Shown here: piece by piece, positions 1-64,000 of the stretch
How positions within the stretch are numbered: the first letter of the stretch is position 1
Layout: each line of letters starts with the position of its first letter
Assembly: GCA_964473825.1 (NCBI GenBank)
Contig: CAYYQL010000001.1
Coordinates: forward strand, 192,001 to 256,000
Direction: 5' to 3'
Length of the DNA: 64,000 nucleotides
Source of the DNA: an uncultured archaeon
GTDB lineage: Archaea > Asgardarchaeota > Thorarchaeia > Thorarchaeales > Thorarchaeaceae
Position numbers and translations under genes: made by a program
Notes under the pieces: generated by a model
What the model was told of the DNA's origin: nothing
The model's database searches: none
Seen by the model: the letters and a program-made list of their open reading frames with translations, nothing else

Positions 1-8
1 TTGAGGCC

Positions 9-1028
9 ATGAACGATTACATGATCAGGCGCAGTGAGGGAAGATGGGGTTATACTGACACAGACTCGCTCTACAGCGACGTGAAGGTCAGTCTCTCGAA
101 ACTCCTGGGTGGAGAGCCATCAGACTATGCATTCATGCCAAGTACATCCATTGGGATGAACTCCTTTGGTCACGCCATATCTTACCCAGACCAGGCAAAT
201 ATCGTCATATGCGACTTGGAGTTTCCATCGAACTTCCTCCCGTGGCAAAACATCGAGAAACTCTACAATGTCGAGCTTCGCGTTGTAGAGTCGGTAGACG
301 GGGCAGCGCCCTTAGAGGACTTCACCCGAGCTATCGATGAAAACACGAGAGTTGTGGCCATCAGTCATGTTCAGTTTGGCTCGGGATATCGAAGCAATCT
401 GAAGGCACTAGCTGATGCAGTGCACGAATACGATGGATTTCTTGTGGCCGATATCATCCAGTCTGCGGGATGGGCGGACTTTAACCTGGTTGACCAGGAT
501 GTTGATTTCGCCGCAGGCCAAGCCACAAAGTGGATTTCCGGACCAATTGGCGCAGGCTATGCCTATGTGAGTCCGAAGGTCAGAGAAGTTTTACAGCCCA
601 GATTCATCGGATGGCACAGTGTCAAGAACCATCGGGACTTCACCTATGGTGCTAGAGAATTCAGGGATGATGCAGGCATGTTGGAGGGAGGATCGCCGCC
701 ACTTGTAGCCTATGCCGGCTTCAGAAAGGCTTTGGACTTATTGCAGACGCTACCAGACGAGGTAAGGGTGAGTACAGCCCTCAACAATGCAACCTACCTG
801 AAACAGCGACTCGATGAAGTTGGGCTCCAATACTATGATTTCGATGAGGAGCACTCCTCGCCCATAGTTTCCTGCAAATATGACAGAGCAGAGCAAGTCG
901 AGATTGAACTTCGAAAACAGCGTGTGTTCTGTTCAGCCAGACACGGTAGGCTGAGAATCTCCCCCAGCTTCTACAATACGACTGATGAGATTGATACCTT
1001 CGTTGAAATCATAGACAAGCTGCAGTAG
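9..1028 (+). CDS. PLP-dependent aminotransferase class V (cysteine desulfurase/selenocysteine lyase-like); probably 5'-truncated by the window edge
   Basis: EFPSN, VAISHVQF.SG, D.IQSAG and PLP-lysine motif ATKWISGPIGAG; LRISPSFYNT near the C-terminus; frame is open to the window start. Confidence 0.85.
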   Translation: MNDYMIRRSEGRWGYTDTDSLYSDVKVSLSKLLGGEPSDYAFMPSTSIGMNSFGHAISYPDQANIVICDLEFPSNFLPWQNIEKLYNVELRVVESVDGAAPLEDFTRAIDENTRVVAISHVQFGSGYRSNLKALADAVHEYDGFLVADIIQSAGWADFNLVDQDVDFAAGQATKWISGPIGAGYAYVSPKVREVLQPRFIGWHSVKNHRDFTYGAREFRDDAGMLEGGSPPLVAYAGFRKALDLLQTLPDEVRVSTALNNATYLKQRLDEVGLQYYDFDEEHSSPIVSCKYDRAEQVEIELRKQRVFCSARHGRLRISPSFYNTTDEIDTFVEIIDKLQ

Positions 1029-1200
1029 TGTATCCCAAGGGACAACAGGGGTAAGAGTTGCATCGGGAGACTGACACACTTTGGAAGGGGGTATCAACAG
1101 AGAATCCCTACAAGTGGCGTTACATTTAAATCAAGAGATGCCCACCCCATTACGAGGGGGAAAAGTGGTTAGGTGGTATTCCATTTCATAAAATTTTACC

Positions 1201-1214
1201 GAAAGATTTATAAG
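1201..1214 (+). promoter_or_regulatory. BRE-TATA promoter upstream of tfb
   Basis: GAAAGA-TTTATAAG matches archaeal BRE + TATA; a second TATA-like ATATATAAG lies at 1226-1234. Confidence 0.55.
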
Positions 1215-1366
1215 CCCGCATCCGCATATATAAGTTTAGCGGAACCAGATGGGCGAGAATGAGTGTTCTTACCACCCAAAGCCACCACCAACAGATTCTG
1301 TTGAGCTGAAGGAAGGAGCAAGCCACTCTATATTCTAGTTCATAGGTCAGAGAGGTCAGACAGATC

Positions 1367-2326
1367 ATGGCATCAAATTCAAATCGTACTAAACAGGAGG
1401 GTCGTTCTCGTTCAGAGAACGGTTTCACGTGCCCCGAATGTGGAGGACACGACGTTGTACAGGACGTCGAAAAGGGAGAGCGTATCTGTGCATCCTGTGG
1501 ACTTGTAGTGAGCGATCACCGCATCGACACGGGGCCGGAATGGAGAGCCTTTACTGCTGATGAGAGAAACGCACGGTCTCGGGCAGGGGCTCCGACGAAC
1601 TATGCCATTCACGATAAGGGCCTGTCCACCATGATAGACTGGAGGGACTACGACTCACAGGGCAGACGATTCTCAGCCAAGAAACGGTCCGAGATTTACC
1701 GACTCAGAAAGTGGCAGATTCGAACACGCGTCCACAGCTCGGTTGATAGAAACCTTGCTCAAGCCATGTCCGAGCTTGACAGGCTCACATCACAGCTGGG
1801 GCTGAGCAAGAGCATCAAGGAACTTGCAGCTCTGCTCTATAGGAAACTAATCGTCCGTCGCCTAGCAAGGAGTCGCTCAATCGATGCAATGGTGGGTGCA
1901 GCAATCTATGCAGCGTGCAGACTTCGAGAGGCCCCACGTTCACTTGAGGAGATAGCAAGGCATTCCCGCGTAAACAAGAAGAAGATAGGACAGCACTACA
2001 GGCTTCTCGTGGAAAAACTCAAACTGAGAATGCCGATATCCGACCCCGCGAACTATGTACCTAGATTCATCACGCAACTCGGACTCCCAGGTGAAGTTCA
2101 GCAGAAGGTCCTCGAGATCCTCGAAGACGCGAAGAAAGAACGTAATCTGATCACAGGAAGAGATCCTAGGGGACTCGCTGCAGCGGCTATCTACATCGCG
2201 TCCATACTTACGGACAATAGAGTCACACAGCGGGATATCGCAATGGCCGCAGGTGTCACCGAAGTGACAGTACGGAATCGGTACAAGGAACTTGTCAGAA
2301 GACTGCATATCACAATGGAACCGTAG
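1367..2326 (+). CDS. tfb: Transcription initiation factor IIB (TFB)
   Basis: Zn ribbon CPEC..CASC, GPEWRAF, HDKGLST, two cyclin repeats, C-terminal HTH TQRDIAMAAGVTEVTVRNRYKEL. Confidence 0.98.
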   Translation: MASNSNRTKQEGRSRSENGFTCPECGGHDVVQDVEKGERICASCGLVVSDHRIDTGPEWRAFTADERNARSRAGAPTNYAIHDKGLSTMIDWRDYDSQGRRFSAKKRSEIYRLRKWQIRTRVHSSVDRNLAQAMSELDRLTSQLGLSKSIKELAALLYRKLIVRRLARSRSIDAMVGAAIYAACRLREAPRSLEEIARHSRVNKKKIGQHYRLLVEKLKLRMPISDPANYVPRFITQLGLPGEVQQKVLEILEDAKKERNLITGRDPRGLAAAAIYIASILTDNRVTQRDIAMAAGVTEVTVRNRYKELVRRLHITMEP

Positions 2327-2370
2327 ATAGCACATCATTGAAACTTATGCGATAGGGAGTTCGCGAGCCC

Positions 2371-2922
2371 TTATCGCTTCTCTTCTTTTTCGAGTTCGTC
2401 AAGTGTTTGGAAGAAATTCTGTGTCAAGAAGGCCCGATAGGCAAACCCACCCCAGCCGGTATCCTTCATTCTATCTTGAACTCGTCCAAGGATTTCGTCG
2501 CGCGACATGACTTTCACCGCATAGATCTCGAAGTCATCGATGATTTCGAGGGCCCCACCGATTGCATCAGCCAAGAATACTAGTGACCTCCACGGTATCG
2601 TTCTGTCAGGGCAACGGATGTCTAGACTCACATCCAGCACAAATCTGCAAAGTTGCACGATGATGCCGGTTTCCTCGCGCATCTCGCGAATAGCTGCCTC
2701 TTTCAGAGACTCACCAGGATTTGCACCTCCTGATGGCGCTCTGTAGATGCCAGTGCCGGCGTAAGCATGCTTCTGAATGACAACCCAGTCTTCATCATGT
2801 CGAATGAAACATGTGACGTCATGGTTTCTACCCTTTGCCTCACTCTTTCGAATCAGATCACACTCAAAATCCAAGAACTCGGCGTCGAAATGCAGCCTCT
2901 TGGGCACACCATATTCCGCCAC
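2371..2922 (-). CDS. NUDIX hydrolase
   Basis: Nudix box GGANPGESLKEAAIREMREETG; the frame stays open upstream, so the start is uncertain. Confidence 0.9.
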   Translation of the reverse strand: MAEYGVPKRLHFDAEFLDFECDLIRKSEAKGRNHDVTCFIRHDEDWVVIQKHAYAGTGIYRAPSGGANPGESLKEAAIREMREETGIIVQLCRFVLDVSLDIRCPDRTIPWRSLVFLADAIGGALEIIDDFEIYAVKVMSRDEILGRVQDRMKDTGWGGFAYRAFLTQNFFQTLDELEKEEKR

Positions 2923-3117
2923 AAGTGATTGGAGTTCTGAGTCATCGAGGTCAGTCAGTATTCTCGCCTGGTTGGGCGATGGAATACCAGCAAATAGTTC
3001 TACCTCTTGACTCCATCCAGTTACGAAGGCCTATGAGCCCGGACCAGATAGCTAGGAATCTTTTTCTTGTGTCTATGCCATACTGCCTCTGGTCTCAATA
3101 CATTCGGAGGGTCTTCT

Positions 3118-3654
3118 GTGAAGAAGAGAGTGAACAACATCACTGTGGAAACCTATGTTGGAGATATCACAGAACTATCTCTCGATGCTATTGCGAATGC
3201 GGCCAACTCAGAGCTGTGGATGGGGTCAGGAGTGGCCGGAGCAATCAAGAGAAAAGGTGGAGCCGAGATTGAGAAGGAGGCCATCTCCAAAGGACCAATC
3301 AAGCCAGGCGAGTCTGTAGTCACCGATGCCGGCAGGCTTGCTGCAAAACGAGTGCTTCACTGTGCGGGTATGCCGCCGGGAGGGAGAGCCACGTCTGAGA
3401 ACGTGACCAGATGCGTGGCAGAGGCGCTCAGAATTGCAGATGACGAGGGGCTCGAAGAGGTCGCGTTTCCTGCTATTGGAGCTGGTGTGGGAGGACTAAC
3501 AAAGGAGGTTTCCGCCCACGCCATTGTCAGAGCAATTGTAAGTCATTCCAAAGAGAATCAGAGATTGAAGCGTGTCGTACTTGTTGCATACGAGTCAGAA
3601 TCAGAGCCAGCGTTCGAGAGAGCCCTAACAGAAGTCACGGAGGGGGACAGGTGA
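3118..3654 (+). CDS. Macro-domain protein (ADP-ribose binding / O-acetyl-ADP-ribose deacetylase family)
   Basis: GDIT, DAIANAAN, MGSGVAGAI, VAFPAIGAGVGG; GTG start at 3118 after GGAGGG. Confidence 0.93.
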   Translation: MKKRVNNITVETYVGDITELSLDAIANAANSELWMGSGVAGAIKRKGGAEIEKEAISKGPIKPGESVVTDAGRLAAKRVLHCAGMPPGGRATSENVTRCVAEALRIADDEGLEEVAFPAIGAGVGGLTKEVSAHAIVRAIVSHSKENQRLKRVVLVAYESESEPAFERALTEVTEGDR

Positions 3655-4127
3655 AACAGTGCAAAATCGGTGATATCCAAGTACAGGCTATCATGGGACG
3701 ATTTGATGAAAAGACTGGCCTGGCGCTGGTCTCGAAGGATTTGACACCTAGCTCCAGACCACCCAACAGGAGATACTTGCCTGTCTATGACGTCTCCATG
3801 AGGTGCGAAGTCCAAGCAGATGTCATTGAGTACTGGCCGACCCTTTCTATCACAGACTCAGATAGACGTCAGACAATATATGACGCGGCCGAGAGGGCTT
3901 TGTTGATTGCCCAAGACCAAGAACTATCTGACGTTGGTGTCTACACCCTAGGTTACGAAGTCGCCAGAATACCGAGTTGGGAGGTGGCTGAAGAGATTGT
4001 CAAGGCTTTGCATGTGCATGCAAAGAGAGAGCCCAAGCTGAAGAAGGTAGTCATTGTTGCGAGTTCACCCACTCAGTACAGCTCTCTGGAGTTCGCACTT
4101 GAGAACGGCTCCGTCATCTCACTGTAG
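3651..4127 (+). CDS. Degenerate macro-domain-like protein
   Basis: GTGA overlap with the upstream gene; C-terminal half aligns by eye with the upstream macro protein; NAAN and GGGV loop motifs absent. Confidence 0.65.
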   Translation: MKQCKIGDIQVQAIMGRFDEKTGLALVSKDLTPSSRPPNRRYLPVYDVSMRCEVQADVIEYWPTLSITDSDRRQTIYDAAERALLIAQDQELSDVGVYTLGYEVARIPSWEVAEEIVKALHVHAKREPKLKKVVIVASSPTQYSSLEFALENGSVISL

Positions 4128-4182
4128 GAACCAACAGGCACCAACTCATGCCCGTTGGCCCAGGTTTACACTCTAGTGAGGA

Positions 4183-5544
4183 TTACATCCTCAGACGCTT
4201 TCTTGCAGCCTCCGCAGAGGTTACAAGGGGATCCCAAGTATCACAGATAGCTGGGGCATAGCAATTCTCAAAGTCGAAGAACTCAGGTGCTGTCATGTTG
4301 GTTTGGATTCCGACGGTGACAACATTGAGCCGCATGGCAGCATCCTCAACACCAACTAGTTGCCCGCCAACAAGCTTCCCTTCATCTGTTTCGTAGAAGG
4401 TCTTGACTTTGATCTCCTTTCCGCCGACATAGTAGGGGGGCTTTGTTAGGCCTTTCACGGATCCTTTCTTGATCTTGACCTCAAAGCGTTCTGCGAGACT
4501 CTCAGTCAGACCAGTTGAGGCAATCTCCAGCCCGAACAATTTGGTCACCTTGGCTCCAACTATCCCTGGGAACTTCTCATCTCCCCCAGCTGCATTGATC
4601 CCGGCAACTCTTGCCTGACGGACCGCAATGGTACCAAGACCACCAGCCATGGGCTTACCTGTGACGTAATCCACATGCTCTGCACAGTCACCACAGGAAT
4701 AGACATCCTTCAAGTTCGTCTCCATCCTATCATCTACGACTATGCCTCGAGTGGGACCAGTCTCCACACCGATACTCTGAGCAAGCTCGGTCACGGGGCG
4801 AACGCCAGTTGCAACCACGACAGCGTCAGCCGGAATCTCCTTTGTTTCACCCGTTTCTCTGCTTTCAACCAGTACAGTCTTAGGGGCCTTGTCGCCAAGT
4901 ATTTCCTTGGCAGCGCTGTTACACATGATATTCAGACCATGCTCTTTGCAGTGTTCCTCGATTATCTCGGCCATATCGGAATCAACCATGGCGAGGAGAA
5001 TATTGGGCAGAAACTCGACAACTGTGACATTGAGACCCCTTTCGCGGAACGCCTCTGCAGTCTCCATGCCCACGAGCCCTCCACCAACGATGAGAATGTC
5101 TTTGGCTTTGTCAGCCTCCTTGGCCAACGCTTTCGCGTCATCTAGTGTTCTGAGACCGTATACCCTCTCTTTGTCGAGACCCTTGATTGGTGGGTCCGCA
5201 TTCACTGCACCTGTCGCGAAAATGAGCGAATCATACTCCAGAGTGCCTGATTCATTTGGACCCTCGAAGCTTAGTTCCTTCCTGTCATGATCTATGTCAG
5301 TGACAGTCACACCCAACTTCGCGTCAATCTTCAACATCTCCCAGTTATCTGGAGGCATGAGTACAAGATCTTCAAACTCCCGGACCTTTCCCGAGATGGT
5401 ATATGGAAGACCACATCTAGAATACTGGGAATACACTTCGGTGTTGAAAACAGTGATCTCATCTTTTCTGTTGAATTTCCGTGCTTGCAGAGCTGCGGTG
5501 GCACCTGCAGCACCGCAACCGATGATTGCTATCCGTTCAGTCAT
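4183..5544 (-). CDS. FAD-dependent pyridine nucleotide-disulfide oxidoreductase (NADH oxidase / CoA-disulfide reductase family)
   Basis: GCGAAG FAD motif, redox Cys in YSRCGLPY, GGGLVGME NAD motif, C-terminal YAP; start placed at MTERI. Confidence 0.92.
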   Translation of the reverse strand: MTERIAIIGCGAAGATAALQARKFNRKDEITVFNTEVYSQYSRCGLPYTISGKVREFEDLVLMPPDNWEMLKIDAKLGVTVTDIDHDRKELSFEGPNESGTLEYDSLIFATGAVNADPPIKGLDKERVYGLRTLDDAKALAKEADKAKDILIVGGGLVGMETAEAFRERGLNVTVVEFLPNILLAMVDSDMAEIIEEHCKEHGLNIMCNSAAKEILGDKAPKTVLVESRETGETKEIPADAVVVATGVRPVTELAQSIGVETGPTRGIVVDDRMETNLKDVYSCGDCAEHVDYVTGKPMAGGLGTIAVRQARVAGINAAGGDEKFPGIVGAKVTKLFGLEIASTGLTESLAERFEVKIKKGSVKGLTKPPYYVGGKEIKVKTFYETDEGKLVGGQLVGVEDAAMRLNVVTVGIQTNMTAPEFFDFENCYAPAICDTWDPLVTSAEAARKRLRM

Positions 5545-5590
5545 AATGACAGCCTCTTGGTTTCTTGACAACAAGAGAGCAACTTTCACT

Positions 5591-5600
5591 GCTTATAAGA
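5591..5600. promoter_or_regulatory. Palindromic TATA box (CTTATAAG) between the divergent oxidoreductase and tldD genes
   Basis: Self-complementary TATA element in a short divergent intergenic region. Confidence 0.4.
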
Positions 5601-5712
5601 GTTCAAGCTTTGCGGACAAGACTTGATCCAATCTTTCAGCGTTGTATCCTCCGTGCTTCGTCCCATCAACTTATCTACTAGTGCTCTTTTCCCTGAAGAC
5701 GTGGTGCCAATA

Positions 5713-7146
5713 GTGGTTAATGGAAAGGACCTCGCAGAATACTGCATTGAATTAGGTCGCGAACTTGGAGCATCTTATGTGGAGGCACGCTTCGAAGAGA
5801 GACTTAGTAGAGGATTCGTCTATAGAAATGGCGCACCTGTCTCGGCGGGAACCCAGCCTGACTCGGGCATTGGAGTTCGAATGCTTGTCGATGGCAACAT
5901 GGGATTCGCCTCGTTTGACAGACTGGACAGACAAGTCGCCAGAGAAGCGATTTCTGAAGCATTCAAGATGGCTAAGAATGGTAACCGGAAAGAACCGATA
6001 CGCTTTGGTGAACCAGTTTCAAACAGGGCCGAATGGGAAATTGATGCCAGTCAGCAGATAGAAGATGTGGACACTGAAACCATCATGGCTACTGCGGACG
6101 AGATGAACTCTGTCATGAACGGACTCCCGCAGTTCACTCTGATACTGACACCGTCACAGAGTGAGAAGTACGTTGTGACAAGTGAAGGAACAGAGATCAC
6201 AAGCAGATTGTCACATATCTTCGTTTTTGGACTCATGACAGCTAAGGGCAAAAAGGGCTCCGAACAGAAATTTCTGGATATGACTCAGGCGGGCGGCTGG
6301 GAAAGAATCGAGAAAGGGAACGTAATCGATAATCTGAGGGAAGAGGTCAAACTACTTCAGAAAGCAGCCAATGAGGCTGTGGCGGTCAAAGAACTCCTTA
6401 GCAGGCCAGTTGACATGATTGTGGGGCCTGAAGTAGCTGGAATCATTGCACACGAGAACGTTGGGCATCCCAGCGAAGGCGACAGAATCAAAGGTCGAGA
6501 AGGGGCACAGGCAGGAGAGAGCTTTTGGCGAGATCTTGAAATGGGGAAGTCGCGGGTAGGAAGTGATGCGGTGAATGTGAGTGAGGACCCAACTATACCG
6601 AATACGGGCGGATTCTACCTCTATGATGATGAAGGTGTCAAGGCCCGAAAGAGGGAGCTCATCAAGAAGGGCATCATCAACGAACCTCTTCTAAACAGAG
6701 AGTTTGGTCAGAGATTTGGAATGGAGTCTAATGGTGCTGCACGCTCCAGCAGGTACAATCGAGAACCAATTATACGGATGGCAAACACATACTTCGAGCC
6801 AGGTAATTACTCCCGAGAGGAACTCATTGAAGATGTAGAACTCGGTGTATACTTGAAGACATTTGCCGAATGGAATATCGATGACAGACGCTACCAGTCC
6901 AAATACAAAGGCTCTGTAGCCTATGTTATCCGTGAGGGTGAAGTGACCGACGAGATGGTAAGCAGGCCGGTTCTAGAAACCACAAGCGTGGGGCTTCTCA
7001 GTGCAATCGATGCGGTTTCGAAGGACTTGAGGTTCGACTTCCCCGGGACATGTGGAAAGAGCGACCCTATGCAGGGAGTACCGGTCTACGCAGGCGGTGG
7101 CGAGCTTCGATTAAGAAGCATTAGATTGGGAGGTGTTGGTCAATGA
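5713..7146 (+). CDS. tldD: TldD metalloprotease subunit
   Basis: GIGVRML..G.MGF, HENVGH metal motif, YDDEG, RMANTY, CGK; start uncertain (5623-5713). Confidence 0.93.
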   Translation: MVNGKDLAEYCIELGRELGASYVEARFEERLSRGFVYRNGAPVSAGTQPDSGIGVRMLVDGNMGFASFDRLDRQVAREAISEAFKMAKNGNRKEPIRFGEPVSNRAEWEIDASQQIEDVDTETIMATADEMNSVMNGLPQFTLILTPSQSEKYVVTSEGTEITSRLSHIFVFGLMTAKGKKGSEQKFLDMTQAGGWERIEKGNVIDNLREEVKLLQKAANEAVAVKELLSRPVDMIVGPEVAGIIAHENVGHPSEGDRIKGREGAQAGESFWRDLEMGKSRVGSDAVNVSEDPTIPNTGGFYLYDDEGVKARKRELIKKGIINEPLLNREFGQRFGMESNGAARSSRYNREPIIRMANTYFEPGNYSREELIEDVELGVYLKTFAEWNIDDRRYQSKYKGSVAYVIREGEVTDEMVSRPVLETTSVGLLSAIDAVSKDLRFDFPGTCGKSDPMQGVPVYAGGGELRLRSIRLGGVGQ

Positions 7147-8522
7147 CTGGTTTCGAAGACATGAAGACCTTTGTCGACCTTGCAGTTGACTATGCGGAAG
7201 ACAGGACGGAGGGCATTATTGTCCATGGGATTGAGTCATCAACGTCCCAGATCCGCTTCTCGCAAAATGCTATAGATATCAGCAAACGATGGAAAGAACT
7301 CAAGCTAGAGATATTTCTCATTCGCACAGGGGCTCAAATCGGCTCGATTGAGAGGTCGATTTCCAATGAGGACGAAGTGAGAAGCGCAGTCGACACAGCG
7401 CTAGAATTCACTAGAATTCTTCCAGAGTCGCAGTTCTTCCAAGGAGTCGAGGAAACTGTCAGCGAATACTCTCCTGTCCACGGAACTTTCGACGAGAATA
7501 TCGAGAGTTTCACTGTAGAGGCACCAGAGATAGTGAACTCATCTATTGATGCTGCCATCACCAAGGGAGCCAAGAGAGTGGCTGGTGCATTGAAGTTTGG
7601 AAAAGTGCAGAAGTACTTCAGATCAAGCTACGGTCCTGAAGGATTGGCCAGGTCAACGTCGTTCGATTTCAACGTAAGAGCATTCCAAGATGAGCTTGAC
7701 TACTCAGGACAAGGACTGCATTGTGGCACCATACCGACAGAAGACAAAGAGAAGATGGTAGAAGCAGGGGCGGAGGCAGGTCGGCTCTCGAAGCAGGCAA
7801 TTGGGGCAGAACAGGGAGAACCTGGCGAATACGATTTGGTGCTCAGCCCCACGGTCGCGGCAGACATCATTGCCGGTGTACCAGGAAGTGCCAACCCGTT
7901 CCTTATCCTCATTGGTTTGTCTCCGTTGGGAGACCGAATGGGGGAGAGTATAGGCCCCGATTTTGTGACCGTGAAGGACAACCCACACTTCAAAGGTGCT
8001 TTGGGAAGCAAGAGATTCGACTTTGAGGGCACACCAACTCGAGAGGTTGAGATCATTGAGAACGGTGTCCTCAAGTCGCTTGTTCACAATACCACAACTG
8101 CAAAGATGTATGAAACGGAATCGACAGGGAGCTCCTCACTTCAGTCCTTAAGTCAAGGTTCAAAGATGCTGCTTCCCGGCAATTCGAATATCGTCTTTGA
8201 TGAGGGAGACCACTCCTTTGAAGAGCTAATTGAAGGAAACAAGCCCACAATATATGTGACGTGCAACTGGTACACAAGGTTCCAAAACTATCAGACAGGT
8301 GAGTTTTCAACGATTCCCCGTGATGCCATGTTTCTGGTGGAGCAAGGAGAGATGAAACCCATCAAGAATCTAAGAATCAGCGACAATCTCATGAGGATGT
8401 TCTCTAACATCACTGCACTGGGACAGAATCTGAAGCAGATTTACTGGTGGGAGGTGCCTATTCCTACAGTAATTCCACATGTTCGAGTGTCTGACTGTAC
8501 CCTGACCGCAGCAACTCAGTAG
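7143..8522 (+). CDS. pmbA: TldE/PmbA family protein
   Basis: IRFSQN, EPGEYDLVLSP, FDFEGTP; lacks HExxH; ATGA overlap with tldD. Confidence 0.9.
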   Translation: MTGFEDMKTFVDLAVDYAEDRTEGIIVHGIESSTSQIRFSQNAIDISKRWKELKLEIFLIRTGAQIGSIERSISNEDEVRSAVDTALEFTRILPESQFFQGVEETVSEYSPVHGTFDENIESFTVEAPEIVNSSIDAAITKGAKRVAGALKFGKVQKYFRSSYGPEGLARSTSFDFNVRAFQDELDYSGQGLHCGTIPTEDKEKMVEAGAEAGRLSKQAIGAEQGEPGEYDLVLSPTVAADIIAGVPGSANPFLILIGLSPLGDRMGESIGPDFVTVKDNPHFKGALGSKRFDFEGTPTREVEIIENGVLKSLVHNTTTAKMYETESTGSSSLQSLSQGSKMLLPGNSNIVFDEGDHSFEELIEGNKPTIYVTCNWYTRFQNYQTGEFSTIPRDAMFLVEQGEMKPIKNLRISDNLMRMFSNITALGQNLKQIYWWEVPIPTVIPHVRVSDCTLTAATQ

Positions 8523-8529
8523 AAATCAG

Positions 8530-8559
8530 GGAGCTGGTCTGGTCAGCTGAGCCAGCTCC
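8530..8559. terminator. Hairpin between convergent genes
   Basis: GGAGCTGG ... CCAGCTCC 8-bp inverted repeat in a 44-nt convergent gap. Confidence 0.5.
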
Positions 8560-8566
8560 GATGCCT

Positions 8567-10138
8567 TTACTCTTCGATGACCGTATCGCCAGAAGATTGT
8601 GTTTCATCACGGCCTCTCTCATCCAAGGACTCAAGTCCATCTTCGTCCTCCACAATGGCTTCGTCGACCTCTTGCTCTGATTCGGAAGAGCTTTCCTCTG
8701 CGGGCTCGACCTCAGCTGGGTATTCGTTATCTCCCTCATATGCAGAACTCTCTTCGAATGCTTCAGCCAGCTCTTCCTCCCCACGAATTTCTTCCTTAGT
8801 TGGCATCATTGGTTTCCCTTCATCGATTGCCACCTGCAGCTTCTCTATCTGCGACTTTCTGGCAAAGTACAGGGCGATGATTACTGCAACAGAAAGTGCA
8901 GCACCAACAAATGTGAGTGTAGTCTGAAATTCACTGGCCGCGCCTCCGAGTAATTGCTGCCAAGTCAGCACAAGGAAGGCGAGACCTCCAATGTTCATTA
9001 CGAAACTGCGTAACGGTGTTTCCACTTTGGTGATCTCAGTCAGTCCAGTGTCAACCATGGCTGCCGAGATGACTCCAGCGTTATACTCATTGGACTTTGT
9101 CTTCTTAGCAAGATTCCTGACGGAGAGAGCCTTCTTTTTGTCCAGTACCCTCATGGCCCGAGGAACCTTCTCAACAAGGACCTCAGCATACTCTCGCTTT
9201 GCCTCCTCAACATCAATATCACACTTCTTACACCTGTCCTCTTTGCCGTTCCATTTCCGTATGCAGCGCGGACATTTCTTCGCAGGCCAAGCATCAGGTG
9301 CAACTTCACGAAGACGCTGCTTCAACATATACTCGCTGACTTGCAACTGTTCAGGTGATGCATCCTTTTTCTTCATCTCCTTGACCGCCGAGAATAGAGC
9401 TGGCATCGCACCAATGACAGTCAAGTTGGGTAGAGAACGTATCTCTCCAGCCTTTTTCTGAATCGAACGGACCTTATGTGCAGTCTGGATGCCGTCGAAA
9501 AGATGCTTGAAATTGAATCCGAAGCCCGCAACAGCACTCACTGTTGCGACCGCGGTTGCAGCACCAGCAACAGTGTACAGGACATCAGTCAAGTCTTCCG
9601 ACGGAATGTTGAAGTAAAAGTCCAAGGTGAATATGTGTGGGTCGTCTACACCGAGAGTTTCACCTTCGAGGTAGTACTGGAAATCGACACCTGCCTGAAA
9701 TGTTCCAGTAGCAATCTGAACCGGAAAGCCTGAAACCTCAGCCTCGATAATAGAAGCAAAGTCAACATCCGCCTCAACGGCAGGAATCGTCATCTCGGGA
9801 GAGATCATCTGTGTTACATTCTGTTGGATTCCAATAGTGAATATTCGAAAACCCTGATAATAGAAGCCAATGGATCCACTCAGGTTATAGACTGATTCTG
9901 TTCCAATCACATCAACTTCTAAGTGCAGAGTCATAGGGGCTTCCATATCGATTACAATCGGGTTGAGCTGGTTAGCATCCGTAAGAGACTGACCGTTTAG
10001 TGTAACATACAGTTGAATGTGTTCGTCCCCGAACCAGTCATCAGCCGGCTGTGCAGTGCTAGTTCCCACGAACATGAGAAAGGCCATCAAGATGGCAAAT
10101 GCAACCAAGATGAGAGATCGTCGTCCTCTGAGTATCAT
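8567..10138 (-). CDS. Hypothetical membrane protein: signal peptide, ectodomain, TM, Zn ribbon, wHTH-like segment, 2 TM, acidic tail
   Basis: ATG at 10138 after GGAGG; hydrophobic segments; CPRC..CKKC; Glu/Asp/Ser-rich C-terminus. Confidence 0.8.
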   Translation of the reverse strand: MILRGRRSLILVAFAILMAFLMFVGTSTAQPADDWFGDEHIQLYVTLNGQSLTDANQLNPIVIDMEAPMTLHLEVDVIGTESVYNLSGSIGFYYQGFRIFTIGIQQNVTQMISPEMTIPAVEADVDFASIIEAEVSGFPVQIATGTFQAGVDFQYYLEGETLGVDDPHIFTLDFYFNIPSEDLTDVLYTVAGAATAVATVSAVAGFGFNFKHLFDGIQTAHKVRSIQKKAGEIRSLPNLTVIGAMPALFSAVKEMKKKDASPEQLQVSEYMLKQRLREVAPDAWPAKKCPRCIRKWNGKEDRCKKCDIDVEEAKREYAEVLVEKVPRAMRVLDKKKALSVRNLAKKTKSNEYNAGVISAAMVDTGLTEITKVETPLRSFVMNIGGLAFLVLTWQQLLGGAASEFQTTLTFVGAALSVAVIIALYFARKSQIEKLQVAIDEGKPMMPTKEEIRGEEELAEAFEESSAYEGDNEYPAEVEPAEESSSESEQEVDEAIVEDEDGLESLDERGRDETQSSGDTVIEE

Positions 10139-10280
10139 CGTTGTTCCTCCTGCAGAGTTATTCTTGCAACATAACCCGTTGGTCACAAAAGGGTTTTGCA
10201 TCTGGCCTCTTGAATCGCTCAACTGCACTGCAAGCATGCATTGTATTCACCGAGTCACAGCGAATCTATCTAGGTCTAAG

Positions 10281-10313
10281 AATAAAAGAGGGAAAGAGGG
10301 GTGGTTTCCCCTC
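10281..10313 (-). terminator. Hairpin + U-rich terminator of the hydrogenase operon
   Basis: Minus strand GAGGGG-AAACCA-CCCCTC then TTTCCCTCTTTTATT, about 10 nt after the hydA stop. Confidence 0.6.
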
Positions 10314-10322
10314 GTTGATGAA

Positions 10323-11603
10323 TTACAGGACCTCGGCCAGATGACAAGAGCAACTGATACAGGGATCGTATGCCCTGATTAGACGATTGAGCATAAGCTC
10401 GATCTCCTGACGACTCCCACCGGCAATCTGCGGAAATAGTGCTCTGACATCCTCTTCCATGTTCGTGTAGTTCATGGTAGTCGGAGCAATAATATCCGCA
10501 GTCTTGAGCAGACCATCCTTGTCGAACTCGTACGAATGGACAAGAGTTCCTCGAGGAGCCTCTGTCATTGCTGTACCCTTCCCAGCCTTGGGAACAGTCT
10601 CGGGCTCGTGCCACTCCAAGTCTGATGACAAAAGACTGCTTATCGTTTCATCAGCCATATCAAACACCTGGGCCGTCTCGATGAGCTGAGCAGCATTATT
10701 GTGGAACGTGTTGTAGCTGGGTAGTTCGATGCCCAAGGTCTTCAATGCAGACTTGGCAAAGGGAGATAGTAGATCTCGGTTGATATTCAAGCGAGCTAGG
10801 GCACCGACAAAGATGCCGTGACCATCTCTGATTCCGGCCTTTGCGTAGCTGTACTCAGGAACCCTCTCGGTGATGTATTGCTTGTAGTCTTCGACCGGCG
10901 CCCGAACGCCGCTGAGTGATGCAAGGTCACCACCAACAAGAGCATATTCATCATCTTTCCGAAGAGCGAAGTAGTCCGTTTTGCGTTCGAACTCCGGCTC
11001 CTCAAGACCGGCCCAGACATCGAGGCAGGTCTGTAGGTCAGCCCGTGCACCTTGAAGTCTGTCGCGAAGCACTTCCAAATCTTGATGTGCAGGGTAAGCC
11101 GAGAAACCCCCAACCATAGGAGTCACTTGATGAACCTCACGTCCTCCTGTAAGAATCTGGAGATCGTTCCCCAGTTTCTTAAGTTTCAGGGCAATCTTGA
11201 CAACATCGGGAAAATCCGTAGCAGCTGAAATAACGCTCTCATGACCAACATAGTCGGGAAGCGCCAAGTATAGCGCGTGGAGAATATGCGACTCTATGTA
11301 TTCACCCCAGATAAGCAACCTTCGTAGGTCTGTAACCTGCTGGTCGACTTCTATACCCATTGCCTTCTCTACAGCCTTTGTGGAAACAACTCTGTGAGAT
11401 GCACTGCAGATGGCGCAGATCCGACATGCTATCTCGGGGACTTCGGTGTATTCTCTACCCTGAAGGAATGCCTCAAAGAGTCGAGCCCCCTCATCAACAG
11501 CCATCTTCACGTCAACCAGCTCGCCGTCCTTCGTCGTAACGTAGAGGGATCCATGTCCTTCAACACGAGCTATATGTTTAATGTCAATACTCTCAGTACC
11601 CAT
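10323..11603 (-). CDS. hydA: Group 3b [NiFe] hydrogenase (sulfhydrogenase) large/alpha subunit
   Basis: ARVEGHG, L1 RICAIC, EAPRG, L2 DPCISCSCH plus a short C-terminal extension. Confidence 0.96.
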   Translation of the reverse strand: MGTESIDIKHIARVEGHGSLYVTTKDGELVDVKMAVDEGARLFEAFLQGREYTEVPEIACRICAICSASHRVVSTKAVEKAMGIEVDQQVTDLRRLLIWGEYIESHILHALYLALPDYVGHESVISAATDFPDVVKIALKLKKLGNDLQILTGGREVHQVTPMVGGFSAYPAHQDLEVLRDRLQGARADLQTCLDVWAGLEEPEFERKTDYFALRKDDEYALVGGDLASLSGVRAPVEDYKQYITERVPEYSYAKAGIRDGHGIFVGALARLNINRDLLSPFAKSALKTLGIELPSYNTFHNNAAQLIETAQVFDMADETISSLLSSDLEWHEPETVPKAGKGTAMTEAPRGTLVHSYEFDKDGLLKTADIIAPTTMNYTNMEEDVRALFPQIAGGSRQEIELMLNRLIRAYDPCISCSCHLAEVL

Positions 11604-12376
11604 TAGAATTCCAACTCCTTAAACTCAGGCATGTCAGCCACTGACGGGCAATACTTCAAGAACTTCCGTCGTACATCATCGGCTGTAGCACCTATCTCCT
11701 TCAAGATCTTCACTTCGGCGGCCCAGTTAGCCTCAGGGGCAGGCCCCCTGCAGCCCTCACAGACAGCTCCGTGTGAGGGACAGAGAGCATTGCATCCGGC
11801 TTGTGTGATTGGGCCCATGCAAAACTTACCCTCTTTCAACAGGCATATGTTCTCAAGTGCCTTGCATTCTCCACAGACGCTGTATTGAGGCATGTACGGT
11901 CGCTTACCCATGACCAGTGACTTGACAATCTCAATGAACTCGTTCTTCTCCATTGGACAGCCAGGTAGTTCATAGTCTACATCTACATAGGCAGAAACAG
12001 GTTTGATGGGAATCGCGTCAATGTGCTCATTATCGTCACCATAGACAATCCGAGTCATCTCCTCGATATCCCTGAAATTACGAAGGCCAGGCAATCCGCC
12101 ATGAGTGGCACATGCCCCAATGGCAACGAGGATCCCTGATTTCTCACGGATTTTCTTAACTCGTTCCACCTCGGACTGCTTCGCAACAGACCCCTCAACA
12201 AAAGCAACATCCCAAGGGCCTTCGCTGTTGTCTTGCTTCGCCATAACCCAGCTGGTAATGTCAACCAGGTTCAGAATATCCAGAAGGTTGTCCTCAATAT
12301 TGAGAATGTTCAACTGACAGCCAGCACAGCCCGTGAGACCGAAGATGCCGACAGTGGGCTTTCCGTTGTTACTCAA
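11603..12376 (-). CDS. hydD: Group 3b [NiFe] hydrogenase small/delta subunit
   Basis: GCAGC, EGSV, GACA..GG, PGCP, distal Cys cluster motifs. Confidence 0.95.
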   Translation of the reverse strand: MSNNGKPTVGIFGLTGCAGCQLNILNIEDNLLDILNLVDITSWVMAKQDNSEGPWDVAFVEGSVAKQSEVERVKKIREKSGILVAIGACATHGGLPGLRNFRDIEEMTRIVYGDDNEHIDAIPIKPVSAYVDVDYELPGCPMEKNEFIEIVKSLVMGKRPYMPQYSVCGECKALENICLLKEGKFCMGPITQAGCNALCPSHGAVCEGCRGPAPEANWAAEVKILKEIGATADDVRRKFLKYCPSVADMPEFKELEF

Positions 12377-13219
12377 TCAGATCGCCTCCTGTAGTTGCTC
12401 TACCTCAAAGATAGAGAAGACTGGCCCATCCATGCACGTGAGCTTATGGCCAATCTGGCAGTGAGCGCACTTACCCACTCCACACTTCATTCGTCTCTCG
12501 AGCGAAACGAGAATCTCATCGCGTCCAATCCCGATTTTCAAGAGCTCTTTCACAACGAACTTGTACATCACCGGCGGACCGCAGACCAGAGCAACTGTAT
12601 CAGGGTCAATGTCTCGCTTCTGGAAGAGGGTTGTGACGACACCGACGTTACCACTCCAGTTCTTATCGCCCACGTCCACAGTCATCAGAAAGTCAACATC
12701 ATCTAAGGCATCCCACGCGGCGATCTCATCCTTGAAGATAATCTCGGATGGGCTTCTCGTACCATAGAAGATTGTCACATCTCCAAATTGAGAGCGTCTA
12801 TCAATCACATAATTGATCAGTGACCGTAGCGGGACAAGTCCGATACCCCCGGCAACGAAGAGGAGATTCCGTCCCTTGAGATCCTCAGTTGGAAAGCCAT
12901 TACCATAGGGACCCCTAATCCCAACGATATCACCAATCTCCAGATTGTGGATTGCATTGGTGACGCTTCCGGTTCTGCGGATTCCAAGCTCGATGAACCC
13001 CTTTCTCGTTGGGGTCGAACTTATCGAGAACGGGGCCTCACCTATGCCGAACATGCTCAGTTGGACGAACTGACCGGGTCGATAGTCGAATAAGGCACGC
13101 AATTTGGAATCCACAAACTCGAATTCAAAGAGGGTTTCAGTATCACTCATCTTCCTTTTTGAAACCAGCTTGGCTAGGTCTGGAACGTACACGTTTTCTT
13201 TCTTGACTTGTAGTTGCAT
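12377..13219 (-). CDS. hydG: Group 3b hydrogenase gamma subunit (FAD/NAD(P)-binding, 2Fe-2S)
   Basis: PGQF, GEAPFSISS, RGPYGNGF, AGGIG, CGPPVM, ERRMKCGVGKCAHC..C. Confidence 0.95.
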   Translation of the reverse strand: MQLQVKKENVYVPDLAKLVSKRKMSDTETLFEFEFVDSKLRALFDYRPGQFVQLSMFGIGEAPFSISSTPTRKGFIELGIRRTGSVTNAIHNLEIGDIVGIRGPYGNGFPTEDLKGRNLLFVAGGIGLVPLRSLINYVIDRRSQFGDVTIFYGTRSPSEIIFKDEIAAWDALDDVDFLMTVDVGDKNWSGNVGVVTTLFQKRDIDPDTVALVCGPPVMYKFVVKELLKIGIGRDEILVSLERRMKCGVGKCAHCQIGHKLTCMDGPVFSIFEVEQLQEAI

Positions 13220-14287
13220 CTACTTCACCTCACTCAATGGAACTTCCCAGAGGGTGGAGAGCTCTCTCAGAACCTCTTTGATGCTTATGTCACTCGGACA
13301 AGCAGCGGTGCATCGCCCGCATCCCGTACATCCAATTATACCGTGCTCATTAGCAAAGCCGCGCATCTTGTGATAGAACCGATACTTGAGACGAGCTGCA
13401 GGTGTGTCTCGGAAATTATGCCCTCCTGCTACAAGAGCGAACTCTTGGAACAGACAGGCATCCCATTTGCGTGTTCTGTCAGCGGAGGCAAGAGAGATGT
13501 CAAGCTCGTCGATAACATCATAGCAGTAACATGTGGGACACACCATTGCACAGGCTCCACAATTGACACAGTCCTCAGCTATCTTGTCCCATACAGGATG
13601 TGAGAAAGAGAGGTCGAGGTATTCATTTATGCCCTCGAGGTCCACCTCATGAGGAAGAGATTCCTGCTTATGCTTTAGAGCATCTTTGAAGGATTGAATA
13701 TCATTCTCATCGGCTGTTTCGAATAGATTCTGTGCCATGTGGATGAGGTGTTCCCCCTTTGCAGTTCCTACTTGGACGAAGTATCTCTCGCCATCTATGG
13801 GTGTTAGAAACAGGTCGTATCCTTCAATTACATGATGTGTATTCATTGACCGGCAGAAGCCATATTCACAAGGCTCCAGACAATTCAGGCCGACCAACGT
13901 GGTATTCTCTCGTCGAATCCTGTAATAATGATCCACATACTGCCCCCCAAACACCTTATCAAGAAGCAGAATGCCATTGAGGTCACACGAATGGACACCA
14001 AGAATCAATCTAGGGCGCTCTGCCCTGAGGGCGTCGAGGGTGTCTTCGATATTCTTATCTTCCAAGTTGAAAGTCATCATGACCTCACTGGGTGGTTGGA
14101 AGTATTTCCTAGGTGACAGGATTGTACTGTCATAGGCCATGTCAATCTGCGCGGAGTCATCGATCTTATCGAAGACGTGCTTGGTGCGCTTCTTGACCGG
14201 ACCAAAGATATCGAAGCTGTCTTTTGCAGACTCGCTCAGCTTAACGATATCATCTTGTTTCATCACATATGAGGGACACATTCTCAT
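13220..14287 (-). CDS. hydB: Group 3b hydrogenase beta subunit (4Fe-4S dicluster)
   Basis: SCD, CVNCGACAMVCPTCYC, WDAC, CTGCGRCTAACP; start uncertain (14263-14359). Confidence 0.94.
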   Translation of the reverse strand: MRMCPSYVMKQDDIVKLSESAKDSFDIFGPVKKRTKHVFDKIDDSAQIDMAYDSTILSPRKYFQPPSEVMMTFNLEDKNIEDTLDALRAERPRLILGVHSCDLNGILLLDKVFGGQYVDHYYRIRRENTTLVGLNCLEPCEYGFCRSMNTHHVIEGYDLFLTPIDGERYFVQVGTAKGEHLIHMAQNLFETADENDIQSFKDALKHKQESLPHEVDLEGINEYLDLSFSHPVWDKIAEDCVNCGACAMVCPTCYCYDVIDELDISLASADRTRKWDACLFQEFALVAGGHNFRDTPAARLKYRFYHKMRGFANEHGIIGCTGCGRCTAACPSDISIKEVLRELSTLWEVPLSEVK

Positions 14288-14516
14288 CAGTCCTTGTCTA
14301 TCGTCCAAGTTTCGGCTTGTAAGTTTCCCAATAAGGATTAGGGAATCGCAAACATACATAATCCGAGGGTTTTTTATCGATTTGCAAAGGTTTTCTGCTG
14401 TTCGTATCTAAATCGAACACAAGGTACGAAGAAGATGTCAAGTGGGTTCTCATCCAGCTCTGTGTGGTGCTTATCTATTAACCAGAGATATACGATTTTA
14501 GAAGGGATAGATTATC

Positions 14517-14990
14517 ATGAACGAATACCTGATCGAGCTCAATCAGGTCACCGCAATCTGCAACCTAGAACCATCCATGGCGTTCCTCAAGATCAGGTTC
14601 AAGGTCCTGGACATCGTTGAACACCGAATTGTTACCTCGAGAAGAACAGAACGACACTATCGAATTGTAGTGGCCAGAATTGCTGACACTACAGGAATGA
14701 TAGACCTTGTTCTGTGGGACAACGATATTGACCTGATTGAGACAGGGCGCTCTTATCTTCTGATTAATGGATATGTGCAAGTCTACAATGAGTCTATGGC
14801 GTTGAAGAAAGGTGCTGATGGTACTATCCGTTGCATCACGAGTTCCGGCTTCTCAACAATCTCATCTAAGGACATGAGCAAACCTTTCGCTTGGAAAGAC
14901 ACGAAGAAGAAGGAAGCAACAACAGGAAGGACGTTCTCCGGACGAGCCGCTCGGGAGAGTAGAGGCTACTGTGTAAAGAAGGACTTCTGA
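14517..14990 (+). CDS. Single OB-fold ssDNA-binding protein (crenarchaeal SSB / RPA-like)
   Basis: IADTTGMIDLVLWD, INGYVQVYN..M.L..G; basic unstructured tail. Confidence 0.8.
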   Translation: MNEYLIELNQVTAICNLEPSMAFLKIRFKVLDIVEHRIVTSRRTERHYRIVVARIADTTGMIDLVLWDNDIDLIETGRSYLLINGYVQVYNESMALKKGADGTIRCITSSGFSTISSKDMSKPFAWKDTKKKEATTGRTFSGRAARESRGYCVKKDF

Positions 14991-15038
14991 TAGCATCCAT
15001 GCCGAATACCTTTTGACTGAAGATACACAGAGAGGGAA

Positions 15039-15953
15039 ATGGTGTACTTGTTGCGTGTAGCGTTCCAAGATGAGACTATTCCCTATCCCATTGCTCCACT
15101 TCGTGGGTGGCTGCTTCTTGCTGGGATGAACCGACTTGAATGCGAACAGACGCTTGACAGCATGTCCACCGGACACAGACGCGGTGTTTTTGAATCAGAA
15201 AGAGGTCTCATTGAGGAACTGAAGACGAAGGCCTCAGAGCTTGGCGCGAGATATGCCGATTCGCTTGAGACACTCTTTCGATATGAAGCCTTTCGCCGTG
15301 AAGGTAGAGTACCTCCTCTGACACTGATGATTGAGGGTGCATCTGCTACTGGGAAATCCATGGTTGCATTGATCGCAATCGAGCTGCTAGCGGTCACCAG
15401 AATCATTAGTACAGACACGATACGCCAACTACTACGAACCAGATCCGACGAGTCCATTCATCCGGAGTTGTTTGTACACACCTATCAGGCTCATGAATTC
15501 CGTCAGGAGGGAGCGGAGAGGCTGCCTCCGGTCGTACGTGGATACCTAGCGCAATGCCGGTTGATGAGGAAAGATATCTCATCCACGATAGAACGCATTC
15601 TCACTGAAGGAATACACTCGATTGTCGAAGGGGTCCATATTGAACCAAGCCGGTATTCGCATCTATCGGAGGGTCTCCTAGAGATACTTGTAGACCCCTC
15701 AGAGGAAACCCATAGGGCGATGTTTCTCACCAAGCTTTCTGCAACGGGTCTAAGAAGTGTGCAAGGCAGCTCTCAACAAAGACTGGATGAGTTCAGGGCC
15801 ACAAGAGAAATCCAGCACTACCTTAAGCAAGACGCAGAAAGCGGGAGTGTGGCAACACTCAGTCTTGCCGACTATCGTTCTGCATCTCTTGAGTTAGCAG
15901 AGATTCTGATGGGGAAGATAAAGACCATTCTACAGACCGTAGAGGATAAGTAG
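15039..15953 (+). CDS. 2-phosphoglycerate kinase-like P-loop kinase
   Basis: Walker A GASATGKS, IISTDTIRQ, IVEGVH. Confidence 0.8.
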   Translation: MVYLLRVAFQDETIPYPIAPLRGWLLLAGMNRLECEQTLDSMSTGHRRGVFESERGLIEELKTKASELGARYADSLETLFRYEAFRREGRVPPLTLMIEGASATGKSMVALIAIELLAVTRIISTDTIRQLLRTRSDESIHPELFVHTYQAHEFRQEGAERLPPVVRGYLAQCRLMRKDISSTIERILTEGIHSIVEGVHIEPSRYSHLSEGLLEILVDPSEETHRAMFLTKLSATGLRSVQGSSQQRLDEFRATREIQHYLKQDAESGSVATLSLADYRSASLELAEILMGKIKTILQTVEDK

Positions 15954-16025
15954 CCCCCCCATCTCTGCGTAGCACCCTTGTGGCAGTCATCCAACTGAGG
16001 CCGCTTGGGAGATGGAGACGGACCC

Positions 16026-17438
16026 ATGTGGAAAAATGATTCGCTTGACAGGCTCTTCAATCCAGAGTCGGTTGCAGTGATCGGAGCTTCGGACAAAGCA
16101 GAAAAACTCGGGGCTCTCACTCTTGTTGCTCTGTCAAACTACAGAGGCAAAGTGTTTCCTGTTAACCCCCGGCTAGACAGGATTGGAAACCTAGAATGTT
16201 ACCCTGAGATAGGTGCAATTGGTCAAAAGGTAGATCTTGCAATCATAGCTCTTGGTCCAAAACACATACTTCCGACCATTCAGGAGTGCGCCGAGGCAGG
16301 GGTCGGCGGAGCAATCGTCTTCTCAGCCGGATTTAAGGAGCTCGGCGAGGTAGGTGCTGAAGCTCAACGTGAGCTTCAGAGTGTTGCCGATTCTGGCAAG
16401 ATTGCAGTGATTGGCCCTAACTGCCTTGGCGCTGGAAATGTGAACCTAGATCTCAACGCCACGTTCTTCCCACATCCTGTAAGCCTTCGGAAAGGGTCTG
16501 TTGCCGTTATCAGTCAAAGCGGGGGCGTATCTGGTCTCATGCTATACAGAGCGGCTGATAATGGAGTGGGGGTATCAAAATTCGCGAGCGTCGGTAACCG
16601 CGTGAACATAGACTTCGGAGACCTTCTGCGATACCTCCGAGATGATTCAGAGACCAGTACTATATGCATGTTCATTGAAGGAACAGAAAAGGCAAGGGAC
16701 ATGTACTCGGAGATGCGCAAAACAACTCGAGAGAAACCGGTTCTTGTGTTCAAGGTTGGCAAGACACCTGCATCAAGAGAAGCTGCACTGAGTCACACAG
16801 GGAGTATGGCGGGGAAGGCAGAGATATACTCTGCTGCAATCAAGCAGGCTGGTGCGTTAGAACTCCCAAGCATAGTAGACATGATGGACACAGCGAAGGT
16901 TGTTTCGACTGCCAAGTCAATACCTACAGGCACCAAGGTGGCGGTGATAACCCACAGTCTGGGGATTGCGCTGATTGCTGCACAGACATTGGAGGAGAAT
17001 GGAATGGAATTGCCTGTTCCGGATAGTGATACAGCGTCCAGAATTGAAGAACTCCTGGAAATGCCTGTTCATGTGCCCATCAAGAATCCCATTGATCTCC
17101 TTGCCAAGGGTTGGGCCGAACCCGATGTTTTTGCCAAGGCCTTTCAGATAATAGCCGAGAAACCCGAGTATGACGCTCTACTAACTGTCTTCTCACCAAA
17201 TTACCAAGAGGGAATCGGTGGAGGAATGCCAGTAGAGAGGATTGTTGAAGTCACGACCAGGTGCGAGAAACTGGTTGTCAGTGTGCTTAACTCTCCCGAG
17301 GATAGAGCTCCACCAAAGGTTGAGGTTCTTGAACAGGGGGGCATTCCGTTCTTTTCAAGCCCTCAAAGAGCCGGTAGAGCCCTGGCTAATGCACTCAAAC
17401 TCAGCCAGACGAGGTCGAAACCCAGATATGACGAATAA
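16026..17438 (+). CDS. Acyl-CoA synthetase (ADP-forming) alpha subunit
   Basis: LFNPESVAVIGAS, PVNP, GPNCLG, SQSGG, phospho-His motif SHTGSMAG, NPIDL; no ATP-grasp beta domain. Confidence 0.92.
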   Translation: MWKNDSLDRLFNPESVAVIGASDKAEKLGALTLVALSNYRGKVFPVNPRLDRIGNLECYPEIGAIGQKVDLAIIALGPKHILPTIQECAEAGVGGAIVFSAGFKELGEVGAEAQRELQSVADSGKIAVIGPNCLGAGNVNLDLNATFFPHPVSLRKGSVAVISQSGGVSGLMLYRAADNGVGVSKFASVGNRVNIDFGDLLRYLRDDSETSTICMFIEGTEKARDMYSEMRKTTREKPVLVFKVGKTPASREAALSHTGSMAGKAEIYSAAIKQAGALELPSIVDMMDTAKVVSTAKSIPTGTKVAVITHSLGIALIAAQTLEENGMELPVPDSDTASRIEELLEMPVHVPIKNPIDLLAKGWAEPDVFAKAFQIIAEKPEYDALLTVFSPNYQEGIGGGMPVERIVEVTTRCEKLVVSVLNSPEDRAPPKVEVLEQGGIPFFSSPQRAGRALANALKLSQTRSKPRYDE

Positions 17439-17492
17439 TAGGTCAATGACTATGCTCCCCCGTATGGGGCTCCAGTGGAGGACAAATGTTCA

Positions 17493-18830
17493 ATGAGGAT
17501 CGATGCGAGCAGATGCGCCCCACAAGACTGCCAACATGAGTGTGTAGATGCCTGTCAGAATATCCATGGAGAGAAATCACCCTTAGATGTGGAGAAATCG
17601 CTACACCCCGTGATTGACCAAGCAAGGTGTACAAATTGCCTAGCCTGCGCGAGAGCGTGTCCGCATGATGCCATCCTAACGGACAATCAGTCCGAGGAGT
17701 CAGTATCGCAGAGATCGGTTGTCTTAGCTGATGACAGAGATATTGCAGTCTATGAAACCTCGAGTCAGCTGAAACGTTTTCCCGAGTCTGATATGGTCTT
17801 TGCAAGAGTACACAATGATTCAACCTTTCAGAACTACCGTAAGTCAGAATTCTTCGGTGCTGAGGAGATGATCTCGCGTCAGATCCCAGGATATTCGCGC
17901 TTTGAGCACGAACTCACAAGAGCCGCTTGGGAGTACTATGATAAACGAAACCTCATAGAAAAAGACTCGGCGGCCACTAGGAGAGGTAAAGGAAGACGCG
18001 CTAGTTCATTGAAACCCACCAACATGGTGAAGAGGGCCGCCAAGTTTCTTGGTGCAGATTTAGTTGGGATCACACAGATTGATCAACGCTGGATATACTC
18101 TACTGACAGAGAAGGGAACACATACGATATTCCGGAGGGTATCGAGTATGCGATTGTCATGGCTCTAGAAATGGACTATGACGCCATAGCAACATCCCCG
18201 AGTTTCACAAGCTCCGCAGAAACTGGCCGGGGCTACTCGCGAATGGCCTTCTTGGAAACCGAGGTCTCTGCTTTTTTGCGAAGACTTGGCTACCGAGCAG
18301 TGCCCTGTGGAAACGATATAGCACTCAGCGTTCCGCTTGCGATTGATGCTGGTTTAGGGCAGTATGGCAGACATGGACTGCTGATAACTCGCGAATATGG
18401 CCCAAGAGTCAGACTGGCCAAGGTGCTGACTGACATGCCACTTGTTCCGAGCCGAGTTGACACAAGATTCTGCGAAGCGGTAACACGATTCTGTGAGATA
18501 TGTGGTAAATGTGCGGAGATGTGTCCATCTCAGTCAATCCCATATGAAGAAGAGAGAACTTGGGCAGGGCAAGGCAAATCGAACAATCCGGGTGCAAAGA
18601 AGTGGTACGTTGACGTCGAATCCTGCTACAACTTCTGGATAGAGAACGGATGCGATTGCTCCAACTGCATAAGATCTTGCCCGTTTAACAAAAGAAATGG
18701 CTGGCTTCACAAAACTGTCACATTCCTTGTAGAGCGGTTTCCATGGCTGCACAGATTGATACTTGCTCTTGATGATATGCTCGGATTCGGCAGACAGAAG
18801 CGAACAGATGAGTTCTGGCGGCGTCTATAG
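17493..18830 (+). CDS. rdhA: Reductive dehalogenase-like cobalamin/Fe-S protein with extra N-terminal ferredoxin-like domain
   Basis: AKFLGADLVGI..W.YS, AGLGQYGRHG..YGPRVRL, CEICGKCAEMCP and CYNFW..CSNCIRSCP; no twin-arginine signal. Confidence 0.85.
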   Translation: MRIDASRCAPQDCQHECVDACQNIHGEKSPLDVEKSLHPVIDQARCTNCLACARACPHDAILTDNQSEESVSQRSVVLADDRDIAVYETSSQLKRFPESDMVFARVHNDSTFQNYRKSEFFGAEEMISRQIPGYSRFEHELTRAAWEYYDKRNLIEKDSAATRRGKGRRASSLKPTNMVKRAAKFLGADLVGITQIDQRWIYSTDREGNTYDIPEGIEYAIVMALEMDYDAIATSPSFTSSAETGRGYSRMAFLETEVSAFLRRLGYRAVPCGNDIALSVPLAIDAGLGQYGRHGLLITREYGPRVRLAKVLTDMPLVPSRVDTRFCEAVTRFCEICGKCAEMCPSQSIPYEEERTWAGQGKSNNPGAKKWYVDVESCYNFWIENGCDCSNCIRSCPFNKRNGWLHKTVTFLVERFPWLHRLILALDDMLGFGRQKRTDEFWRRL

Positions 18831-18874
18831 AGGAACAGATTCGTGGCAAAGTCCAAAAAGCGTCTTCTTCAAGA

Positions 18875-19273
18875 CTAGCGGTCATCTGCCATGCTCGCAG
18901 TAGCCGCAGAGACCGTAGCCTGCCAGTTTTCCGAAAAGAATACTAGCCACGCAACTACCGACTCCAACATGTGCTCTAGGTTTTGATCAGCTCTGAATAA
19001 CATGAAACCGGTTGATGTGAGAATCCTATCATGCTTGAATCGGAAGCACACTGAGCCATCACGATTCTTTACCGAAGAGGCACTGTATCGAGCAAGTGAA
19101 ACACCCGTAGCGTCAGCCACAGATTCTTTGAAGACCCTCCCTAGAGCATTACCGCTTCTATCCGATACTACTCGTGACGGAGAGAAACGACCCAAAACTT
19201 TTCGCGAACCGTCCATGATCAATGGGCCTTCTATGTGCCCTATTGTACTTCCTGAGCTATCGAATATCTGCAA
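18875..19273 (-). CDS. Small beta-hairpin repeat protein (beta-flower / tubby-LURP-like)
   Basis: About six repeats of ~16 aa (hydrophobic-x-D-x-x-G-x-x-hydrophobic-G/A-R), then a hydrophobic helix. Confidence 0.65.
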   Translation of the reverse strand: MQIFDSSGSTIGHIEGPLIMDGSRKVLGRFSPSRVVSDRSGNALGRVFKESVADATGVSLARYSASSVKNRDGSVCFRFKHDRILTSTGFMLFRADQNLEHMLESVVAWLVFFSENWQATVSAATASMADDR

Positions 19274-19564
19274 ATCAGTTCAAGATTGACAGGTCTGTTT
19301 GGCCATATCAGTATGTCCCCTGTTCGCCATCTGGCCGTCGACATAAACTTGATATACACGAAAAACCGGGCATTTTGATGATATGTGCCACGGTTGGCAG
19401 GAATCAGAATACCATTTCGTTTGACGGTGAAATCAGTGATTTCCCGAGAGTATCTCAAGTATTAACAAACATGTGGAGATAAGAAAACAACCCGAAAGTA
19501 CTCGAAAACAATCCTGCTAAGGTCTAACATAAGACAGTAATCAGAGAGAGTATAGTGATGTTTC

Positions 19565-20221
19565 ATGAATGACCAATGCGACTATCCATTTGGCTACGAC
19601 GAGAACGGTAAACACAGCCGGCTCAAGCAGATCGTCGACGAACTCAACCTCACCCACAGAGCAGAGGTCGCACGGCGACATGTTGGAATGGACATATTTC
19701 ATGGTGTGCTTCCGATTCTCGGAATCGCGACTGCGGGCATCATCACGGCTCAAAGTCAGCATTTCAGTCTCTTCTATGAAGCAACGGTTCTAGGTTCGGT
19801 AGGTACTGCTATAGCTTTCTTTGTAGAGGGTTTCTTTGCAGCATATCTGACCGAGACTGCTGAGGGCAAGAAGATTGTATCAGAACTCGAAGAGACAGGT
19901 CGTACCAGATTGAGCCACTCAGTGATAGTGCGAGCAGAGCACCATACAACAATCTACATTGCGCTCTTAGATGGATCGGTTCCTTCACTGACGGCATTAG
20001 CCACACTGAGCCCCATGTTCTTGCCGCTGGCAGGTATACTCACATATGTACAATCTTTCTATGCATCTCTAGTCGTTGGGTTTGTCATGCTCATCATCCT
20101 GGGATCATACTATGCGAGAATCGGAGAGGATAGTGTCCTGAAACACACTACGAGAACTATTGCAGCAGGAGTCCTCACAATCGCGATACTAGCGGTGTTG
20201 GCAATCGTGACCGGGGCATAG
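19565..20221 (+). CDS. VIT1/CCC1-like membrane protein (putative Fe/Mn transporter)
   Basis: ARRHVGMDIFHGVL, AAYLTETAE, ~5 TM layout typical of archaeal VIT1 homologs. Confidence 0.7.
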   Translation: MNDQCDYPFGYDENGKHSRLKQIVDELNLTHRAEVARRHVGMDIFHGVLPILGIATAGIITAQSQHFSLFYEATVLGSVGTAIAFFVEGFFAAYLTETAEGKKIVSELEETGRTRLSHSVIVRAEHHTTIYIALLDGSVPSLTALATLSPMFLPLAGILTYVQSFYASLVVGFVMLIILGSYYARIGEDSVLKHTTRTIAAGVLTIAILAVLAIVTGA

Positions 20222-20278
20222 GATTCCGATGCGATTATTAGAGTAGTCTTTTCAAGAGCGGGCCAGCAGGGATGCGAT

Positions 20279-22882
20279 TTGGCCAAGTACACCCCCATGC
20301 AACGTCAGTATCTTGAGCTGAAACGCCAATACCCTGATAGCATACTGATGTTTCGTCTTGGCGATTTCTTCGAGATGTTCAACGAAGATGCCAAGACCGC
20401 GAGCAAAGTGCTTGACATCGTCTTGACCGCGCGCGGGGAAGGCGTAGATAAGTGGCCCATGTGCGGAGTTCCGCATCATTCTGTTGAAAACTACATTGCT
20501 AGACTCCTCAGAGAAGGCCATACAGTCGCATTGGCTGATCAGGTAGAAGATGCGTCCCAGGCAAAGGGGCTTGTCAAGAGAGATGTGGTCCGCGTAATAA
20601 CACCAGGGACTCTTCTGGAACCAAGCATGCTTCAAGACGAAGTGAATAACTATCTCTTGGCGTTAGTTGAGCATGATGACAAGGTGGGTCTCGCCTCAAT
20701 CGACATCAGTACGGGAGAGTTCCGAGCAACCGAGATTGAAGGAGAAGCCCTATCGGAGGAGGTTCTCAACGAAATTGACCGAATCTCACCCTCAGAAATC
20801 CTAATACCAGATTCATTCAGCAAGAGAGAGAGATTCATAGCACACTTGAATGATGTTTGTGAAAAGCTCACCTACAGAAACGATTTGGTCTTCTCTGCAA
20901 GAACGGCTGAACAGAGAGTGAAGGAGCAATTCGGTGTCAAGACTCTGGAAGGCTATGGCATCCATGATAAGAGAGTTGCATTAGGTGCCGCGGGAGCTAT
21001 CTTGGAGTATCTTCATGAGGTCTTGAAGACGAACACCTCTACCGTTACAGGCCTCCGGACTTACTCCATCGAAGAATACATGATAGTTGATGCAACTACA
21101 CAGCGAAACCTAGAGCTCGTCAGGAATGCCAGAGACGGGTCCCAACGGGGCACCCTGCTCTCGGTGCTATCTGACACACAGACTGCCATGGGCAAACGCA
21201 AGATAAAGCAGTGGATACTACAACCACTATCTGATATCGATAGAATCGAAGGCAGACTCGATGCAGTGGAAGAATTGTCAAGAGGTGCAATTATTCGGCA
21301 GAGTATTGCTGAGAGTCTGAGGCCGTTGGGAGACCTAGAGAGAATAACTAGTCGGATAGCCTTTGGATCCGCGAGTGCGAGGGATCTTCTATCACTTCGG
21401 TATGTGCTAGATAGAATCCCAAGTATCCTTGAAGCTCTCAAGGAGTGTGCAAGTAAGCTACTCGTGGACCAGAGGGAGAGAATCGATCCTCTGGACCATC
21501 TTCGCGAAGAACTCAAACGCGCTATTATTGATGACCCTCCAGCAACCGTGAAAGAAGGAGGAATGATCAAGGATGGCTACAGTGATGAGTTGGACAAGCT
21601 CCGGGAGTCAATTGCGTCTGATAAGAAGTGGATTGCGTCGCTCCAAGCCAGAGAAAGAAGAAGAACAGGGATCAAGTCGCTCAAGGTGGGTTACAACAAG
21701 GTCTTCGGATACTACATTGAAGTGACAAAGGCAAACATGAACCGAGTACCAGAGGACTATGATAGGAAACAGACTCTGACAAACGCAGAGAGATACATCA
21801 CGCCAGAGCTCAAAGAGAAAGAAGCCTCTGTTCTCGCAGGTGAGGACAAGATAAACAGCCTAGAGTACGAGTTGTACGAAGAGCTGAGATCGAAGGTTCG
21901 TGAAGTAGCTAAGGTTCTGCATAGCAACGCCGACGCCCTCGCAACAATTGATGTCATAGCCGCACTAGCAGAAACTGCCGTGAAGAGAAGGTACTGTAGG
22001 CCTATCCTGAAAGAGGATACAAGCATCGAAATCATTGATGGTCGCCATCCATGCATGGAGATGATTCTAGGGCCAAACGAGTTTGTTCCCAACAGTCTGG
22101 AGATGGGGGACGGGCATTGTACGCTACTCATTGTAACAGGTCCTAACATGAGCGGCAAGTCCACATATGGCAGACAGGCTGCAATCATTGCAATCATGGC
22201 CCAGATGGGCTCCTTTGTTCCAGCCAAACAAGCGCGAATAGGGGTTATTGACCGAGTCTTCACACGGGTTGGTGCATTTGACGACCTGACGGCACGACAG
22301 AGCACCTTCATGGTGGAGATGATAGAGACTGCGAACATCCTAAACAATGCCACAGAGAGGAGTTTCGTTGTTCTGGATGAGATTGGCAGAGGGACCTCCA
22401 CATTCGATGGCATGGCCCTTGCTTGGGCCGTCGCCGAACGGATTGTACAGAAGAAGACACGTACAATCTTCGCGACTCACTTCCACCAGTTGACAGATAT
22501 GGCCTCCAAGTATCACGGTGTCAAGAACGTGCATACGCTGGCAAAGGAGAGCGGTGACTCAATCGTCTTCCTCCATAAGGTCGTCGAGGGTGGTACAGAC
22601 AAGAGCTACGGCGTCCATGTTGCTGCTCTAGCGGGGGTACCTGAAGACGTTGTGAACAGAGCCAGACAACTACTCAGTCTTCTAGAGAAACAAAACCGCG
22701 TTGAAATCGGAGAATCGGAGGGGGATGCGGTCCAAGAGGTTCAGACATCTCTGGAACCACTCACGGTGGAAGACCCGATCATAGAGCAGATTAGACACCT
22801 TGACCTTGAGCGCGTCACTCCAATCGATGCACTCCTTCGGCTCAAGGAGATGCGAGATGAGATTCGACGGCGTGACGCCTAG
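20279..22882 (+). CDS. mutS: DNA mismatch repair protein MutS (MutS1)
   Basis: TPMQRQY, GDFFEMF, TPGT, GPNMSGKST, STFMVEM, DEIGRGTST, SYGVHVA.LAG. Confidence 0.99.
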   Translation: MAKYTPMQRQYLELKRQYPDSILMFRLGDFFEMFNEDAKTASKVLDIVLTARGEGVDKWPMCGVPHHSVENYIARLLREGHTVALADQVEDASQAKGLVKRDVVRVITPGTLLEPSMLQDEVNNYLLALVEHDDKVGLASIDISTGEFRATEIEGEALSEEVLNEIDRISPSEILIPDSFSKRERFIAHLNDVCEKLTYRNDLVFSARTAEQRVKEQFGVKTLEGYGIHDKRVALGAAGAILEYLHEVLKTNTSTVTGLRTYSIEEYMIVDATTQRNLELVRNARDGSQRGTLLSVLSDTQTAMGKRKIKQWILQPLSDIDRIEGRLDAVEELSRGAIIRQSIAESLRPLGDLERITSRIAFGSASARDLLSLRYVLDRIPSILEALKECASKLLVDQRERIDPLDHLREELKRAIIDDPPATVKEGGMIKDGYSDELDKLRESIASDKKWIASLQARERRRTGIKSLKVGYNKVFGYYIEVTKANMNRVPEDYDRKQTLTNAERYITPELKEKEASVLAGEDKINSLEYELYEELRSKVREVAKVLHSNADALATIDVIAALAETAVKRRYCRPILKEDTSIEIIDGRHPCMEMILGPNEFVPNSLEMGDGHCTLLIVTGPNMSGKSTYGRQAAIIAIMAQMGSFVPAKQARIGVIDRVFTRVGAFDDLTARQSTFMVEMIETANILNNATERSFVVLDEIGRGTSTFDGMALAWAVAERIVQKKTRTIFATHFHQLTDMASKYHGVKNVHTLAKESGDSIVFLHKVVEGGTDKSYGVHVAALAGVPEDVVNRARQLLSLLEKQNRVEIGESEGDAVQEVQTSLEPLTVEDPIIEQIRHLDLERVTPIDALLRLKEMRDEIRRRDA

Positions 22883-22959
22883 CTACACGACCTCTTGTGC
22901 CAATAGGGGCGCAACAGGACTGTAGACCATAATCATGGAGAAGGGGGCACGAATAGGAT

Positions 22960-24530
22960 CCAGCTTCGTCCTGACCGCAGTCTGGTACAATGTCCATCGT
23001 GATGGAAAACACATCGGGGTTTTCTGGGTAAACGCGCATCTTGAGGAAAAGTACTCCTTGCCGGGTTTCAGCGGCATCCTGGAGATTGAAGGTGAGGATC
23101 TTATCGATTTCGAATCAGGCAGACTTCATCAGGAATAATGGAATGTCATTTGCTGCGGCTACAAACGTGGATAGTGATTGAATAATCATGGATAGGAGAG
23201 GCTCCTTTTTCTCGATTCAATGACGAAGGGGTAATCCCATCAGCTGACAGCTTCGCTTGAAGACTCATTGCGTTCACATGAGACTGTTAGGGCCTGCTGT
23301 AAGTCATCGAGAACCCGCCGACCTGTGCAGATAGTATGACGCGGGGCCCATGCAGAATATAATCTGGATTTTCTAGCTTTTGCTCCTCTTCAGATATCCA
23401 AAGAGTCTCTACTGTGAGAACTGGTTTTCCACCACGAGCGTAGGGTGACATGTATTCGACTTCAAAGAGTGATTCTTCCTCAGCAGTCAATGTCACACGA
23501 AGGTCATATTCATCTAATGTTTCCCGGTTCTTCCGATATTTGAAATTCAAGGGTGATAACGTATATCCCACGAAACTCAAGTCATCATCTACAGCACTGT
23601 AGACGCGACCTTGCGACACGAGAATGTTGACCGAGTAGTCCCCGGATTGGAGTGTTTCGGGCAGAGTGAAGGATTCTGAATCAGGGACGGAAAATGCCGA
23701 GAATCGACCTACCTCGATGCCAGCGATTATCGCTTCTCCTGTCAACGCATCAAGGAGTTCCAAGCAAATACTCATCTTATCAGACCGATGAGCATAGTCC
23801 ATACTTAATGAGCTAGAACTCACGTTCACGTTTCTATGATAGGCGCGCAGTGAAAGGTCAGTAAATGCAACATCGAAATATGTTGTCTTCGGACATGAAC
23901 CAGTGACAGGCAATCTACCAGCATATGCAGGAATGGGATTCTCATAGACGACCGACGACTTCTCACCACTGAATGAAGCAGTTACTTGGCTTTCCATCGT
24001 ACTACCGATACTGCAATTGATGGCGAATCCTAGTTGAGCAATCCCGTCCTCATCATAGATGACGAACCTGAAAATCTGTTGGAAGATCGATATAGAACTC
24101 AGAAGCAGCTGCACTAGCACGTTCCGGATGTATCTCTAGGGTTGTTCGCTCAATCATCCCATAGAGAACTCCGTTTAGCCTGTAAGCAACGCTGAATAAC
24201 CGTTTCTTATGGCCAGTGTGTAATCACCAGCTTGAATCCTGAGGGGATAATCGACACCCCTGGGGGCCGTCCCGTGGCCACTGATATCCCCACCGTTAGG
24301 CATTGTCTGGATCGTCCAATCATTTCCTAATGAGTATCCATCATTACCTACGAACTCCATGTCAAAGAAGATATTTCCATCTGCTGGAATCATCGAATCG
24401 GCATCTGGATCATGGTATGATGCGTATCTGAAAGAGTGGAGGTCCAGGTATACTGCACCGAGATCATAAAGCCCGGTTTTGGTATGCTTGATGCAGTCAC
24501 AGAAATCATAAGGAATCCTTAAATAATCAT
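22960..24530 (-). pseudogene. Frameshifted remnant of a large beta-rich (probably secreted/surface) protein
   Basis: ORFs 24175-24393 and 23287-24120 are bridged by a protein-like alternative frame (..AYRLNGVLYGMIERTTLEIHPERASAAASEFYIDLPTDFQ); no clean start or signal peptide; a further fragment lies near 23114-22980. Confidence 0.5.
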
Positions 24531-24598
24531 TCTGTTAAATAGTTACTTGGCTCTCACAAGGTAACTCTTGCTAGAATAGGTGGAGATGATACGTCTAG

Positions 24599-25090
24599 AT
24601 GAAAGAGAACCAGAAGGTGCTTCTAGTACTAGTCTTTTGTCTTGTTGTCGTCAGTGGAATGTTCTTTGTCGAGGCAGGACGTGAAACCTACAATGATGAC
24701 ACGCCTGACGCGACCTTTGGCACATGGACTGCATCTGATGATTGCTATGAAGAGTATGCGAATGGCGCATATCAGTGTGAAATGCTGTTTGTATTCACTG
24801 AGATACGAACTGATGGTTCTGCCTACTACATCAACATTGACTATGATGGGTGTGATCCTGGTTACCCTTGGAACTGTGAGAGTATTTACGCACATTACAA
24901 GTGGGGATCAGGTGAGTGGATACTCATTGCATGGTTCGATTATGTAGTAAGTGATAAAGATTGGTCAATCAATGATCCAGGTGATGAGGACACTCTCTAC
25001 CTACGATTCAAAGACGCTGCACCTTCAAGCGACTCTACGAAGCACACATGGTATTTCAGTGATACTCCATATGTCGCGGTTGACTATTAG
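24599..25090 (+). CDS. Small secreted acidic beta-rich hypothetical protein
   Basis: Signal peptide ending VEA; Asp/Tyr/Trp-rich; two closely spaced Cys pairs; TATA-like TTAAATA at ~24519. Confidence 0.8.
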   Translation: MKENQKVLLVLVFCLVVVSGMFFVEAGRETYNDDTPDATFGTWTASDDCYEEYANGAYQCEMLFVFTEIRTDGSAYYINIDYDGCDPGYPWNCESIYAHYKWGSGEWILIAWFDYVVSDKDWSINDPGDEDTLYLRFKDAAPSSDSTKHTWYFSDTPYVAVDY

Positions 25091-25109
25091 GATTAATGGA
25101 TCAATATGA

Positions 25110-25156
25110 GGGTCTTGGAGTCAGGGATGACCATGTCTGTAGTTATCCCAAGACCC
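25110..25156. repeat. Intergenic inverted repeat / stem-loop
   Basis: GGGTCTTG...CAAGACCC outer stem with inner GGATGAC/GTTATCC pairing. Confidence 0.55.
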
Positions 25157-25205
25157 CTATCTCTTAATTTTGAAAGTGCGAGTTATGAGGCGTGGTGTGT
25201 CTAGA

Positions 25206-26129
25206 GTGGAGAAAAGAAACGCGATAATAGATATAGATCATCTCTACAAGAGATTTGGCAGCGTCACTGCACTTGATGGCCTTTCACTTGAGGTGAGTGA
25301 CGGGATCTTCGGACTGATTGGCCCAAATGGTGCTGGAAAGACAACGCTCTTGAAGATCTTGCTTGGTCTGTTGAAACCGGATGGGGGGCGTGCTAAGGTC
25401 CTGGGCCATGATGTTTCAAGAGAGTCCATTCAGATACGTAAGAGAATCGGCGTTCTCCATGAGAAGGCCTATTTCCCAGTTTCCATGAGTCCAACGAGTT
25501 ATCTAAGAGTGGTCAATAGAGTCTACAACTCAACAACCTCCATTGATGAGATACTATCGCTGGTTGGTCTGGAACACGCAGCCGAGAGGAAGATTGGCCA
25601 ACTGTCAGCGGGAATGCACAGAAGGCTTGGGCTGGCTCAGGCACTCTGTGGGAATCCCGAACTCGTCTTTCTGGACGAACCGACGATACATCTTGACGCC
25701 GGTGGTCGCGATGATGTTGTGAGCCTCCTTGCAAGAGTCCATCGCGAGGCTGGTGTGTCGTTCTTTATCGCATCCCACATCCTGTCCGAGCTTGAGAGGT
25801 CCTGTCACACAGTCGCCTTTGTCAGAGCAGGAAAGGTAGTGGACTCAGGCACGGTCAGTGAGCTGGTCACGCGATACACCAAGGACCGATACCTGATCAT
25901 AGCATCGGACTCGAGTCGTCTCTCCAAGTTACTCAGGGCTGACAAGAGAATAGTTGATGTGACAATCATAGGAACCGCGAGCGTCGTTGCAGAGGTTTCA
26001 GATGAGGCCGATGTTGCTATAGAGGAACTTCTACATACCATGGCCACACCAAGTGGTATAACAGTCTACCGGGTCGAGCCAACCGGAACCCTTGAGGACG
26101 TATACAGGAAGGTGAACCGCAGTGAGTAG
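25206..26129 (+). CDS. ABC-2 type transporter ATP-binding protein
   Basis: GPNGAGKTT, LSAGM, FLDEPT, SH; start uncertain (25170-25206). Confidence 0.95.
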   Translation: MEKRNAIIDIDHLYKRFGSVTALDGLSLEVSDGIFGLIGPNGAGKTTLLKILLGLLKPDGGRAKVLGHDVSRESIQIRKRIGVLHEKAYFPVSMSPTSYLRVVNRVYNSTTSIDEILSLVGLEHAAERKIGQLSAGMHRRLGLAQALCGNPELVFLDEPTIHLDAGGRDDVVSLLARVHREAGVSFFIASHILSELERSCHTVAFVRAGKVVDSGTVSELVTRYTKDRYLIIASDSSRLSKLLRADKRIVDVTIIGTASVVAEVSDEADVAIEELLHTMATPSGITVYRVEPTGTLEDVYRKVNRSE

Positions 26130-26964
26130 TCTGCGAGAGCGCATTCATACAGTCCTTCAGTTTGAGAGAGAGAGCTCGTACCGATTTCCCTCGATTGTTG
26201 CAGTGTTGTGTGTGTTTATTGCAGTAGGCATCCATGCCGCAGTGACTCACAACTATTTCAACTTCGACATACGTATGGATCAGACCCCGGCGCCAGGGTC
26301 TGCTGACCGGCTGGAGTACTTCTCTGAGCTCATTCTAACCCATGGCCTTGCAGTGCTGGGAAGCTGTGTGTCGAACTGTGTCTTTGTCCTTATCCTCTTG
26401 GTGCCCTTGTTGGTGGCCTACAACTTCACCACAGGATATAGTTCAGGCCTGATGCAGACGCTGTTGACCTATCCCATAAGCCGTGCGAGTCTCCTCCTGA
26501 TGAAGTTCCTTCCCATCTTCCTCCTTGTTTCATGTTCGGCCTGCCTTGGCAGTCTGGCCGGGGTCTTCTTCTTCGTCCCTGTGGCTCCCGACCTTGGGCA
26601 TACCCTGCTCCTCCTCCTCTCCATCTGGACCCTTGCACTACTGATGGTGTCAGTGGCTGGACTTGTTGCTGTCATCTCGAGGAATGCACTTGTGACCTCC
26701 TTTGGGTGTGTATCGCTCTGGTTCATGGCCTTCATCGGAGTGACCAGTCCGGAAACAGATGAACTGGTGAAGATGGTACTCTTTCCCCCGTTCGCCGCTG
26801 CCAACTACGCTGCCAACTATGATGGTATGTTTTCTTGGTGGGCAGGACTGTTCGAAACCGAACTTGTACTGACAGATGTCCTGACTGGGATGGTCCTGTC
26901 ATGTGCATTAGCACTCCTGCTCCTGCTTTTGAGCCATGTCATCTTCAAGTACACGGGAGTGTGA
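26122..26964 (+). CDS. ABC-2 type transporter permease
   Basis: About 6 TM, G.MQTLLTYPISR..LLMK motif; overlaps the ATPase stop. Confidence 0.88.
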   Translation: MSSLRERIHTVLQFERESSYRFPSIVAVLCVFIAVGIHAAVTHNYFNFDIRMDQTPAPGSADRLEYFSELILTHGLAVLGSCVSNCVFVLILLVPLLVAYNFTTGYSSGLMQTLLTYPISRASLLLMKFLPIFLLVSCSACLGSLAGVFFFVPVAPDLGHTLLLLLSIWTLALLMVSVAGLVAVISRNALVTSFGCVSLWFMAFIGVTSPETDELVKMVLFPPFAAANYAANYDGMFSWWAGLFETELVLTDVLTGMVLSCALALLLLLLSHVIFKYTGV

Positions 26965-26971
26965 TTAGAGA

Positions 26972-27502
26972 GTGAGAGAGAGAGTATCAAAGATGGCGGT
27001 CTTTGGGGGAGTCTTTCTGGTGGTTCTATCGTTCTTGTCTGGAACGTATCTACTCTCCTACGGGATCTCATCGGATGATGGAGAGCATGTGGGCCTCCTT
27101 GTGATGCACACAGGTGATCTCTTTGTCCGTGCCAAGGGAAATGGTGATGATACGTTTTCTTTACACCTGTTTGACTTTGAAGTTGGAGCCACAGTTTGGA
27201 AGGAGGGCTCAATGGACAACGTCACTGCCTTGGCCTCTATAGAGCATGTCAATGAGTTTGTGGGAGTGGTACACCTTCCTTCATCTGGTGCGTATCTTCT
27301 TGTGGTGACGCTGGACGATGACAACACATCAAGACGCAAGAGTGTATCCATGACAATCTGGCGAGCAACACCACACCTCAGAGTGCTCTGGACTGGGACA
27401 CTGCTTGTAGTGGCTGGTATAGTCGTCAATCCCAATCTGGTGAGAAATCCCTGGAGGAGGATGAAGAGTAGGTGGGAGGTACCCATGATACCGGGAGCTT
27501 GA
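26972..27502 (+). CDS. Hypothetical membrane protein with a small beta-sandwich ectodomain between two hydrophobic segments
   Basis: N- and C-terminal hydrophobic segments; P..G.Y.LV motif; 7 nt after the permease. Confidence 0.7.
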   Translation: MRERVSKMAVFGGVFLVVLSFLSGTYLLSYGISSDDGEHVGLLVMHTGDLFVRAKGNGDDTFSLHLFDFEVGATVWKEGSMDNVTALASIEHVNEFVGVVHLPSSGAYLLVVTLDDDNTSRRKSVSMTIWRATPHLRVLWTGTLLVVAGIVVNPNLVRNPWRRMKSRWEVPMIPGA

Positions 27503-27538
27503 CACAAAGAACCTTACGCTTCTCCGATTGACCGGTAT

Positions 27539-27757
27539 CTAGATCAAGATGTTGTAGCAATGAGCATCACAAGGCGTCTTCTCTTTATGAGGCCGCCAGA
27601 ACACTGCCCATTTCTCATCAACTATGGACAGAAGTATATAGTACTTCTGCTTTCTCAGTTCGGTGACCAGCTCTCTGGTGTCAGCAAGTGAGTCAAAGAG
27701 CTCAGCAAGACGAAATACCTCTCCGCCTATACGTCGCCATCGCCACTCAACTGTCAT
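27539..27757 (-). CDS. Small hypothetical protein
   Basis: 72-aa ORF with globular beta-alpha-beta pattern, fills an otherwise empty gap. Confidence 0.55.
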   Translation of the reverse strand: MTVEWRWRRIGGEVFRLAELFDSLADTRELVTELRKQKYYILLSIVDEKWAVFWRPHKEKTPCDAHCYNILI

Positions 27758-27831
27758 GAGTATATCTGTTGATCGAGCCTAATAACTAGCACGCAGTCTG
27801 TGAGTGGTAATCGAGTATTGCTCTGTTTCCA

Positions 27832-27861
27832 GAAAAAAGGAGGAGGTGGCACAAGGCCACC
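27832..27861 (-). terminator. Hairpin + U-tract terminator after the hppA remnant
   Basis: Minus strand GGTGGC-CTTGT-GCCACC-TCCTCC-TTTTTT. Confidence 0.55.
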
Positions 27862-27874
27862 ATCTAGTCTAGTC

Positions 27875-28800
27875 CTATTGTTCGTGGATCTCTGTCCGTA
27901 CTTCCATATCGGCGCCGGAGCCTGCCTCTGCTCTGCTCCTACGAATGGCCCAATAGGTCATTGGCAAGAGGATCAAGAGGACACCTAGAAGAGCAAGGTT
28001 GACCTTCATTTCAGCGCCGCACCGGAAAGTGACCATGAGGGGAGCAAGGATGAGAAACACAAGATTCACGACCTTGAGCATGGGCCAAGAGCCGGACCAG
28101 CAGTGTCCTTGAAGGTCACTGATAGTGTCGCCAATAACACCACACTGGTCACGCTCCCAGCCTTTGCCAAGGTGTTTCTCAGGAGCACAGGGCGGTCTTC
28201 GATGTACTTCTCGGCGTTGTCCCATGCGCCACCACCGTGGGACATGTGCACAGCTAGGAGCTGTCCGGACACGATGATTCTGCCGAGGAATCCACCCAGA
28301 GCCTCGACACCAAACAGAATCCCTAAAATGAGGGGTATCGAGGTGGTAATGGCTGAGAGGGCGATGACCTCCTTCTGAGTCGCACTCGTTGAGATGTCCA
28401 CAGCACGATCATAGTCTGGTTCCTTCGTGCCCTCCAGGATTGCGGGTATCTTGAACTGGCGTCGGATATCCTGACCATCTGACCCGCTGCACGTGAGACC
28501 GCCTTGATGTTCAGAGCTGAGAACAACCATGGGAGCACAGCACCAAGGAGTAGCCCAGAGAACACAGTTGGGCTGTCCAGGAGCAGGTGGTGAAGCCCGC
28601 CGATGACCAATAGGTTTCAAACAGACTCACCGCAGCAATGACAGCAGCATTCCGTGGGTCGTCCTCAGGATGCGCTGTTCCACCTTGCCCACAAGGTCTG
28701 CACCAACATCTGCCGTCTTGATATAGATTCCTCCACCTACTCGCATGAACAGGGCTAGGAGTGTGCGTCCGAGTCCAAAGCCGAGGAGAGCATCTGGACT
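27875..28800 (-). pseudogene. hppA: Membrane-bound H+/Na+-translocating pyrophosphatase pseudogene
   Basis: Fragments across three frames: [59 protein letters not shown] / FKDTAGP; several frameshifts and large deletions. Confidence 0.92.
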
Positions 28801-28884
28801 AGTCAAAGACGTGCCGCCAACATAGGCGAATCTTAAATATGCCAGAATAGACTTGGGAATCATAAACACCGCGAGGCTACTGTC

Positions 28885-29556
28885 ATGGAAGTCATCATCT
28901 CCCCATCAATTCTCTCTGCAGACTTCGCTCGACTCGAAGAAGACATACGTAAGGCGGAGAAGGGAGAACCCGACTATTTCCATCTTGATATCATGGACGG
29001 TCACTTTGTGCCAAACATCTCCTATGGACCAATGATCGCAGAAACGATGAATAGAATCACAGACAAACCCCTCGATGCCCATCTCATGATCACGAATCCA
29101 GACAAGTACATCCCCAAGTTTGTTGATGCCGGAGTAGAGCTGATCTATCCACATGCAGAGGCATCATATGATGTCTACAGGACGGTGCAGCTGATTGTTC
29201 ACGAAGGAGCAAAGGCCGGAATCACCCTGAATCCCGGCTCTCCCGTCGAACGGGTTGTTCCCCTGCTCGATTTGATCGACTCGGTCCTGATTATGAGCGT
29301 CTGCCCTGGATTTGGGGGGCAGAGATTCATCGAGTCATCCATTACTCGGATCAAGAAGCTCAGGCACATCTTGGATGATGAAAAGCCTGAAGTGAAGATT
29401 GCTGTCGATGGAGGAGTGACTATGGCGAACATAGGGGCCCTGCATGCTGCAGGTGCTGAGTTCTTCATTGCAGGATCTTCGGTATTCAAAGCAAAAGACA
29501 TAGCTCAAGCTGTCAGGGACCTGAGAAATGCTGCAAAGAATTGGTCACCGGACTAG
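28885..29556 (+). CDS. rpe: Ribulose-phosphate 3-epimerase
   Basis: [39 protein letters not shown]. Confidence 0.98.
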
Positions 29557-29653
29557 GCTAGACTGGAATCACCAAAATGAATATCATCTGACAATTCTAC
29601 CACCAAAGACAAGAAGATATAACCAACCTTCGGAAACATAAGAGTTGATAGCG

Positions 29654-30298
29654 ATGAAGTTCTTCATAGACACCGCAAACGTCGAGGCCATCAGGCAAGC
29701 ACATGAGAGAGGTATGGTTGACGGGGTGACCACAAACCCGTCCCTTGTAGCAAAAGAAGGCCGCAATTTCAGGGAGATTGTGGATGAGATTGCTTCTTTT
29801 GTTGACGGACCTATCAGTCTCGAAGTGATCAGTGAAGACTCCGATGGCATGATCGAGGAAGCTCGAGAACTGAACACTTGGATAGACAATGCAGCCATCA
29901 AGATTCCAATGACTTGGGAGGGCTTGAAAGCCGTCAAGGTTCTCTCAGATGAGGGAATCCATACAAACGTCACCTTGTGTTTCAGCCCAAATCAAGCGCT
30001 CCTCGCCGCCAAGGCTGGGGCATCCTTCGTGTCCCCCTTCATTGGTCGTTTGGATGATATCGGTCACGTTGGCATGCAAATAGTTGTTGACATTGCAGAA
30101 ATATACAGCAACTACGCATTTGATACTGAGATTATCGTGGCTAGCATCAGACATCCAGTACATGTCTATGAGGCTGCAGTTGTCGGCGCGGATATCGCCA
30201 CAATACCCCCTACAGTGCTTGACAAGATGATCAATCATCCCCTCACGGATGTTGGTATCAAGCGATTTCTTGATGATTGGAAAAAAGCCAAGAAATGA
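29654..30298 (+). CDS. tal: Transaldolase / fructose-6-phosphate aldolase family
   Basis: [36 protein letters not shown]. Confidence 0.96.
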
Positions 30299-30464
30299 GC
30301 GGTCCTCTAAGGGCAGAATGACTCGAGCAAAATGGTATCTTGCCAAGAGCTTGATTACGCAAAGTCACCCATCAGCAGATATTCTGCCTCCATGACGGTT
30401 TCGGGCGACTATGCATCAAGAATATAAACTAAGAGTACATGATAGCTGACCAGTGTGTTCTCAA

Positions 30465-32024
30465 ATGGAGCTTGAAGCAGACCTCGTGGTAATCAACGGG
30501 AAAGTCGTGACGATGAACCCCGAGAATCCAGATGCTACCGCCATGGCCGTGAAGAACTACAAGTTCTTGGTGGTTGGTGACGATGACTCCGTGATTGATC
30601 TTGTGGGAACTGCAAAACGGGTTGTTGACCTAGGAGGGAAGACTGTAGTTCCAGGGTTTGTCGATGCTCACACACACATAACCTATGCAGGCATGAGATC
30701 ATCCCACATCGACCTTGAAGATGCAAGGTCGATTGACGAAGTCAAGAAGATTTTGAAGAATGCGCTTCCACGTTACAGTCCCGGGGAATGGATCAGGGGT
30801 TACAATTGGGATGAAAGCAAATGGAAAGAGAGCAGATACATCACTGCTGAAGACCTTGACGAGGTTTCCACAGAACACCCTATAGCCATCGACAGAGTCG
30901 ATATGCATCTCACAAGCGCGAACAACTTTGCTCTTCGGGAGTTCAATCTGCCGTCAGAGAGCGAGGGGGTCATGACTGACGAAGATGGGAAACCGACCGG
31001 GGTCCTGAAAGACATAGTTGGGCTCTTCGGCGAGGCTGAACCCGCCTCACATAATCTTCAGGATGCAGTCTGTGCAGCGACGCGCCTTGCGAACAGGTAC
31101 GGAATAACGACAGCAGTTGACAACATCCAGTCGGGCTTTCTCAAAGCAATTCGTGATTGCGAACGTAAGGAGCTCCTGACTGCACGGCTTGTTGTAAACC
31201 CTCGTGTTGAGAATCTGGAACACATGATAGCACTCGGCATTACATCAGGCCTAGGCGGACCAATGGTACGCATCGGAGGAGTGAAGCTATTTGTGGATGG
31301 GTCCATTGGAGCCCGAACGGCCGCAGTCTCGGAACCGTACAAAGATGACCCCAAGAACACGGGCAAGATGTTCATGTCAGAGGATGAGCTTCGGGATATC
31401 TTCTCCAAAGCAGTAGAACATGGGATTCAGACACTAACTCATGCTATCGGAGATGCCGCAATCGAAACTGTCCTGAATGCGTTTGAATCACTGGATGAAG
31501 AACAGAAGGCGCATATTCGAGGCCAGAGACACAGGATAGAACATGCCGAGATGATATCCGAGTACCAAATCAGAAGAGCAGTGAGCCTCGGGGTCATCCT
31601 TTCAATGCAGCCCAACTTCGTTGGACAGTGGCAGCTCGAGGGCGGGCTCTATGAGAAACGCTTTGATGAAGAACGTGTTCGAGGGATGAATATGTTCAGA
31701 GTTGCTCTTGATAATGGCGCAAGAGTTGCCTTTGGATCTGATGGAATGCCCTATGGTCCTCTCTATGGTATCTGGGCATCTGCAACCCATCCAAATGATC
31801 GCGTTCGCCTCACAGTCGAAGAGGCACTCAGGTGCTATACTCTCGAGGGAGCATACTCTTCATTCATGGAACGGATTGCAGGAAGCATTCAAGTAGGAAA
31901 GAGGGCGGACTTTGTCGTTCTATCCGACCATATCCTCGAGTGCCCACCAGACAAGATTAAGGATATTCGAGTCGAAAGCACCTTCGTTGGTGGAATCGAA
32001 GAGTATTCAGCCATCAAGGAATGA
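30465..32024 (+). CDS. Metal-dependent amidohydrolase (YtcJ / amidohydrolase 3 family)
   Basis: PGFVDAHTH, KLFVDGSIGARTA, HAIGD, RHRIEH, GSD, GKRADFVVL. Confidence 0.93.
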   Translation: MELEADLVVINGKVVTMNPENPDATAMAVKNYKFLVVGDDDSVIDLVGTAKRVVDLGGKTVVPGFVDAHTHITYAGMRSSHIDLEDARSIDEVKKILKNALPRYSPGEWIRGYNWDESKWKESRYITAEDLDEVSTEHPIAIDRVDMHLTSANNFALREFNLPSESEGVMTDEDGKPTGVLKDIVGLFGEAEPASHNLQDAVCAATRLANRYGITTAVDNIQSGFLKAIRDCERKELLTARLVVNPRVENLEHMIALGITSGLGGPMVRIGGVKLFVDGSIGARTAAVSEPYKDDPKNTGKMFMSEDELRDIFSKAVEHGIQTLTHAIGDAAIETVLNAFESLDEEQKAHIRGQRHRIEHAEMISEYQIRRAVSLGVILSMQPNFVGQWQLEGGLYEKRFDEERVRGMNMFRVALDNGARVAFGSDGMPYGPLYGIWASATHPNDRVRLTVEEALRCYTLEGAYSSFMERIAGSIQVGKRADFVVLSDHILECPPDKIKDIRVESTFVGGIEEYSAIKE

Positions 32025-32033
32025 GGTGTTCAA

Positions 32034-33788
32034 TTGACCAGAATCAGGGTTTTGGATGATGACCTTGTTTCTCTCATCTCTGCAGGAGAAGTCATCGAGA
32101 ACCCCTCTTCAGTCGTCAAAGAACTGATAGAAAACTCACTCGATGCAAAGGCCTCTCGGATAGACATCGAGATTGAGAGAGGTGGGCTGTCAAAGATTCT
32201 TGTTTCAGATAACGGAGAAGGGATGACGAAAGATGACCTTATTGTGTCCATTCTTCGACACTCGACGAGCAAAATATCCAGCAAGTCCGACATTGGTAGG
32301 ATCAGAACATATGGGTTCAGAGGCGAGGCGCTTGCCAGCATATCAGCCGTTGCAGACATACAGATTCTAACTAGTGTTTCGGACAGGACCGTAGGAGCCA
32401 AACTGACAGCAAGGACAGGTGAGAGACCAATCGTTACTGATGCTTCAAGACCACGAGGCACGACCGTCATTGTAGAGGACCTGTTCGCACGGGTCCCCGC
32501 CAGAAAGAAACACCTTGGCAGTCCTGGACACGAAGGAATGCGAGTCAACGAGGTTGTCATGCGACATGCGGCAGTAAGGAATGATGTCGGATTCCGCCTT
32601 GTGCGTGATGGCCAGACCGCAATTGAAGTGCCGCCCACTCAAGACTGGTCTGACAGGGTTTCCAACATCATGGGACAAGAAATCGGTCAGAATCTTGTTC
32701 CGGTGAATCACGAGGAGCAGAAAGTAAGAATAAAGGGCTTTGTAGCGAGACCGCCAATATCCAGAGGAAACAGAAGTAGAGAGTTCTTCTATGTTTTGGG
32801 TCGGCCGATTGAAGATGAATCGTTGAGTAGAGCTATCGAGGCCTCTTACTCGACTCTCTTGATGCGAGGCAGATATCCTGTGTGTGTGCTTGACATCTCC
32901 TTAGAAGCAACGAATGTTGATGCTAATGTACATCCAACCAAGAAGGAAGTTCGAGTAACAGACCTCGACCAGATCGCTAAGACACTCAGAATCTCGGTCC
33001 GAAGAGTCTTACACCAAGATGAGATACCTCATTCATTGGGGATTCCCCACGGGGATAGGGACAGTGGCATCATCCCTCAAAGCACAACCTCTTCAGGTTC
33101 TACGAGGGGATTGATGAAGAATAGCCAGCCCCTAGTAGAACATCAGACACTTCTAGATCATTCCCAAATTGAGCCCAAGGACGAGGTAATGGAACTCCGT
33201 CCCCTCGGCGGCGAGTTCAGAATCATAGGACAGGCAATGAATCTGTACATCCTTCTTGAAACTGATGATGGCATTCTCGTGGTTGATCAACACGCAGCAA
33301 ATGAGCGAGTGATGTATGAGCGATTCAGAAGAGAAGTTAATGAGGGTTCGATTGGGGTTCAGGAGATGCTTGAGCCCATCGTCTTACAGCTCAGCACGAC
33401 TGACGTAGAAAGGATACTGGAGGTAGCCGACAATCTGGCAGAGATCGGATATGATATCAGCTTCTTCGGTGGAAATGAAGTGCTGATATCGGCAGTGCCT
33501 GAAATACTTGGCCGAAGTGTTTCTGAAGAGGACATGGTCGCGCTTATGGACCAAATCCTAGATATCGGAAGTGACCACGCCACTGAGCATTTCATGGATG
33601 AGCTCGTAAAGGTTACTGCATGTCACAATGCAATCCGAAGCGGACAGCCACTCAACAACGAAGAGATCAGAACACTCCTTGTTGAGCTTGCCCGTACCCA
33701 GGACAGATACAGTTGCCCGCATGGACGTCCAACTCTTTTCAAGATCACAGCTGCTGAACTGGAAAAGCGATTCAAGAGAAGAGTCTAA
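32034..33788 (+). CDS. mutL: DNA mismatch repair endonuclease MutL
   Basis: AGEVIENP..VKELIENSLDA, TSKI, GFRGEAL, DANVHPTK, DQHAANERVMYE, CPHGRP. Confidence 0.98.
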   Translation: MTRIRVLDDDLVSLISAGEVIENPSSVVKELIENSLDAKASRIDIEIERGGLSKILVSDNGEGMTKDDLIVSILRHSTSKISSKSDIGRIRTYGFRGEALASISAVADIQILTSVSDRTVGAKLTARTGERPIVTDASRPRGTTVIVEDLFARVPARKKHLGSPGHEGMRVNEVVMRHAAVRNDVGFRLVRDGQTAIEVPPTQDWSDRVSNIMGQEIGQNLVPVNHEEQKVRIKGFVARPPISRGNRSREFFYVLGRPIEDESLSRAIEASYSTLLMRGRYPVCVLDISLEATNVDANVHPTKKEVRVTDLDQIAKTLRISVRRVLHQDEIPHSLGIPHGDRDSGIIPQSTTSSGSTRGLMKNSQPLVEHQTLLDHSQIEPKDEVMELRPLGGEFRIIGQAMNLYILLETDDGILVVDQHAANERVMYERFRREVNEGSIGVQEMLEPIVLQLSTTDVERILEVADNLAEIGYDISFFGGNEVLISAVPEILGRSVSEEDMVALMDQILDIGSDHATEHFMDELVKVTACHNAIRSGQPLNNEEIRTLLVELARTQDRYSCPHGRPTLFKITAAELEKRFKRRV

Positions 33789-33833
33789 AGATTCCCAGGC
33801 ACCTCTCACTCAGAATCCATTCCCCAAGGTGAT

Positions 33834-35477
33834 TCACGATTCAGGAGCGGATAGCCTGTATGCACCCACACCTGCAATGACGACTCCCAACAAGACAGCA
33901 GGTATTCCCGCTACAATCATTAGCAGATAGATATTCTCGAATACTGTGCCAACTCTTATTCCCAGTATCAGAGACCCCAACACTAGGAACATAATGATGG
34001 TCATGCTGACAAAGGTATTGACATAGAAAGCACTACTCTTGGTATCTTCATAGGCAGGATTGAGTGCCGTAATCCCTGTTGCAATCATGACGCACCCACA
34101 CATGAGCACATAGCTGTGCAGACTCATCAACAGCCCGTCGACGACTGCGAGGTCCATAAGAAATGAAACAACTGTGGTGGGAAACAGAGCCAAGGGAATG
34201 GAGATCAAGAATGCCTGTATCAACCTAGCCTTCATGTATTTCCAAGCGCCTGATGGTCCGCTCTGTATGATCCAAAGCTGGTCCTTTGATTCCAAGAAAC
34301 CGACCCCACCGAACGTGAGTCCCGCAATCAGACCGAGCATCATGCTCACCATGAAAGTTGATAGCACAATGACAAGTATCGGGTCACCAATTCCGACAGG
34401 AGACGACGCATTGAGGATTACAGGGAGGATAATGGCCAAAATCGCTCCATATGCAACTCGAGAGATATTCTGAGCCTTTCGGCTGAACTCCTTAACAGAG
34501 GTAACGGTAAGAATCCCAGATGGACCAGGCATAACGCGTCTGAGCCCTCTGAGTATGGCATTCTCTCCCTTGACCGTAACCACCTTATCGGCACCCCTCG
34601 TGGTTTCCAAGGAGAACATTGTTTCAGAGGCAGAAAACCCACCGATGACTGTTACGCATGCGAAAAGAGAGAACAGCAGAGCATAGAGAATCGGGGGTAG
34701 GACAAGGATAATGCTGTAGAGGGCGATTAGAGCAGGCGGAAGAGTTAGGCTTGTAGTGGACACAGCAATCCAACTCACAAGGTCTGCACACCATGTTGAT
34801 GGAAGAATGAGAAAGATGTCCCATCCCATTATCTCGGTGAGGGGCCCTGCGAAGTACATCAGTCCGTAGACTGGAAGCAGAAAGACTAGTGCCACTACAA
34901 TGCTGAGCGCCTTGGCCAGATCATTACCTCTGGAAGAATCGCCAAGGCGGGCCTGGATACCTACTGAGAGAAGATTCGAAACCCAGATGGTCGCAAGCAC
35001 GAAGAGAAAGACGACAGCATACATGAGGAGTTGTCCCACTAGCGTGATGGAGAAGGCACTCACAATCACTGAGAAGAAAAGGGGAGCCATGAAGAGGGCA
35101 ATGAGAAAGTACACTGGAATCTTCCCAACAAACATCCCGAGAAGCATATCACGCGTTCGAATATTGCTGCTGAGCATGATCTCCCATTGGCCAATCTTGA
35201 TCTCCTGAAGTGAATATGAGAGTGGATAAAGTAGAATCATCAACCAGAGTATGAGCATGAGTGTTCGCATAATTCCCGGTAGCCCTGCCTGAATCAGCGC
35301 ATTTGGGTCAACCTCAAGCATCCAGAAGAAAGCAGAGAGGACTTCAGGCGCAAGAAGCAATGCCCAAGCGATGGCAAAGGCATAGATTCCTGCAAGAGCA
35401 ACAATCCGATTTCTTCGGAAGGTGGATGTTGAAACACGAAACTCGGCTTTTGCGATTGCCCACCAACCACGTGCCAA
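33834..35477 (-). CDS. Multi-pass ABC exporter permease-like membrane protein
   Basis: About 12 or more TM in two similar halves; directly downstream of an ABC ATPase. Confidence 0.75.
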   Translation of the reverse strand: MARGWWAIAKAEFRVSTSTFRRNRIVALAGIYAFAIAWALLLAPEVLSAFFWMLEVDPNALIQAGLPGIMRTLMLILWLMILLYPLSYSLQEIKIGQWEIMLSSNIRTRDMLLGMFVGKIPVYFLIALFMAPLFFSVIVSAFSITLVGQLLMYAVVFLFVLATIWVSNLLSVGIQARLGDSSRGNDLAKALSIVVALVFLLPVYGLMYFAGPLTEIMGWDIFLILPSTWCADLVSWIAVSTTSLTLPPALIALYSIILVLPPILYALLFSLFACVTVIGGFSASETMFSLETTRGADKVVTVKGENAILRGLRRVMPGPSGILTVTSVKEFSRKAQNISRVAYGAILAIILPVILNASSPVGIGDPILVIVLSTFMVSMMLGLIAGLTFGGVGFLESKDQLWIIQSGPSGAWKYMKARLIQAFLISIPLALFPTTVVSFLMDLAVVDGLLMSLHSYVLMCGCVMIATGITALNPAYEDTKSSAFYVNTFVSMTIIMFLVLGSLILGIRVGTVFENIYLLMIVAGIPAVLLGVVIAGVGAYRLSAPES

Positions 35478-35480
35478 GAG

Positions 35481-36254
35481 CTATTCCCTCCAGCTGAGCA
35501 GTTCCTCTCGGTCGATCTTTCCTCCAACAATCTTGAGATATGCATTTTCAAGATCTTCAGAATCCGTACGATTGATGATATCTTGTGGGGGTCCATGTTC
35601 AACGAGCTCACCCTCAACCAGTATTCCAATGACATCACATACATCCTCAGCGAAATCCGTGAGATGTGTGCAGATGAAGAAGGTTGTATTCGTCTCCTCA
35701 GCGAGGGCGTTGATAATCTCCTTCACAAGAGCACTCGCTGCCGGATCAAGGCGGGCGGTAGGCTCATCAAGAAAGACAAGTCGTGGTTCGTGGATCAGCG
35801 TCGAGGCCACCAGTACTTTCTGTTTCATTCCGGAGCTATAGCTCTCCAACAGGTCGTTCTGACGCTCAGTCAAATCCAGAAGCTTGAGTAGCCTGTTGAT
35901 TCTGCGTGCGAGTGCTTCGCCGCTCAGATCATACAGTCCTCCAATGAACTCTAGGAACTCATAGGCAGAGAGCTTTGAGTATAGGCCTGGTGCCTCAGGG
36001 AGGAGCCCGGTGGTCGCCTTGATTTGGTTTCTTTGGTTAGATATGTCGAAACCGCACACCGTTGCACTGCCTTCAGTGGGACGAAGTAGGCCTGAAAGCA
36101 TCCGTACGGTCGTTGTCTTCCCTGCACCGTTAGGCCCCAGATAACCGAATGTTGTTCCCCGTTCCACGTTGAGATTCAGAGGTTTCACAGCTTGAATGTG
36201 ACCAAAACTCTTCCTGAGGTCTCTTGTGCTTATCTCCACTCTATGCTCGGTCAT
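35481..36254 (-). CDS. ABC-2 type transporter ATP-binding protein
   Basis: GPNGAGKTT, YSSGMKQK, FLDEPT, TH. Confidence 0.95.
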   Translation of the reverse strand: MTEHRVEISTRDLRKSFGHIQAVKPLNLNVERGTTFGYLGPNGAGKTTTVRMLSGLLRPTEGSATVCGFDISNQRNQIKATTGLLPEAPGLYSKLSAYEFLEFIGGLYDLSGEALARRINRLLKLLDLTERQNDLLESYSSGMKQKVLVASTLIHEPRLVFLDEPTARLDPAASALVKEIINALAEETNTTFFICTHLTDFAEDVCDVIGILVEGELVEHGPPQDIINRTDSEDLENAYLKIVGGKIDREELLSWRE

Positions 36255-36401
36255 CAGACAAAACCCATTCCACCGCTCACACATTAGCCAAAAAAAGCAT
36301 CCGATGGACGCTGGAAGTCACAGATATGAAAGACCTGAAGAGTCCGAAAACAGTCAATACAGGAGGGAAGAGTGTCATGTGCTTCAATGGGCTGGAGCGT
36401 T

Positions 36402-37190
36402 TCACTTCCTATCGTGAAGCCCCAATATCGCGGCTCCGAGGGCTCCGGTCAGTTGGGGTTCTTTGGGGACCCAGATCGAAGCATCGAGTTCAGTTGAAAG
36501 GTAATGGACAAAAGCGGGATTCAACGCGACGCCACCGGTCAGAGCGAAAGACCCGGTGCTTCGGACTCGTCTTGACAATGAGGCAATCTTTGAAGCCATT
36601 GACGCATGAATACCGGCCGCTATGTCTTCGACTTTTTTGCCAGCCCCGATACGACCCACAACTTCACTCTCAGCGAAGACAGTACACGTGTTGCTTATGT
36701 CACAAGGATTCTCCGATTTGAGGGCCAACTGCCCGAATTCGCTCAGGGATATCTCCAGAACTCTAGCCATGACTTCGAGGAATCTACCGGTCCCAGCACT
36801 GCACTTGTCATTCAGCTCGAAATCCTCCGGTCGCCCATGTGCACCGATCCGGATAACCTTCGAGTCTTGTCCACCAACGTCGATGAGAAGGCGGATGTCG
36901 GGGTTTAGATGGTTTACTCCAACACTGTGACAGGTTATCTCGGTGATGTTTCTGTCAACCGATTCGATGAGAGAACGCCCGTATCCCGTGCTTACTGTCA
37001 CAGTGCTGTTCAAATCGACGGCCGCCTCACGCGATACCGCATCAAGACATCTCTCCGCAGCCACGACTGCAGAAGCCCCCGTGGGCAAGAGATGGCTTCC
37101 TAGGATACAGCAATCATTGTCAATCAACACAGCCTTCGTACTAGTTGAGCCTATGTCTAGTCCAATTCCGTACTCCATCTCTCCAGTCAC
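36402..37190 (-). CDS. hgdC: 2-hydroxyacyl-CoA dehydratase activase (HgdC/HadI family)
   Basis: DIGSTSTK, TGYGR, EITCH, DVGGQDSK, NDKCSAGTGRFLE, CTVFAESE. Confidence 0.93.
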   Translation of the reverse strand: MTGEMEYGIGLDIGSTSTKAVLIDNDCCILGSHLLPTGASAVVAAERCLDAVSREAAVDLNSTVTVSTGYGRSLIESVDRNITEITCHSVGVNHLNPDIRLLIDVGGQDSKVIRIGAHGRPEDFELNDKCSAGTGRFLEVMARVLEISLSEFGQLALKSENPCDISNTCTVFAESEVVGRIGAGKKVEDIAAGIHASMASKIASLSRRVRSTGSFALTGGVALNPAFVHYLSTELDASIWVPKEPQLTGALGAAILGLHDRK

Positions 37191-37202
37191 TCTCTCAGCT
37201 CC

Positions 37203-38411
37203 TCACATCAGCATCTCAAGCAACGCGTCAATCCGTGTCTGAACCTGTGCCTCGTTGAAAAGGCGGCTATCAACCATGTCGCCCTCGATGACCACACCCG
37301 GTACCCCGGTCCTCTCAGTAACAAGTTCCTTGGAAACCAGCTGCCCTAGTGAGTATCGCTTACACGACCTCACTGAGAATAATACAAAACCATCCAGGTC
37401 GTAGCCTTTGATGAGCTCACACATCTTGTCCACTTTCGCATCGAGTCCCTTGTTCAAGTATACGTTGCTGTATATCGTCGCGACGCTCTCAAAGAGGTCA
37501 TCTCCTGAGATCGACCCGGACCAGGCATGAGTATATGTATCAGCCGGGAAGACGACACCCCTCTTAGCCAGTCCGTTGAAGAATCTGAATATGTTGAACC
37601 ATGGAGGAATATTGTCCCACAACAAGCGAATCCGTTCATCTCTTATCGCCCCTATACCCTCTCGGACCCGGATGTTAACCTCATCCAGAAGCGCCTGGTA
37701 GTATTCGAGTATATGTTCTGTCCCTCTCATGGAAACCACGGGGGCCATCGCCAAGAAACGGTCTGCACAGTTCAGAGGACTTGGGCTGTTCTTACAGGCC
37801 TTCAGAGACTGGGTCCAGAGCGAAATAGCCCGAGTTGACAGCTCGGCAACTCTGCGAAGCCGACCCTCCTCGAGTTCTGTTCCGAAGTGCTCGGTCAAGA
37901 AATCAATTAGCCTGTGAATCCCGCTCTTGACGTACCGCATGTGATGAGAACTCTGACCTTCATCAAGAGGGGGTGTGTCGAGAAGGAAGACGGGAGCATC
38001 TGTGAGCTCTGACACTGCATCATACCATCGGAGAACGGTTCCACAGATGTTGTTGCATGCGAGAAGAACCTGTGGCAAGGGCAGCCCATTGAGAGGGCTG
38101 GCATCAGGGTGTACTACGGACCCTATACCTGAACGGGCATACGAGCAGAGTTCCTGAGAATAGCCCAGTTCTTCCGCGAATCCGCAGACAGTCGGTCCTA
38201 CCTTCTCGGAACCCACCACCGCTGTGTACTGCTCAGGATAGCTGGACGTGATACCCATTGCCTGTGGAATCTCAACCGGAAAGCCCGATGTTACCCACGC
38301 AAGCTTTCTCTCCTCGCTGGCGGTGTGACCCTCTAGCATATAGCGAAACATGACGTGTTGCAGCATGCTCTGGCTCTCCAGAGGGCGATAGGCCTTCTCT
38401 TTCTCTTCCTT
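37203..38411 (-). CDS. 2-hydroxyacyl-CoA dehydratase subunit (HgdA/FldB/BcrB family)
   Basis: PVEI..YPE, CSYAR, NNIC, SCK, IEGD..D.R; start either CTG 38411 (after GGAGGTG) or ATG 38366. Confidence 0.9.
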   Translation of the reverse strand, partial: KEEKEKAYRPLESQSMLQHVMFRYMLEGHTASEERKLAWVTSGFPVEIPQAMGITSSYPEQYTAVVGSEKVGPTVCGFAEELGYSQELCSYARSGIGSVVHPDASPLNGLPLPQVLLACNNICGTVLRWYDAVSELTDAPVFLLDTPPLDEGQSSHHMRYVKSGIHRLIDFLTEHFGTELEEGRLRRVAELSTRAISLWTQSLKACKNSPSPLNCADRFLAMAPVVSMRGTEHILEYYQALLDEVNIRVREGIGAIRDERIRLLWDNIPPWFNIFRFFNGLAKRGVVFPADTYTHAWSGSISGDDLFESVATIYSNVYLNKGLDAKVDKMCELIKGYDLDGFVLFSVRSCKRYSLGQLVSKELVTERTGVPGVVIEGDMVDSRLFNEAQVQTRIDALLEMLM

Positions 38412-38417
38412 CAGAGC

Positions 38418-39632
38418 TCACACCTCCAGATTAACGCTCTCAAGGAACGTCTGTATCCGGGTTTCGATTTTTGCCCGACCCGAGAGTTCAGGGTCTATCG
38501 GAATCCTGACAACAGGAATGTCAGCACCTTTCCCAATTCTAGCCAGAGACGGGCCTTCGAACTCATCAGGGTCACAGAAGGACTGCTCATAGACAATCAA
38601 TCCATCAGCGGATAGATTCATCAAGACCTCCTCTAGAAACCGCTTTCTCTGAGGAAGCCCTTCTTGCGTAGGCTCAACGGGGGCACTAAGAATTGACTCA
38701 GCAATTCGGAGGAATGGATCTCCTCCGCTTGCCGGAGGCGGAGTGAAGACTGTCTTGTAACCGTAGGAGAGCATATCCAATATGATGTCTGCACCCGCCA
38801 ATTCATTCAACTCATCAGTCAGATTTGCGAGGACTTGGGGTTCAATCATTCCTCCAACAACTACGATTCTCTTCACTGAGTGGTCTAGTTCAGAATTGAA
38901 ATCATGGGGAAAGCCACCAATCAGGGCCTCATGGATCGACCGAACCATTTCACTAGCGCCCATCTCAGATACCTCATTCTGGACTGCATTGGTCACATCC
39001 TCTGTCGATGCCATGGTCTCTTCAGAAGGAGCGGTGAGGAAGTCACCAATCAGAGTTGCAAGCATTGAATAACTGAGCAAGCGTGGACTGAAGACCCGTG
39101 CTGCATAGAGATATTGTAGTGCCTTCCTGTAGGCGGTGACAAGCCGAGAAGCTGCATCAAGTCGGTCGTGAAGCAGTGGAATATCAAACGACTCCTGAAG
39201 CCACTTACTCAGCTGTCGCAGTTCTTCTGCGAAGTACTCCACGGCGGCATCATTCAGTGTGGCCACAGGATATGTCAGTCTGAAGACCCGATCTTCAGGA
39301 AAACTGTGTCGCCAGACATCACCCAGATTCTGAAGGGAGTCACAGGTATTTCCGGGAAACACAATCCCATCGACAAGAAGCCTATCACCCTTACGCTGAG
39401 CAATAAGATTCCTTGTCAGAGAGCAAGCAAAGGTCTGCAGACTATCTTCGAATCCACCCCTCTGTTTGGACTCGGCTCGAATGAGTAGAGGTGTCACACC
39501 ATGCGCCAGGAAGATCTCAACAGGGATGTGCGGGTAGATGTATCCGACAACCCGATTGTCGGGTTCTATCATCTCACGGACGAGCTGTGTGGAGCTCTCT
39601 AGGAGATCTGTGCGAGTCAGTTGACACACCAT
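38418..39632 (-). CDS. 2-hydroxyacyl-CoA dehydratase subunit (HgdB/FldC/BcrC family)
   Basis: PVEIF.A.G, CS, TCD, FCDP..FE, TRIQTFLE. Confidence 0.88.
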   Translation of the reverse strand: MVCQLTRTDLLESSTQLVREMIEPDNRVVGYIYPHIPVEIFLAHGVTPLLIRAESKQRGGFEDSLQTFACSLTRNLIAQRKGDRLLVDGIVFPGNTCDSLQNLGDVWRHSFPEDRVFRLTYPVATLNDAAVEYFAEELRQLSKWLQESFDIPLLHDRLDAASRLVTAYRKALQYLYAARVFSPRLLSYSMLATLIGDFLTAPSEETMASTEDVTNAVQNEVSEMGASEMVRSIHEALIGGFPHDFNSELDHSVKRIVVVGGMIEPQVLANLTDELNELAGADIILDMLSYGYKTVFTPPPASGGDPFLRIAESILSAPVEPTQEGLPQRKRFLEEVLMNLSADGLIVYEQSFCDPDEFEGPSLARIGKGADIPVVRIPIDPELSGRAKIETRIQTFLESVNLEV

Positions 39633-39836
39633 CCTCTTGCCGGAACGGCTAGTAGAGATGTGAACGCTTGGCGTCTTATTTCTTGTGCAAGGTGTCTATG
39701 GTTTCGTATCTGATCGACTCGTGTACAAAAACTACGGTAGAAGGACATATGAGGCACGAAGTAGTATGTAGAAACCAATCTATGCGTTGATTCGCTTAGA
39801 TAATGAAACCAAGAGAAGAGAAAGCAAAACGGAGAG

Positions 39837-41594
39837 ATGAATATGGAGGAATATTTGTGGCACAAGCATAAGTGGCCGAAAGATGCCCCGAAGACGATCG
39901 ACTATCCGAAGGAACCCCTCTTTGCAATGCTAGATAGAACGGCTGAAGCAAGAGAGGAACACCCATTCACAGTATGGGAGGGTGTCTCAAAGTCATTTGG
40001 CGAGGTGCGAGATAGCGCGAATAAGATTGCAAACTTCCTGGCTAAGAGAGGAATTGGTCCAGGGGATAGAGTTGCGATCTTCTTACCGAATCTACCACAG
40101 TATCCAGCGGTGTTCTTTGGTATCCTGAAGACTGGAGCTACCTGTGTGACGTGTAATCCCATGTACAAAGCAGGTGAGTTGAACTACCAGTTGAAAGACA
40201 GCGGTGCGAGTGCAGTGTTTGTAATGGATCATCAGAATTTTACTCCCACGTGCTATGAGGCGGTGAAGGGCACAGACGTGGGTACAGTGGTTGTGTGTAG
40301 TGTCAAGAGCTTCTTGCCCAAAGTGAAGGCAATACTGGGAGGACTGCTTGGAAAGATACCCAAGAGCCCCTACTATGAAGAAGACAAGACTGTCATGTAT
40401 GATGACATTATGAGAGAATATGAGCCAACACCGCCTGATGTAGAGGTGGACCCTGAGAGTATAGCCCTCATTCTTTATACTGGTGGAACAACGGGCACGC
40501 CCAAGGGGGCATCACTCAGTCATATGAATATGGTCTCAAATGTGCATCAGGTCTACGAGTTTGTCAACCTCTCGCCTGATGACATTGACGCGCCGAGGAA
40601 GATAGTCTACGGAGGAGAGTCCTTTGTAGGAGCATTGCCATGGTACCACAGCTACGGTTTGACACTCACAATGCTGATGGCAACACAGTATGCAGGGCAA
40701 CTGATATGCATCCCCGACCCTCGAGCAGGGGACCCACCGTTATCAGCGATGCTTGAGGATATTGAGAAATACCGTGGATCAATACTGAACTGTGTGCCCG
40801 CTCTATACGCAGGTATCGTAAACCATCCTCGCGTCACAAAATATGATCTGAGTTCCATCAAGGTATGCAGTTCAGGTGCTGCTCCCTTGCCACCCGAACT
40901 GGCCAAGAACTTCGAAGAGGTGACTGGCGGTATCATCTTCGAGGGCTACGGACTCAGCGAGACTTCACCGGTCACACATGTCAATCCTACCAACAGGAGA
41001 GACCGCAAGTTTGGCTCCATCGGACTACCAGTTGCAGACACAATAGCCAAGATAGTGGATATAGAGACAGGCACACGGGAATTACCAGTTGGTGAAACAG
41101 GAGAGATTGCCATATACGGACCACAGGTCATGGCCGGTGGATACTGGCAGAAACCTGATGAGACCGCTAACGTCATGCGCGAGATAGAGGGAAAGAAGTT
41201 CTTCCTGACTGGCGACATCGGTCATATGGACGAAGAGGGATTCTTTGTGGTGAGTGACAGGAAGAAGGACATGGTCAATGTAGGCGGGCTCAAGGCGTAT
41301 CCAAGGGAGATAGAGGACTACTTCTACGAGCATCCCAAGGTTGCCATGGCGGCTGCAATTGGCGTGCCACGAGAAGATGATCCTAGCAACGAGTTTGTGA
41401 AGGCATTTGTCGTCCTGAAGGACGGCGTTGAGGCTACTCCTGAGGAGTTCATAGAATGGGCCCGGGATAAGATGGCCGGATACAAACGGCCCAAGGAGGT
41501 CGATATCGTCGATGAGCTTCCATTAAGTCAAGTGGGCAAGGTACTCCGCCGAGAACTGCGGAACCGGGAGCTGGAGAAGAGAGGTATGGCATAG
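39837..41594 (+). CDS. Long-chain fatty acid-CoA ligase (AMP-forming)
   Basis: YTGGTTGTPKG, EGYGLSETSP, TGDIG, DRKKDM, GKVLRR. Confidence 0.95.
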   Translation: MNMEEYLWHKHKWPKDAPKTIDYPKEPLFAMLDRTAEAREEHPFTVWEGVSKSFGEVRDSANKIANFLAKRGIGPGDRVAIFLPNLPQYPAVFFGILKTGATCVTCNPMYKAGELNYQLKDSGASAVFVMDHQNFTPTCYEAVKGTDVGTVVVCSVKSFLPKVKAILGGLLGKIPKSPYYEEDKTVMYDDIMREYEPTPPDVEVDPESIALILYTGGTTGTPKGASLSHMNMVSNVHQVYEFVNLSPDDIDAPRKIVYGGESFVGALPWYHSYGLTLTMLMATQYAGQLICIPDPRAGDPPLSAMLEDIEKYRGSILNCVPALYAGIVNHPRVTKYDLSSIKVCSSGAAPLPPELAKNFEEVTGGIIFEGYGLSETSPVTHVNPTNRRDRKFGSIGLPVADTIAKIVDIETGTRELPVGETGEIAIYGPQVMAGGYWQKPDETANVMREIEGKKFFLTGDIGHMDEEGFFVVSDRKKDMVNVGGLKAYPREIEDYFYEHPKVAMAAAIGVPREDDPSNEFVKAFVVLKDGVEATPEEFIEWARDKMAGYKRPKEVDIVDELPLSQVGKVLRRELRNRELEKRGMA

Positions 41595-41829
41595 TCAGCA
41601 GCATAGTATCACGATAACATGCATCTCCTGAGCAAGGCCCTTTTTCAAGAGCTGAGCTCATCTCTCCGACTGTGCCGAGCCTCGACTATTCGGGACAGAG
41701 AGTGCGTGATAGCCGACAACATAAAAGTCGAAATAGCAAGACAAAAGCGAAGACTTTTACTAGAATTTGTGTATATAATATGAGGTAGTTTGAGAGCCGC
41801 TGGCCGATATGACCAGAAACTCAAGTTGA

Positions 41830-42240
41830 GTGAACAAGATGAGCACGACTTGGTTCATAGCCAAGGAATATCTGAAGAGGCTGGACATCAACTTCGAAGA
41901 GCGAGGGCGAAAGACCTTCAGCCTCTTTCCGCATGGCCCAACAAAGACCGAGGAGATAGAGGTCTTTCCTGGCACGAAATGGATAACACTCACAACTAGG
42001 CTCTTTTGTGTGTCTGAAGTGCCTTCGAAAGACCAAGGGTCCGTGTTCGAACTGCTTTTGAAAACCAACGCGAAGCTGGTCGGTGTGAACTTCGGTTTGG
42101 ACAAGAAGGGCTACATCACAATACGTAACGCTATTCCAGTCACAGGAATCTCGTACGACGCATTTGGTGCTACGTACGAATCGCATCTCAATGGTATCGA
42201 GTTCTTCCACGAGAACCTAAGACCCAAGATAGAAACCTAG
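41830..42240 (+). CDS. YbjN / type III chaperone-fold protein
   Basis: LL..N.K..V.FGLD..G.I pattern; ~135 aa; TATA-like TATATAAT at ~41772. Confidence 0.7.
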   Translation: MNKMSTTWFIAKEYLKRLDINFEERGRKTFSLFPHGPTKTEEIEVFPGTKWITLTTRLFCVSEVPSKDQGSVFELLLKTNAKLVGVNFGLDKKGYITIRNAIPVTGISYDAFGATYESHLNGIEFFHENLRPKIET

Positions 42241-42281
42241 CTGAACTATCCATTGACTTGCTCAACAAAACAGATTCTGAG

Positions 42282-42316
42282 AAAAAAGGTATGAAGAGGG
42301 GATGTAGCCCCTCTTT
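42282..42316 (-). terminator. Hairpin + U-tract terminator of the giant surface protein gene
   Basis: Minus strand AAGAGGGG-CTACAT-CCCCTCTT-CATACC-TTTTTT immediately after the stop. Confidence 0.65.
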
Positions 42317-42322
42317 CTAGTG

Positions 42323-45300
42323 CTACTTCTTGCGTTTCGACACCAGGACTCCAAGAATCACCACGACGAGTGCGACACCGCCGAGAAGGACCATCATGTC
42401 GAGATCCAAGCCAGGTCCCGGCTCGCCAGTGGTCGTAGTAGTGGTTGTGGTCGTAGTGATAACGATACCCTGTCCTACGATGTAGGACTGAACTTCTGAT
42501 TCATAGACACCAGCCTCGGTATGCACGACGATCTTGCAGTAGACCTGCGTATCTTCAGCAAAGGGAGGTATGTCACCCGCGAATACTCCAGAAGACTCCT
42601 CCCACATGCTCACAACGGTTGGTGATTCGGTGTCAGTCCAGTAGACCAACTCCACGTCAAATACCTCGACGCTTGAGAGGACTTCTGCGTTGATTCGGAC
42701 TGTGTCTTCACCTGTTGGTGCGGTGGGTGAAATGCTGAAGGTGCCGAACTGCACAGGTTCACCAGGACCACCAAGGGTGCCTCTGTTGGACACGTAGCTC
42801 ACGAATACAGGGTCTTGGAACACACTATATCCACCCCACTCAGGGAACCCAATGGTGACATAGAACATACTTGAGCTGAATGACCAAGTCGTCGCCGACT
42901 TGCCGCTTGAAGACTCAAAGGCTGCTCGGAAAGTTCCAACGGGTGTGGTGTAGCTAACGACATCATAGGGAGCAGTGGTGTTCTTGCCCCAATCGTACGT
43001 CACACCACCCATTATCATCTCCGCGAAACGGGCACCAGCAGTCTCAAACTCGAAACGATCCGAGCTGATTGTTGACTCGCTGTCAGTCATGGTTCCATTC
43101 GCCTTGAAAGCGAAATCAGACATGCGCACATCTGCAAAGTAGTTCAGGGCGAGAGATTTGTTCTCAATATTGCTTCTTCCGCCGAGTCTGTGCACTTGCC
43201 AGTTACCAACATAGTTGTCTACCTTGATCTCAGCATAGTTGTTCATCGTAGTGCCGTTCACATAGCCTTGGAAGTGCACAAGGAACGACAGCTCGTCCAC
43301 AGTTACCTTGGTCGGTCGCTCGTCGAATGTCGTCATGTCGCTTCCCGTCATCATACCATCATACCAGCCCCAGTAACCTCCGAGAGTGAACGGAAAGACA
43401 GTCCCATTGATTCCGGAGAAGGCTACACCCCATGTGACCTCGTCGGTGATACCTAGGTGCATGAAGTCAGACGAATTAGAGTTGCCGTAGGCCTGGCCGG
43501 GGGTGACAAAACTCACTCCATCCACAGAGTCAGGAATCAAGTAGTGAGATAACTCACCCGTTCCCGGATTCGTCAGGTCTACGTCCATCATGTCGTTCTC
43601 GTTCTTGTCTTCCCAGACCATCAGGCCACTGTACTCGTAATGCATTCCGATGTCCAGCCAGTGCTCTACATCATCCTGCATCACAGTAGTGCCGTAGTTC
43701 TGTCCGACACCGAATGAGAGCCACGTCCAGCTCTGCTCGTTGGAGGTGATCCAGTCCCAACCTTGTTCCTCTGCTTCTGCAACGATATCTGCCCATGTGA
43801 CATTCTTGGCCATCCAAGCTATGTCCCAATAGCCAGGCTTGGGATCATCATACTCGGTCAGAAGTGTGTCTCTGACGCTTTGCATGTCTTCCTCGCCCAG
43901 AGATGAGAAGTCTGAGGCATGATACCAATAGAATGTCTGGTTCCATTCATGGCTCCAGGTGAACGTATCAAGGCCCATCCAAGATTCGATGTGCATCTCG
44001 TCACCAAAGAGTGTACCATTGGGGTTCCAGTCAATCCAGACATTCATCCAGTCCCACTCGTGTGTCCAGCTATCAGTGGAGGAGTACTCTTCACGTATGA
44101 AGAACTGGTCATCAGTCGTAGACAGGTCACCGTCGAGGTCGAGGGCACCATTGTCTTGGTTGACAGTCCATCTCTGGACGCCCCACATGCCCCACTTCGG
44201 CACACCGATTACAGCATCGTAGAAGTTCTTGTACACGGTGGATTTGATAGGGGTGGGCCCATAGACAATCTTGTGTCCCCACCTGAGACGCATCTTGTTG
44301 ATGCTCTCATAACTAGCATTGACTACCTTCAATTCACCATCGTACGTGAACTCGTAGTATGGATGGTATTGTCCCCACCGCATGTCCACATAGACATCGC
44401 CACTCATTGTTGCATTGAAGAGCTTGTAGGCACGGAACCTCGTTCCCCAATAGGTGGCGTTGTACTGTTGACCCATGAACTCATAGTAGTCATATCCATC
44501 ATAATAGATCTCAACTCTGTAGGAGGCGATTCTGGGGAGCTCCACGTAGTCATCTACCATGATGATGGTTCCATTGATTAGCTCGTACTCGTGCCAGGAT
44601 TCGTTACCCGATGAGTACCAATACGGCCACTCCTGCATCGAATAGACAGATTGGCCGTAATAGTCGTACTCGAAGACACAGGTCACGTATGTTTCATTGA
44701 CAATCCAGGTGGTCCCATTTGTCAGAGGCAGGTATTCAAAGTCATCATAGCCATCGTAGTGAGCATTGCCATCCCAGCTATCATGGTACGCAAACTTCTC
44801 AATCTCACTGAATGCTAGATTATTGTCATAGGTGCCTATGGAGGCTGTATAGCCAGCCTGATTGGGATCCCAGATACTGGTTCCGTTCGCCGCTGTATGA
44901 GCCCTTGTCGTTATATGAACAGTATACACAGTCCCAGCAATCTTCACCGTCCCGTGAGTCTCATTCAACTCATTGACCGTGTAAGCATTGCCGTTGTAGA
45001 GCAAGGATTTGGCTGTCGGAACGCTACCGCCACCAGACTCCTTAGTGTTGAGGTCCCAGCTACCGTAAGCATTTGCGCCGGGATACGGCATCTCATGTTT
45101 CTTAGCACCATCATCATAGTGCCATGAACGTCGAACGTTCCATGTGGCAAGTATGACGTCACTGCCTTCATACTGTCCCTCGTAATAATACTCAGGCCAA
45201 CTGACATGGTGCCAAGCACCGTCGAGATAGGCCATATATCTGTAGTCTGCGGGGTCATAGACCAGTTCGTAGAGGTTTCCATCCAAGTCAGTCATGTAGT

Positions 45301-48187
45301 AGGTGCTGTCTTTGCTCTCCCACCACCACTCTGAGATGTTCAAGATTCCATTGAGTCCGTACCTGACGTACTTGCGTTCAGTCCTGAACTCAAGATCAAC
45401 CTTGTCGTAGAAACTGGAGTTATCTAGATTCCATTTCTCGTATTCAGAACCGCCCTGATGGATTTGACCATTGATGTCCATCCACCAAGCATAGCTGGTC
45501 CCACCATGGTCCCACCAACGCTCGTACTCCATTGCTGTGATGAATGTATCTCCTGTGGAGGTGGTCACATTATAGAGGTTGATTGCTTCGGTATATGTCA
45601 CAAGAATCTCAGTTGTGTTCTTGAGTATGTACTTGTAGTAGTCTTTCCCTGTTGCGGGATCCCAGTGATCATAGAAGAACATCTCCTCCCAAGTATATCC
45701 GCTCCAGGGGTCGTAGTTCTCAATGACCTTAATTGGTTCCTTCACCCCATCAATGATGATGTAGGGAGATTCGGTACCAAGCTGGGTCTCACCTGTCGGA
45801 ATGCCGTCCACGAACTCGAATGCAAGTTGAGCATGATCAACAGGCTCAACATAGACTTTCTGATCATCATGCATGAAGCTATAGACCCATTCACGGTTCC
45901 AAGTCATGATTTCGTGCTGACCGTATTCGCTGGAATAGTCCGTATACCAGGTGTTATTCAAGAATGCGAAGTCCCACCAGTAGTTGGTGTCGGGAACACT
46001 CTGACTCATATTGACAAGGAATGTCACGAAGAGGTCTCCCTCCGATGTCCATTTGGTGTAGTTGGAGGTCATACAGAAGATATCGTCGACTCTTGTTTCT
46101 GCGCTACGGCGGTTGACCCAATTCTTCTGCCATTTGCCTTCCTTCTGGTTGTAGTACCACCACTGCCAGTGCCAGTCCTCAACCTCCATCCAATCCCATT
46201 CCCAGTATTCTCCGTATTGCCACTCCCACATGTTTGTGTCTTCATCGTAGACGTAGTGCCAACCTGTCATATTGGTATACACCCAGTCCCAGTATGTGCC
46301 GTAGGTATAGTTGTACTTCTGGGTATGGTTGAACGCCCTGTGAGTAGCAATCCCCGATGAGTCAAACTGGATGACATAGATGAGCTCTGACCATCGAGAC
46401 TCGTCTTCGCTCCAGTGGCCGTCATAGGCATTAAGTTCAAACATGACTCCGTCGATATCAGAAGCAACATCGCTGCCGCCCTGAAGACGTCCACGGACCA
46501 TGAAGTTCTCACCTTTGTCTACGTGGAACATCCATCCATTTGGTTCGCTGCCATCTTCCAGAAGAAGCTTAGCGATTGTCACGGGAATCTCGATTGCAAT
46601 CTGCTTGGCCATCTCGTATTCGGTCTGCGTCTGACGTGGATTATCACCCCAAACTGCGGGGGAATACCACATATTCTCTGCGCCCATCACGGTATCTCTG
46701 AAACGGAAATCGCTATACTGATTGCTCGTCGGCATCTTCTCTGTGAAGTGACCCACGAAGTCAACAACAAAGTCCTTCCCTAGTGGCCGTGCAACACATT
46801 CGCTTGCATTCAGCTCATATAAGATGGGCAGTTCAGGAGGAATTGGTTCAAAGACCATTATCTCTTCATTCCAGTCCTCGTAGTTAAGCTCGTCGTGAGG
46901 CCAGCCCCAGTAGGTGTAACCAAATTTCGTTTCGAAACCAGTTGACACATTATAGATGAAGTACAGCTGTTTCTGAACCCATTGGGTTTCGTTCTCAAGC
47001 CATCGATCCCAGGTATCGGTCGTTTCATTCCATTGCTCACGCATGACTGTCACGTTGACCTCCATGTAGTTACCGAGATCGCTCCATCGTCGCTCCTGAT
47101 ATGGCCCGTAGACCTCTTCGAAATAGGTCACCTCCTTGCTGGCGTTCCACTCATAGGTGTCCTGGTCCGCGTTGTATTCCCAAGCACCTGTGGTCGTTCT
47201 CTCAGCGGTGTGCCATCCTGTGACATTCACCAGTTTATCGATGCCACCGGGCATGATGAAAGTCAAGATTATGTATTCGAAAACATCGTCGCTCACGTTG
47301 AAACGCATGATGAAGTCCTCTTCGCGACTGATCGAATAGAGAACATCACCTGCCATGTCGATCTTCTGAAGTGTGTAGCTTCCCCCATAGCTGAAGCTCC
47401 ATGCTTCATCTGGTGGGATTCCTACAGCAATTCCCTGGAACTCCCACCCGGAGCCGAAGTTGTAGGACCCAATCCAGTTGTAGTCTGTGTCTTGGACCTC
47501 CATGTGGAGTTCGTAGAGACCCAACGGAGCGTGTTCATTGTACTTTACAGCGAAGCTCACATAATGATGTGTTGAATCGCTGTGGTTGGAACACTCCTCC
47601 ACTACCAGGTCCATGAACCCAGGTAACGGCGTTCCGCCCTCATCAGACTCGTTCCACTGGCTACTCCAGCCGTACCACGGTTCAGAGGCGTATGGTCCGG
47701 CATCGAAACCGAAGTTGAAGTTCGCCGAGAAGTTCCAGTCAGAGGACAGATACCAGCCGTTGAACGAAACTCTGCCGAGTGACGCTCCGCCAGTAAAGAT
47801 GCTCTTGGGAACGGTTACTTCGAAGATGATTGTTTCATCAATTTCAGCGTAGCTATCAGCTGTCAGAAGTGATCCATTCTCGTGATATATCTTGAAACTC
47901 GGGCTAGGCCCAAATAGCCAATTAGTATGTTCCCAGGTCCACTCATCACTAGTGCTGTTCGAATTCTGATCCCAGCCTACAAAAGTCCCATTATCTGGAT
48001 AATCCTGGGATACTTCATGGGGAAGATGTGACCATGGATCTTCGCTCGAAGCAGATGGTCGTGATGTGGCAATGGTTGCCAGAGGACTGCGCACAGCAGC
48101 CGACGTACCTGCATAGACCATGGAAATCATGAAAACAATAACAGCCACTAGAGAAAGAGCTTGCTTTTTCGTACTCCGTGATTGCAT
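42323..48187 (-). CDS. Giant (1954 aa) cell-surface glycoprotein, S-layer-like, type I membrane anchored
   Basis: Signal peptide; very Trp/Tyr/Asp/Glu-rich; many N-x-S/T sequons; DLDGD motif; 10-Thr linker (42428-42457), C-terminal TM and SKRKK. Confidence 0.85.
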   Translation of the reverse strand: MQSRSTKKQALSLVAVIVFMISMVYAGTSAAVRSPLATIATSRPSASSEDPWSHLPHEVSQDYPDNGTFVGWDQNSNSTSDEWTWEHTNWLFGPSPSFKIYHENGSLLTADSYAEIDETIIFEVTVPKSIFTGGASLGRVSFNGWYLSSDWNFSANFNFGFDAGPYASEPWYGWSSQWNESDEGGTPLPGFMDLVVEECSNHSDSTHHYVSFAVKYNEHAPLGLYELHMEVQDTDYNWIGSYNFGSGWEFQGIAVGIPPDEAWSFSYGGSYTLQKIDMAGDVLYSISREEDFIMRFNVSDDVFEYIILTFIMPGGIDKLVNVTGWHTAERTTTGAWEYNADQDTYEWNASKEVTYFEEVYGPYQERRWSDLGNYMEVNVTVMREQWNETTDTWDRWLENETQWVQKQLYFIYNVSTGFETKFGYTYWGWPHDELNYEDWNEEIMVFEPIPPELPILYELNASECVARPLGKDFVVDFVGHFTEKMPTSNQYSDFRFRDTVMGAENMWYSPAVWGDNPRQTQTEYEMAKQIAIEIPVTIAKLLLEDGSEPNGWMFHVDKGENFMVRGRLQGGSDVASDIDGVMFELNAYDGHWSEDESRWSELIYVIQFDSSGIATHRAFNHTQKYNYTYGTYWDWVYTNMTGWHYVYDEDTNMWEWQYGEYWEWDWMEVEDWHWQWWYYNQKEGKWQKNWVNRRSAETRVDDIFCMTSNYTKWTSEGDLFVTFLVNMSQSVPDTNYWWDFAFLNNTWYTDYSSEYGQHEIMTWNREWVYSFMHDDQKVYVEPVDHAQLAFEFVDGIPTGETQLGTESPYIIIDGVKEPIKVIENYDPWSGYTWEEMFFYDHWDPATGKDYYKYILKNTTEILVTYTEAINLYNVTTSTGDTFITAMEYERWWDHGGTSYAWWMDINGQIHQGGSEYEKWNLDNSSFYDKVDLEFRTERKYVRYGLNGILNISEWWWESKDSTYYMTDLDGNLYELVYDPADYRYMAYLDGAWHHVSWPEYYYEGQYEGSDVILATWNVRRSWHYDDGAKKHEMPYPGANAYGSWDLNTKESGGGSVPTAKSLLYNGNAYTVNELNETHGTVKIAGTVYTVHITTRAHTAANGTSIWDPNQAGYTASIGTYDNNLAFSEIEKFAYHDSWDGNAHYDGYDDFEYLPLTNGTTWIVNETYVTCVFEYDYYGQSVYSMQEWPYWYSSGNESWHEYELINGTIIMVDDYVELPRIASYRVEIYYDGYDYYEFMGQQYNATYWGTRFRAYKLFNATMSGDVYVDMRWGQYHPYYEFTYDGELKVVNASYESINKMRLRWGHKIVYGPTPIKSTVYKNFYDAVIGVPKWGMWGVQRWTVNQDNGALDLDGDLSTTDDQFFIREEYSSTDSWTHEWDWMNVWIDWNPNGTLFGDEMHIESWMGLDTFTWSHEWNQTFYWYHASDFSSLGEEDMQSVRDTLLTEYDDPKPGYWDIAWMAKNVTWADIVAEAEEQGWDWITSNEQSWTWLSFGVGQNYGTTVMQDDVEHWLDIGMHYEYSGLMVWEDKNENDMMDVDLTNPGTGELSHYLIPDSVDGVSFVTPGQAYGNSNSSDFMHLGITDEVTWGVAFSGINGTVFPFTLGGYWGWYDGMMTGSDMTTFDERPTKVTVDELSFLVHFQGYVNGTTMNNYAEIKVDNYVGNWQVHRLGGRSNIENKSLALNYFADVRMSDFAFKANGTMTDSESTISSDRFEFETAGARFAEMIMGGVTYDWGKNTTAPYDVVSYTTPVGTFRAAFESSSGKSATTWSFSSSMFYVTIGFPEWGGYSVFQDPVFVSYVSNRGTLGGPGEPVQFGTFSISPTAPTGEDTVRINAEVLSSVEVFDVELVYWTDTESPTVVSMWEESSGVFAGDIPPFAEDTQVYCKIVVHTEAGVYESEVQSYIVGQGIVITTTTTTTTTTGEPGPGLDLDMMVLLGGVALVVVILGVLVSKRKK

Positions 48188-48445
48188 GACTCTCGATTCT
48201 CCTAGCGCGTTCTAGTTCCCTTGCTTCAAGTCAAAGTCAGTTCAATGGTGGCTTTGAACTTATAGAGTAACTAGCAACAGCGCGCCTGATTATCTTACAG
48301 GAAAAATAGAAGCTATGAGATAATATAAGCAAAACTCCGACATACTACGGCATCTCGTGCTTCTCTAATTATCTCCTTGCTTCCGAACTGTCACAGTCTA
48401 ACCTCCAAGTCGAACGGCCGTCCAGTAACAGGCTGAGGACGACAT

Positions 48446-48506
48446 GCCTACTATCAGAAACCAGAGAAACCCTCCAACAACAAGAGTTGGAGGGATCAGA
48501 GTAGGC
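48446..48506 (-). terminator. Two-tier stem-loop just downstream of the SpoIIM-fusion gene
   Basis: Perfect 9-bp CCCTCCAAC/GTTGGAGGG stem nested in a 7-bp GCCTACT/AGTAGGC stem; pyrimidine-rich 3' flank on the minus strand. Confidence 0.5.
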
Positions 48507-48513
48507 TAGTATT

Positions 48514-51231
48514 CTATCTGAACAACAGACCAACCAACCATGAAACATTGGTCTCGATGAGAGCGGAGACCAAGAGGAAGAACACCACAAGAGCAAATGT
48601 CCGCCAGAGGCGACCACTGCTCAGTAGTTCCTTTGTTTTCTGAGGAATCATGGCCCAGTTCTCGTTTTTGATTGTAGGTGCTAAGTCTCTACCTATCCGA
48701 ATCGAGGCTGCGGCCGCGAAAAGAAACGCAGGAATCTCTACAATTGCGTGGGGTAGTATCCTGGCAACGAAGTTAACTGGGTTGGCGAAGAGCATATGGA
48801 GTGTAAACTCCCCACCGAGCCAGAGTGCTGTTGATAGTACCTCCGCTATTGCCAGAGATATCAGACTGAACCGTATGTAGGTGATGAGAACATCCTCCGT
48901 TCTGGCCTCTTCTTTTCCGTAGAATATGCCCTTGTAAAGGGCAGCAAGAATCATCGGCATCACTATGATGGCAATCAACGTGAATTGGTCATCGTAGACG
49001 AAGTACTCGATTGCGATGAGCAGGAGAAGTGGTGGGAACCACCATGCACCCGTACCTCTCCCCATTGCATTCCTGATAATCAGGACTATCGAATAGACAA
49101 CAAAGATTGCCCCAAGTACAATTGCGGCGCGAAGACCAAGATGAGCAGCATAGGTGAATGGCCAATTAGCATCATTAACAGTATAGCTAGGCACAAAGAC
49201 TCTGGTCATGTAATCGTGGTAGGTCCAGACTACAGCAATGGCGGACCCCAGGACGGTCATGACGAGAGCACTGAGTGCCACGTTCTCCTCCGACTTCGGC
49301 TTTTCAACCGCAACCAGCCAAAGCACGAGTGCCCAGAAGATAGGACCAACTACAAGCATCAAGAGAGTTCGGATGATGTTGTGTTCCGCAAGAATCATGA
49401 AATAACTGACGTTGTCTGCAAGCACCAGCTCCAGCCCGTCCGGGTTCCCTATCTCATTAATCAGGCCAGTAATGAGGTCACCCAGCAGAAAAGGATTCAG
49501 GAAGAGTGAGGACAGAAAGGCTATTCCTGCCGCTGCTGCAACTCCTCCAAGGAACATTCCAACCGCTTGTTTTGCATCAGGGAGTTCGACATTGAGAAGT
49601 GGTCCTCCAATATCTCCGGTTTCCTTGCTCCATCGTTTCCTGTATTCAAAGTAGTATAGAACAAACAGTGAAACCGATATGTAGATAGGAACATTGACCA
49701 CAAACTGGAAGGCAAGACGGAAGAGATACTCCTGTGGAGATGTTCCGGGAATCACCAATACCGGACGGAATCTGGAGAAGGTGCTACTGCCTATTTGCAC
49801 TTCGTTTGTGAGACCACCAACAATGTAGTCGACTCCGGGCATCGCAAAGTACGTGCTTACGGAAACAACCAAACCCGAGATGAATGCAAAGGCCTCCATG
49901 CCTCCTCCAATGCGATCACGAACGTAGTGCCCTATGACTCCATTCAAAAGCATCATCCCCAGAGGAAGGCCGAACATCAGAAGAACCCAGAATCCTGGAA
50001 GCAAGGTCTGAGCATTATCGGCGGGCGTGAAGAGCAAGTCAGCAACAGAAGTATCGATGGTTCCGGGCAGTACCCTGAAACCCCGCCCCAACCAGAAAGC
50101 AGTATGCAGAGTCACACCCATAATTGCTCCAAGAAATGCGGCAGAAATCACACCTCCTGTTCCAAGAGCACCTGCAAAGTTGGCAAGAGCCTTCTTCCAA
50201 CCGATCCCTGCCACATTCTCTCGGAAGTCGTTCAAGCGATCGAATACCCTCTTATAGAGAACCACAGCGAATCTCTCTGCAAGAGGGAGGACTATGATGG
50301 CGAATAGAATAGCTGGGGCTGCTGAGAAGACTCCCTCTACATAGTAGGCTCCCAGATACTCAAGTGTGTCTGTCCGAATTGCCCTCCAAACGTCAGAGGC
50401 AAGAGAATAGAGAGTAAGCAGGATGTTGAGCCTGAAGAACCAGCCGAGTACACCCCGCATCATCTCTGAACCGATATCACGGTCTCCGAGCTTCAGACCT
50501 GCCCCCTTGGCAATTCTGTTAGAAGCAGGATACGCAAATCGATAGATCCACGTCAAGAAGATAAGTACTCCCAATATGTATGCATTTGGCGGAGTGTATG
50601 CTGGAGAACCCGTAACTCTAAGAACGTAGTCCCCGAGCGAGCCAACATACAGGGGGATGGATGGGAGGAGTGTAGCCAGACCAACTATCAAGTAATCCTT
50701 CCACGCCTCACTCCATGCGCGGGACTGAACCTCCGGGTCCAGTGGCTGGGGATCGACCCCCTCAAATGAGAGATGATCAAGCCTATCGCGGAATCCAGAA
50801 TATCCGTCGGTCTCCGGAGGACTCCCTGTGATACGCTTGATGATGTTCTTGAACTTCATCTTGAGCGGGTCTTGGAGCGCCATCTTGAGTGCTAACACAA
50901 GCATACCGAAGAAGACCGCTATGAATGACAGCATGACCCACGTCAGTATCTCCTGTAATGCATACGAGAACTGGAAGAGGAAATCTGTGAGCAATAGCCA
51001 GTAGAATGTATTTGAGGTCACCGCTGGGTCAAACCCTTGGTCGACCGATGGATACGGCGGATTGTACCAGATACCGTAGAGAAAGAATGTCACCGTCTTT
51101 ATGAACATCAGCGCGATGAATGCTTCCACGAATCTGTTTCTCTTCCCTCTGAATACCAGAAGATAGGTAAGCGCCACAACAAGCGGAGGGATAAATTCAA
51201 GCATGATAGTTACGGGGTTTAGAACTGACAT
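48514..51231 (-). CDS. Large polytopic membrane protein with C-terminal SpoIIM (DUF95) domain
   Basis: Roughly 20 hydrophobic segments; ILPHAIVEIPA ... SALIE matches the SpoIIM signature. Confidence 0.8.
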   Translation of the reverse strand: MSVLNPVTIMLEFIPPLVVALTYLLVFRGKRNRFVEAFIALMFIKTVTFFLYGIWYNPPYPSVDQGFDPAVTSNTFYWLLLTDFLFQFSYALQEILTWVMLSFIAVFFGMLVLALKMALQDPLKMKFKNIIKRITGSPPETDGYSGFRDRLDHLSFEGVDPQPLDPEVQSRAWSEAWKDYLIVGLATLLPSIPLYVGSLGDYVLRVTGSPAYTPPNAYILGVLIFLTWIYRFAYPASNRIAKGAGLKLGDRDIGSEMMRGVLGWFFRLNILLTLYSLASDVWRAIRTDTLEYLGAYYVEGVFSAAPAILFAIIVLPLAERFAVVLYKRVFDRLNDFRENVAGIGWKKALANFAGALGTGGVISAAFLGAIMGVTLHTAFWLGRGFRVLPGTIDTSVADLLFTPADNAQTLLPGFWVLLMFGLPLGMMLLNGVIGHYVRDRIGGGMEAFAFISGLVVSVSTYFAMPGVDYIVGGLTNEVQIGSSTFSRFRPVLVIPGTSPQEYLFRLAFQFVVNVPIYISVSLFVLYYFEYRKRWSKETGDIGGPLLNVELPDAKQAVGMFLGGVAAAAGIAFLSSLFLNPFLLGDLITGLINEIGNPDGLELVLADNVSYFMILAEHNIIRTLLMLVVGPIFWALVLWLVAVEKPKSEENVALSALVMTVLGSAIAVVWTYHDYMTRVFVPSYTVNDANWPFTYAAHLGLRAAIVLGAIFVVYSIVLIIRNAMGRGTGAWWFPPLLLLIAIEYFVYDDQFTLIAIIVMPMILAALYKGIFYGKEEARTEDVLITYIRFSLISLAIAEVLSTALWLGGEFTLHMLFANPVNFVARILPHAIVEIPAFLFAAAASIRIGRDLAPTIKNENWAMIPQKTKELLSSGRLWRTFALVVFFLLVSALIETNVSWLVGLLFR

Positions 51232-51391
51232 GGGCTGGCACGTCCTACTTTCTTACGGTTAAGCCGTTTCGTGGGTAAAAAAGGTTCGTTGGACAGACCG
51301 AGAAGCCAAAAATCGGCGTGCGACCGAAAGCTATAATAAACAATAGTTAAAGACTCAAGCCTACGAGATAAAAGACTTAGAGGACAAAACA

Positions 51392-51886
51392 ATGGAGATT
51401 AGCAAGAACATACAAGATGCGATAAATGATCAGATCAACTTCGAGCTATACAGTGGGTACATCTACCTGTCAATGGCGACCTGGCTGGAAGAACAGAATC
51501 TAGCAGGGATGGCCAAATGGATGGCGATGCAAGCTGAAGAAGAATACGAGCATGCAATGAGGTTCTACAAGTTTGTGTTTGATAGAGGCGGAAGGGTGAC
51601 AATGAAACCCATTGAAGGGCCACAGACCGAATGGGAGTCCCCTCTTGCGGCATTCGAAGACGCCTACGAACACGAGAAGAAGGTTTCAAAACTGATCTAC
51701 GACATCGGCGAGATGGCTGAGAAAGAGGGTGACAAGGCAACCCAGTCCTTCCTAAAATGGTTCTATGATGAGCAAGTAGAGGAAGAAGAGCAGACAGCAA
51801 GAATCAGGGACCTGCTCAAGAAGATTGGTGACTCTGTACCTGCGCTGTTCCAGCTCGATGCAAAGCTTGGTGCTCGCGAGGACTGA
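51392..51886 (+). CDS. ftnA: Non-heme ferritin
   Basis: QINFELYS.YIYLSM, EEEYEHA, HEKKV, FLKWF..EQVEEE. Confidence 0.97.
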   Translation: MEISKNIQDAINDQINFELYSGYIYLSMATWLEEQNLAGMAKWMAMQAEEEYEHAMRFYKFVFDRGGRVTMKPIEGPQTEWESPLAAFEDAYEHEKKVSKLIYDIGEMAEKEGDKATQSFLKWFYDEQVEEEEQTARIRDLLKKIGDSVPALFQLDAKLGARED

Positions 51887-51913
51887 AAGACAATCCAAGA
51901 TACGTACCAAGAA

Positions 51914-51961
51914 GGGGCCGACTGCCAGATTCTGGTCTGATCGGTCCTCATTACTCTTTTT
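51914..51961 (+). terminator. Hairpin + U-tract after ferritin
   Basis: GGGGCCGA...TCGGTCCT stem (with G-U pairs), inner CCAG/CTGG, then CTCTTTTT. Confidence 0.5.
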
Positions 51962-52022
51962 CACACTAGTAGAATACTACTTTAATAGCTGTAATTCCGT
52001 TGCAACTTGGTGGTCGGACTCG

Positions 52023-54014
52023 ATGATACTCGATGAGATACGAAAACCCGCATTGGAATTGGTATCCGGACGGAAAGCTACAGACTTTGTAGCCCGCATT
52101 TCACAGTTTCACAGGATTCAAGGTAGTCCAGGAATTCATGATGCAATACAGGCGGTTCGTGATCTGGCCGCGGAATACCCAGATGTCCAGACAGAGATCT
52201 TCTCTTATGACATCAAAGGGAAGGGATCAATCGAAACTTGGGATGATCTCTACGCGTGGTCGGCCAAATCAGCCAGTCTGGAATTACTCAGCCCTGAGCA
52301 ACGAATTCTCGCGGACTATGATTCTGAGCCTATCTCCCTTGTCGCTCACTCGCAGAAGGGAGAATATGAAGGAGAGGTTGTGTATGTGGGTAAGGGACTT
52401 GTTCCTGATGACTATAAAGATAGAGAAGTGAAGGGGAAACTGGTTCTTACGGAGTCCAAGGCCTCCCGGATACATCGCATGGCCGTCCTTGAACAGGGTG
52501 CTGCTGGAGTCCTGACCTTCACACCGCCAAGTGGCAATGATGAGATTGCACAGTTGCGGCGGTATGAGGGTTTCTGGCCTGAACCCGATAAGGGAGAACA
52601 GACAGGTATCGGTTTCTCACTCAAACACGCAGACGGAGTCAAGATGAAGGAGTGGCTCCAGAACGGGAAGAAAGTGAAAGTACGAGCCAGTGTCGATGCA
52701 GAACTTGGAGCGGGAAAAGCCGAGGTGCTATCAGCTCTCATTGAAGGCACCGATCCGTCCAAGGAGTACTGGTTTATCGCCCATATTTGCCACCCCCATC
52801 CGGGCGCTAACGACAACGCATCTGGAGCAGGAGCCATCCTTGAGACTCTCCGGGTGATATCTCGACTCATCGGAGAAGGGACCATCAAAAAGCCAAAACA
52901 CTCCCTTAGATTCCTGTGGGTTCCAGAATGGCATGGAACGATACAGTTCATAGACTCAGAAAAGGAGCTCTTGACAAGATGCAAGGGCGTTGTAAACGTT
53001 GACATGGTCGGCGCGGATCCCTCTAAGTCAGGCGCCACCACGCATCTCTTCAGAACACCGTATTCTGTCCCCTCCACACTGAACAATGTCGTCAAGCATT
53101 ATCTCTCGGAGCTGGCAGGCAACGAACGGAAGGATTCAGATGGAGGTACTCGATGCCCCCTAGCTTGGAAGTATGACAAGTACACAGCCGGCAGCGACCA
53201 CTTCATGTTCACTGACTCAACTCTTGGCATTCCAGCCGTAATGCTGAACCAGTGGCCAGACAGGTTCTACCACACCTCAGAAGACACACCGGACAAGATA
53301 TGTGAACGCCAGATGAGATATGTGTCAAGTGTGCTGGTCTTGACAGGTCTTAGTCTTGCAATGCCGAGCTATGTTATCAAGGAGGAAGTTCTTGCCTCCT
53401 GTAGAAACGAAACAATAGATATAGTTCAGAGAGTCGGATTCCGAGGAGTTCGCGAGCTATCAAGATGTGTAGACGACCCCGAGAAGCTCTATCCGAGGTA
53501 CATGAGATGGCTCGAGTATGCATTTGAACTCGGCCGCAGAACTCTGGAAAAGGCAGCCGAAGAATGGCCCCTCATCTCGGAGCAGAAGGCGCTATTGCAA
53601 TCATTGAAGGCAAGTCTTGAGATGTCGTACACTACCGAGATGATGGTGCTCAGGAAGGCATACGAGGGTGCATGCGCAGAGGTGGGCCTAGAGGCAAAGG
53701 ATGAGGACCAGCTCAAACTCGATCCCAGCGCATTTGATATCGAGGTCAAGAGGAATCTCAAGTATGCGCTGTCACCAACTTACATCATCAAAGAAAAGCC
53801 TGAGAAGCTGGCAGAATATGCCCCTCTCTTGGAAGAAGACCCCCGAATCATGAACAGGGTTGATGAGATGTTGAATCTATCAGAAGATTGGACTCCCCTT
53901 TCCGACATCTATGACAGGCTATGCTTCCAATTTGGCTCGTTCAACCCAGAGACTCTCTCAATGCTTGTAAGAGACCTTGAAGATGCTGGTATTCTAGAAA
54001 CTCGGGAGATGTAG
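52023..54014 (+). CDS. M28 family metallopeptidase with PA domain (DUF4910-like)
   Basis: AHICHP..GANDNASG, WVPE, N.DMVG, GSDH, YHTSEDTPD; start at MILDE. Confidence 0.88.
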   Translation: MILDEIRKPALELVSGRKATDFVARISQFHRIQGSPGIHDAIQAVRDLAAEYPDVQTEIFSYDIKGKGSIETWDDLYAWSAKSASLELLSPEQRILADYDSEPISLVAHSQKGEYEGEVVYVGKGLVPDDYKDREVKGKLVLTESKASRIHRMAVLEQGAAGVLTFTPPSGNDEIAQLRRYEGFWPEPDKGEQTGIGFSLKHADGVKMKEWLQNGKKVKVRASVDAELGAGKAEVLSALIEGTDPSKEYWFIAHICHPHPGANDNASGAGAILETLRVISRLIGEGTIKKPKHSLRFLWVPEWHGTIQFIDSEKELLTRCKGVVNVDMVGADPSKSGATTHLFRTPYSVPSTLNNVVKHYLSELAGNERKDSDGGTRCPLAWKYDKYTAGSDHFMFTDSTLGIPAVMLNQWPDRFYHTSEDTPDKICERQMRYVSSVLVLTGLSLAMPSYVIKEEVLASCRNETIDIVQRVGFRGVRELSRCVDDPEKLYPRYMRWLEYAFELGRRTLEKAAEEWPLISEQKALLQSLKASLEMSYTTEMMVLRKAYEGACAEVGLEAKDEDQLKLDPSAFDIEVKRNLKYALSPTYIIKEKPEKLAEYAPLLEEDPRIMNRVDEMLNLSEDWTPLSDIYDRLCFQFGSFNPETLSMLVRDLEDAGILETREM

Positions 54015-54017
54015 AGC

Positions 54018-54506
54018 TTGGCCGACAGATGGTGGCCATACGACAAGGTTGTCTTTGCCGGAACCTTTGATCATCTCCATGAGGGACACAAGCACCTGCT
54101 GAGGACAGCATTGAGTCTCGGCCAACATGTCGCAGTAGGTCTCACAACCCAGAAGCTCCTTCAGGAGAAAGACATGAACGACAAGATGGAGAGTTATCAG
54201 GAGAGAGAAGAGGCTCTGTGGGAATTTCTGGAGTCGGAAGAACAGGCGGGGCGATGCACAATCTTTCCTATTAACACTGTAGAGGGCGGAGCAGACGAGA
54301 TGGAGGACTTGGATGCTCTGATAGTTTCTGATGAGATCCGTGTGGTCAAGAATGCATTCAGAATCAATGACCTCAGGGCTGAGAATAATCTGAAAAGGTT
54401 CCATATCATCGTGGTACCAAGAGTACGTACAAAGGACGGAAGACCTCTCTCTTCATCAAGACGACGCAAGGGAGAGAAGTTCGATGGTGTTCAACTGATC
54501 TACTAG
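54018..54506 (+). CDS. coaD: Phosphopantetheine adenylyltransferase (archaeal/eukaryotic type)
   Basis: GTFDHLHEGH, VGLT, ALIVS.E, IN..R..N.L, LSSS. Confidence 0.92.
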   Translation: MADRWWPYDKVVFAGTFDHLHEGHKHLLRTALSLGQHVAVGLTTQKLLQEKDMNDKMESYQEREEALWEFLESEEQAGRCTIFPINTVEGGADEMEDLDALIVSDEIRVVKNAFRINDLRAENNLKRFHIIVVPRVRTKDGRPLSSSRRRKGEKFDGVQLIY

Positions 54507-54540
54507 TAGTAGGTATCCACGTGTCATAAATTGACATACG

Positions 54541-55806
54541 TCAGAGCGGTTCAAAGAACCGGGCGTCGGTATAGGCATTTTGAAAGAAAGCATCGCTCTC
54601 GAAGTCCACATATTGGAGTTGTCTGCGAATCCTCTCAAGATCTTGTAAGGAATCGGGAGAAAGGAGAAGACGGTCTGCACCCCTTATCGCAGCAGACTCG
54701 GCGCGCTCGAATACTGCATTGTGTAGTTTCGGAAAGAGCCCTATCTCAACCGAATCATCGATGTTAAGATTCATACCAAAGGCCCCGGATATATGCACGC
54801 CGCAGACTTCATCCGTGTCAAGTCCACTGTGCGCCAAGAGTGACATAACTGATGCTCCGATGGCCGCTTTTGACTCTTGAAGCATCCTGACATCATGTTG
54901 GCTTATGTAAACTGGTCGTCCAGTTCCGGAGTCCACTGCCTGAGATAGGACGTAGGATCTGGAATGCCCAAATTCTGTCAACCAGAGTGAATCGGTAGAT
55001 CTGTCAAGTGAACCAGTTCTATCCATGAGTCCTTTACGTCTTAGCTCCGCGAGCACTGACACAGCCCCTGTGCCACAGATACCGATGGGCCTCTCGCCAG
55101 CAAGCGTTTCGTTTTGAGGACGGAGTGTCTGAGAGTCTATGGAAGTCACGACTATGCTGCCGGGAACAGCCTCAACACCACAGTCCAGACTCATTCCTTC
55201 AAATGCTGGCCCAGATGCTGCAGAGCCAATGCATCCCTTTCCATCTTTGAAAACAGATACTTCAGTATTTGTTCCGACATCAATGAAGAGGTCAGATTCC
55301 AAATGTTCCAACACCTTGAATCCTAGCAACATGCACAATGCATCAGAGCCAACAAAGGATTGGAGAGGAGCTGGTGTATAGTAGACTCCACTAGATCCCT
55401 CCCAGATGTTGAGATCTGAAATCTCACCTCGTTCTGGCTCATGCACCTGCGACTCATAGGGTGGGTCAAGAAGTGAGTCAACGGCATGGTCGAAGAAGAG
55501 ATGATGCATGACAGTATTTCCAACCAGCACGGCGCGTTCGATTGCAGAAGTGTCTGAACCAAGCCGATAGAGGAGTTGAAGCACTGTATCGCCAACAGCA
55601 CTCCGAATCATCTCTCGAGTCTCTCTTCTATGGGCATCGGATTTAGTACTGTATCGCGCCCGCGTCATGATGTCTAAACCAATCTGGTTCTGCGGGTTTG
55701 GGAGAGATGCATCTGCCACAAGAGCAGTATGCTCCAAGTCCAGAAGATGTATTCGTATCGTGGAAGTGCCAAGGTCAACCGAGAGTCCTAGTTTCGACGG
55801 TCCCAA
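54541..55806 (-). CDS. ASKHA-domain corrinoid reductive activator-like protein (RACo/RamA, DUF4445), no Fe-S domain
   Basis: DLGTST, NPQ..G.DI, GNTVMHH, DVGTNTE, GPAFEG, GICGTG, Q.DVR.LQ..KAAI, GAFG. Confidence 0.88.
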   Translation of the reverse strand: MGPSKLGLSVDLGTSTIRIHLLDLEHTALVADASLPNPQNQIGLDIMTRARYSTKSDAHRRETREMIRSAVGDTVLQLLYRLGSDTSAIERAVLVGNTVMHHLFFDHAVDSLLDPPYESQVHEPERGEISDLNIWEGSSGVYYTPAPLQSFVGSDALCMLLGFKVLEHLESDLFIDVGTNTEVSVFKDGKGCIGSAASGPAFEGMSLDCGVEAVPGSIVVTSIDSQTLRPQNETLAGERPIGICGTGAVSVLAELRRKGLMDRTGSLDRSTDSLWLTEFGHSRSYVLSQAVDSGTGRPVYISQHDVRMLQESKAAIGASVMSLLAHSGLDTDEVCGVHISGAFGMNLNIDDSVEIGLFPKLHNAVFERAESAAIRGADRLLLSPDSLQDLERIRRQLQYVDFESDAFFQNAYTDARFFEPL

Positions 55807-55853
55807 AGATGATACATCCGTTTACCGGGTAACATGAAGATGAATCGTAGAGG

Positions 55854-56303
55854 CTATCGGACAATGAGGACTGGACATGTAGCGTCCTTGGTGACCTTAT
55901 CACTGACAGAGCCAACAAAGAGCCTCTTGATTCCACTGACCCCACGAGACCCCATTATGATCATATCCACATCCCGTTCTTCAGCTATCTCAATAATCCT
56001 ACCAGCAGGGTCTCCATGCGAGATCAGATCCGTTACCTCACACCCGTGCTCCTCAGCTAGTCTCTTGGATTTCTTCAGTATGTCCTCACCCACCTTCTGA
56101 AGAGCAAGGAACGGCTGATCGGAGACTGTATCTTGATAGGGGGTCGCACTCACCAGCATGGGAACCACGTACAACAGAAGAACGTCGGCCCCCAGAGGAG
56201 GCCCTATGGCAGAACCATATAGGACGGCCTTGTCTGAGTGTTCGGAACCATCTACCGCTATAAGGATCGTCTTGATTTCAACCGGTTCTAAATCGCTGGT
56301 CAT
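55854..56303 (-). CDS. Universal stress protein (UspA family)
   Basis: ILIAVDGSEHS, GDPA..I, MGSRG......GSVSDKV...A.CPVLIVR. Confidence 0.96.
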   Translation of the reverse strand: MTSDLEPVEIKTILIAVDGSEHSDKAVLYGSAIGPPLGADVLLLYVVPMLVSATPYQDTVSDQPFLALQKVGEDILKKSKRLAEEHGCEVTDLISHGDPAGRIIEIAEERDVDMIIMGSRGVSGIKRLFVGSVSDKVTKDATCPVLIVR

Positions 56304-56436
56304 CTATTACCGTCTCTCATAAGCCAGATAGATGATAGCCTATATCTCTCTTTCTCCAGACAGGTATCTCTAGACCATAGATGCGTTTAATACCAAAGGT
56401 GAACAAATCAGACAGCTAATGAGGACTTGATGCACA

Positions 56437-56670
56437 TTGAGAATCGGTGGCACCCAATACTCGCTAGAGAAAAAATCACATGCTCTCAAATTAAAGAAAG
56501 CTGGTAAGGTCGTAGAGGATTTCAATTACAAGGACCGGATCATCTCTGAAGTAACCGATGACGTCTGGAGTTCTCTGAAACGCAAAGGCGTCACTGTGAA
56601 CAAGGACGCGTTGAAGGAAACAATCCAGAGCTTGTTTCCTGGCGTGCGCCGACACGGGCCACTGAAATGA
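56437..56670 (+). CDS. Small Lys-rich hypothetical protein
   Basis: 77-aa ORF filling the gap between usp and glyS; TATA-like TTTAATA at ~56386; TTG start. Confidence 0.65.
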   Translation: MRIGGTQYSLEKKSHALKLKKAGKVVEDFNYKDRIISEVTDDVWSSLKRKGVTVNKDALKETIQSLFPGVRRHGPLK

Positions 56671-56677
56671 ACGAGAG

Positions 56678-58186
56678 TCACTGAAGCGATTCGAACTCGA
56701 CTCGGCCTCGAACCAAGTTCCTCAGTGTCATTACGAGGTTCTCACGCCTGACTCTAACCTGCTCCATGGAGTCTCGCTCTCTTATGGTGACAGTTGTATC
56801 CTCCAGTGTATCGTAATCAACTGTGACACAGAATGGAGTTCCGATTTCATCTTGACGACGGTATCTTCGTCCTATGGAACCGCCTTTATCAAAATAGACA
56901 ATCAGACCACTGTCATTGATTTCTTCGTATATCTCGAGGGCAGGCTCCATGAGCTCGTCCTTTCCCATGAGAGGGAAGACAGCGACCTGAATGGGCGCGA
57001 CCTCAGGGGCAAACTTCAACCAGACCCGCTCTTCATCCTCCGCATAGGCATTGTCAATTAGTGCATAGAGAGGTCGTTCTACCCCGAATGCAATCTCTAG
57101 TACATTGGGAACAACGGGCTTCTTGTTCACCTTGACTGAAAGATTCTCACCTGAGTACTCCTGATGGCGCTTTAGGTCATAATCACCACGATCATGAACT
57201 CCACAACACTCAACCCAGCCGAAGCTTCGCGTCAGGATCTCGACATCCCATGCGTCGATGGCATAATGAGCTTTCTCGTTCTCAAGATGCTGACGTAGTC
57301 TTATTGCGTTCTTGGGAAATCCCATCCCTGAGAATATCAGATAAGCAAGATGCACACACCATGCATAGGCTTGACTGTGGAAGTATCCTTTCTTGAGGGC
57401 ATCGCCCACTGATATCCACATAACATCCTTATGGTCCGTCTTCTGAATCTCTGCAGGGAGAAGAGGAATCTCTTCATTCTTGACCAACTCAAAGCTAGGC
57501 CATTCTTTCGCGTCCGATTCAACGAGGAATATCTGTCCTTCAACCTGAGTAAACTCTCGCAATCGTAACATGCCCTGTCTGGGCGATATCTCATTACGAT
57601 AGGCCTTGCCAATCTGAAACACGGATCCTGGAAGCTTCTGTCTAAAGAACGTCAGGAGCCTCTTGAACAAGAGATAGGTGGAAGTAGCAGTCTCGGGTCT
57701 CATATATGCCTCCTGATCCAGACCGAGCTCAGTCTTCAGCATGAGATTGTATTCCTGAACAGGGCCCAGCTCGCCCTTGCAGGAAGGGCATACAATCTCT
57801 AACTGCTCTATCTTCTCTGTGAGCTCGTCAATGTTCAGCCCTGCTACCTTCTCTTCAGGGTTGAACTCCTCAATCAGATTGTCTGCACGATAGGTCTGAC
57901 CGCATTTCTTACATTCAGTAATAGGATCAATGAATCCTTCAATGTGACCTGATGCCTCCCAGACAACCCTGGGAGAAACTGTGGGGCATTCCACTTCCCA
58001 GAAGTCCGATTTGACGAAGGCAGTGCGAATGACGGCCTCGAGTCGATTCTTGAGAAGCTTTCCTAGAGGACCCAAGTCATAGAAACCAGCGCTTCCCCCA
58101 TAGATCTCAGGGGAGGGTCCCCAGAAGAAACCTCTCTTCTTGCTCAGGCCATATATTGTCTCGGCAAAGTCTGCTTCTGAAGTCAT
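56678..58186 (-). CDS. glyS: Glycine--tRNA ligase (alpha2, archaeal/eukaryotic type)
   Basis: EIYGG..GFYD.GPLG, RPETA, QIGKAYRNEISPR, REFTQ.E, GSIGRRYRRQDEIGTPFC. Confidence 0.98.
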   Translation of the reverse strand: MTSEADFAETIYGLSKKRGFFWGPSPEIYGGSAGFYDLGPLGKLLKNRLEAVIRTAFVKSDFWEVECPTVSPRVVWEASGHIEGFIDPITECKKCGQTYRADNLIEEFNPEEKVAGLNIDELTEKIEQLEIVCPSCKGELGPVQEYNLMLKTELGLDQEAYMRPETATSTYLLFKRLLTFFRQKLPGSVFQIGKAYRNEISPRQGMLRLREFTQVEGQIFLVESDAKEWPSFELVKNEEIPLLPAEIQKTDHKDVMWISVGDALKKGYFHSQAYAWCVHLAYLIFSGMGFPKNAIRLRQHLENEKAHYAIDAWDVEILTRSFGWVECCGVHDRGDYDLKRHQEYSGENLSVKVNKKPVVPNVLEIAFGVERPLYALIDNAYAEDEERVWLKFAPEVAPIQVAVFPLMGKDELMEPALEIYEEINDSGLIVYFDKGGSIGRRYRRQDEIGTPFCVTVDYDTLEDTTVTIRERDSMEQVRVRRENLVMTLRNLVRGRVEFESLQ

Positions 58187-58301
58187 ATCACAATACCAAA
58201 CGCAGGTCTGCGGGGCTATTTCTTAAACCTATGGTCTTGACACCTGAGCGGACACAGGTCTTATTAGGCAACTGCCGAAGAACCTTCTTGCGGGATGGAA
58301 T

Positions 58302-59570
58302 ATGGTTGAAGACTCCAGAATTTCGGGCTATTATAAGCTCTCCAGAGAAGAGAGAGTCAAACGGCTCAAGAAACTGACTGGCCTCTCCGAAGAAGAGATG
58401 GCACCCCTTGTCAATCCCTGTGAAGTAGACATGGACATTCTTGATCACATGATAGAGAATGTTGTTGGCACCATGACACTCCCACTTGGCATCGCCACGA
58501 ATTTCCGCGTAAATGACAAAGACTATCTCATTCCTATGGCGATTGAAGAGCCATCTGTGGTTGCTGCCGCTAGTAATGCAGCGAGGATTGCTCGCTCTCA
58601 CGGAGGATTTCACGCGACAGACAGTGGATCGGTGATGATAGCTCAGATCCAAGCGGTCCAAGTACCCGCACCCTTCGAAGCGAAGGTTAGAATACTTGAG
58701 GAAAAACGTGACATTATCGACTTGGCGAATGAGCAGGATCCGATTCTTGTAAAATTCGGAGGTGGAGCAAGAGACGTCCGAGTCCGCGTCATCGACTCAA
58801 GTGTGGGACCCATGCTCATAACCGAACTACTCGTTGATACAAGAGACGCAATGGGGGCAAATGCCGTCAACACCATGGCCGAGGCCATAGCACCCAAGAT
58901 TGAGAAGATATCAGGAGGGAAGGTCCTGCTTCGTATTCTCTCCAATCTTGCAGATTTACGATTGGTGAACGCGAGGGCAGTATTCGACAAGGAGATGCTG
59001 GGCGGAGAAGAAGTGGTTGATGCCATCATCGCAGCATGGGCATTTGCCGAGGCCGATCCCTATCGTTGTGCCACTCACAACAAGGGAATCATGAACGGAA
59101 TCGACGCAGTTGTGATAGCAACCGGCAATGATTTCCGAGCCATTGAGTCGGGAGCTCACTCCTTTGCTGCAAAAGACGGCTATAGCTCCCTCACCAAATT
59201 CGAAAAGACATCCGAAGGGCACCTTGCAGGAAGCATAGAGATACCGATGGCCGTTGGTCTTGTTGGAGGAGCCACCAAGGTCCATCCAGTCGCACGAGCA
59301 TGTGTCAGGATTCTAGGAGTAGAAACCTCAACAGAGCTCGGTCATGTGATTGCCTCAGTGGGTCTCGCTCAGAATGTTGCCGCGCTGAGAGCCCTAGCTT
59401 CAGAGGGCATCCAGAAGGGACACATGGCACTGCATGCAAGGAATGTCGCGGCCACAGCAGGGGCAAAAGGCGACGAGATCGAGAAAGTGGCAGCACAGCT
59501 TGTGAAAGAAGAGCGAATCAATGTGGAGAGAGCAAAGGAAATTCTTGCAGAGCTCGAGTTGTCCGAATAA
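58302..59570 (+). CDS. mvaA: Hydroxymethylglutaryl-CoA reductase, class II
   Basis: ENVVG, EEPSVVAA, DAMGAN, THNKGIMNG, GNDFRA, GIQKGHM.LH. Confidence 0.96.
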   Translation: MVEDSRISGYYKLSREERVKRLKKLTGLSEEEMAPLVNPCEVDMDILDHMIENVVGTMTLPLGIATNFRVNDKDYLIPMAIEEPSVVAAASNAARIARSHGGFHATDSGSVMIAQIQAVQVPAPFEAKVRILEEKRDIIDLANEQDPILVKFGGGARDVRVRVIDSSVGPMLITELLVDTRDAMGANAVNTMAEAIAPKIEKISGGKVLLRILSNLADLRLVNARAVFDKEMLGGEEVVDAIIAAWAFAEADPYRCATHNKGIMNGIDAVVIATGNDFRAIESGAHSFAAKDGYSSLTKFEKTSEGHLAGSIEIPMAVGLVGGATKVHPVARACVRILGVETSTELGHVIASVGLAQNVAALRALASEGIQKGHMALHARNVAATAGAKGDEIEKVAAQLVKEERINVERAKEILAELELSE

Positions 59571-59647
59571 TCGAACACCTTTACGAAATATCCCGAAGTT
59601 GTTCGCACCAGCAACATATTTGTACAGCACACCTCTAAATAGACGAA

Positions 59648-60430
59648 ATGAGTCAGTGGGAAACAGGTCTAGCTGATATTACAGGGGTCGAACACGATAT
59701 GGAAGACGAATGCTCTCAGTGGGAAAGACTAGCCGGCGAATTTGCAGAAGCAGAGAAATTCTACCAAGCTGGCAATCAATACAAACAGGCTGCTGAATGC
59801 TACTTGGACAGGGCCATAGCCATGACCAGACTCGCTGCCGAGAACTATCACATTCACGCTGAAACAAGCGTAGAGAAAGACGACTACAAGACCGCCGCAC
59901 GAGCGTATTTTAAGGCGGCAAGTCAATACCGAAAAGTCAGTGAACACGATACTGCACTTACGCTTTTTGAAAACGCGGCCGAGTATGCACTAGAGGAAGA
60001 CATGATTGAAACAGCGGCGCAGGCCTACCTCTGGGCAGCGTATGCGTGCCATAGACTCGACAACAGGGAGTACTTCCTTACGTGTGCAAAGAACATGGGT
60101 GAGCTGTACAATCAGGCTGCAGAGAGGGCACTTCAAGATGGGAAGGCCGAGAGAGCCGTGATTGACCTATCCCTTGCTGCCATGGGGTATGCAACTATCG
60201 AACAGAAGGATACGGCCCGCGAGAGCATTGCAAAGGCAGAGAAGATAATTGACAAGACTCGATGGGGCTGGTTGAAAACCCTGATGTCATTTAGTAAGGC
60301 TCTAACAGAGGGGCATCTTGAAACGGCAGAGGACATACACAGGTCTTTCAATGAAGAAGAAACAATCCAAGAAGTCATGGGCGCCTGCCTAGACATACTG
60401 CATGAGAGGCGGAAGAAGAAAGGAGCCTAG
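59648..60430 (+). CDS. All-helical SNAP/TPR-like repeat protein
   Basis: Repeated A..Y..AA..Y helices with ~20-aa spacing. Confidence 0.75.
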   Translation: MSQWETGLADITGVEHDMEDECSQWERLAGEFAEAEKFYQAGNQYKQAAECYLDRAIAMTRLAAENYHIHAETSVEKDDYKTAARAYFKAASQYRKVSEHDTALTLFENAAEYALEEDMIETAAQAYLWAAYACHRLDNREYFLTCAKNMGELYNQAAERALQDGKAERAVIDLSLAAMGYATIEQKDTARESIAKAEKIIDKTRWGWLKTLMSFSKALTEGHLETAEDIHRSFNEEETIQEVMGACLDILHERRKKKGA

Positions 60431-60440
60431 AAGCCCAATA

Positions 60441-61691
60441 CTAATCAACATGGACAATCCCTGTCTTCTCAAGGTCAACAGATCCGTCGGCCGATTTTGC
60501 TGTCACGACCAAGGACTGGTCCCCAATTTGCACTGCCCGGATGTAGAACTGCAGTCTCATGTTCTCCCCCACACCTACGAACTGGATAGACTTCGATTCA
60601 CTTCCGATGGATATCTCTAGCCCAGGCGTGAGCTTCAATTCCACATTGATATTGTTTGCAGCGCCTCGGCCTTTATTGAACAACTCGATGTCGAAGACGA
60701 GCTCATCCCCTAGTCCGCAGGTGATATCAGCGGGGGTAAGCTGAATGTCAACATCCGATGGAGCGGGCTCTATGTCAAATCGGAGTGTGTTGCTGTGTTT
60801 GTTCACCAGAACTTCTTGACCTTCGAGTGTCAGTCTTATCGGACCCAGTACCCCGTCACCACTCAACACCGGATTAATCACCATCAACCAAGAGCCTGTC
60901 TTGGAAAGCTTACTATCTATGTCAGGCTCACTTACCAGACTGAGGCTGTTCGACAGACTGAAGCGCTTGTCTACAACTCGTACAGGAACAGGGCATTCGT
61001 ATCTTAACTCGAACTCAATGGGGGTCCTTGACTTAACACTCTCTCTGCGTTGTCCAGCCCACTCTAGGACCACTTCGGTCTGCTGAGCCCGTCGTACTGA
61101 GGCAACTACAAACTCAATCAGTGGCTTCTCCCTCTCATCAGGTTTGAAACGGCGAACCGCATCGTCAATTTCCTTTGCCGGAATCTCGTCTCCTTCACAG
61201 AGAACTCCAACAGCAATCCGTGCAAGCTCGTGGGCATGACCGGGACTGCCACTGGACCCGCTGAGTCGTTTTGTTGATTTCTTGAAGAGGTTAACAGCTG
61301 TATCGAAACTCCTAGCGGCTAGGTGACAGAGTGCAGCAATTGCCAATGCACGAGTAGACTCACTCGGCTTCTTCTGTCGAAACAGGTGGTCTGCAGCCTC
61401 CGAATAGAGAGAACCTGCTTGCGGGTACTGCGCGTCCTGAGCAAGGAGCCTTCCCGCCTCCTGCTTCATGCGGGCAGCACGAACGTGATCTTCGTATTCC
61501 AGTGCGCAATATGCAGACTCTCTGTAGTACTTGACAGCGAAGTCGATCTGCTCCGCCTCGACGAATAGACTTGCAGCCTTCTCGTACTCACTACTCGCGT
61601 AATCGGGATAACCCTCTACGGCCTCGTCAAGTGCCTTCTCGACATGTTTTTTGGCTTTGCTCTCTGGGTCTCTTCGAAAGAAGCTGAACAT
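60441..61691 (-). CDS. SNAP-like alpha-solenoid fused to two Ig-like beta-sandwich domains
   Basis: N-terminal ~200 aa of SNAP-type repeats; C-terminal beta-rich domains with N.G.G.A.N..V (CARDB/DUF11-like). Confidence 0.78.
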   Translation of the reverse strand: MFSFFRRDPESKAKKHVEKALDEAVEGYPDYASSEYEKAASLFVEAEQIDFAVKYYRESAYCALEYEDHVRAARMKQEAGRLLAQDAQYPQAGSLYSEAADHLFRQKKPSESTRALAIAALCHLAARSFDTAVNLFKKSTKRLSGSSGSPGHAHELARIAVGVLCEGDEIPAKEIDDAVRRFKPDEREKPLIEFVVASVRRAQQTEVVLEWAGQRRESVKSRTPIEFELRYECPVPVRVVDKRFSLSNSLSLVSEPDIDSKLSKTGSWLMVINPVLSGDGVLGPIRLTLEGQEVLVNKHSNTLRFDIEPAPSDVDIQLTPADITCGLGDELVFDIELFNKGRGAANNINVELKLTPGLEISIGSESKSIQFVGVGENMRLQFYIRAVQIGDQSLVVTAKSADGSVDLEKTGIVHVD

Positions 61692-61766
61692 GAGATTTAA
61701 CTCCACTTGATACCAATAGACTCGTTAGTGGCCTCAAGAGGTGTTTTATCGCTTTCGGCCGTGGTG

Positions 61767-62981
61767 ATGCATTTGGAAGAAACACCCATCTACTGGAAAA
61801 ATCCTGAGAAGAACACATTTCAAGTCAGAGTTCAGCAGTGTAGAAAAGAAGACGAACACTTCGAGGTACGTCTAGATCAGCCAGTGGTGCGCCCTGAAGG
61901 AGGTGGTCAGGCTGGAGACCGTGGTCATCTACACTCTGGCGAGAATGTCGTCGATGTCTTTGATGTTGTTGATAGACACGGAGAAACAGTTCTTATGTGC
62001 AGCCAGCTCATAGCGGAGGGGAGCGAAGCAGTTCTGGAAATCGATATGGGTTGGCGAAGAGGCCTCATGCAGAATCACTCTGCTGAGCATCTCTTCGTGA
62101 TGATGATGAAGAGTGTCAGACCGGAGACCCGACTCGGCTACATCTGGATTACTGGTGACAAGGGCGTAGTGGATATTCATGCCGACTTGATCAAATTCAA
62201 TGATCTCGTGAGAGGAGAGAAGAGAGTCAATGACGTAATCGACCAAGGTATACCTATGACATGGAAACTGGTTGCCCCAGATGAACTCCCAGACGAAGTC
62301 CGCGCACGGGACGGAATTGAGGCGAAACACGAACAGATTCGGGTCGTGTCTTTCGGAGACCTCGACAGCTCAGCCTGTTCGGGAACCCATGTTTCCAACA
62401 CGGCCGAGATAGGTTTCTTCAAAGTTGTAGATTTCAGACGACTTGAAGATGGTGTCAGAGTTGAGTTCGTCACAGGGTCTCATGCAAAGCAGGCTACGAC
62501 AGAGGTGTACAACATCACTCTGGACAAGAGGCATGAGTACACCTTCGAAATGGAACAGCTAGGAGCGATAATCGAGAAGAGCAGGATACTCGATAACCAA
62601 TTGAATCTATTGCTCGGCACATCACAAGAGCTACTGGCTCAAGCAATCGACTGGAAACGCTTGGGCAAAGTCAGCTTCGACGCGAAATACCTGCCAGGAT
62701 TCGAAATTGGAGAGTTAAGGAAACTCATCAAGCAGATTCCCTTCACAGGTGCAGGTGCAGCCCTCTTCTTTGTTCCGGACGAAAAGCCGAGTTTCATCTT
62801 CGTCACAAATGAGATTGACAAAGAGGCAAAGAATCTGATAGCAGATGTGGTGGAAGACCTCGGAGGTAGAGGCGGGGGAAGTCGTGATGTTTACACCGGT
62901 GGATTCTCTGAAGTCGGGCAACCATTGGAGTTGTATCAGAAGATGCTGGAAAGGATCAGATTTCGCCTGCAGACTCTCTGA
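61767..62981 (+). CDS. Alanyl-tRNA editing protein (AlaX-L type, C-terminal DHHA1)
   Basis: PEGGGQAGDRG, QNHSAEH, CSGTHV, GGRGGG. Confidence 0.9.
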   Translation: MHLEETPIYWKNPEKNTFQVRVQQCRKEDEHFEVRLDQPVVRPEGGGQAGDRGHLHSGENVVDVFDVVDRHGETVLMCSQLIAEGSEAVLEIDMGWRRGLMQNHSAEHLFVMMMKSVRPETRLGYIWITGDKGVVDIHADLIKFNDLVRGEKRVNDVIDQGIPMTWKLVAPDELPDEVRARDGIEAKHEQIRVVSFGDLDSSACSGTHVSNTAEIGFFKVVDFRRLEDGVRVEFVTGSHAKQATTEVYNITLDKRHEYTFEMEQLGAIIEKSRILDNQLNLLLGTSQELLAQAIDWKRLGKVSFDAKYLPGFEIGELRKLIKQIPFTGAGAALFFVPDEKPSFIFVTNEIDKEAKNLIADVVEDLGGRGGGSRDVYTGGFSEVGQPLELYQKMLERIRFRLQTL

Positions 62982-63434
62982 TCATTTAAGACCATATTTC
63001 GCTGCGATCTCTGTCCAGAATTTCTTTACAGCCCAAGGGACGGCCAAGAACTCTGCCCTGAAACTATCGAAATGAAAGCCCTGAACCATCATCTCTTGCG
63101 ATGTCCCAATGACCTCTCTTTCTTCGTGGTAGTCGAAGCATATTTCCGCATACTTGCGGTTCATGGCGAGCAAATCTAGAAACAATCGCTCTCGTACCTC
63201 ATCTGGCACTTCTTTCAGGGGGATAACGTCACTATACACTTGGACCCATTTATCGGTGGGTTGGATACAAACAGTATACCGGAACTGGGCATCATCACTC
63301 GTCGCGGAAGGGCTGGCCGGCTTCTCGTCTTTGCGTTCAGTGAATGTCAACTCGAATCGTCCCTTCTTCTCATTCCATGTGTGCTTCATTTCGAGAAGGT
63401 CTAGGTAATCAGCAATCTGTTCCTTAGTATCCAA
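62982..63434 (-). CDS. YbjN / type III chaperone-fold protein
   Basis: KW..V...EVP....LF..LL..N.K pattern shared with 41830-42240. Confidence 0.7.
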   Translation of the reverse strand: MDTKEQIADYLDLLEMKHTWNEKKGRFELTFTERKDEKPASPSATSDDAQFRYTVCIQPTDKWVQVYSDVIPLKEVPDEVRERLFLDLLAMNRKYAEICFDYHEEREVIGTSQEMMVQGFHFDSFRAEFLAVPWAVKKFWTEIAAKYGLK

Positions 63435-63504
63435 TCAACTCACCACTTCCTCAGACATTCACTCTCATTTTAAGTGTGATGCGACAACCCATCTCCAGCT
63501 TGTT

Positions 63505-63999
63505 TCATAAGAGGGGGACACTGCTCCAGTTCACCCAGTAGACCGACATGACTGGTCGAGCACAGATTACATTGTCTGTCAGATTCACAGTATAAAGACG
63601 GCGAGCCGCATTTCCAAGAGCAGGCCTCCAGATTCTATACCACACCTCAAACAGCACGAGATACTCACAGCCATGATCACGCAGATATTGTAGGGTTTGG
63701 GATAGAGTCAAGTTCATGTGGGTCATATCTGGAGTGACAAGACCCAAGAGATCGATAACCTGTCGCTCTGAGAAGAAACGAATTGCACCGACATCACTGA
63801 TAGCCAGTACTGCATCCGACGGTGTGTTCTCGTTGATCCAGGAACCGATTGTTACTTGCATTTCATTTATGTTCTTGACCGCGTTACCGAAGAACTGTGC
63901 TTGGTGGTTGTAAGCCCCGACAGTTGGAGCCACTAGAAGACCTATGATGACAAAGCTCACTGCAGCGTGACGAAAAGTAGCACTCGGTATTATTCGATT
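63505..63999 (-). CDS. C-terminal part of a membrane glycosyltransferase-like (GT-C/ArnT-type) protein; 5' end outside the window
   Basis: Last TM then W..NTP.DAVLA.DVGAIRFFSER.VIDLLGLVTP; frame open to the window end. Confidence 0.6.
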   Translation of the reverse strand, partial: NRIIPSATFRHAAVSFVIIGLLVAPTVGAYNHQAQFFGNAVKNINEMQVTIGSWINENTPSDAVLAISDVGAIRFFSERQVIDLLGLVTPDMTHMNLTLSQTLQYLRDHGCEYLVLFEVWYRIWRPALGNAARRLYTVNLTDNVICARPVMSVYWVNWSSVPLL

Positions 64000-64000
64000 C

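Follow-up and report, generated by a model that had tools for sequence, protein, structure and literature searches.

The P0001 locus

The gene for P0001 lies on the minus strand of a 64,000-nt stretch of DNA from a Thorarchaeota (Asgard) archaeon (the window, that is the whole stretch that was analysed), between a convergent and a divergent neighbour. The sequencing runs listed for the source are DNA runs from microbial-mat metagenomes. The features of the locus, in window coordinates, are the following:

60441..61691 (-): coding sequence of P0001, a SNAP-like/Ig protein of 416 aa (ORF list and translation; stop codon 60441-60443)
61701..61704 (-): Shine-Dalgarno-like GGAG, 10-13 nt 5' of the P0001 ATG (read from the sequence)
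61665..61691 (-): N-terminal motif M-F-x-F-[LFM]-[KR]-[RKS]-D-P, residues 1-9 (column counts, 38 Thorarchaeota orthologs)
61080..61667 (-): SNAP-like helical domain, residues 9-204 (Pfam SNAP, family profile and fold matches)
60768..61076 (-): Ig-like beta-sandwich domain 2, residues 206-308, BatD/DUF11-like, with invariant G278, G283 and P284 (model; columns across Asgard classes)
60444..60761 (-): Ig-like beta-sandwich domain 3, residues 311-416, CARDB/DUF11/TRAP-beta type, with an N339-G341-G343-A345 motif (profile and fold matches)
59699..60430 (+): convergent neighbour P0002, a stand-alone SNAP-like paralog of 243 aa (profile, model and synteny)
61707..62981 (+): divergent upstream neighbour, an AlaX-like (tRNA_SAD) gene (ORF)

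The peptide strings quoted in a first-pass annotation of the locus are all present in the translation of 60441-61691 (-). The ATG at 61691 is the real start of P0001, since it is preceded 10-13 nt upstream by the GGAG and since 36 of 38 orthologs have M at this position; the alternative GTG at 61706 would merely add 5 residues, and the position of the GGAG favours the ATG. The 147 homologs are nearly all 415-416 aa long. In the AlphaFold2 model of P0001 (mean pLDDT 92.2, pTM 0.78), ten helices (residues 9-203) are followed by two beta-sandwiches (206-308 and 311-416). The low-confidence part is the N-terminus, with a mean pLDDT of 56 for residues 1-10 and values below 50 for residues 1-5. Among the 38 Thorarchaeota orthologs, D8 of the N-terminal motif is kept in 37 and P9 in all; the motif resembles Pfam DUF6435 at a sub-threshold level (22-24 bits, cut-off 26.9).

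The helical domain has a shortened SNAP-type fold

According to the model, the helical domain is made of seven regular helices of 16-17 residues with 3-residue turns, and then of three shorter helices. First, we found that the best Pfam family for P0001 was SNAP (PF14938), with 28.8 bits for a cut-off of 25 and residues 29-173 aligned on profile positions 71-216. By analyzing 31 N-domains of the family from several Asgard classes, we also found PF14938 to be the commonest match, with 22 of the 31 at E<0.01 and 13 of the 31 for TPR_12. Second, when P0001 alone was searched with phmmer against all PDB sequences, zebrafish gamma-SNAP (2ifu) was the sole match with E<0.01 (E 7.8e-4, query 12-100 on chain 16-102). 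Third, a profile of the 31 N-domains, searched against the same sequences, ranked gamma-SNAP (7.1e-11) and Sec17 (7.6e-11) first. Alpha-SNAPs followed at 1.6e-8 to 5e-7, designed consensus TPRs started from 3e-8, the best natural non-SNAP TPR came at 2.2e-5 and HAP40 was weak (E 0.03). The alignment of this profile with Sec17 was collinear from 131 to 281 and took in the helix region with L..L..A..EGD towards the C-terminus. A word-indexed search with the N-domain profile (proteins of 108-377 aa) gave family fragments and one weak TPR, and was uninformative, recovering neither SNAPs nor bacterial TPRs.

Structure comparison gave the same ranking. In an unbiased search with the P0001 model, Sec17 (Z 14.8, rmsd 3.8) and gamma-SNAP (Z 14.7, rmsd 3.0) came on top and the generic TPRs LGN, Pins and KLC reached Z 11-12.4 at rmsd 5-6.5, values to be weighed against the Z of about 14 to which a common arrangement alone can bring the best match of a helical repeat model. 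In a second fold search, ranks 1-11 and 13 were all taken by SNAP-family structures, with Z up to 15.9 for Sec17, 13.8 for HAP40 and 12.9 for alpha-SNAP. The best Sec17 chain (9nly_H, Z 15.9, rmsd 3.5) was superposed over 198 residues, model 5-204 on chain 89-289, and gamma-SNAP gave Z 14.7 at rmsd 2.7; identity of the helical domain to SNAPs is 11-14%. The gamma-SNAP alignment proposed in the first-pass annotation is therefore real by both the single-sequence and the profile search, but its best structural register is not at the SNAP N-terminus: the helical domain lies on SNAP residues ~89-289, that is helices 5-14 of Sec17/SNAP. HMMER gives two SNAP registers for this domain because the fold is repetitive.

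SNAP itself is a TPR-superfamily protein, and repeat folds are prone to convergence. P0001 could hence be an ordinary prokaryotic TPR-plus-Ig protein with a generic TPR scaffold, whose SNAP likeness would come from a shared style of 40-residue TPR_12-like repeats and from convergence. The highest PF14938 scorer in this genome is indeed a plain TPR_12 protein (110.9 bits for TPR_12, 54.5 for SNAP), which outscores P0001 on PF14938. PF14938 also matches generic TPR proteins in four control genomes, above cut-off in two, and, as leads only, some of the members in several ESM Atlas clusters of TPR proteins from non-Asgard archaea (Bathyarchaeota, Methanobacteriota) carry it; Thorarchaeota proteins of 591 and 665 aa belong to the PF14938-bearing TPR group as well. 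The 13 N-domains that also match TPR_12, the designed consensus TPRs at 3e-8 and the fact that only packing alanines of the helical domain are conserved across classes fit this reading as well. However, in the profile search about six orders of magnitude separated SNAPs from even the best natural TPR, and by fold they led the generic TPRs by 2-3.5 Z units, with an rmsd about half as large. Moreover, the 198-residue match (model 5-204) covers the non-repetitive C-terminal bundle of SNAP; HAP40, a divergent SNAP relative, ranks next; and the TPR_12 control protein found LGN and Pins in the PDB and no SNAP. We thus regard a generic TPR scaffold as unlikely, though worth keeping in view. Profile, fold and this negative control agree with the first-pass proposal that the N-domain is of SNAP type rather than a generic bacterial TPR. 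Together, these data indicate that residues 1-204 of P0001 are a true but shortened SNAP-type fold, including the non-repetitive C-terminal bundle.

P0001 lacks the working features of a SNAP

The full SNAP fold has 14 helices, a nine-helix twisted sheet plus the C-terminal bundle, and P0001 has ten. Given that model residues 5-204 lie on Sec17 89-289, the equivalent of SNAP helices 1-4 (~88 residues) is absent, and the hydrophobic loop by which SNAP contacts membranes, located between its first two helices, has no counterpart. The N-terminal MFSFF had been taken for this membrane-contact motif; the two positions are not equivalent, because the loop lies in the part of SNAP that P0001 does not have. 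In SNAPs, the C-terminal bundle contacts the NSF N-domain and a free C-terminal tail with a penultimate leucine stimulates NSF. P0001 has no such free tail or penultimate Leu, since Ig domain 2 follows directly on the helices at residue 206 and a beta-strand forms the end of the protein.

We also searched the genome, which is 95.7% complete, for SNAREs. No match to PF05739 was found at E 0.1 and PF00957 gave a 14-bit background match only, by models that divergent SNARE-like proteins could escape. The genome carries two Cdc48-type AAA+ genes with an NSF-N-like CDC48_N domain, one ~52 kb away from the P0001 gene and the other on another contig; to our knowledge, such genes are present in all archaea. 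Helices 1-4, the membrane loop they carry and the NSF-activating free tail are all absent, and no SNARE was detected: P0001 is most likely not a working SNAP.

These observations bear on the idea of a forerunner of the SNAP-NSF-SNARE system, in which P0001, alone or with P0002, would recruit a Cdc48-type AAA+ ATPase to membrane helical bundles. The retained C-terminal bundle, the two genes with CDC48_N and the conserved hydrophobic N-terminal peptide are consistent with it, whereas the missing SNARE motif, helices, loop and tail argue against it, as do the distance of both Cdc48 genes and the lack of an AAA+ gene next to P0001 homologs in any lineage inspected. Such a role is quite improbable. 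In a broader version, the Asgard-wide P0001 family and the stand-alone SNAP-like paralogs would be the archaeal stock of eukaryotic SNAP/Sec17 and HAP40, and would already bring a Cdc48-type AAA+ ATPase to membrane helical-bundle complexes. We hold this to be improbable too, at slightly better odds than the forerunner role; if true, SNAP would count among the eukaryotic signature proteins without having been recognised as one, and part of the machinery of fusion recycling would be older than SNAREs.

SNAPs are essential to every SNARE-driven fusion cycle. With a helical half that is closest to SNAP, the P0001 family would give them a candidate prokaryotic root, a case limited by the ease with which repeat folds converge and by the missing working features. 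In the literature searched, we found no description of an Asgard relative of SNAP, Sec17 or the NSF attachment proteins, nor of an archaeal SNAP-like TPR. [quoted passage not shown]

The Ig-like domains are of prokaryotic type

Pfam matches above cut-off were obtained for both Ig-like domains through orthologs of P0001. BatD matched domain 2 of the ortholog P0138 with 24.9 bits (cut-off 24.1). For domain 3, CARDB gave 27.7 and 23.5 bits (cut-off 22.7) and TRAP_beta 28.4 and 22.8 bits (cut-off 22.4) in orthologs; in P0001 itself, DUF11 stayed at 18-20 bits, under its cut-off of 24.6. Domain 3 is similar to the repeats of giant repeat proteins of 1000-6600 aa, with E-values down to 1e-26, and the sole named one among these matches is of TIGR01451/DUF11 type. 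By fold, domain 3 matched an alpha-2-macroglobulin MG domain (Z 13.0), chain 8rjc_6 of the Sec61-TRAP complex (Z 11.8) and CARDB 3idu (Z 11.2, rmsd 2.5 over 99 residues). N339, G341, G343 and A345 are invariant within Thorarchaeota, and N339 is so across classes too. A profile of the C-terminal half found nothing below E 0.06 among PDB sequences. Judged by sequence, the Ig domains are thus of the prokaryotic CARDB/BatD/TRAP-beta type. The first-pass annotation had seen in them TRAPP/adaptin-type modules, an assignment that finds no support: this result is the one that it had itself named as speaking against its view of the Ig half.

A likeness to TRAPP and adaptins stands for the architecture only. 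The lowest Foldseek E-value for P0001 was that of yeast TRAPPII 7u06_A (1106 residues; E 2e-10 over 628 columns), with TMq 0.29, rmsd 18.5 and 8% identity, rigid-body alignment being a weak test for multi-domain chains. Tandem-Ig proteins, among them protein 4.2 (1.8e-9) and transglutaminase, have E-values not far from this one, and TRAPPII was not among the 50 best matches by Z. The BBSome chain 6vbu_1 (residues 483-588; Z 11.6) scored no better than many other Ig-like sandwiches. Among 20 C-terminal halves, TRAPPC13_C matched four (best 1.8e-5; one example 18.7 bits for a cut-off of 27.9), Alpha_adaptinC2 (PF02883) two (E 0.0024) and TRAPPC13_N one, all under cut-off, and the families of the large subunits TRAPPC9/10 matched neither P0001 nor the C-terminal halves of its orthologs. 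One could take P0001 for a miniature relative of large TRAPP subunits or adaptin appendages, sharing a common stock with TRAPPC9/10/13 or coat appendages and serving as a tether or GEF accessory. The Foldseek result, the sub-threshold matches and the two Bet3-like TRAPP genes of the genome are in its favour. Given the poor superposition, the Ig domains that pass the CARDB, TRAP_beta and BatD cut-offs instead, and the location of the Bet3-like genes on another contig than P0001, we find this relationship very improbable.

CARDB and BatD families are mostly extracytoplasmic, which together with the resemblance of domain 3 to giant repeat proteins could mean that P0001 works outside the cell or at its surface, like most CARDB/DUF11 proteins, after export by an unrecognised route. 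As the first-pass annotation had noted, however, two beta-sandwich domains occur here with no signal peptide. We found neither a signal peptide nor a TM helix by Kyte-Doolittle analysis in 19-residue windows, where the mean never exceeds 1.33, a maximum reached in a buried repeat helix, and there is no C-terminal anchor. Furthermore, the N-terminus is charged beyond its first five residues, a feature conserved in 38 orthologs, and TPR/SNAP-type domains are typically cytosolic. Export of P0001 therefore deserves scarcely any credence. Cytosolic CARDB-type Ig domains are unusual for a prokaryote, and parallel the Ig-like sandwiches of eukaryotic coats and tethers.

P0001 is conserved in many Asgard lineages and paired with P0002 in Thorarchaeota

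P0001 is a well-conserved single-copy protein, widespread in Asgard archaea, with strong full-length matches in about 15 of the 33 Asgard families sampled; in one family, closed genomes of 4.4 and 6.0 Mb are among those with such matches. All named members belong to Thor-, Hermod-, Hod-, Hel-, Odin-, Loki- or Ranarchaeia, and in the ESM Atlas the whole SNAP-like plus Ig architecture is found in two archaeal clusters only. As far as names are known, the family is thus restricted to Asgard archaea, in agreement with the distribution first proposed. The domains are about equally conserved (pairwise identity 48-55% within Thorarchaeota and 20-23% across classes), and the invariant residues are structural only (Ala, Gly, Pro, Asn), a pattern that one would expect of a scaffold. 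Across Asgard classes, the surface of the helical domain has no conserved polar residue, so that one client common to all is not apparent.

The convergent gene P0002 ends 10 nt from the P0001 stop. The ATG that comes first in its frame, at 59648, probably lies 17 codons ahead of the true start. The 140 homologs of P0002 are ~244 aa long and most of them match PF14938. By using hhalign, we could align P0002 with the N-domain profile of the P0001 family (probability 96.7, E 3.7e-10), and its model (pLDDT 96.3) has Sec17 as best fold match (Z 14.8). Both genes are tail-to-tail in about 70 of the 72 family genomes in which both were located. Outside the Thorarchaeota family, P0002 occurs in a single sister genome only. 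The downstream neighbours of distant P0001 relatives (241, 289, 242 and 663 aa) are unrelated to the P0002 profile (probabilities ≤0.2), which makes the pairing specific to Thorarchaeota, and no conserved partner gene was found beside P0001 homologs in the neighbourhoods inspected outside Thorarchaeota. A predicted complex of P0001 and P0002 had a score of 0.00, a verdict neither for nor against pairing. The first-pass annotation had envisaged a membrane-remodelling module formed by the two neighbours: the neighbour is indeed a SNAP-like paralog, kept tail-to-tail across Thorarchaeota, but no SNARE was detected and no finding links the two proteins with membrane remodelling. On the other side, the divergent tRNA_SAD gene is kept in a complete Thorarchaeota genome and beside P0125, a 27%-identical relative of P0001; its position is conserved and a functional link to P0001 is not evident.

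A probable two-part scaffold

Taking all our observations together, P0001 is most likely a protein-binding scaffold, and neither a working SNAP nor a part of TRAPP. We put at roughly 0.6 the probability that it is a soluble, cytosolic, non-enzymatic scaffold or adaptor in two parts, conserved across many Asgard lineages. As for its binding mode, partner and cellular role, we infer that the conserved polar face of the helical sheet would grip a helical or solenoid client, by analogy with SNAP on the SNARE bundle and HAP40 on huntingtin. The Ig arm, that is the last 210 residues with two rigid sandwiches, would offer a second binding platform or a spacer, and the MFxFLKRDP peptide at the N-terminus may serve for docking as a short third element. 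In Thorarchaeota, P0002 may act in the same process as P0001. Because P0001 orthologs are widespread in Asgard lineages, interaction studies would be feasible if cultured strains carry one.

Comparison with known systems

The Ig domains resemble the CARDB/DUF11/BatD/TRAP-beta group (PF07705, PF01345, PF13584, PF05753; 3idu) by the fold of domains 2 and 3 and by the N-x-G-x-G-x-A motif, and their tandem arrangement resembles the CARDB/DUF11 arrays of Planctomycetota. Unlike in CARDB-type proteins, they occur here in a protein that lacks an export signal and joins them to a SNAP-like domain, a whole architecture found in Asgard only. With the TRAPPII subunits Trs120/Trs130 (TRAPPC9/10; 7u05, 7u06) and TRAPPC13, P0001 shares the order of a cytosolic alpha-solenoid followed by Ig-like domains, but the large subunits are two to three times larger and superpose poorly (TMq 0.29). 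At the locus itself, P0002 is a paralog of the N-domain that differs by having 12 helices and no Ig domains and by being much more conserved (73% mean column identity).

For the SNAP family, we used as reference alpha-, beta- and gamma-SNAP and yeast Sec17 (PF14938; PDB 1qqe, 2ifu, 3j96, 9cru, 9nly). About 200 residues of P0001 are collinear with these proteins and cover the C-terminal bundle as well as five helices from the twisted sheet, with helices of 16-17 residues and short turns; unlike SNAPs, P0001 runs from its helical domain into two Ig domains and has its own N-terminal MFxFLKRDP motif. HAP40 (F8A; PDB 6x9o, 9yr6, 8vlx) ranks just behind Sec17 and gamma-SNAP for P0001 (Z 13.7-13.8, rmsd 2.8-3.1, 184 residues, 16-18% identity). 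Unlike P0001, this metazoan protein has one domain only, with no Ig part, and a long insert that is disordered; in binding huntingtin it uses a SNAP-type fold as a scaffold outside the fusion cycle.

The main protein joins a helical domain to two beta-sandwich domains

The main protein (P0001) is encoded in a 3.27-Mb assembly that is 95.7% complete, of which the window covers C1:192001-256000. We found a GGAG 10-13 nt upstream of ATG 61691, and M occupies this position in 36 of 38 aligned orthologs; the alternative start, GTG 61706, would add five residues. The AlphaFold2 model built from the 38 orthologs has a mean pLDDT of 92.2 and a pTM of 0.78, with residues 1-5 below a pLDDT of 50.

Main gene (window coordinates) and model of its product (residues)
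60441-61691 (-): main gene, open frame of 416 codons, N-terminus MFSFF
61665-61691 (-): N-terminal MFxFFKKDP-like peptide, sub-threshold likeness to the start of bacterial DUF6435
Residues 9-144: seven helices of 16-17 residues each, with 3-residue turns between them
Residues 152-203: three shorter helices
Residues 206-308: beta-sandwich domain 2
Residues 311-416: beta-sandwich domain 3

Since the top 19-residue hydrophobicity window reaches just 1.33 and falls in a buried repeat helix, the scan gives neither a signal peptide nor a membrane helix. The full-length form is present in one copy in the source genome. All domains are about equally conserved, and the residues invariant across classes are structural only (packing Ala, G278, G283, P284, N339, G363), a pattern in keeping with a scaffold.

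The helical half is SNAP-like

First, PF14938 (Pfam SNAP) was the top family for the main protein (28.8 bits, cut-off 25), with TPR_12 at an E-value of only 0.06. Zebrafish gamma-SNAP (2ifu) was the sole PDB match below E 0.01 for the single sequence (7.8e-4), which confirms the gamma-SNAP alignment proposed in the first-pass annotation; its placement on the SNAP N-terminus is the alternative one of the two repeat registers that HMMER reports. Second, we ran an N-domain profile of 31 sequences, including 14 that come from distant Asgard classes, against PDB sequences. Gamma-SNAP (7.1e-11), Sec17 (7.6e-11) and alpha-SNAPs (1.6e-8 to 5e-7) were matched, as were designed consensus TPRs from 3e-8, and the top natural non-SNAP TPR came at 2.2e-5. 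PF14938 was found at E<0.01 in 22 of the 31 N-domains and every other family in fewer. Third, an exhaustive comparison of the model with 48,161 representative chains put Sec17 (Z 14.8, rmsd 3.8 over 202 residues) and gamma-SNAP (Z 14.7 at rmsd 3.0) in the top places; Z values for LGN, Pins and KLC-type TPRs were 11-12.4, at rmsd 5-6.5. In a second structure comparison, rows 1-11 and row 13 were all SNAP-family, including Sec17 (Z up to 15.9, with 198 residues of model 5-204 aligned to chain 89-289), gamma-SNAP (Z 14.7 at rmsd 2.7), the huntingtin-binding protein HAP40 (Z 13.8) and alpha-SNAP (Z 12.9). The structural match takes in the non-repetitive C-terminal bundle of SNAP, and the HMM alignment of the N-domain profile to Sec17 131-281 passes through the same region.

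As a control, the top PF14938 scorer of the source genome, a 284-aa protein on contig C11, gave 110.9 bits with TPR_12 versus 54.5 with SNAP, and no SNAP figured among its PDB matches, which were LGN, Pins and consensus TPRs; it belongs to the ordinary TPR_12 proteins. Together these data indicate that the likeness of the helical half to SNAPs goes beyond a generic TPR effect.

Prokaryotic-type Ig domains make up the second half

Domain 3 resembles the repeats of giant repeat proteins of 1000-6600 aa, with E-values down to 1e-26, one of which is named a TIGR01451/DUF11 repeat protein; on the main protein itself DUF11 stays under its cut-off. Orthologs score above the Pfam cut-offs for CARDB and TRAP_beta, and for BatD in domain 2. 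Fold matches of this half included the alpha-2-macroglobulin and C3 MG domains (Z 12.6-13.0), chain 8rjc_6 of a Sec61-TRAP complex (Z 11.8) and CARDB 3idu (Z 11.2). The Ig half is thus of prokaryotic type.

A kinship with TRAPP and adaptins had been proposed from the order of the domains. The lowest Foldseek E-value for the main protein was indeed to a TRAPPII large subunit (7u06_A, 2e-10), a value near those obtained with protein 4.2 and other tandem-Ig proteins. However, this superposition has a TMq of 0.29 and an rmsd of 18.5, TRAPPII is absent from the best 50 rows by Z-score in the second structure comparison, and among 20 members TRAPPC13_C (4/20), TRAPPC13_N (1/20) and Alpha_adaptinC2 (2/20) matched under threshold only. 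What stands of the proposal is therefore an architectural analogy alone.

Neighbouring genes and other SNAP/TPR proteins

Genes flanking the main gene (window coordinates)
59648/59699-60430 (+): P0002, 243-aa all-helical protein, convergent, stops 10 nt apart
61707-62981 (+): AlaX-like (tRNA_SAD) gene, divergent, upstream of the main gene

Read from its first ATG, at 59648, P0002 would have 260 aa. Its orthologs are shorter, at about 244 aa, and their first residue corresponds to Met18 (MEDEC...), so that translation probably starts at 59699. P0002 is a paralog of the main protein's N-domain (hhalign probability 96.7, E 3.7e-10). Its family is highly conserved, at 73% mean column identity, with PF14938 in most members, and its natural PDB sequence matches are alpha-SNAPs only, at about 1e-3. 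The closest fold of its model (pLDDT 96.3) is Sec17 (Z 14.8 over 222 residues), with a smaller lead over other repeat proteins than for the main protein.

P0002 occurs only in the window's family (78/85 genomes) and in one sister genome, 6.7 kb from the main gene. By comparing coordinates of profile-search matches in family genomes with both genes located, we found them tail to tail within about 10-30 nt in about 70 of 72, and the locus tags were adjacent in all 12 named pairs. Because kin genomes are not independent, what this shows is a linkage kept by descent; it may, though not necessarily, reflect function. In Hod-, Hel-, Odin-type and further relatives, the downstream genes are unrelated to P0002.

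For the AlaX-like gene the TTG start is probably too early; a product read from the ATG at about 61767 would begin MHLEETPIYW. The divergent pairing recurs in a complete genome of Thorarchaeota and with a 27%-identical relative, in the latter case followed by a gene for alanyl-tRNA synthetase. Near the ortholog P0156, a 521-aa HEAT/TPR repeat protein is encoded (L013:7909-9474 (-)), with two unannotated genes (289 and 244 aa) in between.

About 42 kb beyond the window's end lies a 591-aa paralog (L008:31-1806 (-), about G000:C1:297779-299554; hhalign probability 96.6 against the family profile, E 6e-10). It comprises an N-terminal SNAP-like helical region, a CARDB-like Ig domain (21.2 bits in Pfam, residues 243-314) and about 265 residues without a match; in the ESM Atlas, 97% of the proteins in a 600-aa Thorarchaeota cluster carry PF14938. 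A 665-aa protein (L003:1270-3267 (+), about G000:C11:66733-68730) has SNAP as its sole Pfam family (45.1 bits), contains two stretches that are SNAP-like and matched no PDB sequence; two Bet3-like TRAPP genes (C11:52653-53045 and 55746-56117) are located some 10-14 kb away. The 284-aa control (L001:1339-2193 (-), contig C11) is a canonical TPR_12 protein, has an acidic tail and sits directly downstream of an ORF (L001:2262-3344 (-)) with the small-GTPase motifs GPYESGKSS and NKQD.

Distribution across Asgard archaea

A word-indexed search returned 147 relatives, almost all of 415-416 aa and about 50% identity, the named ones nearly all Thorarchaeota. When 1.84 billion representatives were searched exhaustively, further full-length relatives came up (410-441 aa, 20-27% identity), the named ones among them being Hod-, Hel-, Odin- and Ranarchaeia. 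We searched 400 genomes of the phylum with the profile and obtained strong matches over the full length (E below about 1e-30) in about 270-280 genomes, which belong to about 15 of 33 families. Matches covered 85/85 genomes of the window's own family and 134/135 of the largest one, a minority of the latter being weak; in other families, matches were weak and partial or absent. The ESM Atlas has the whole architecture in two archaeal clusters only (Thorarchaeota and Promethearchaeota), and all other matches are tandem CARDB/DUF11 proteins from Planctomycetota.

Comparison with SNAPs and proposed role

The main protein is best read as a scaffold or adaptor in the cytosol, made of two parts. Its SNAP-type helical sheet would grip a helical or solenoid client and its rigid tandem-Ig arm would offer a second platform; in Thorarchaeota, P0002 may be functionally linked to it. 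The membrane-remodelling or trafficking role suggested by the first-pass annotation was not borne out, as no tested feature ties the protein to membranes, TRAPP or coats.

The N-terminal MFxFLKRDP motif is highly conserved among Thorarchaeota orthologs (D8 in 37/38, P9 in 38/38), with related forms in other Asgard classes. The N-terminus of DUF6435 (PF20027) matches this peptide at 22-24 bits (cut-off 26.9), and at E<0.01 in 6 of 31 family members, which may reflect a shared short motif or chance. The first ~88 residues of SNAP, which hold the membrane-contact loop, are without counterpart in the main protein, and the motif was thus rejected as such a loop.

Functional features that mark a working SNAP are also missing from the main protein. 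The free C-terminal tail by which SNAP activates NSF is absent, because the helical domain continues straight into the Ig domain. In the source genome, the SNARE motif PF05739 had no match at E 0.1 and PF00957 a background-level match only, and neither of the two Cdc48-type ATPases is near the main gene. PF14938 also matches proteins of control bacteria and of a methanogen and, in several ESM Atlas clusters of non-Asgard archaeal TPR proteins, a share of the members, which we take as leads only. Identity to SNAPs is 11-14%, and a specific common ancestry of the helical domain with SNAPs is therefore likely, short of proof. We found no published description of this family. Of the SNAP fold, helices 5-14 alone have equivalents in the main protein, where the fold appears in a domain fusion and a lineage that are both new for it.
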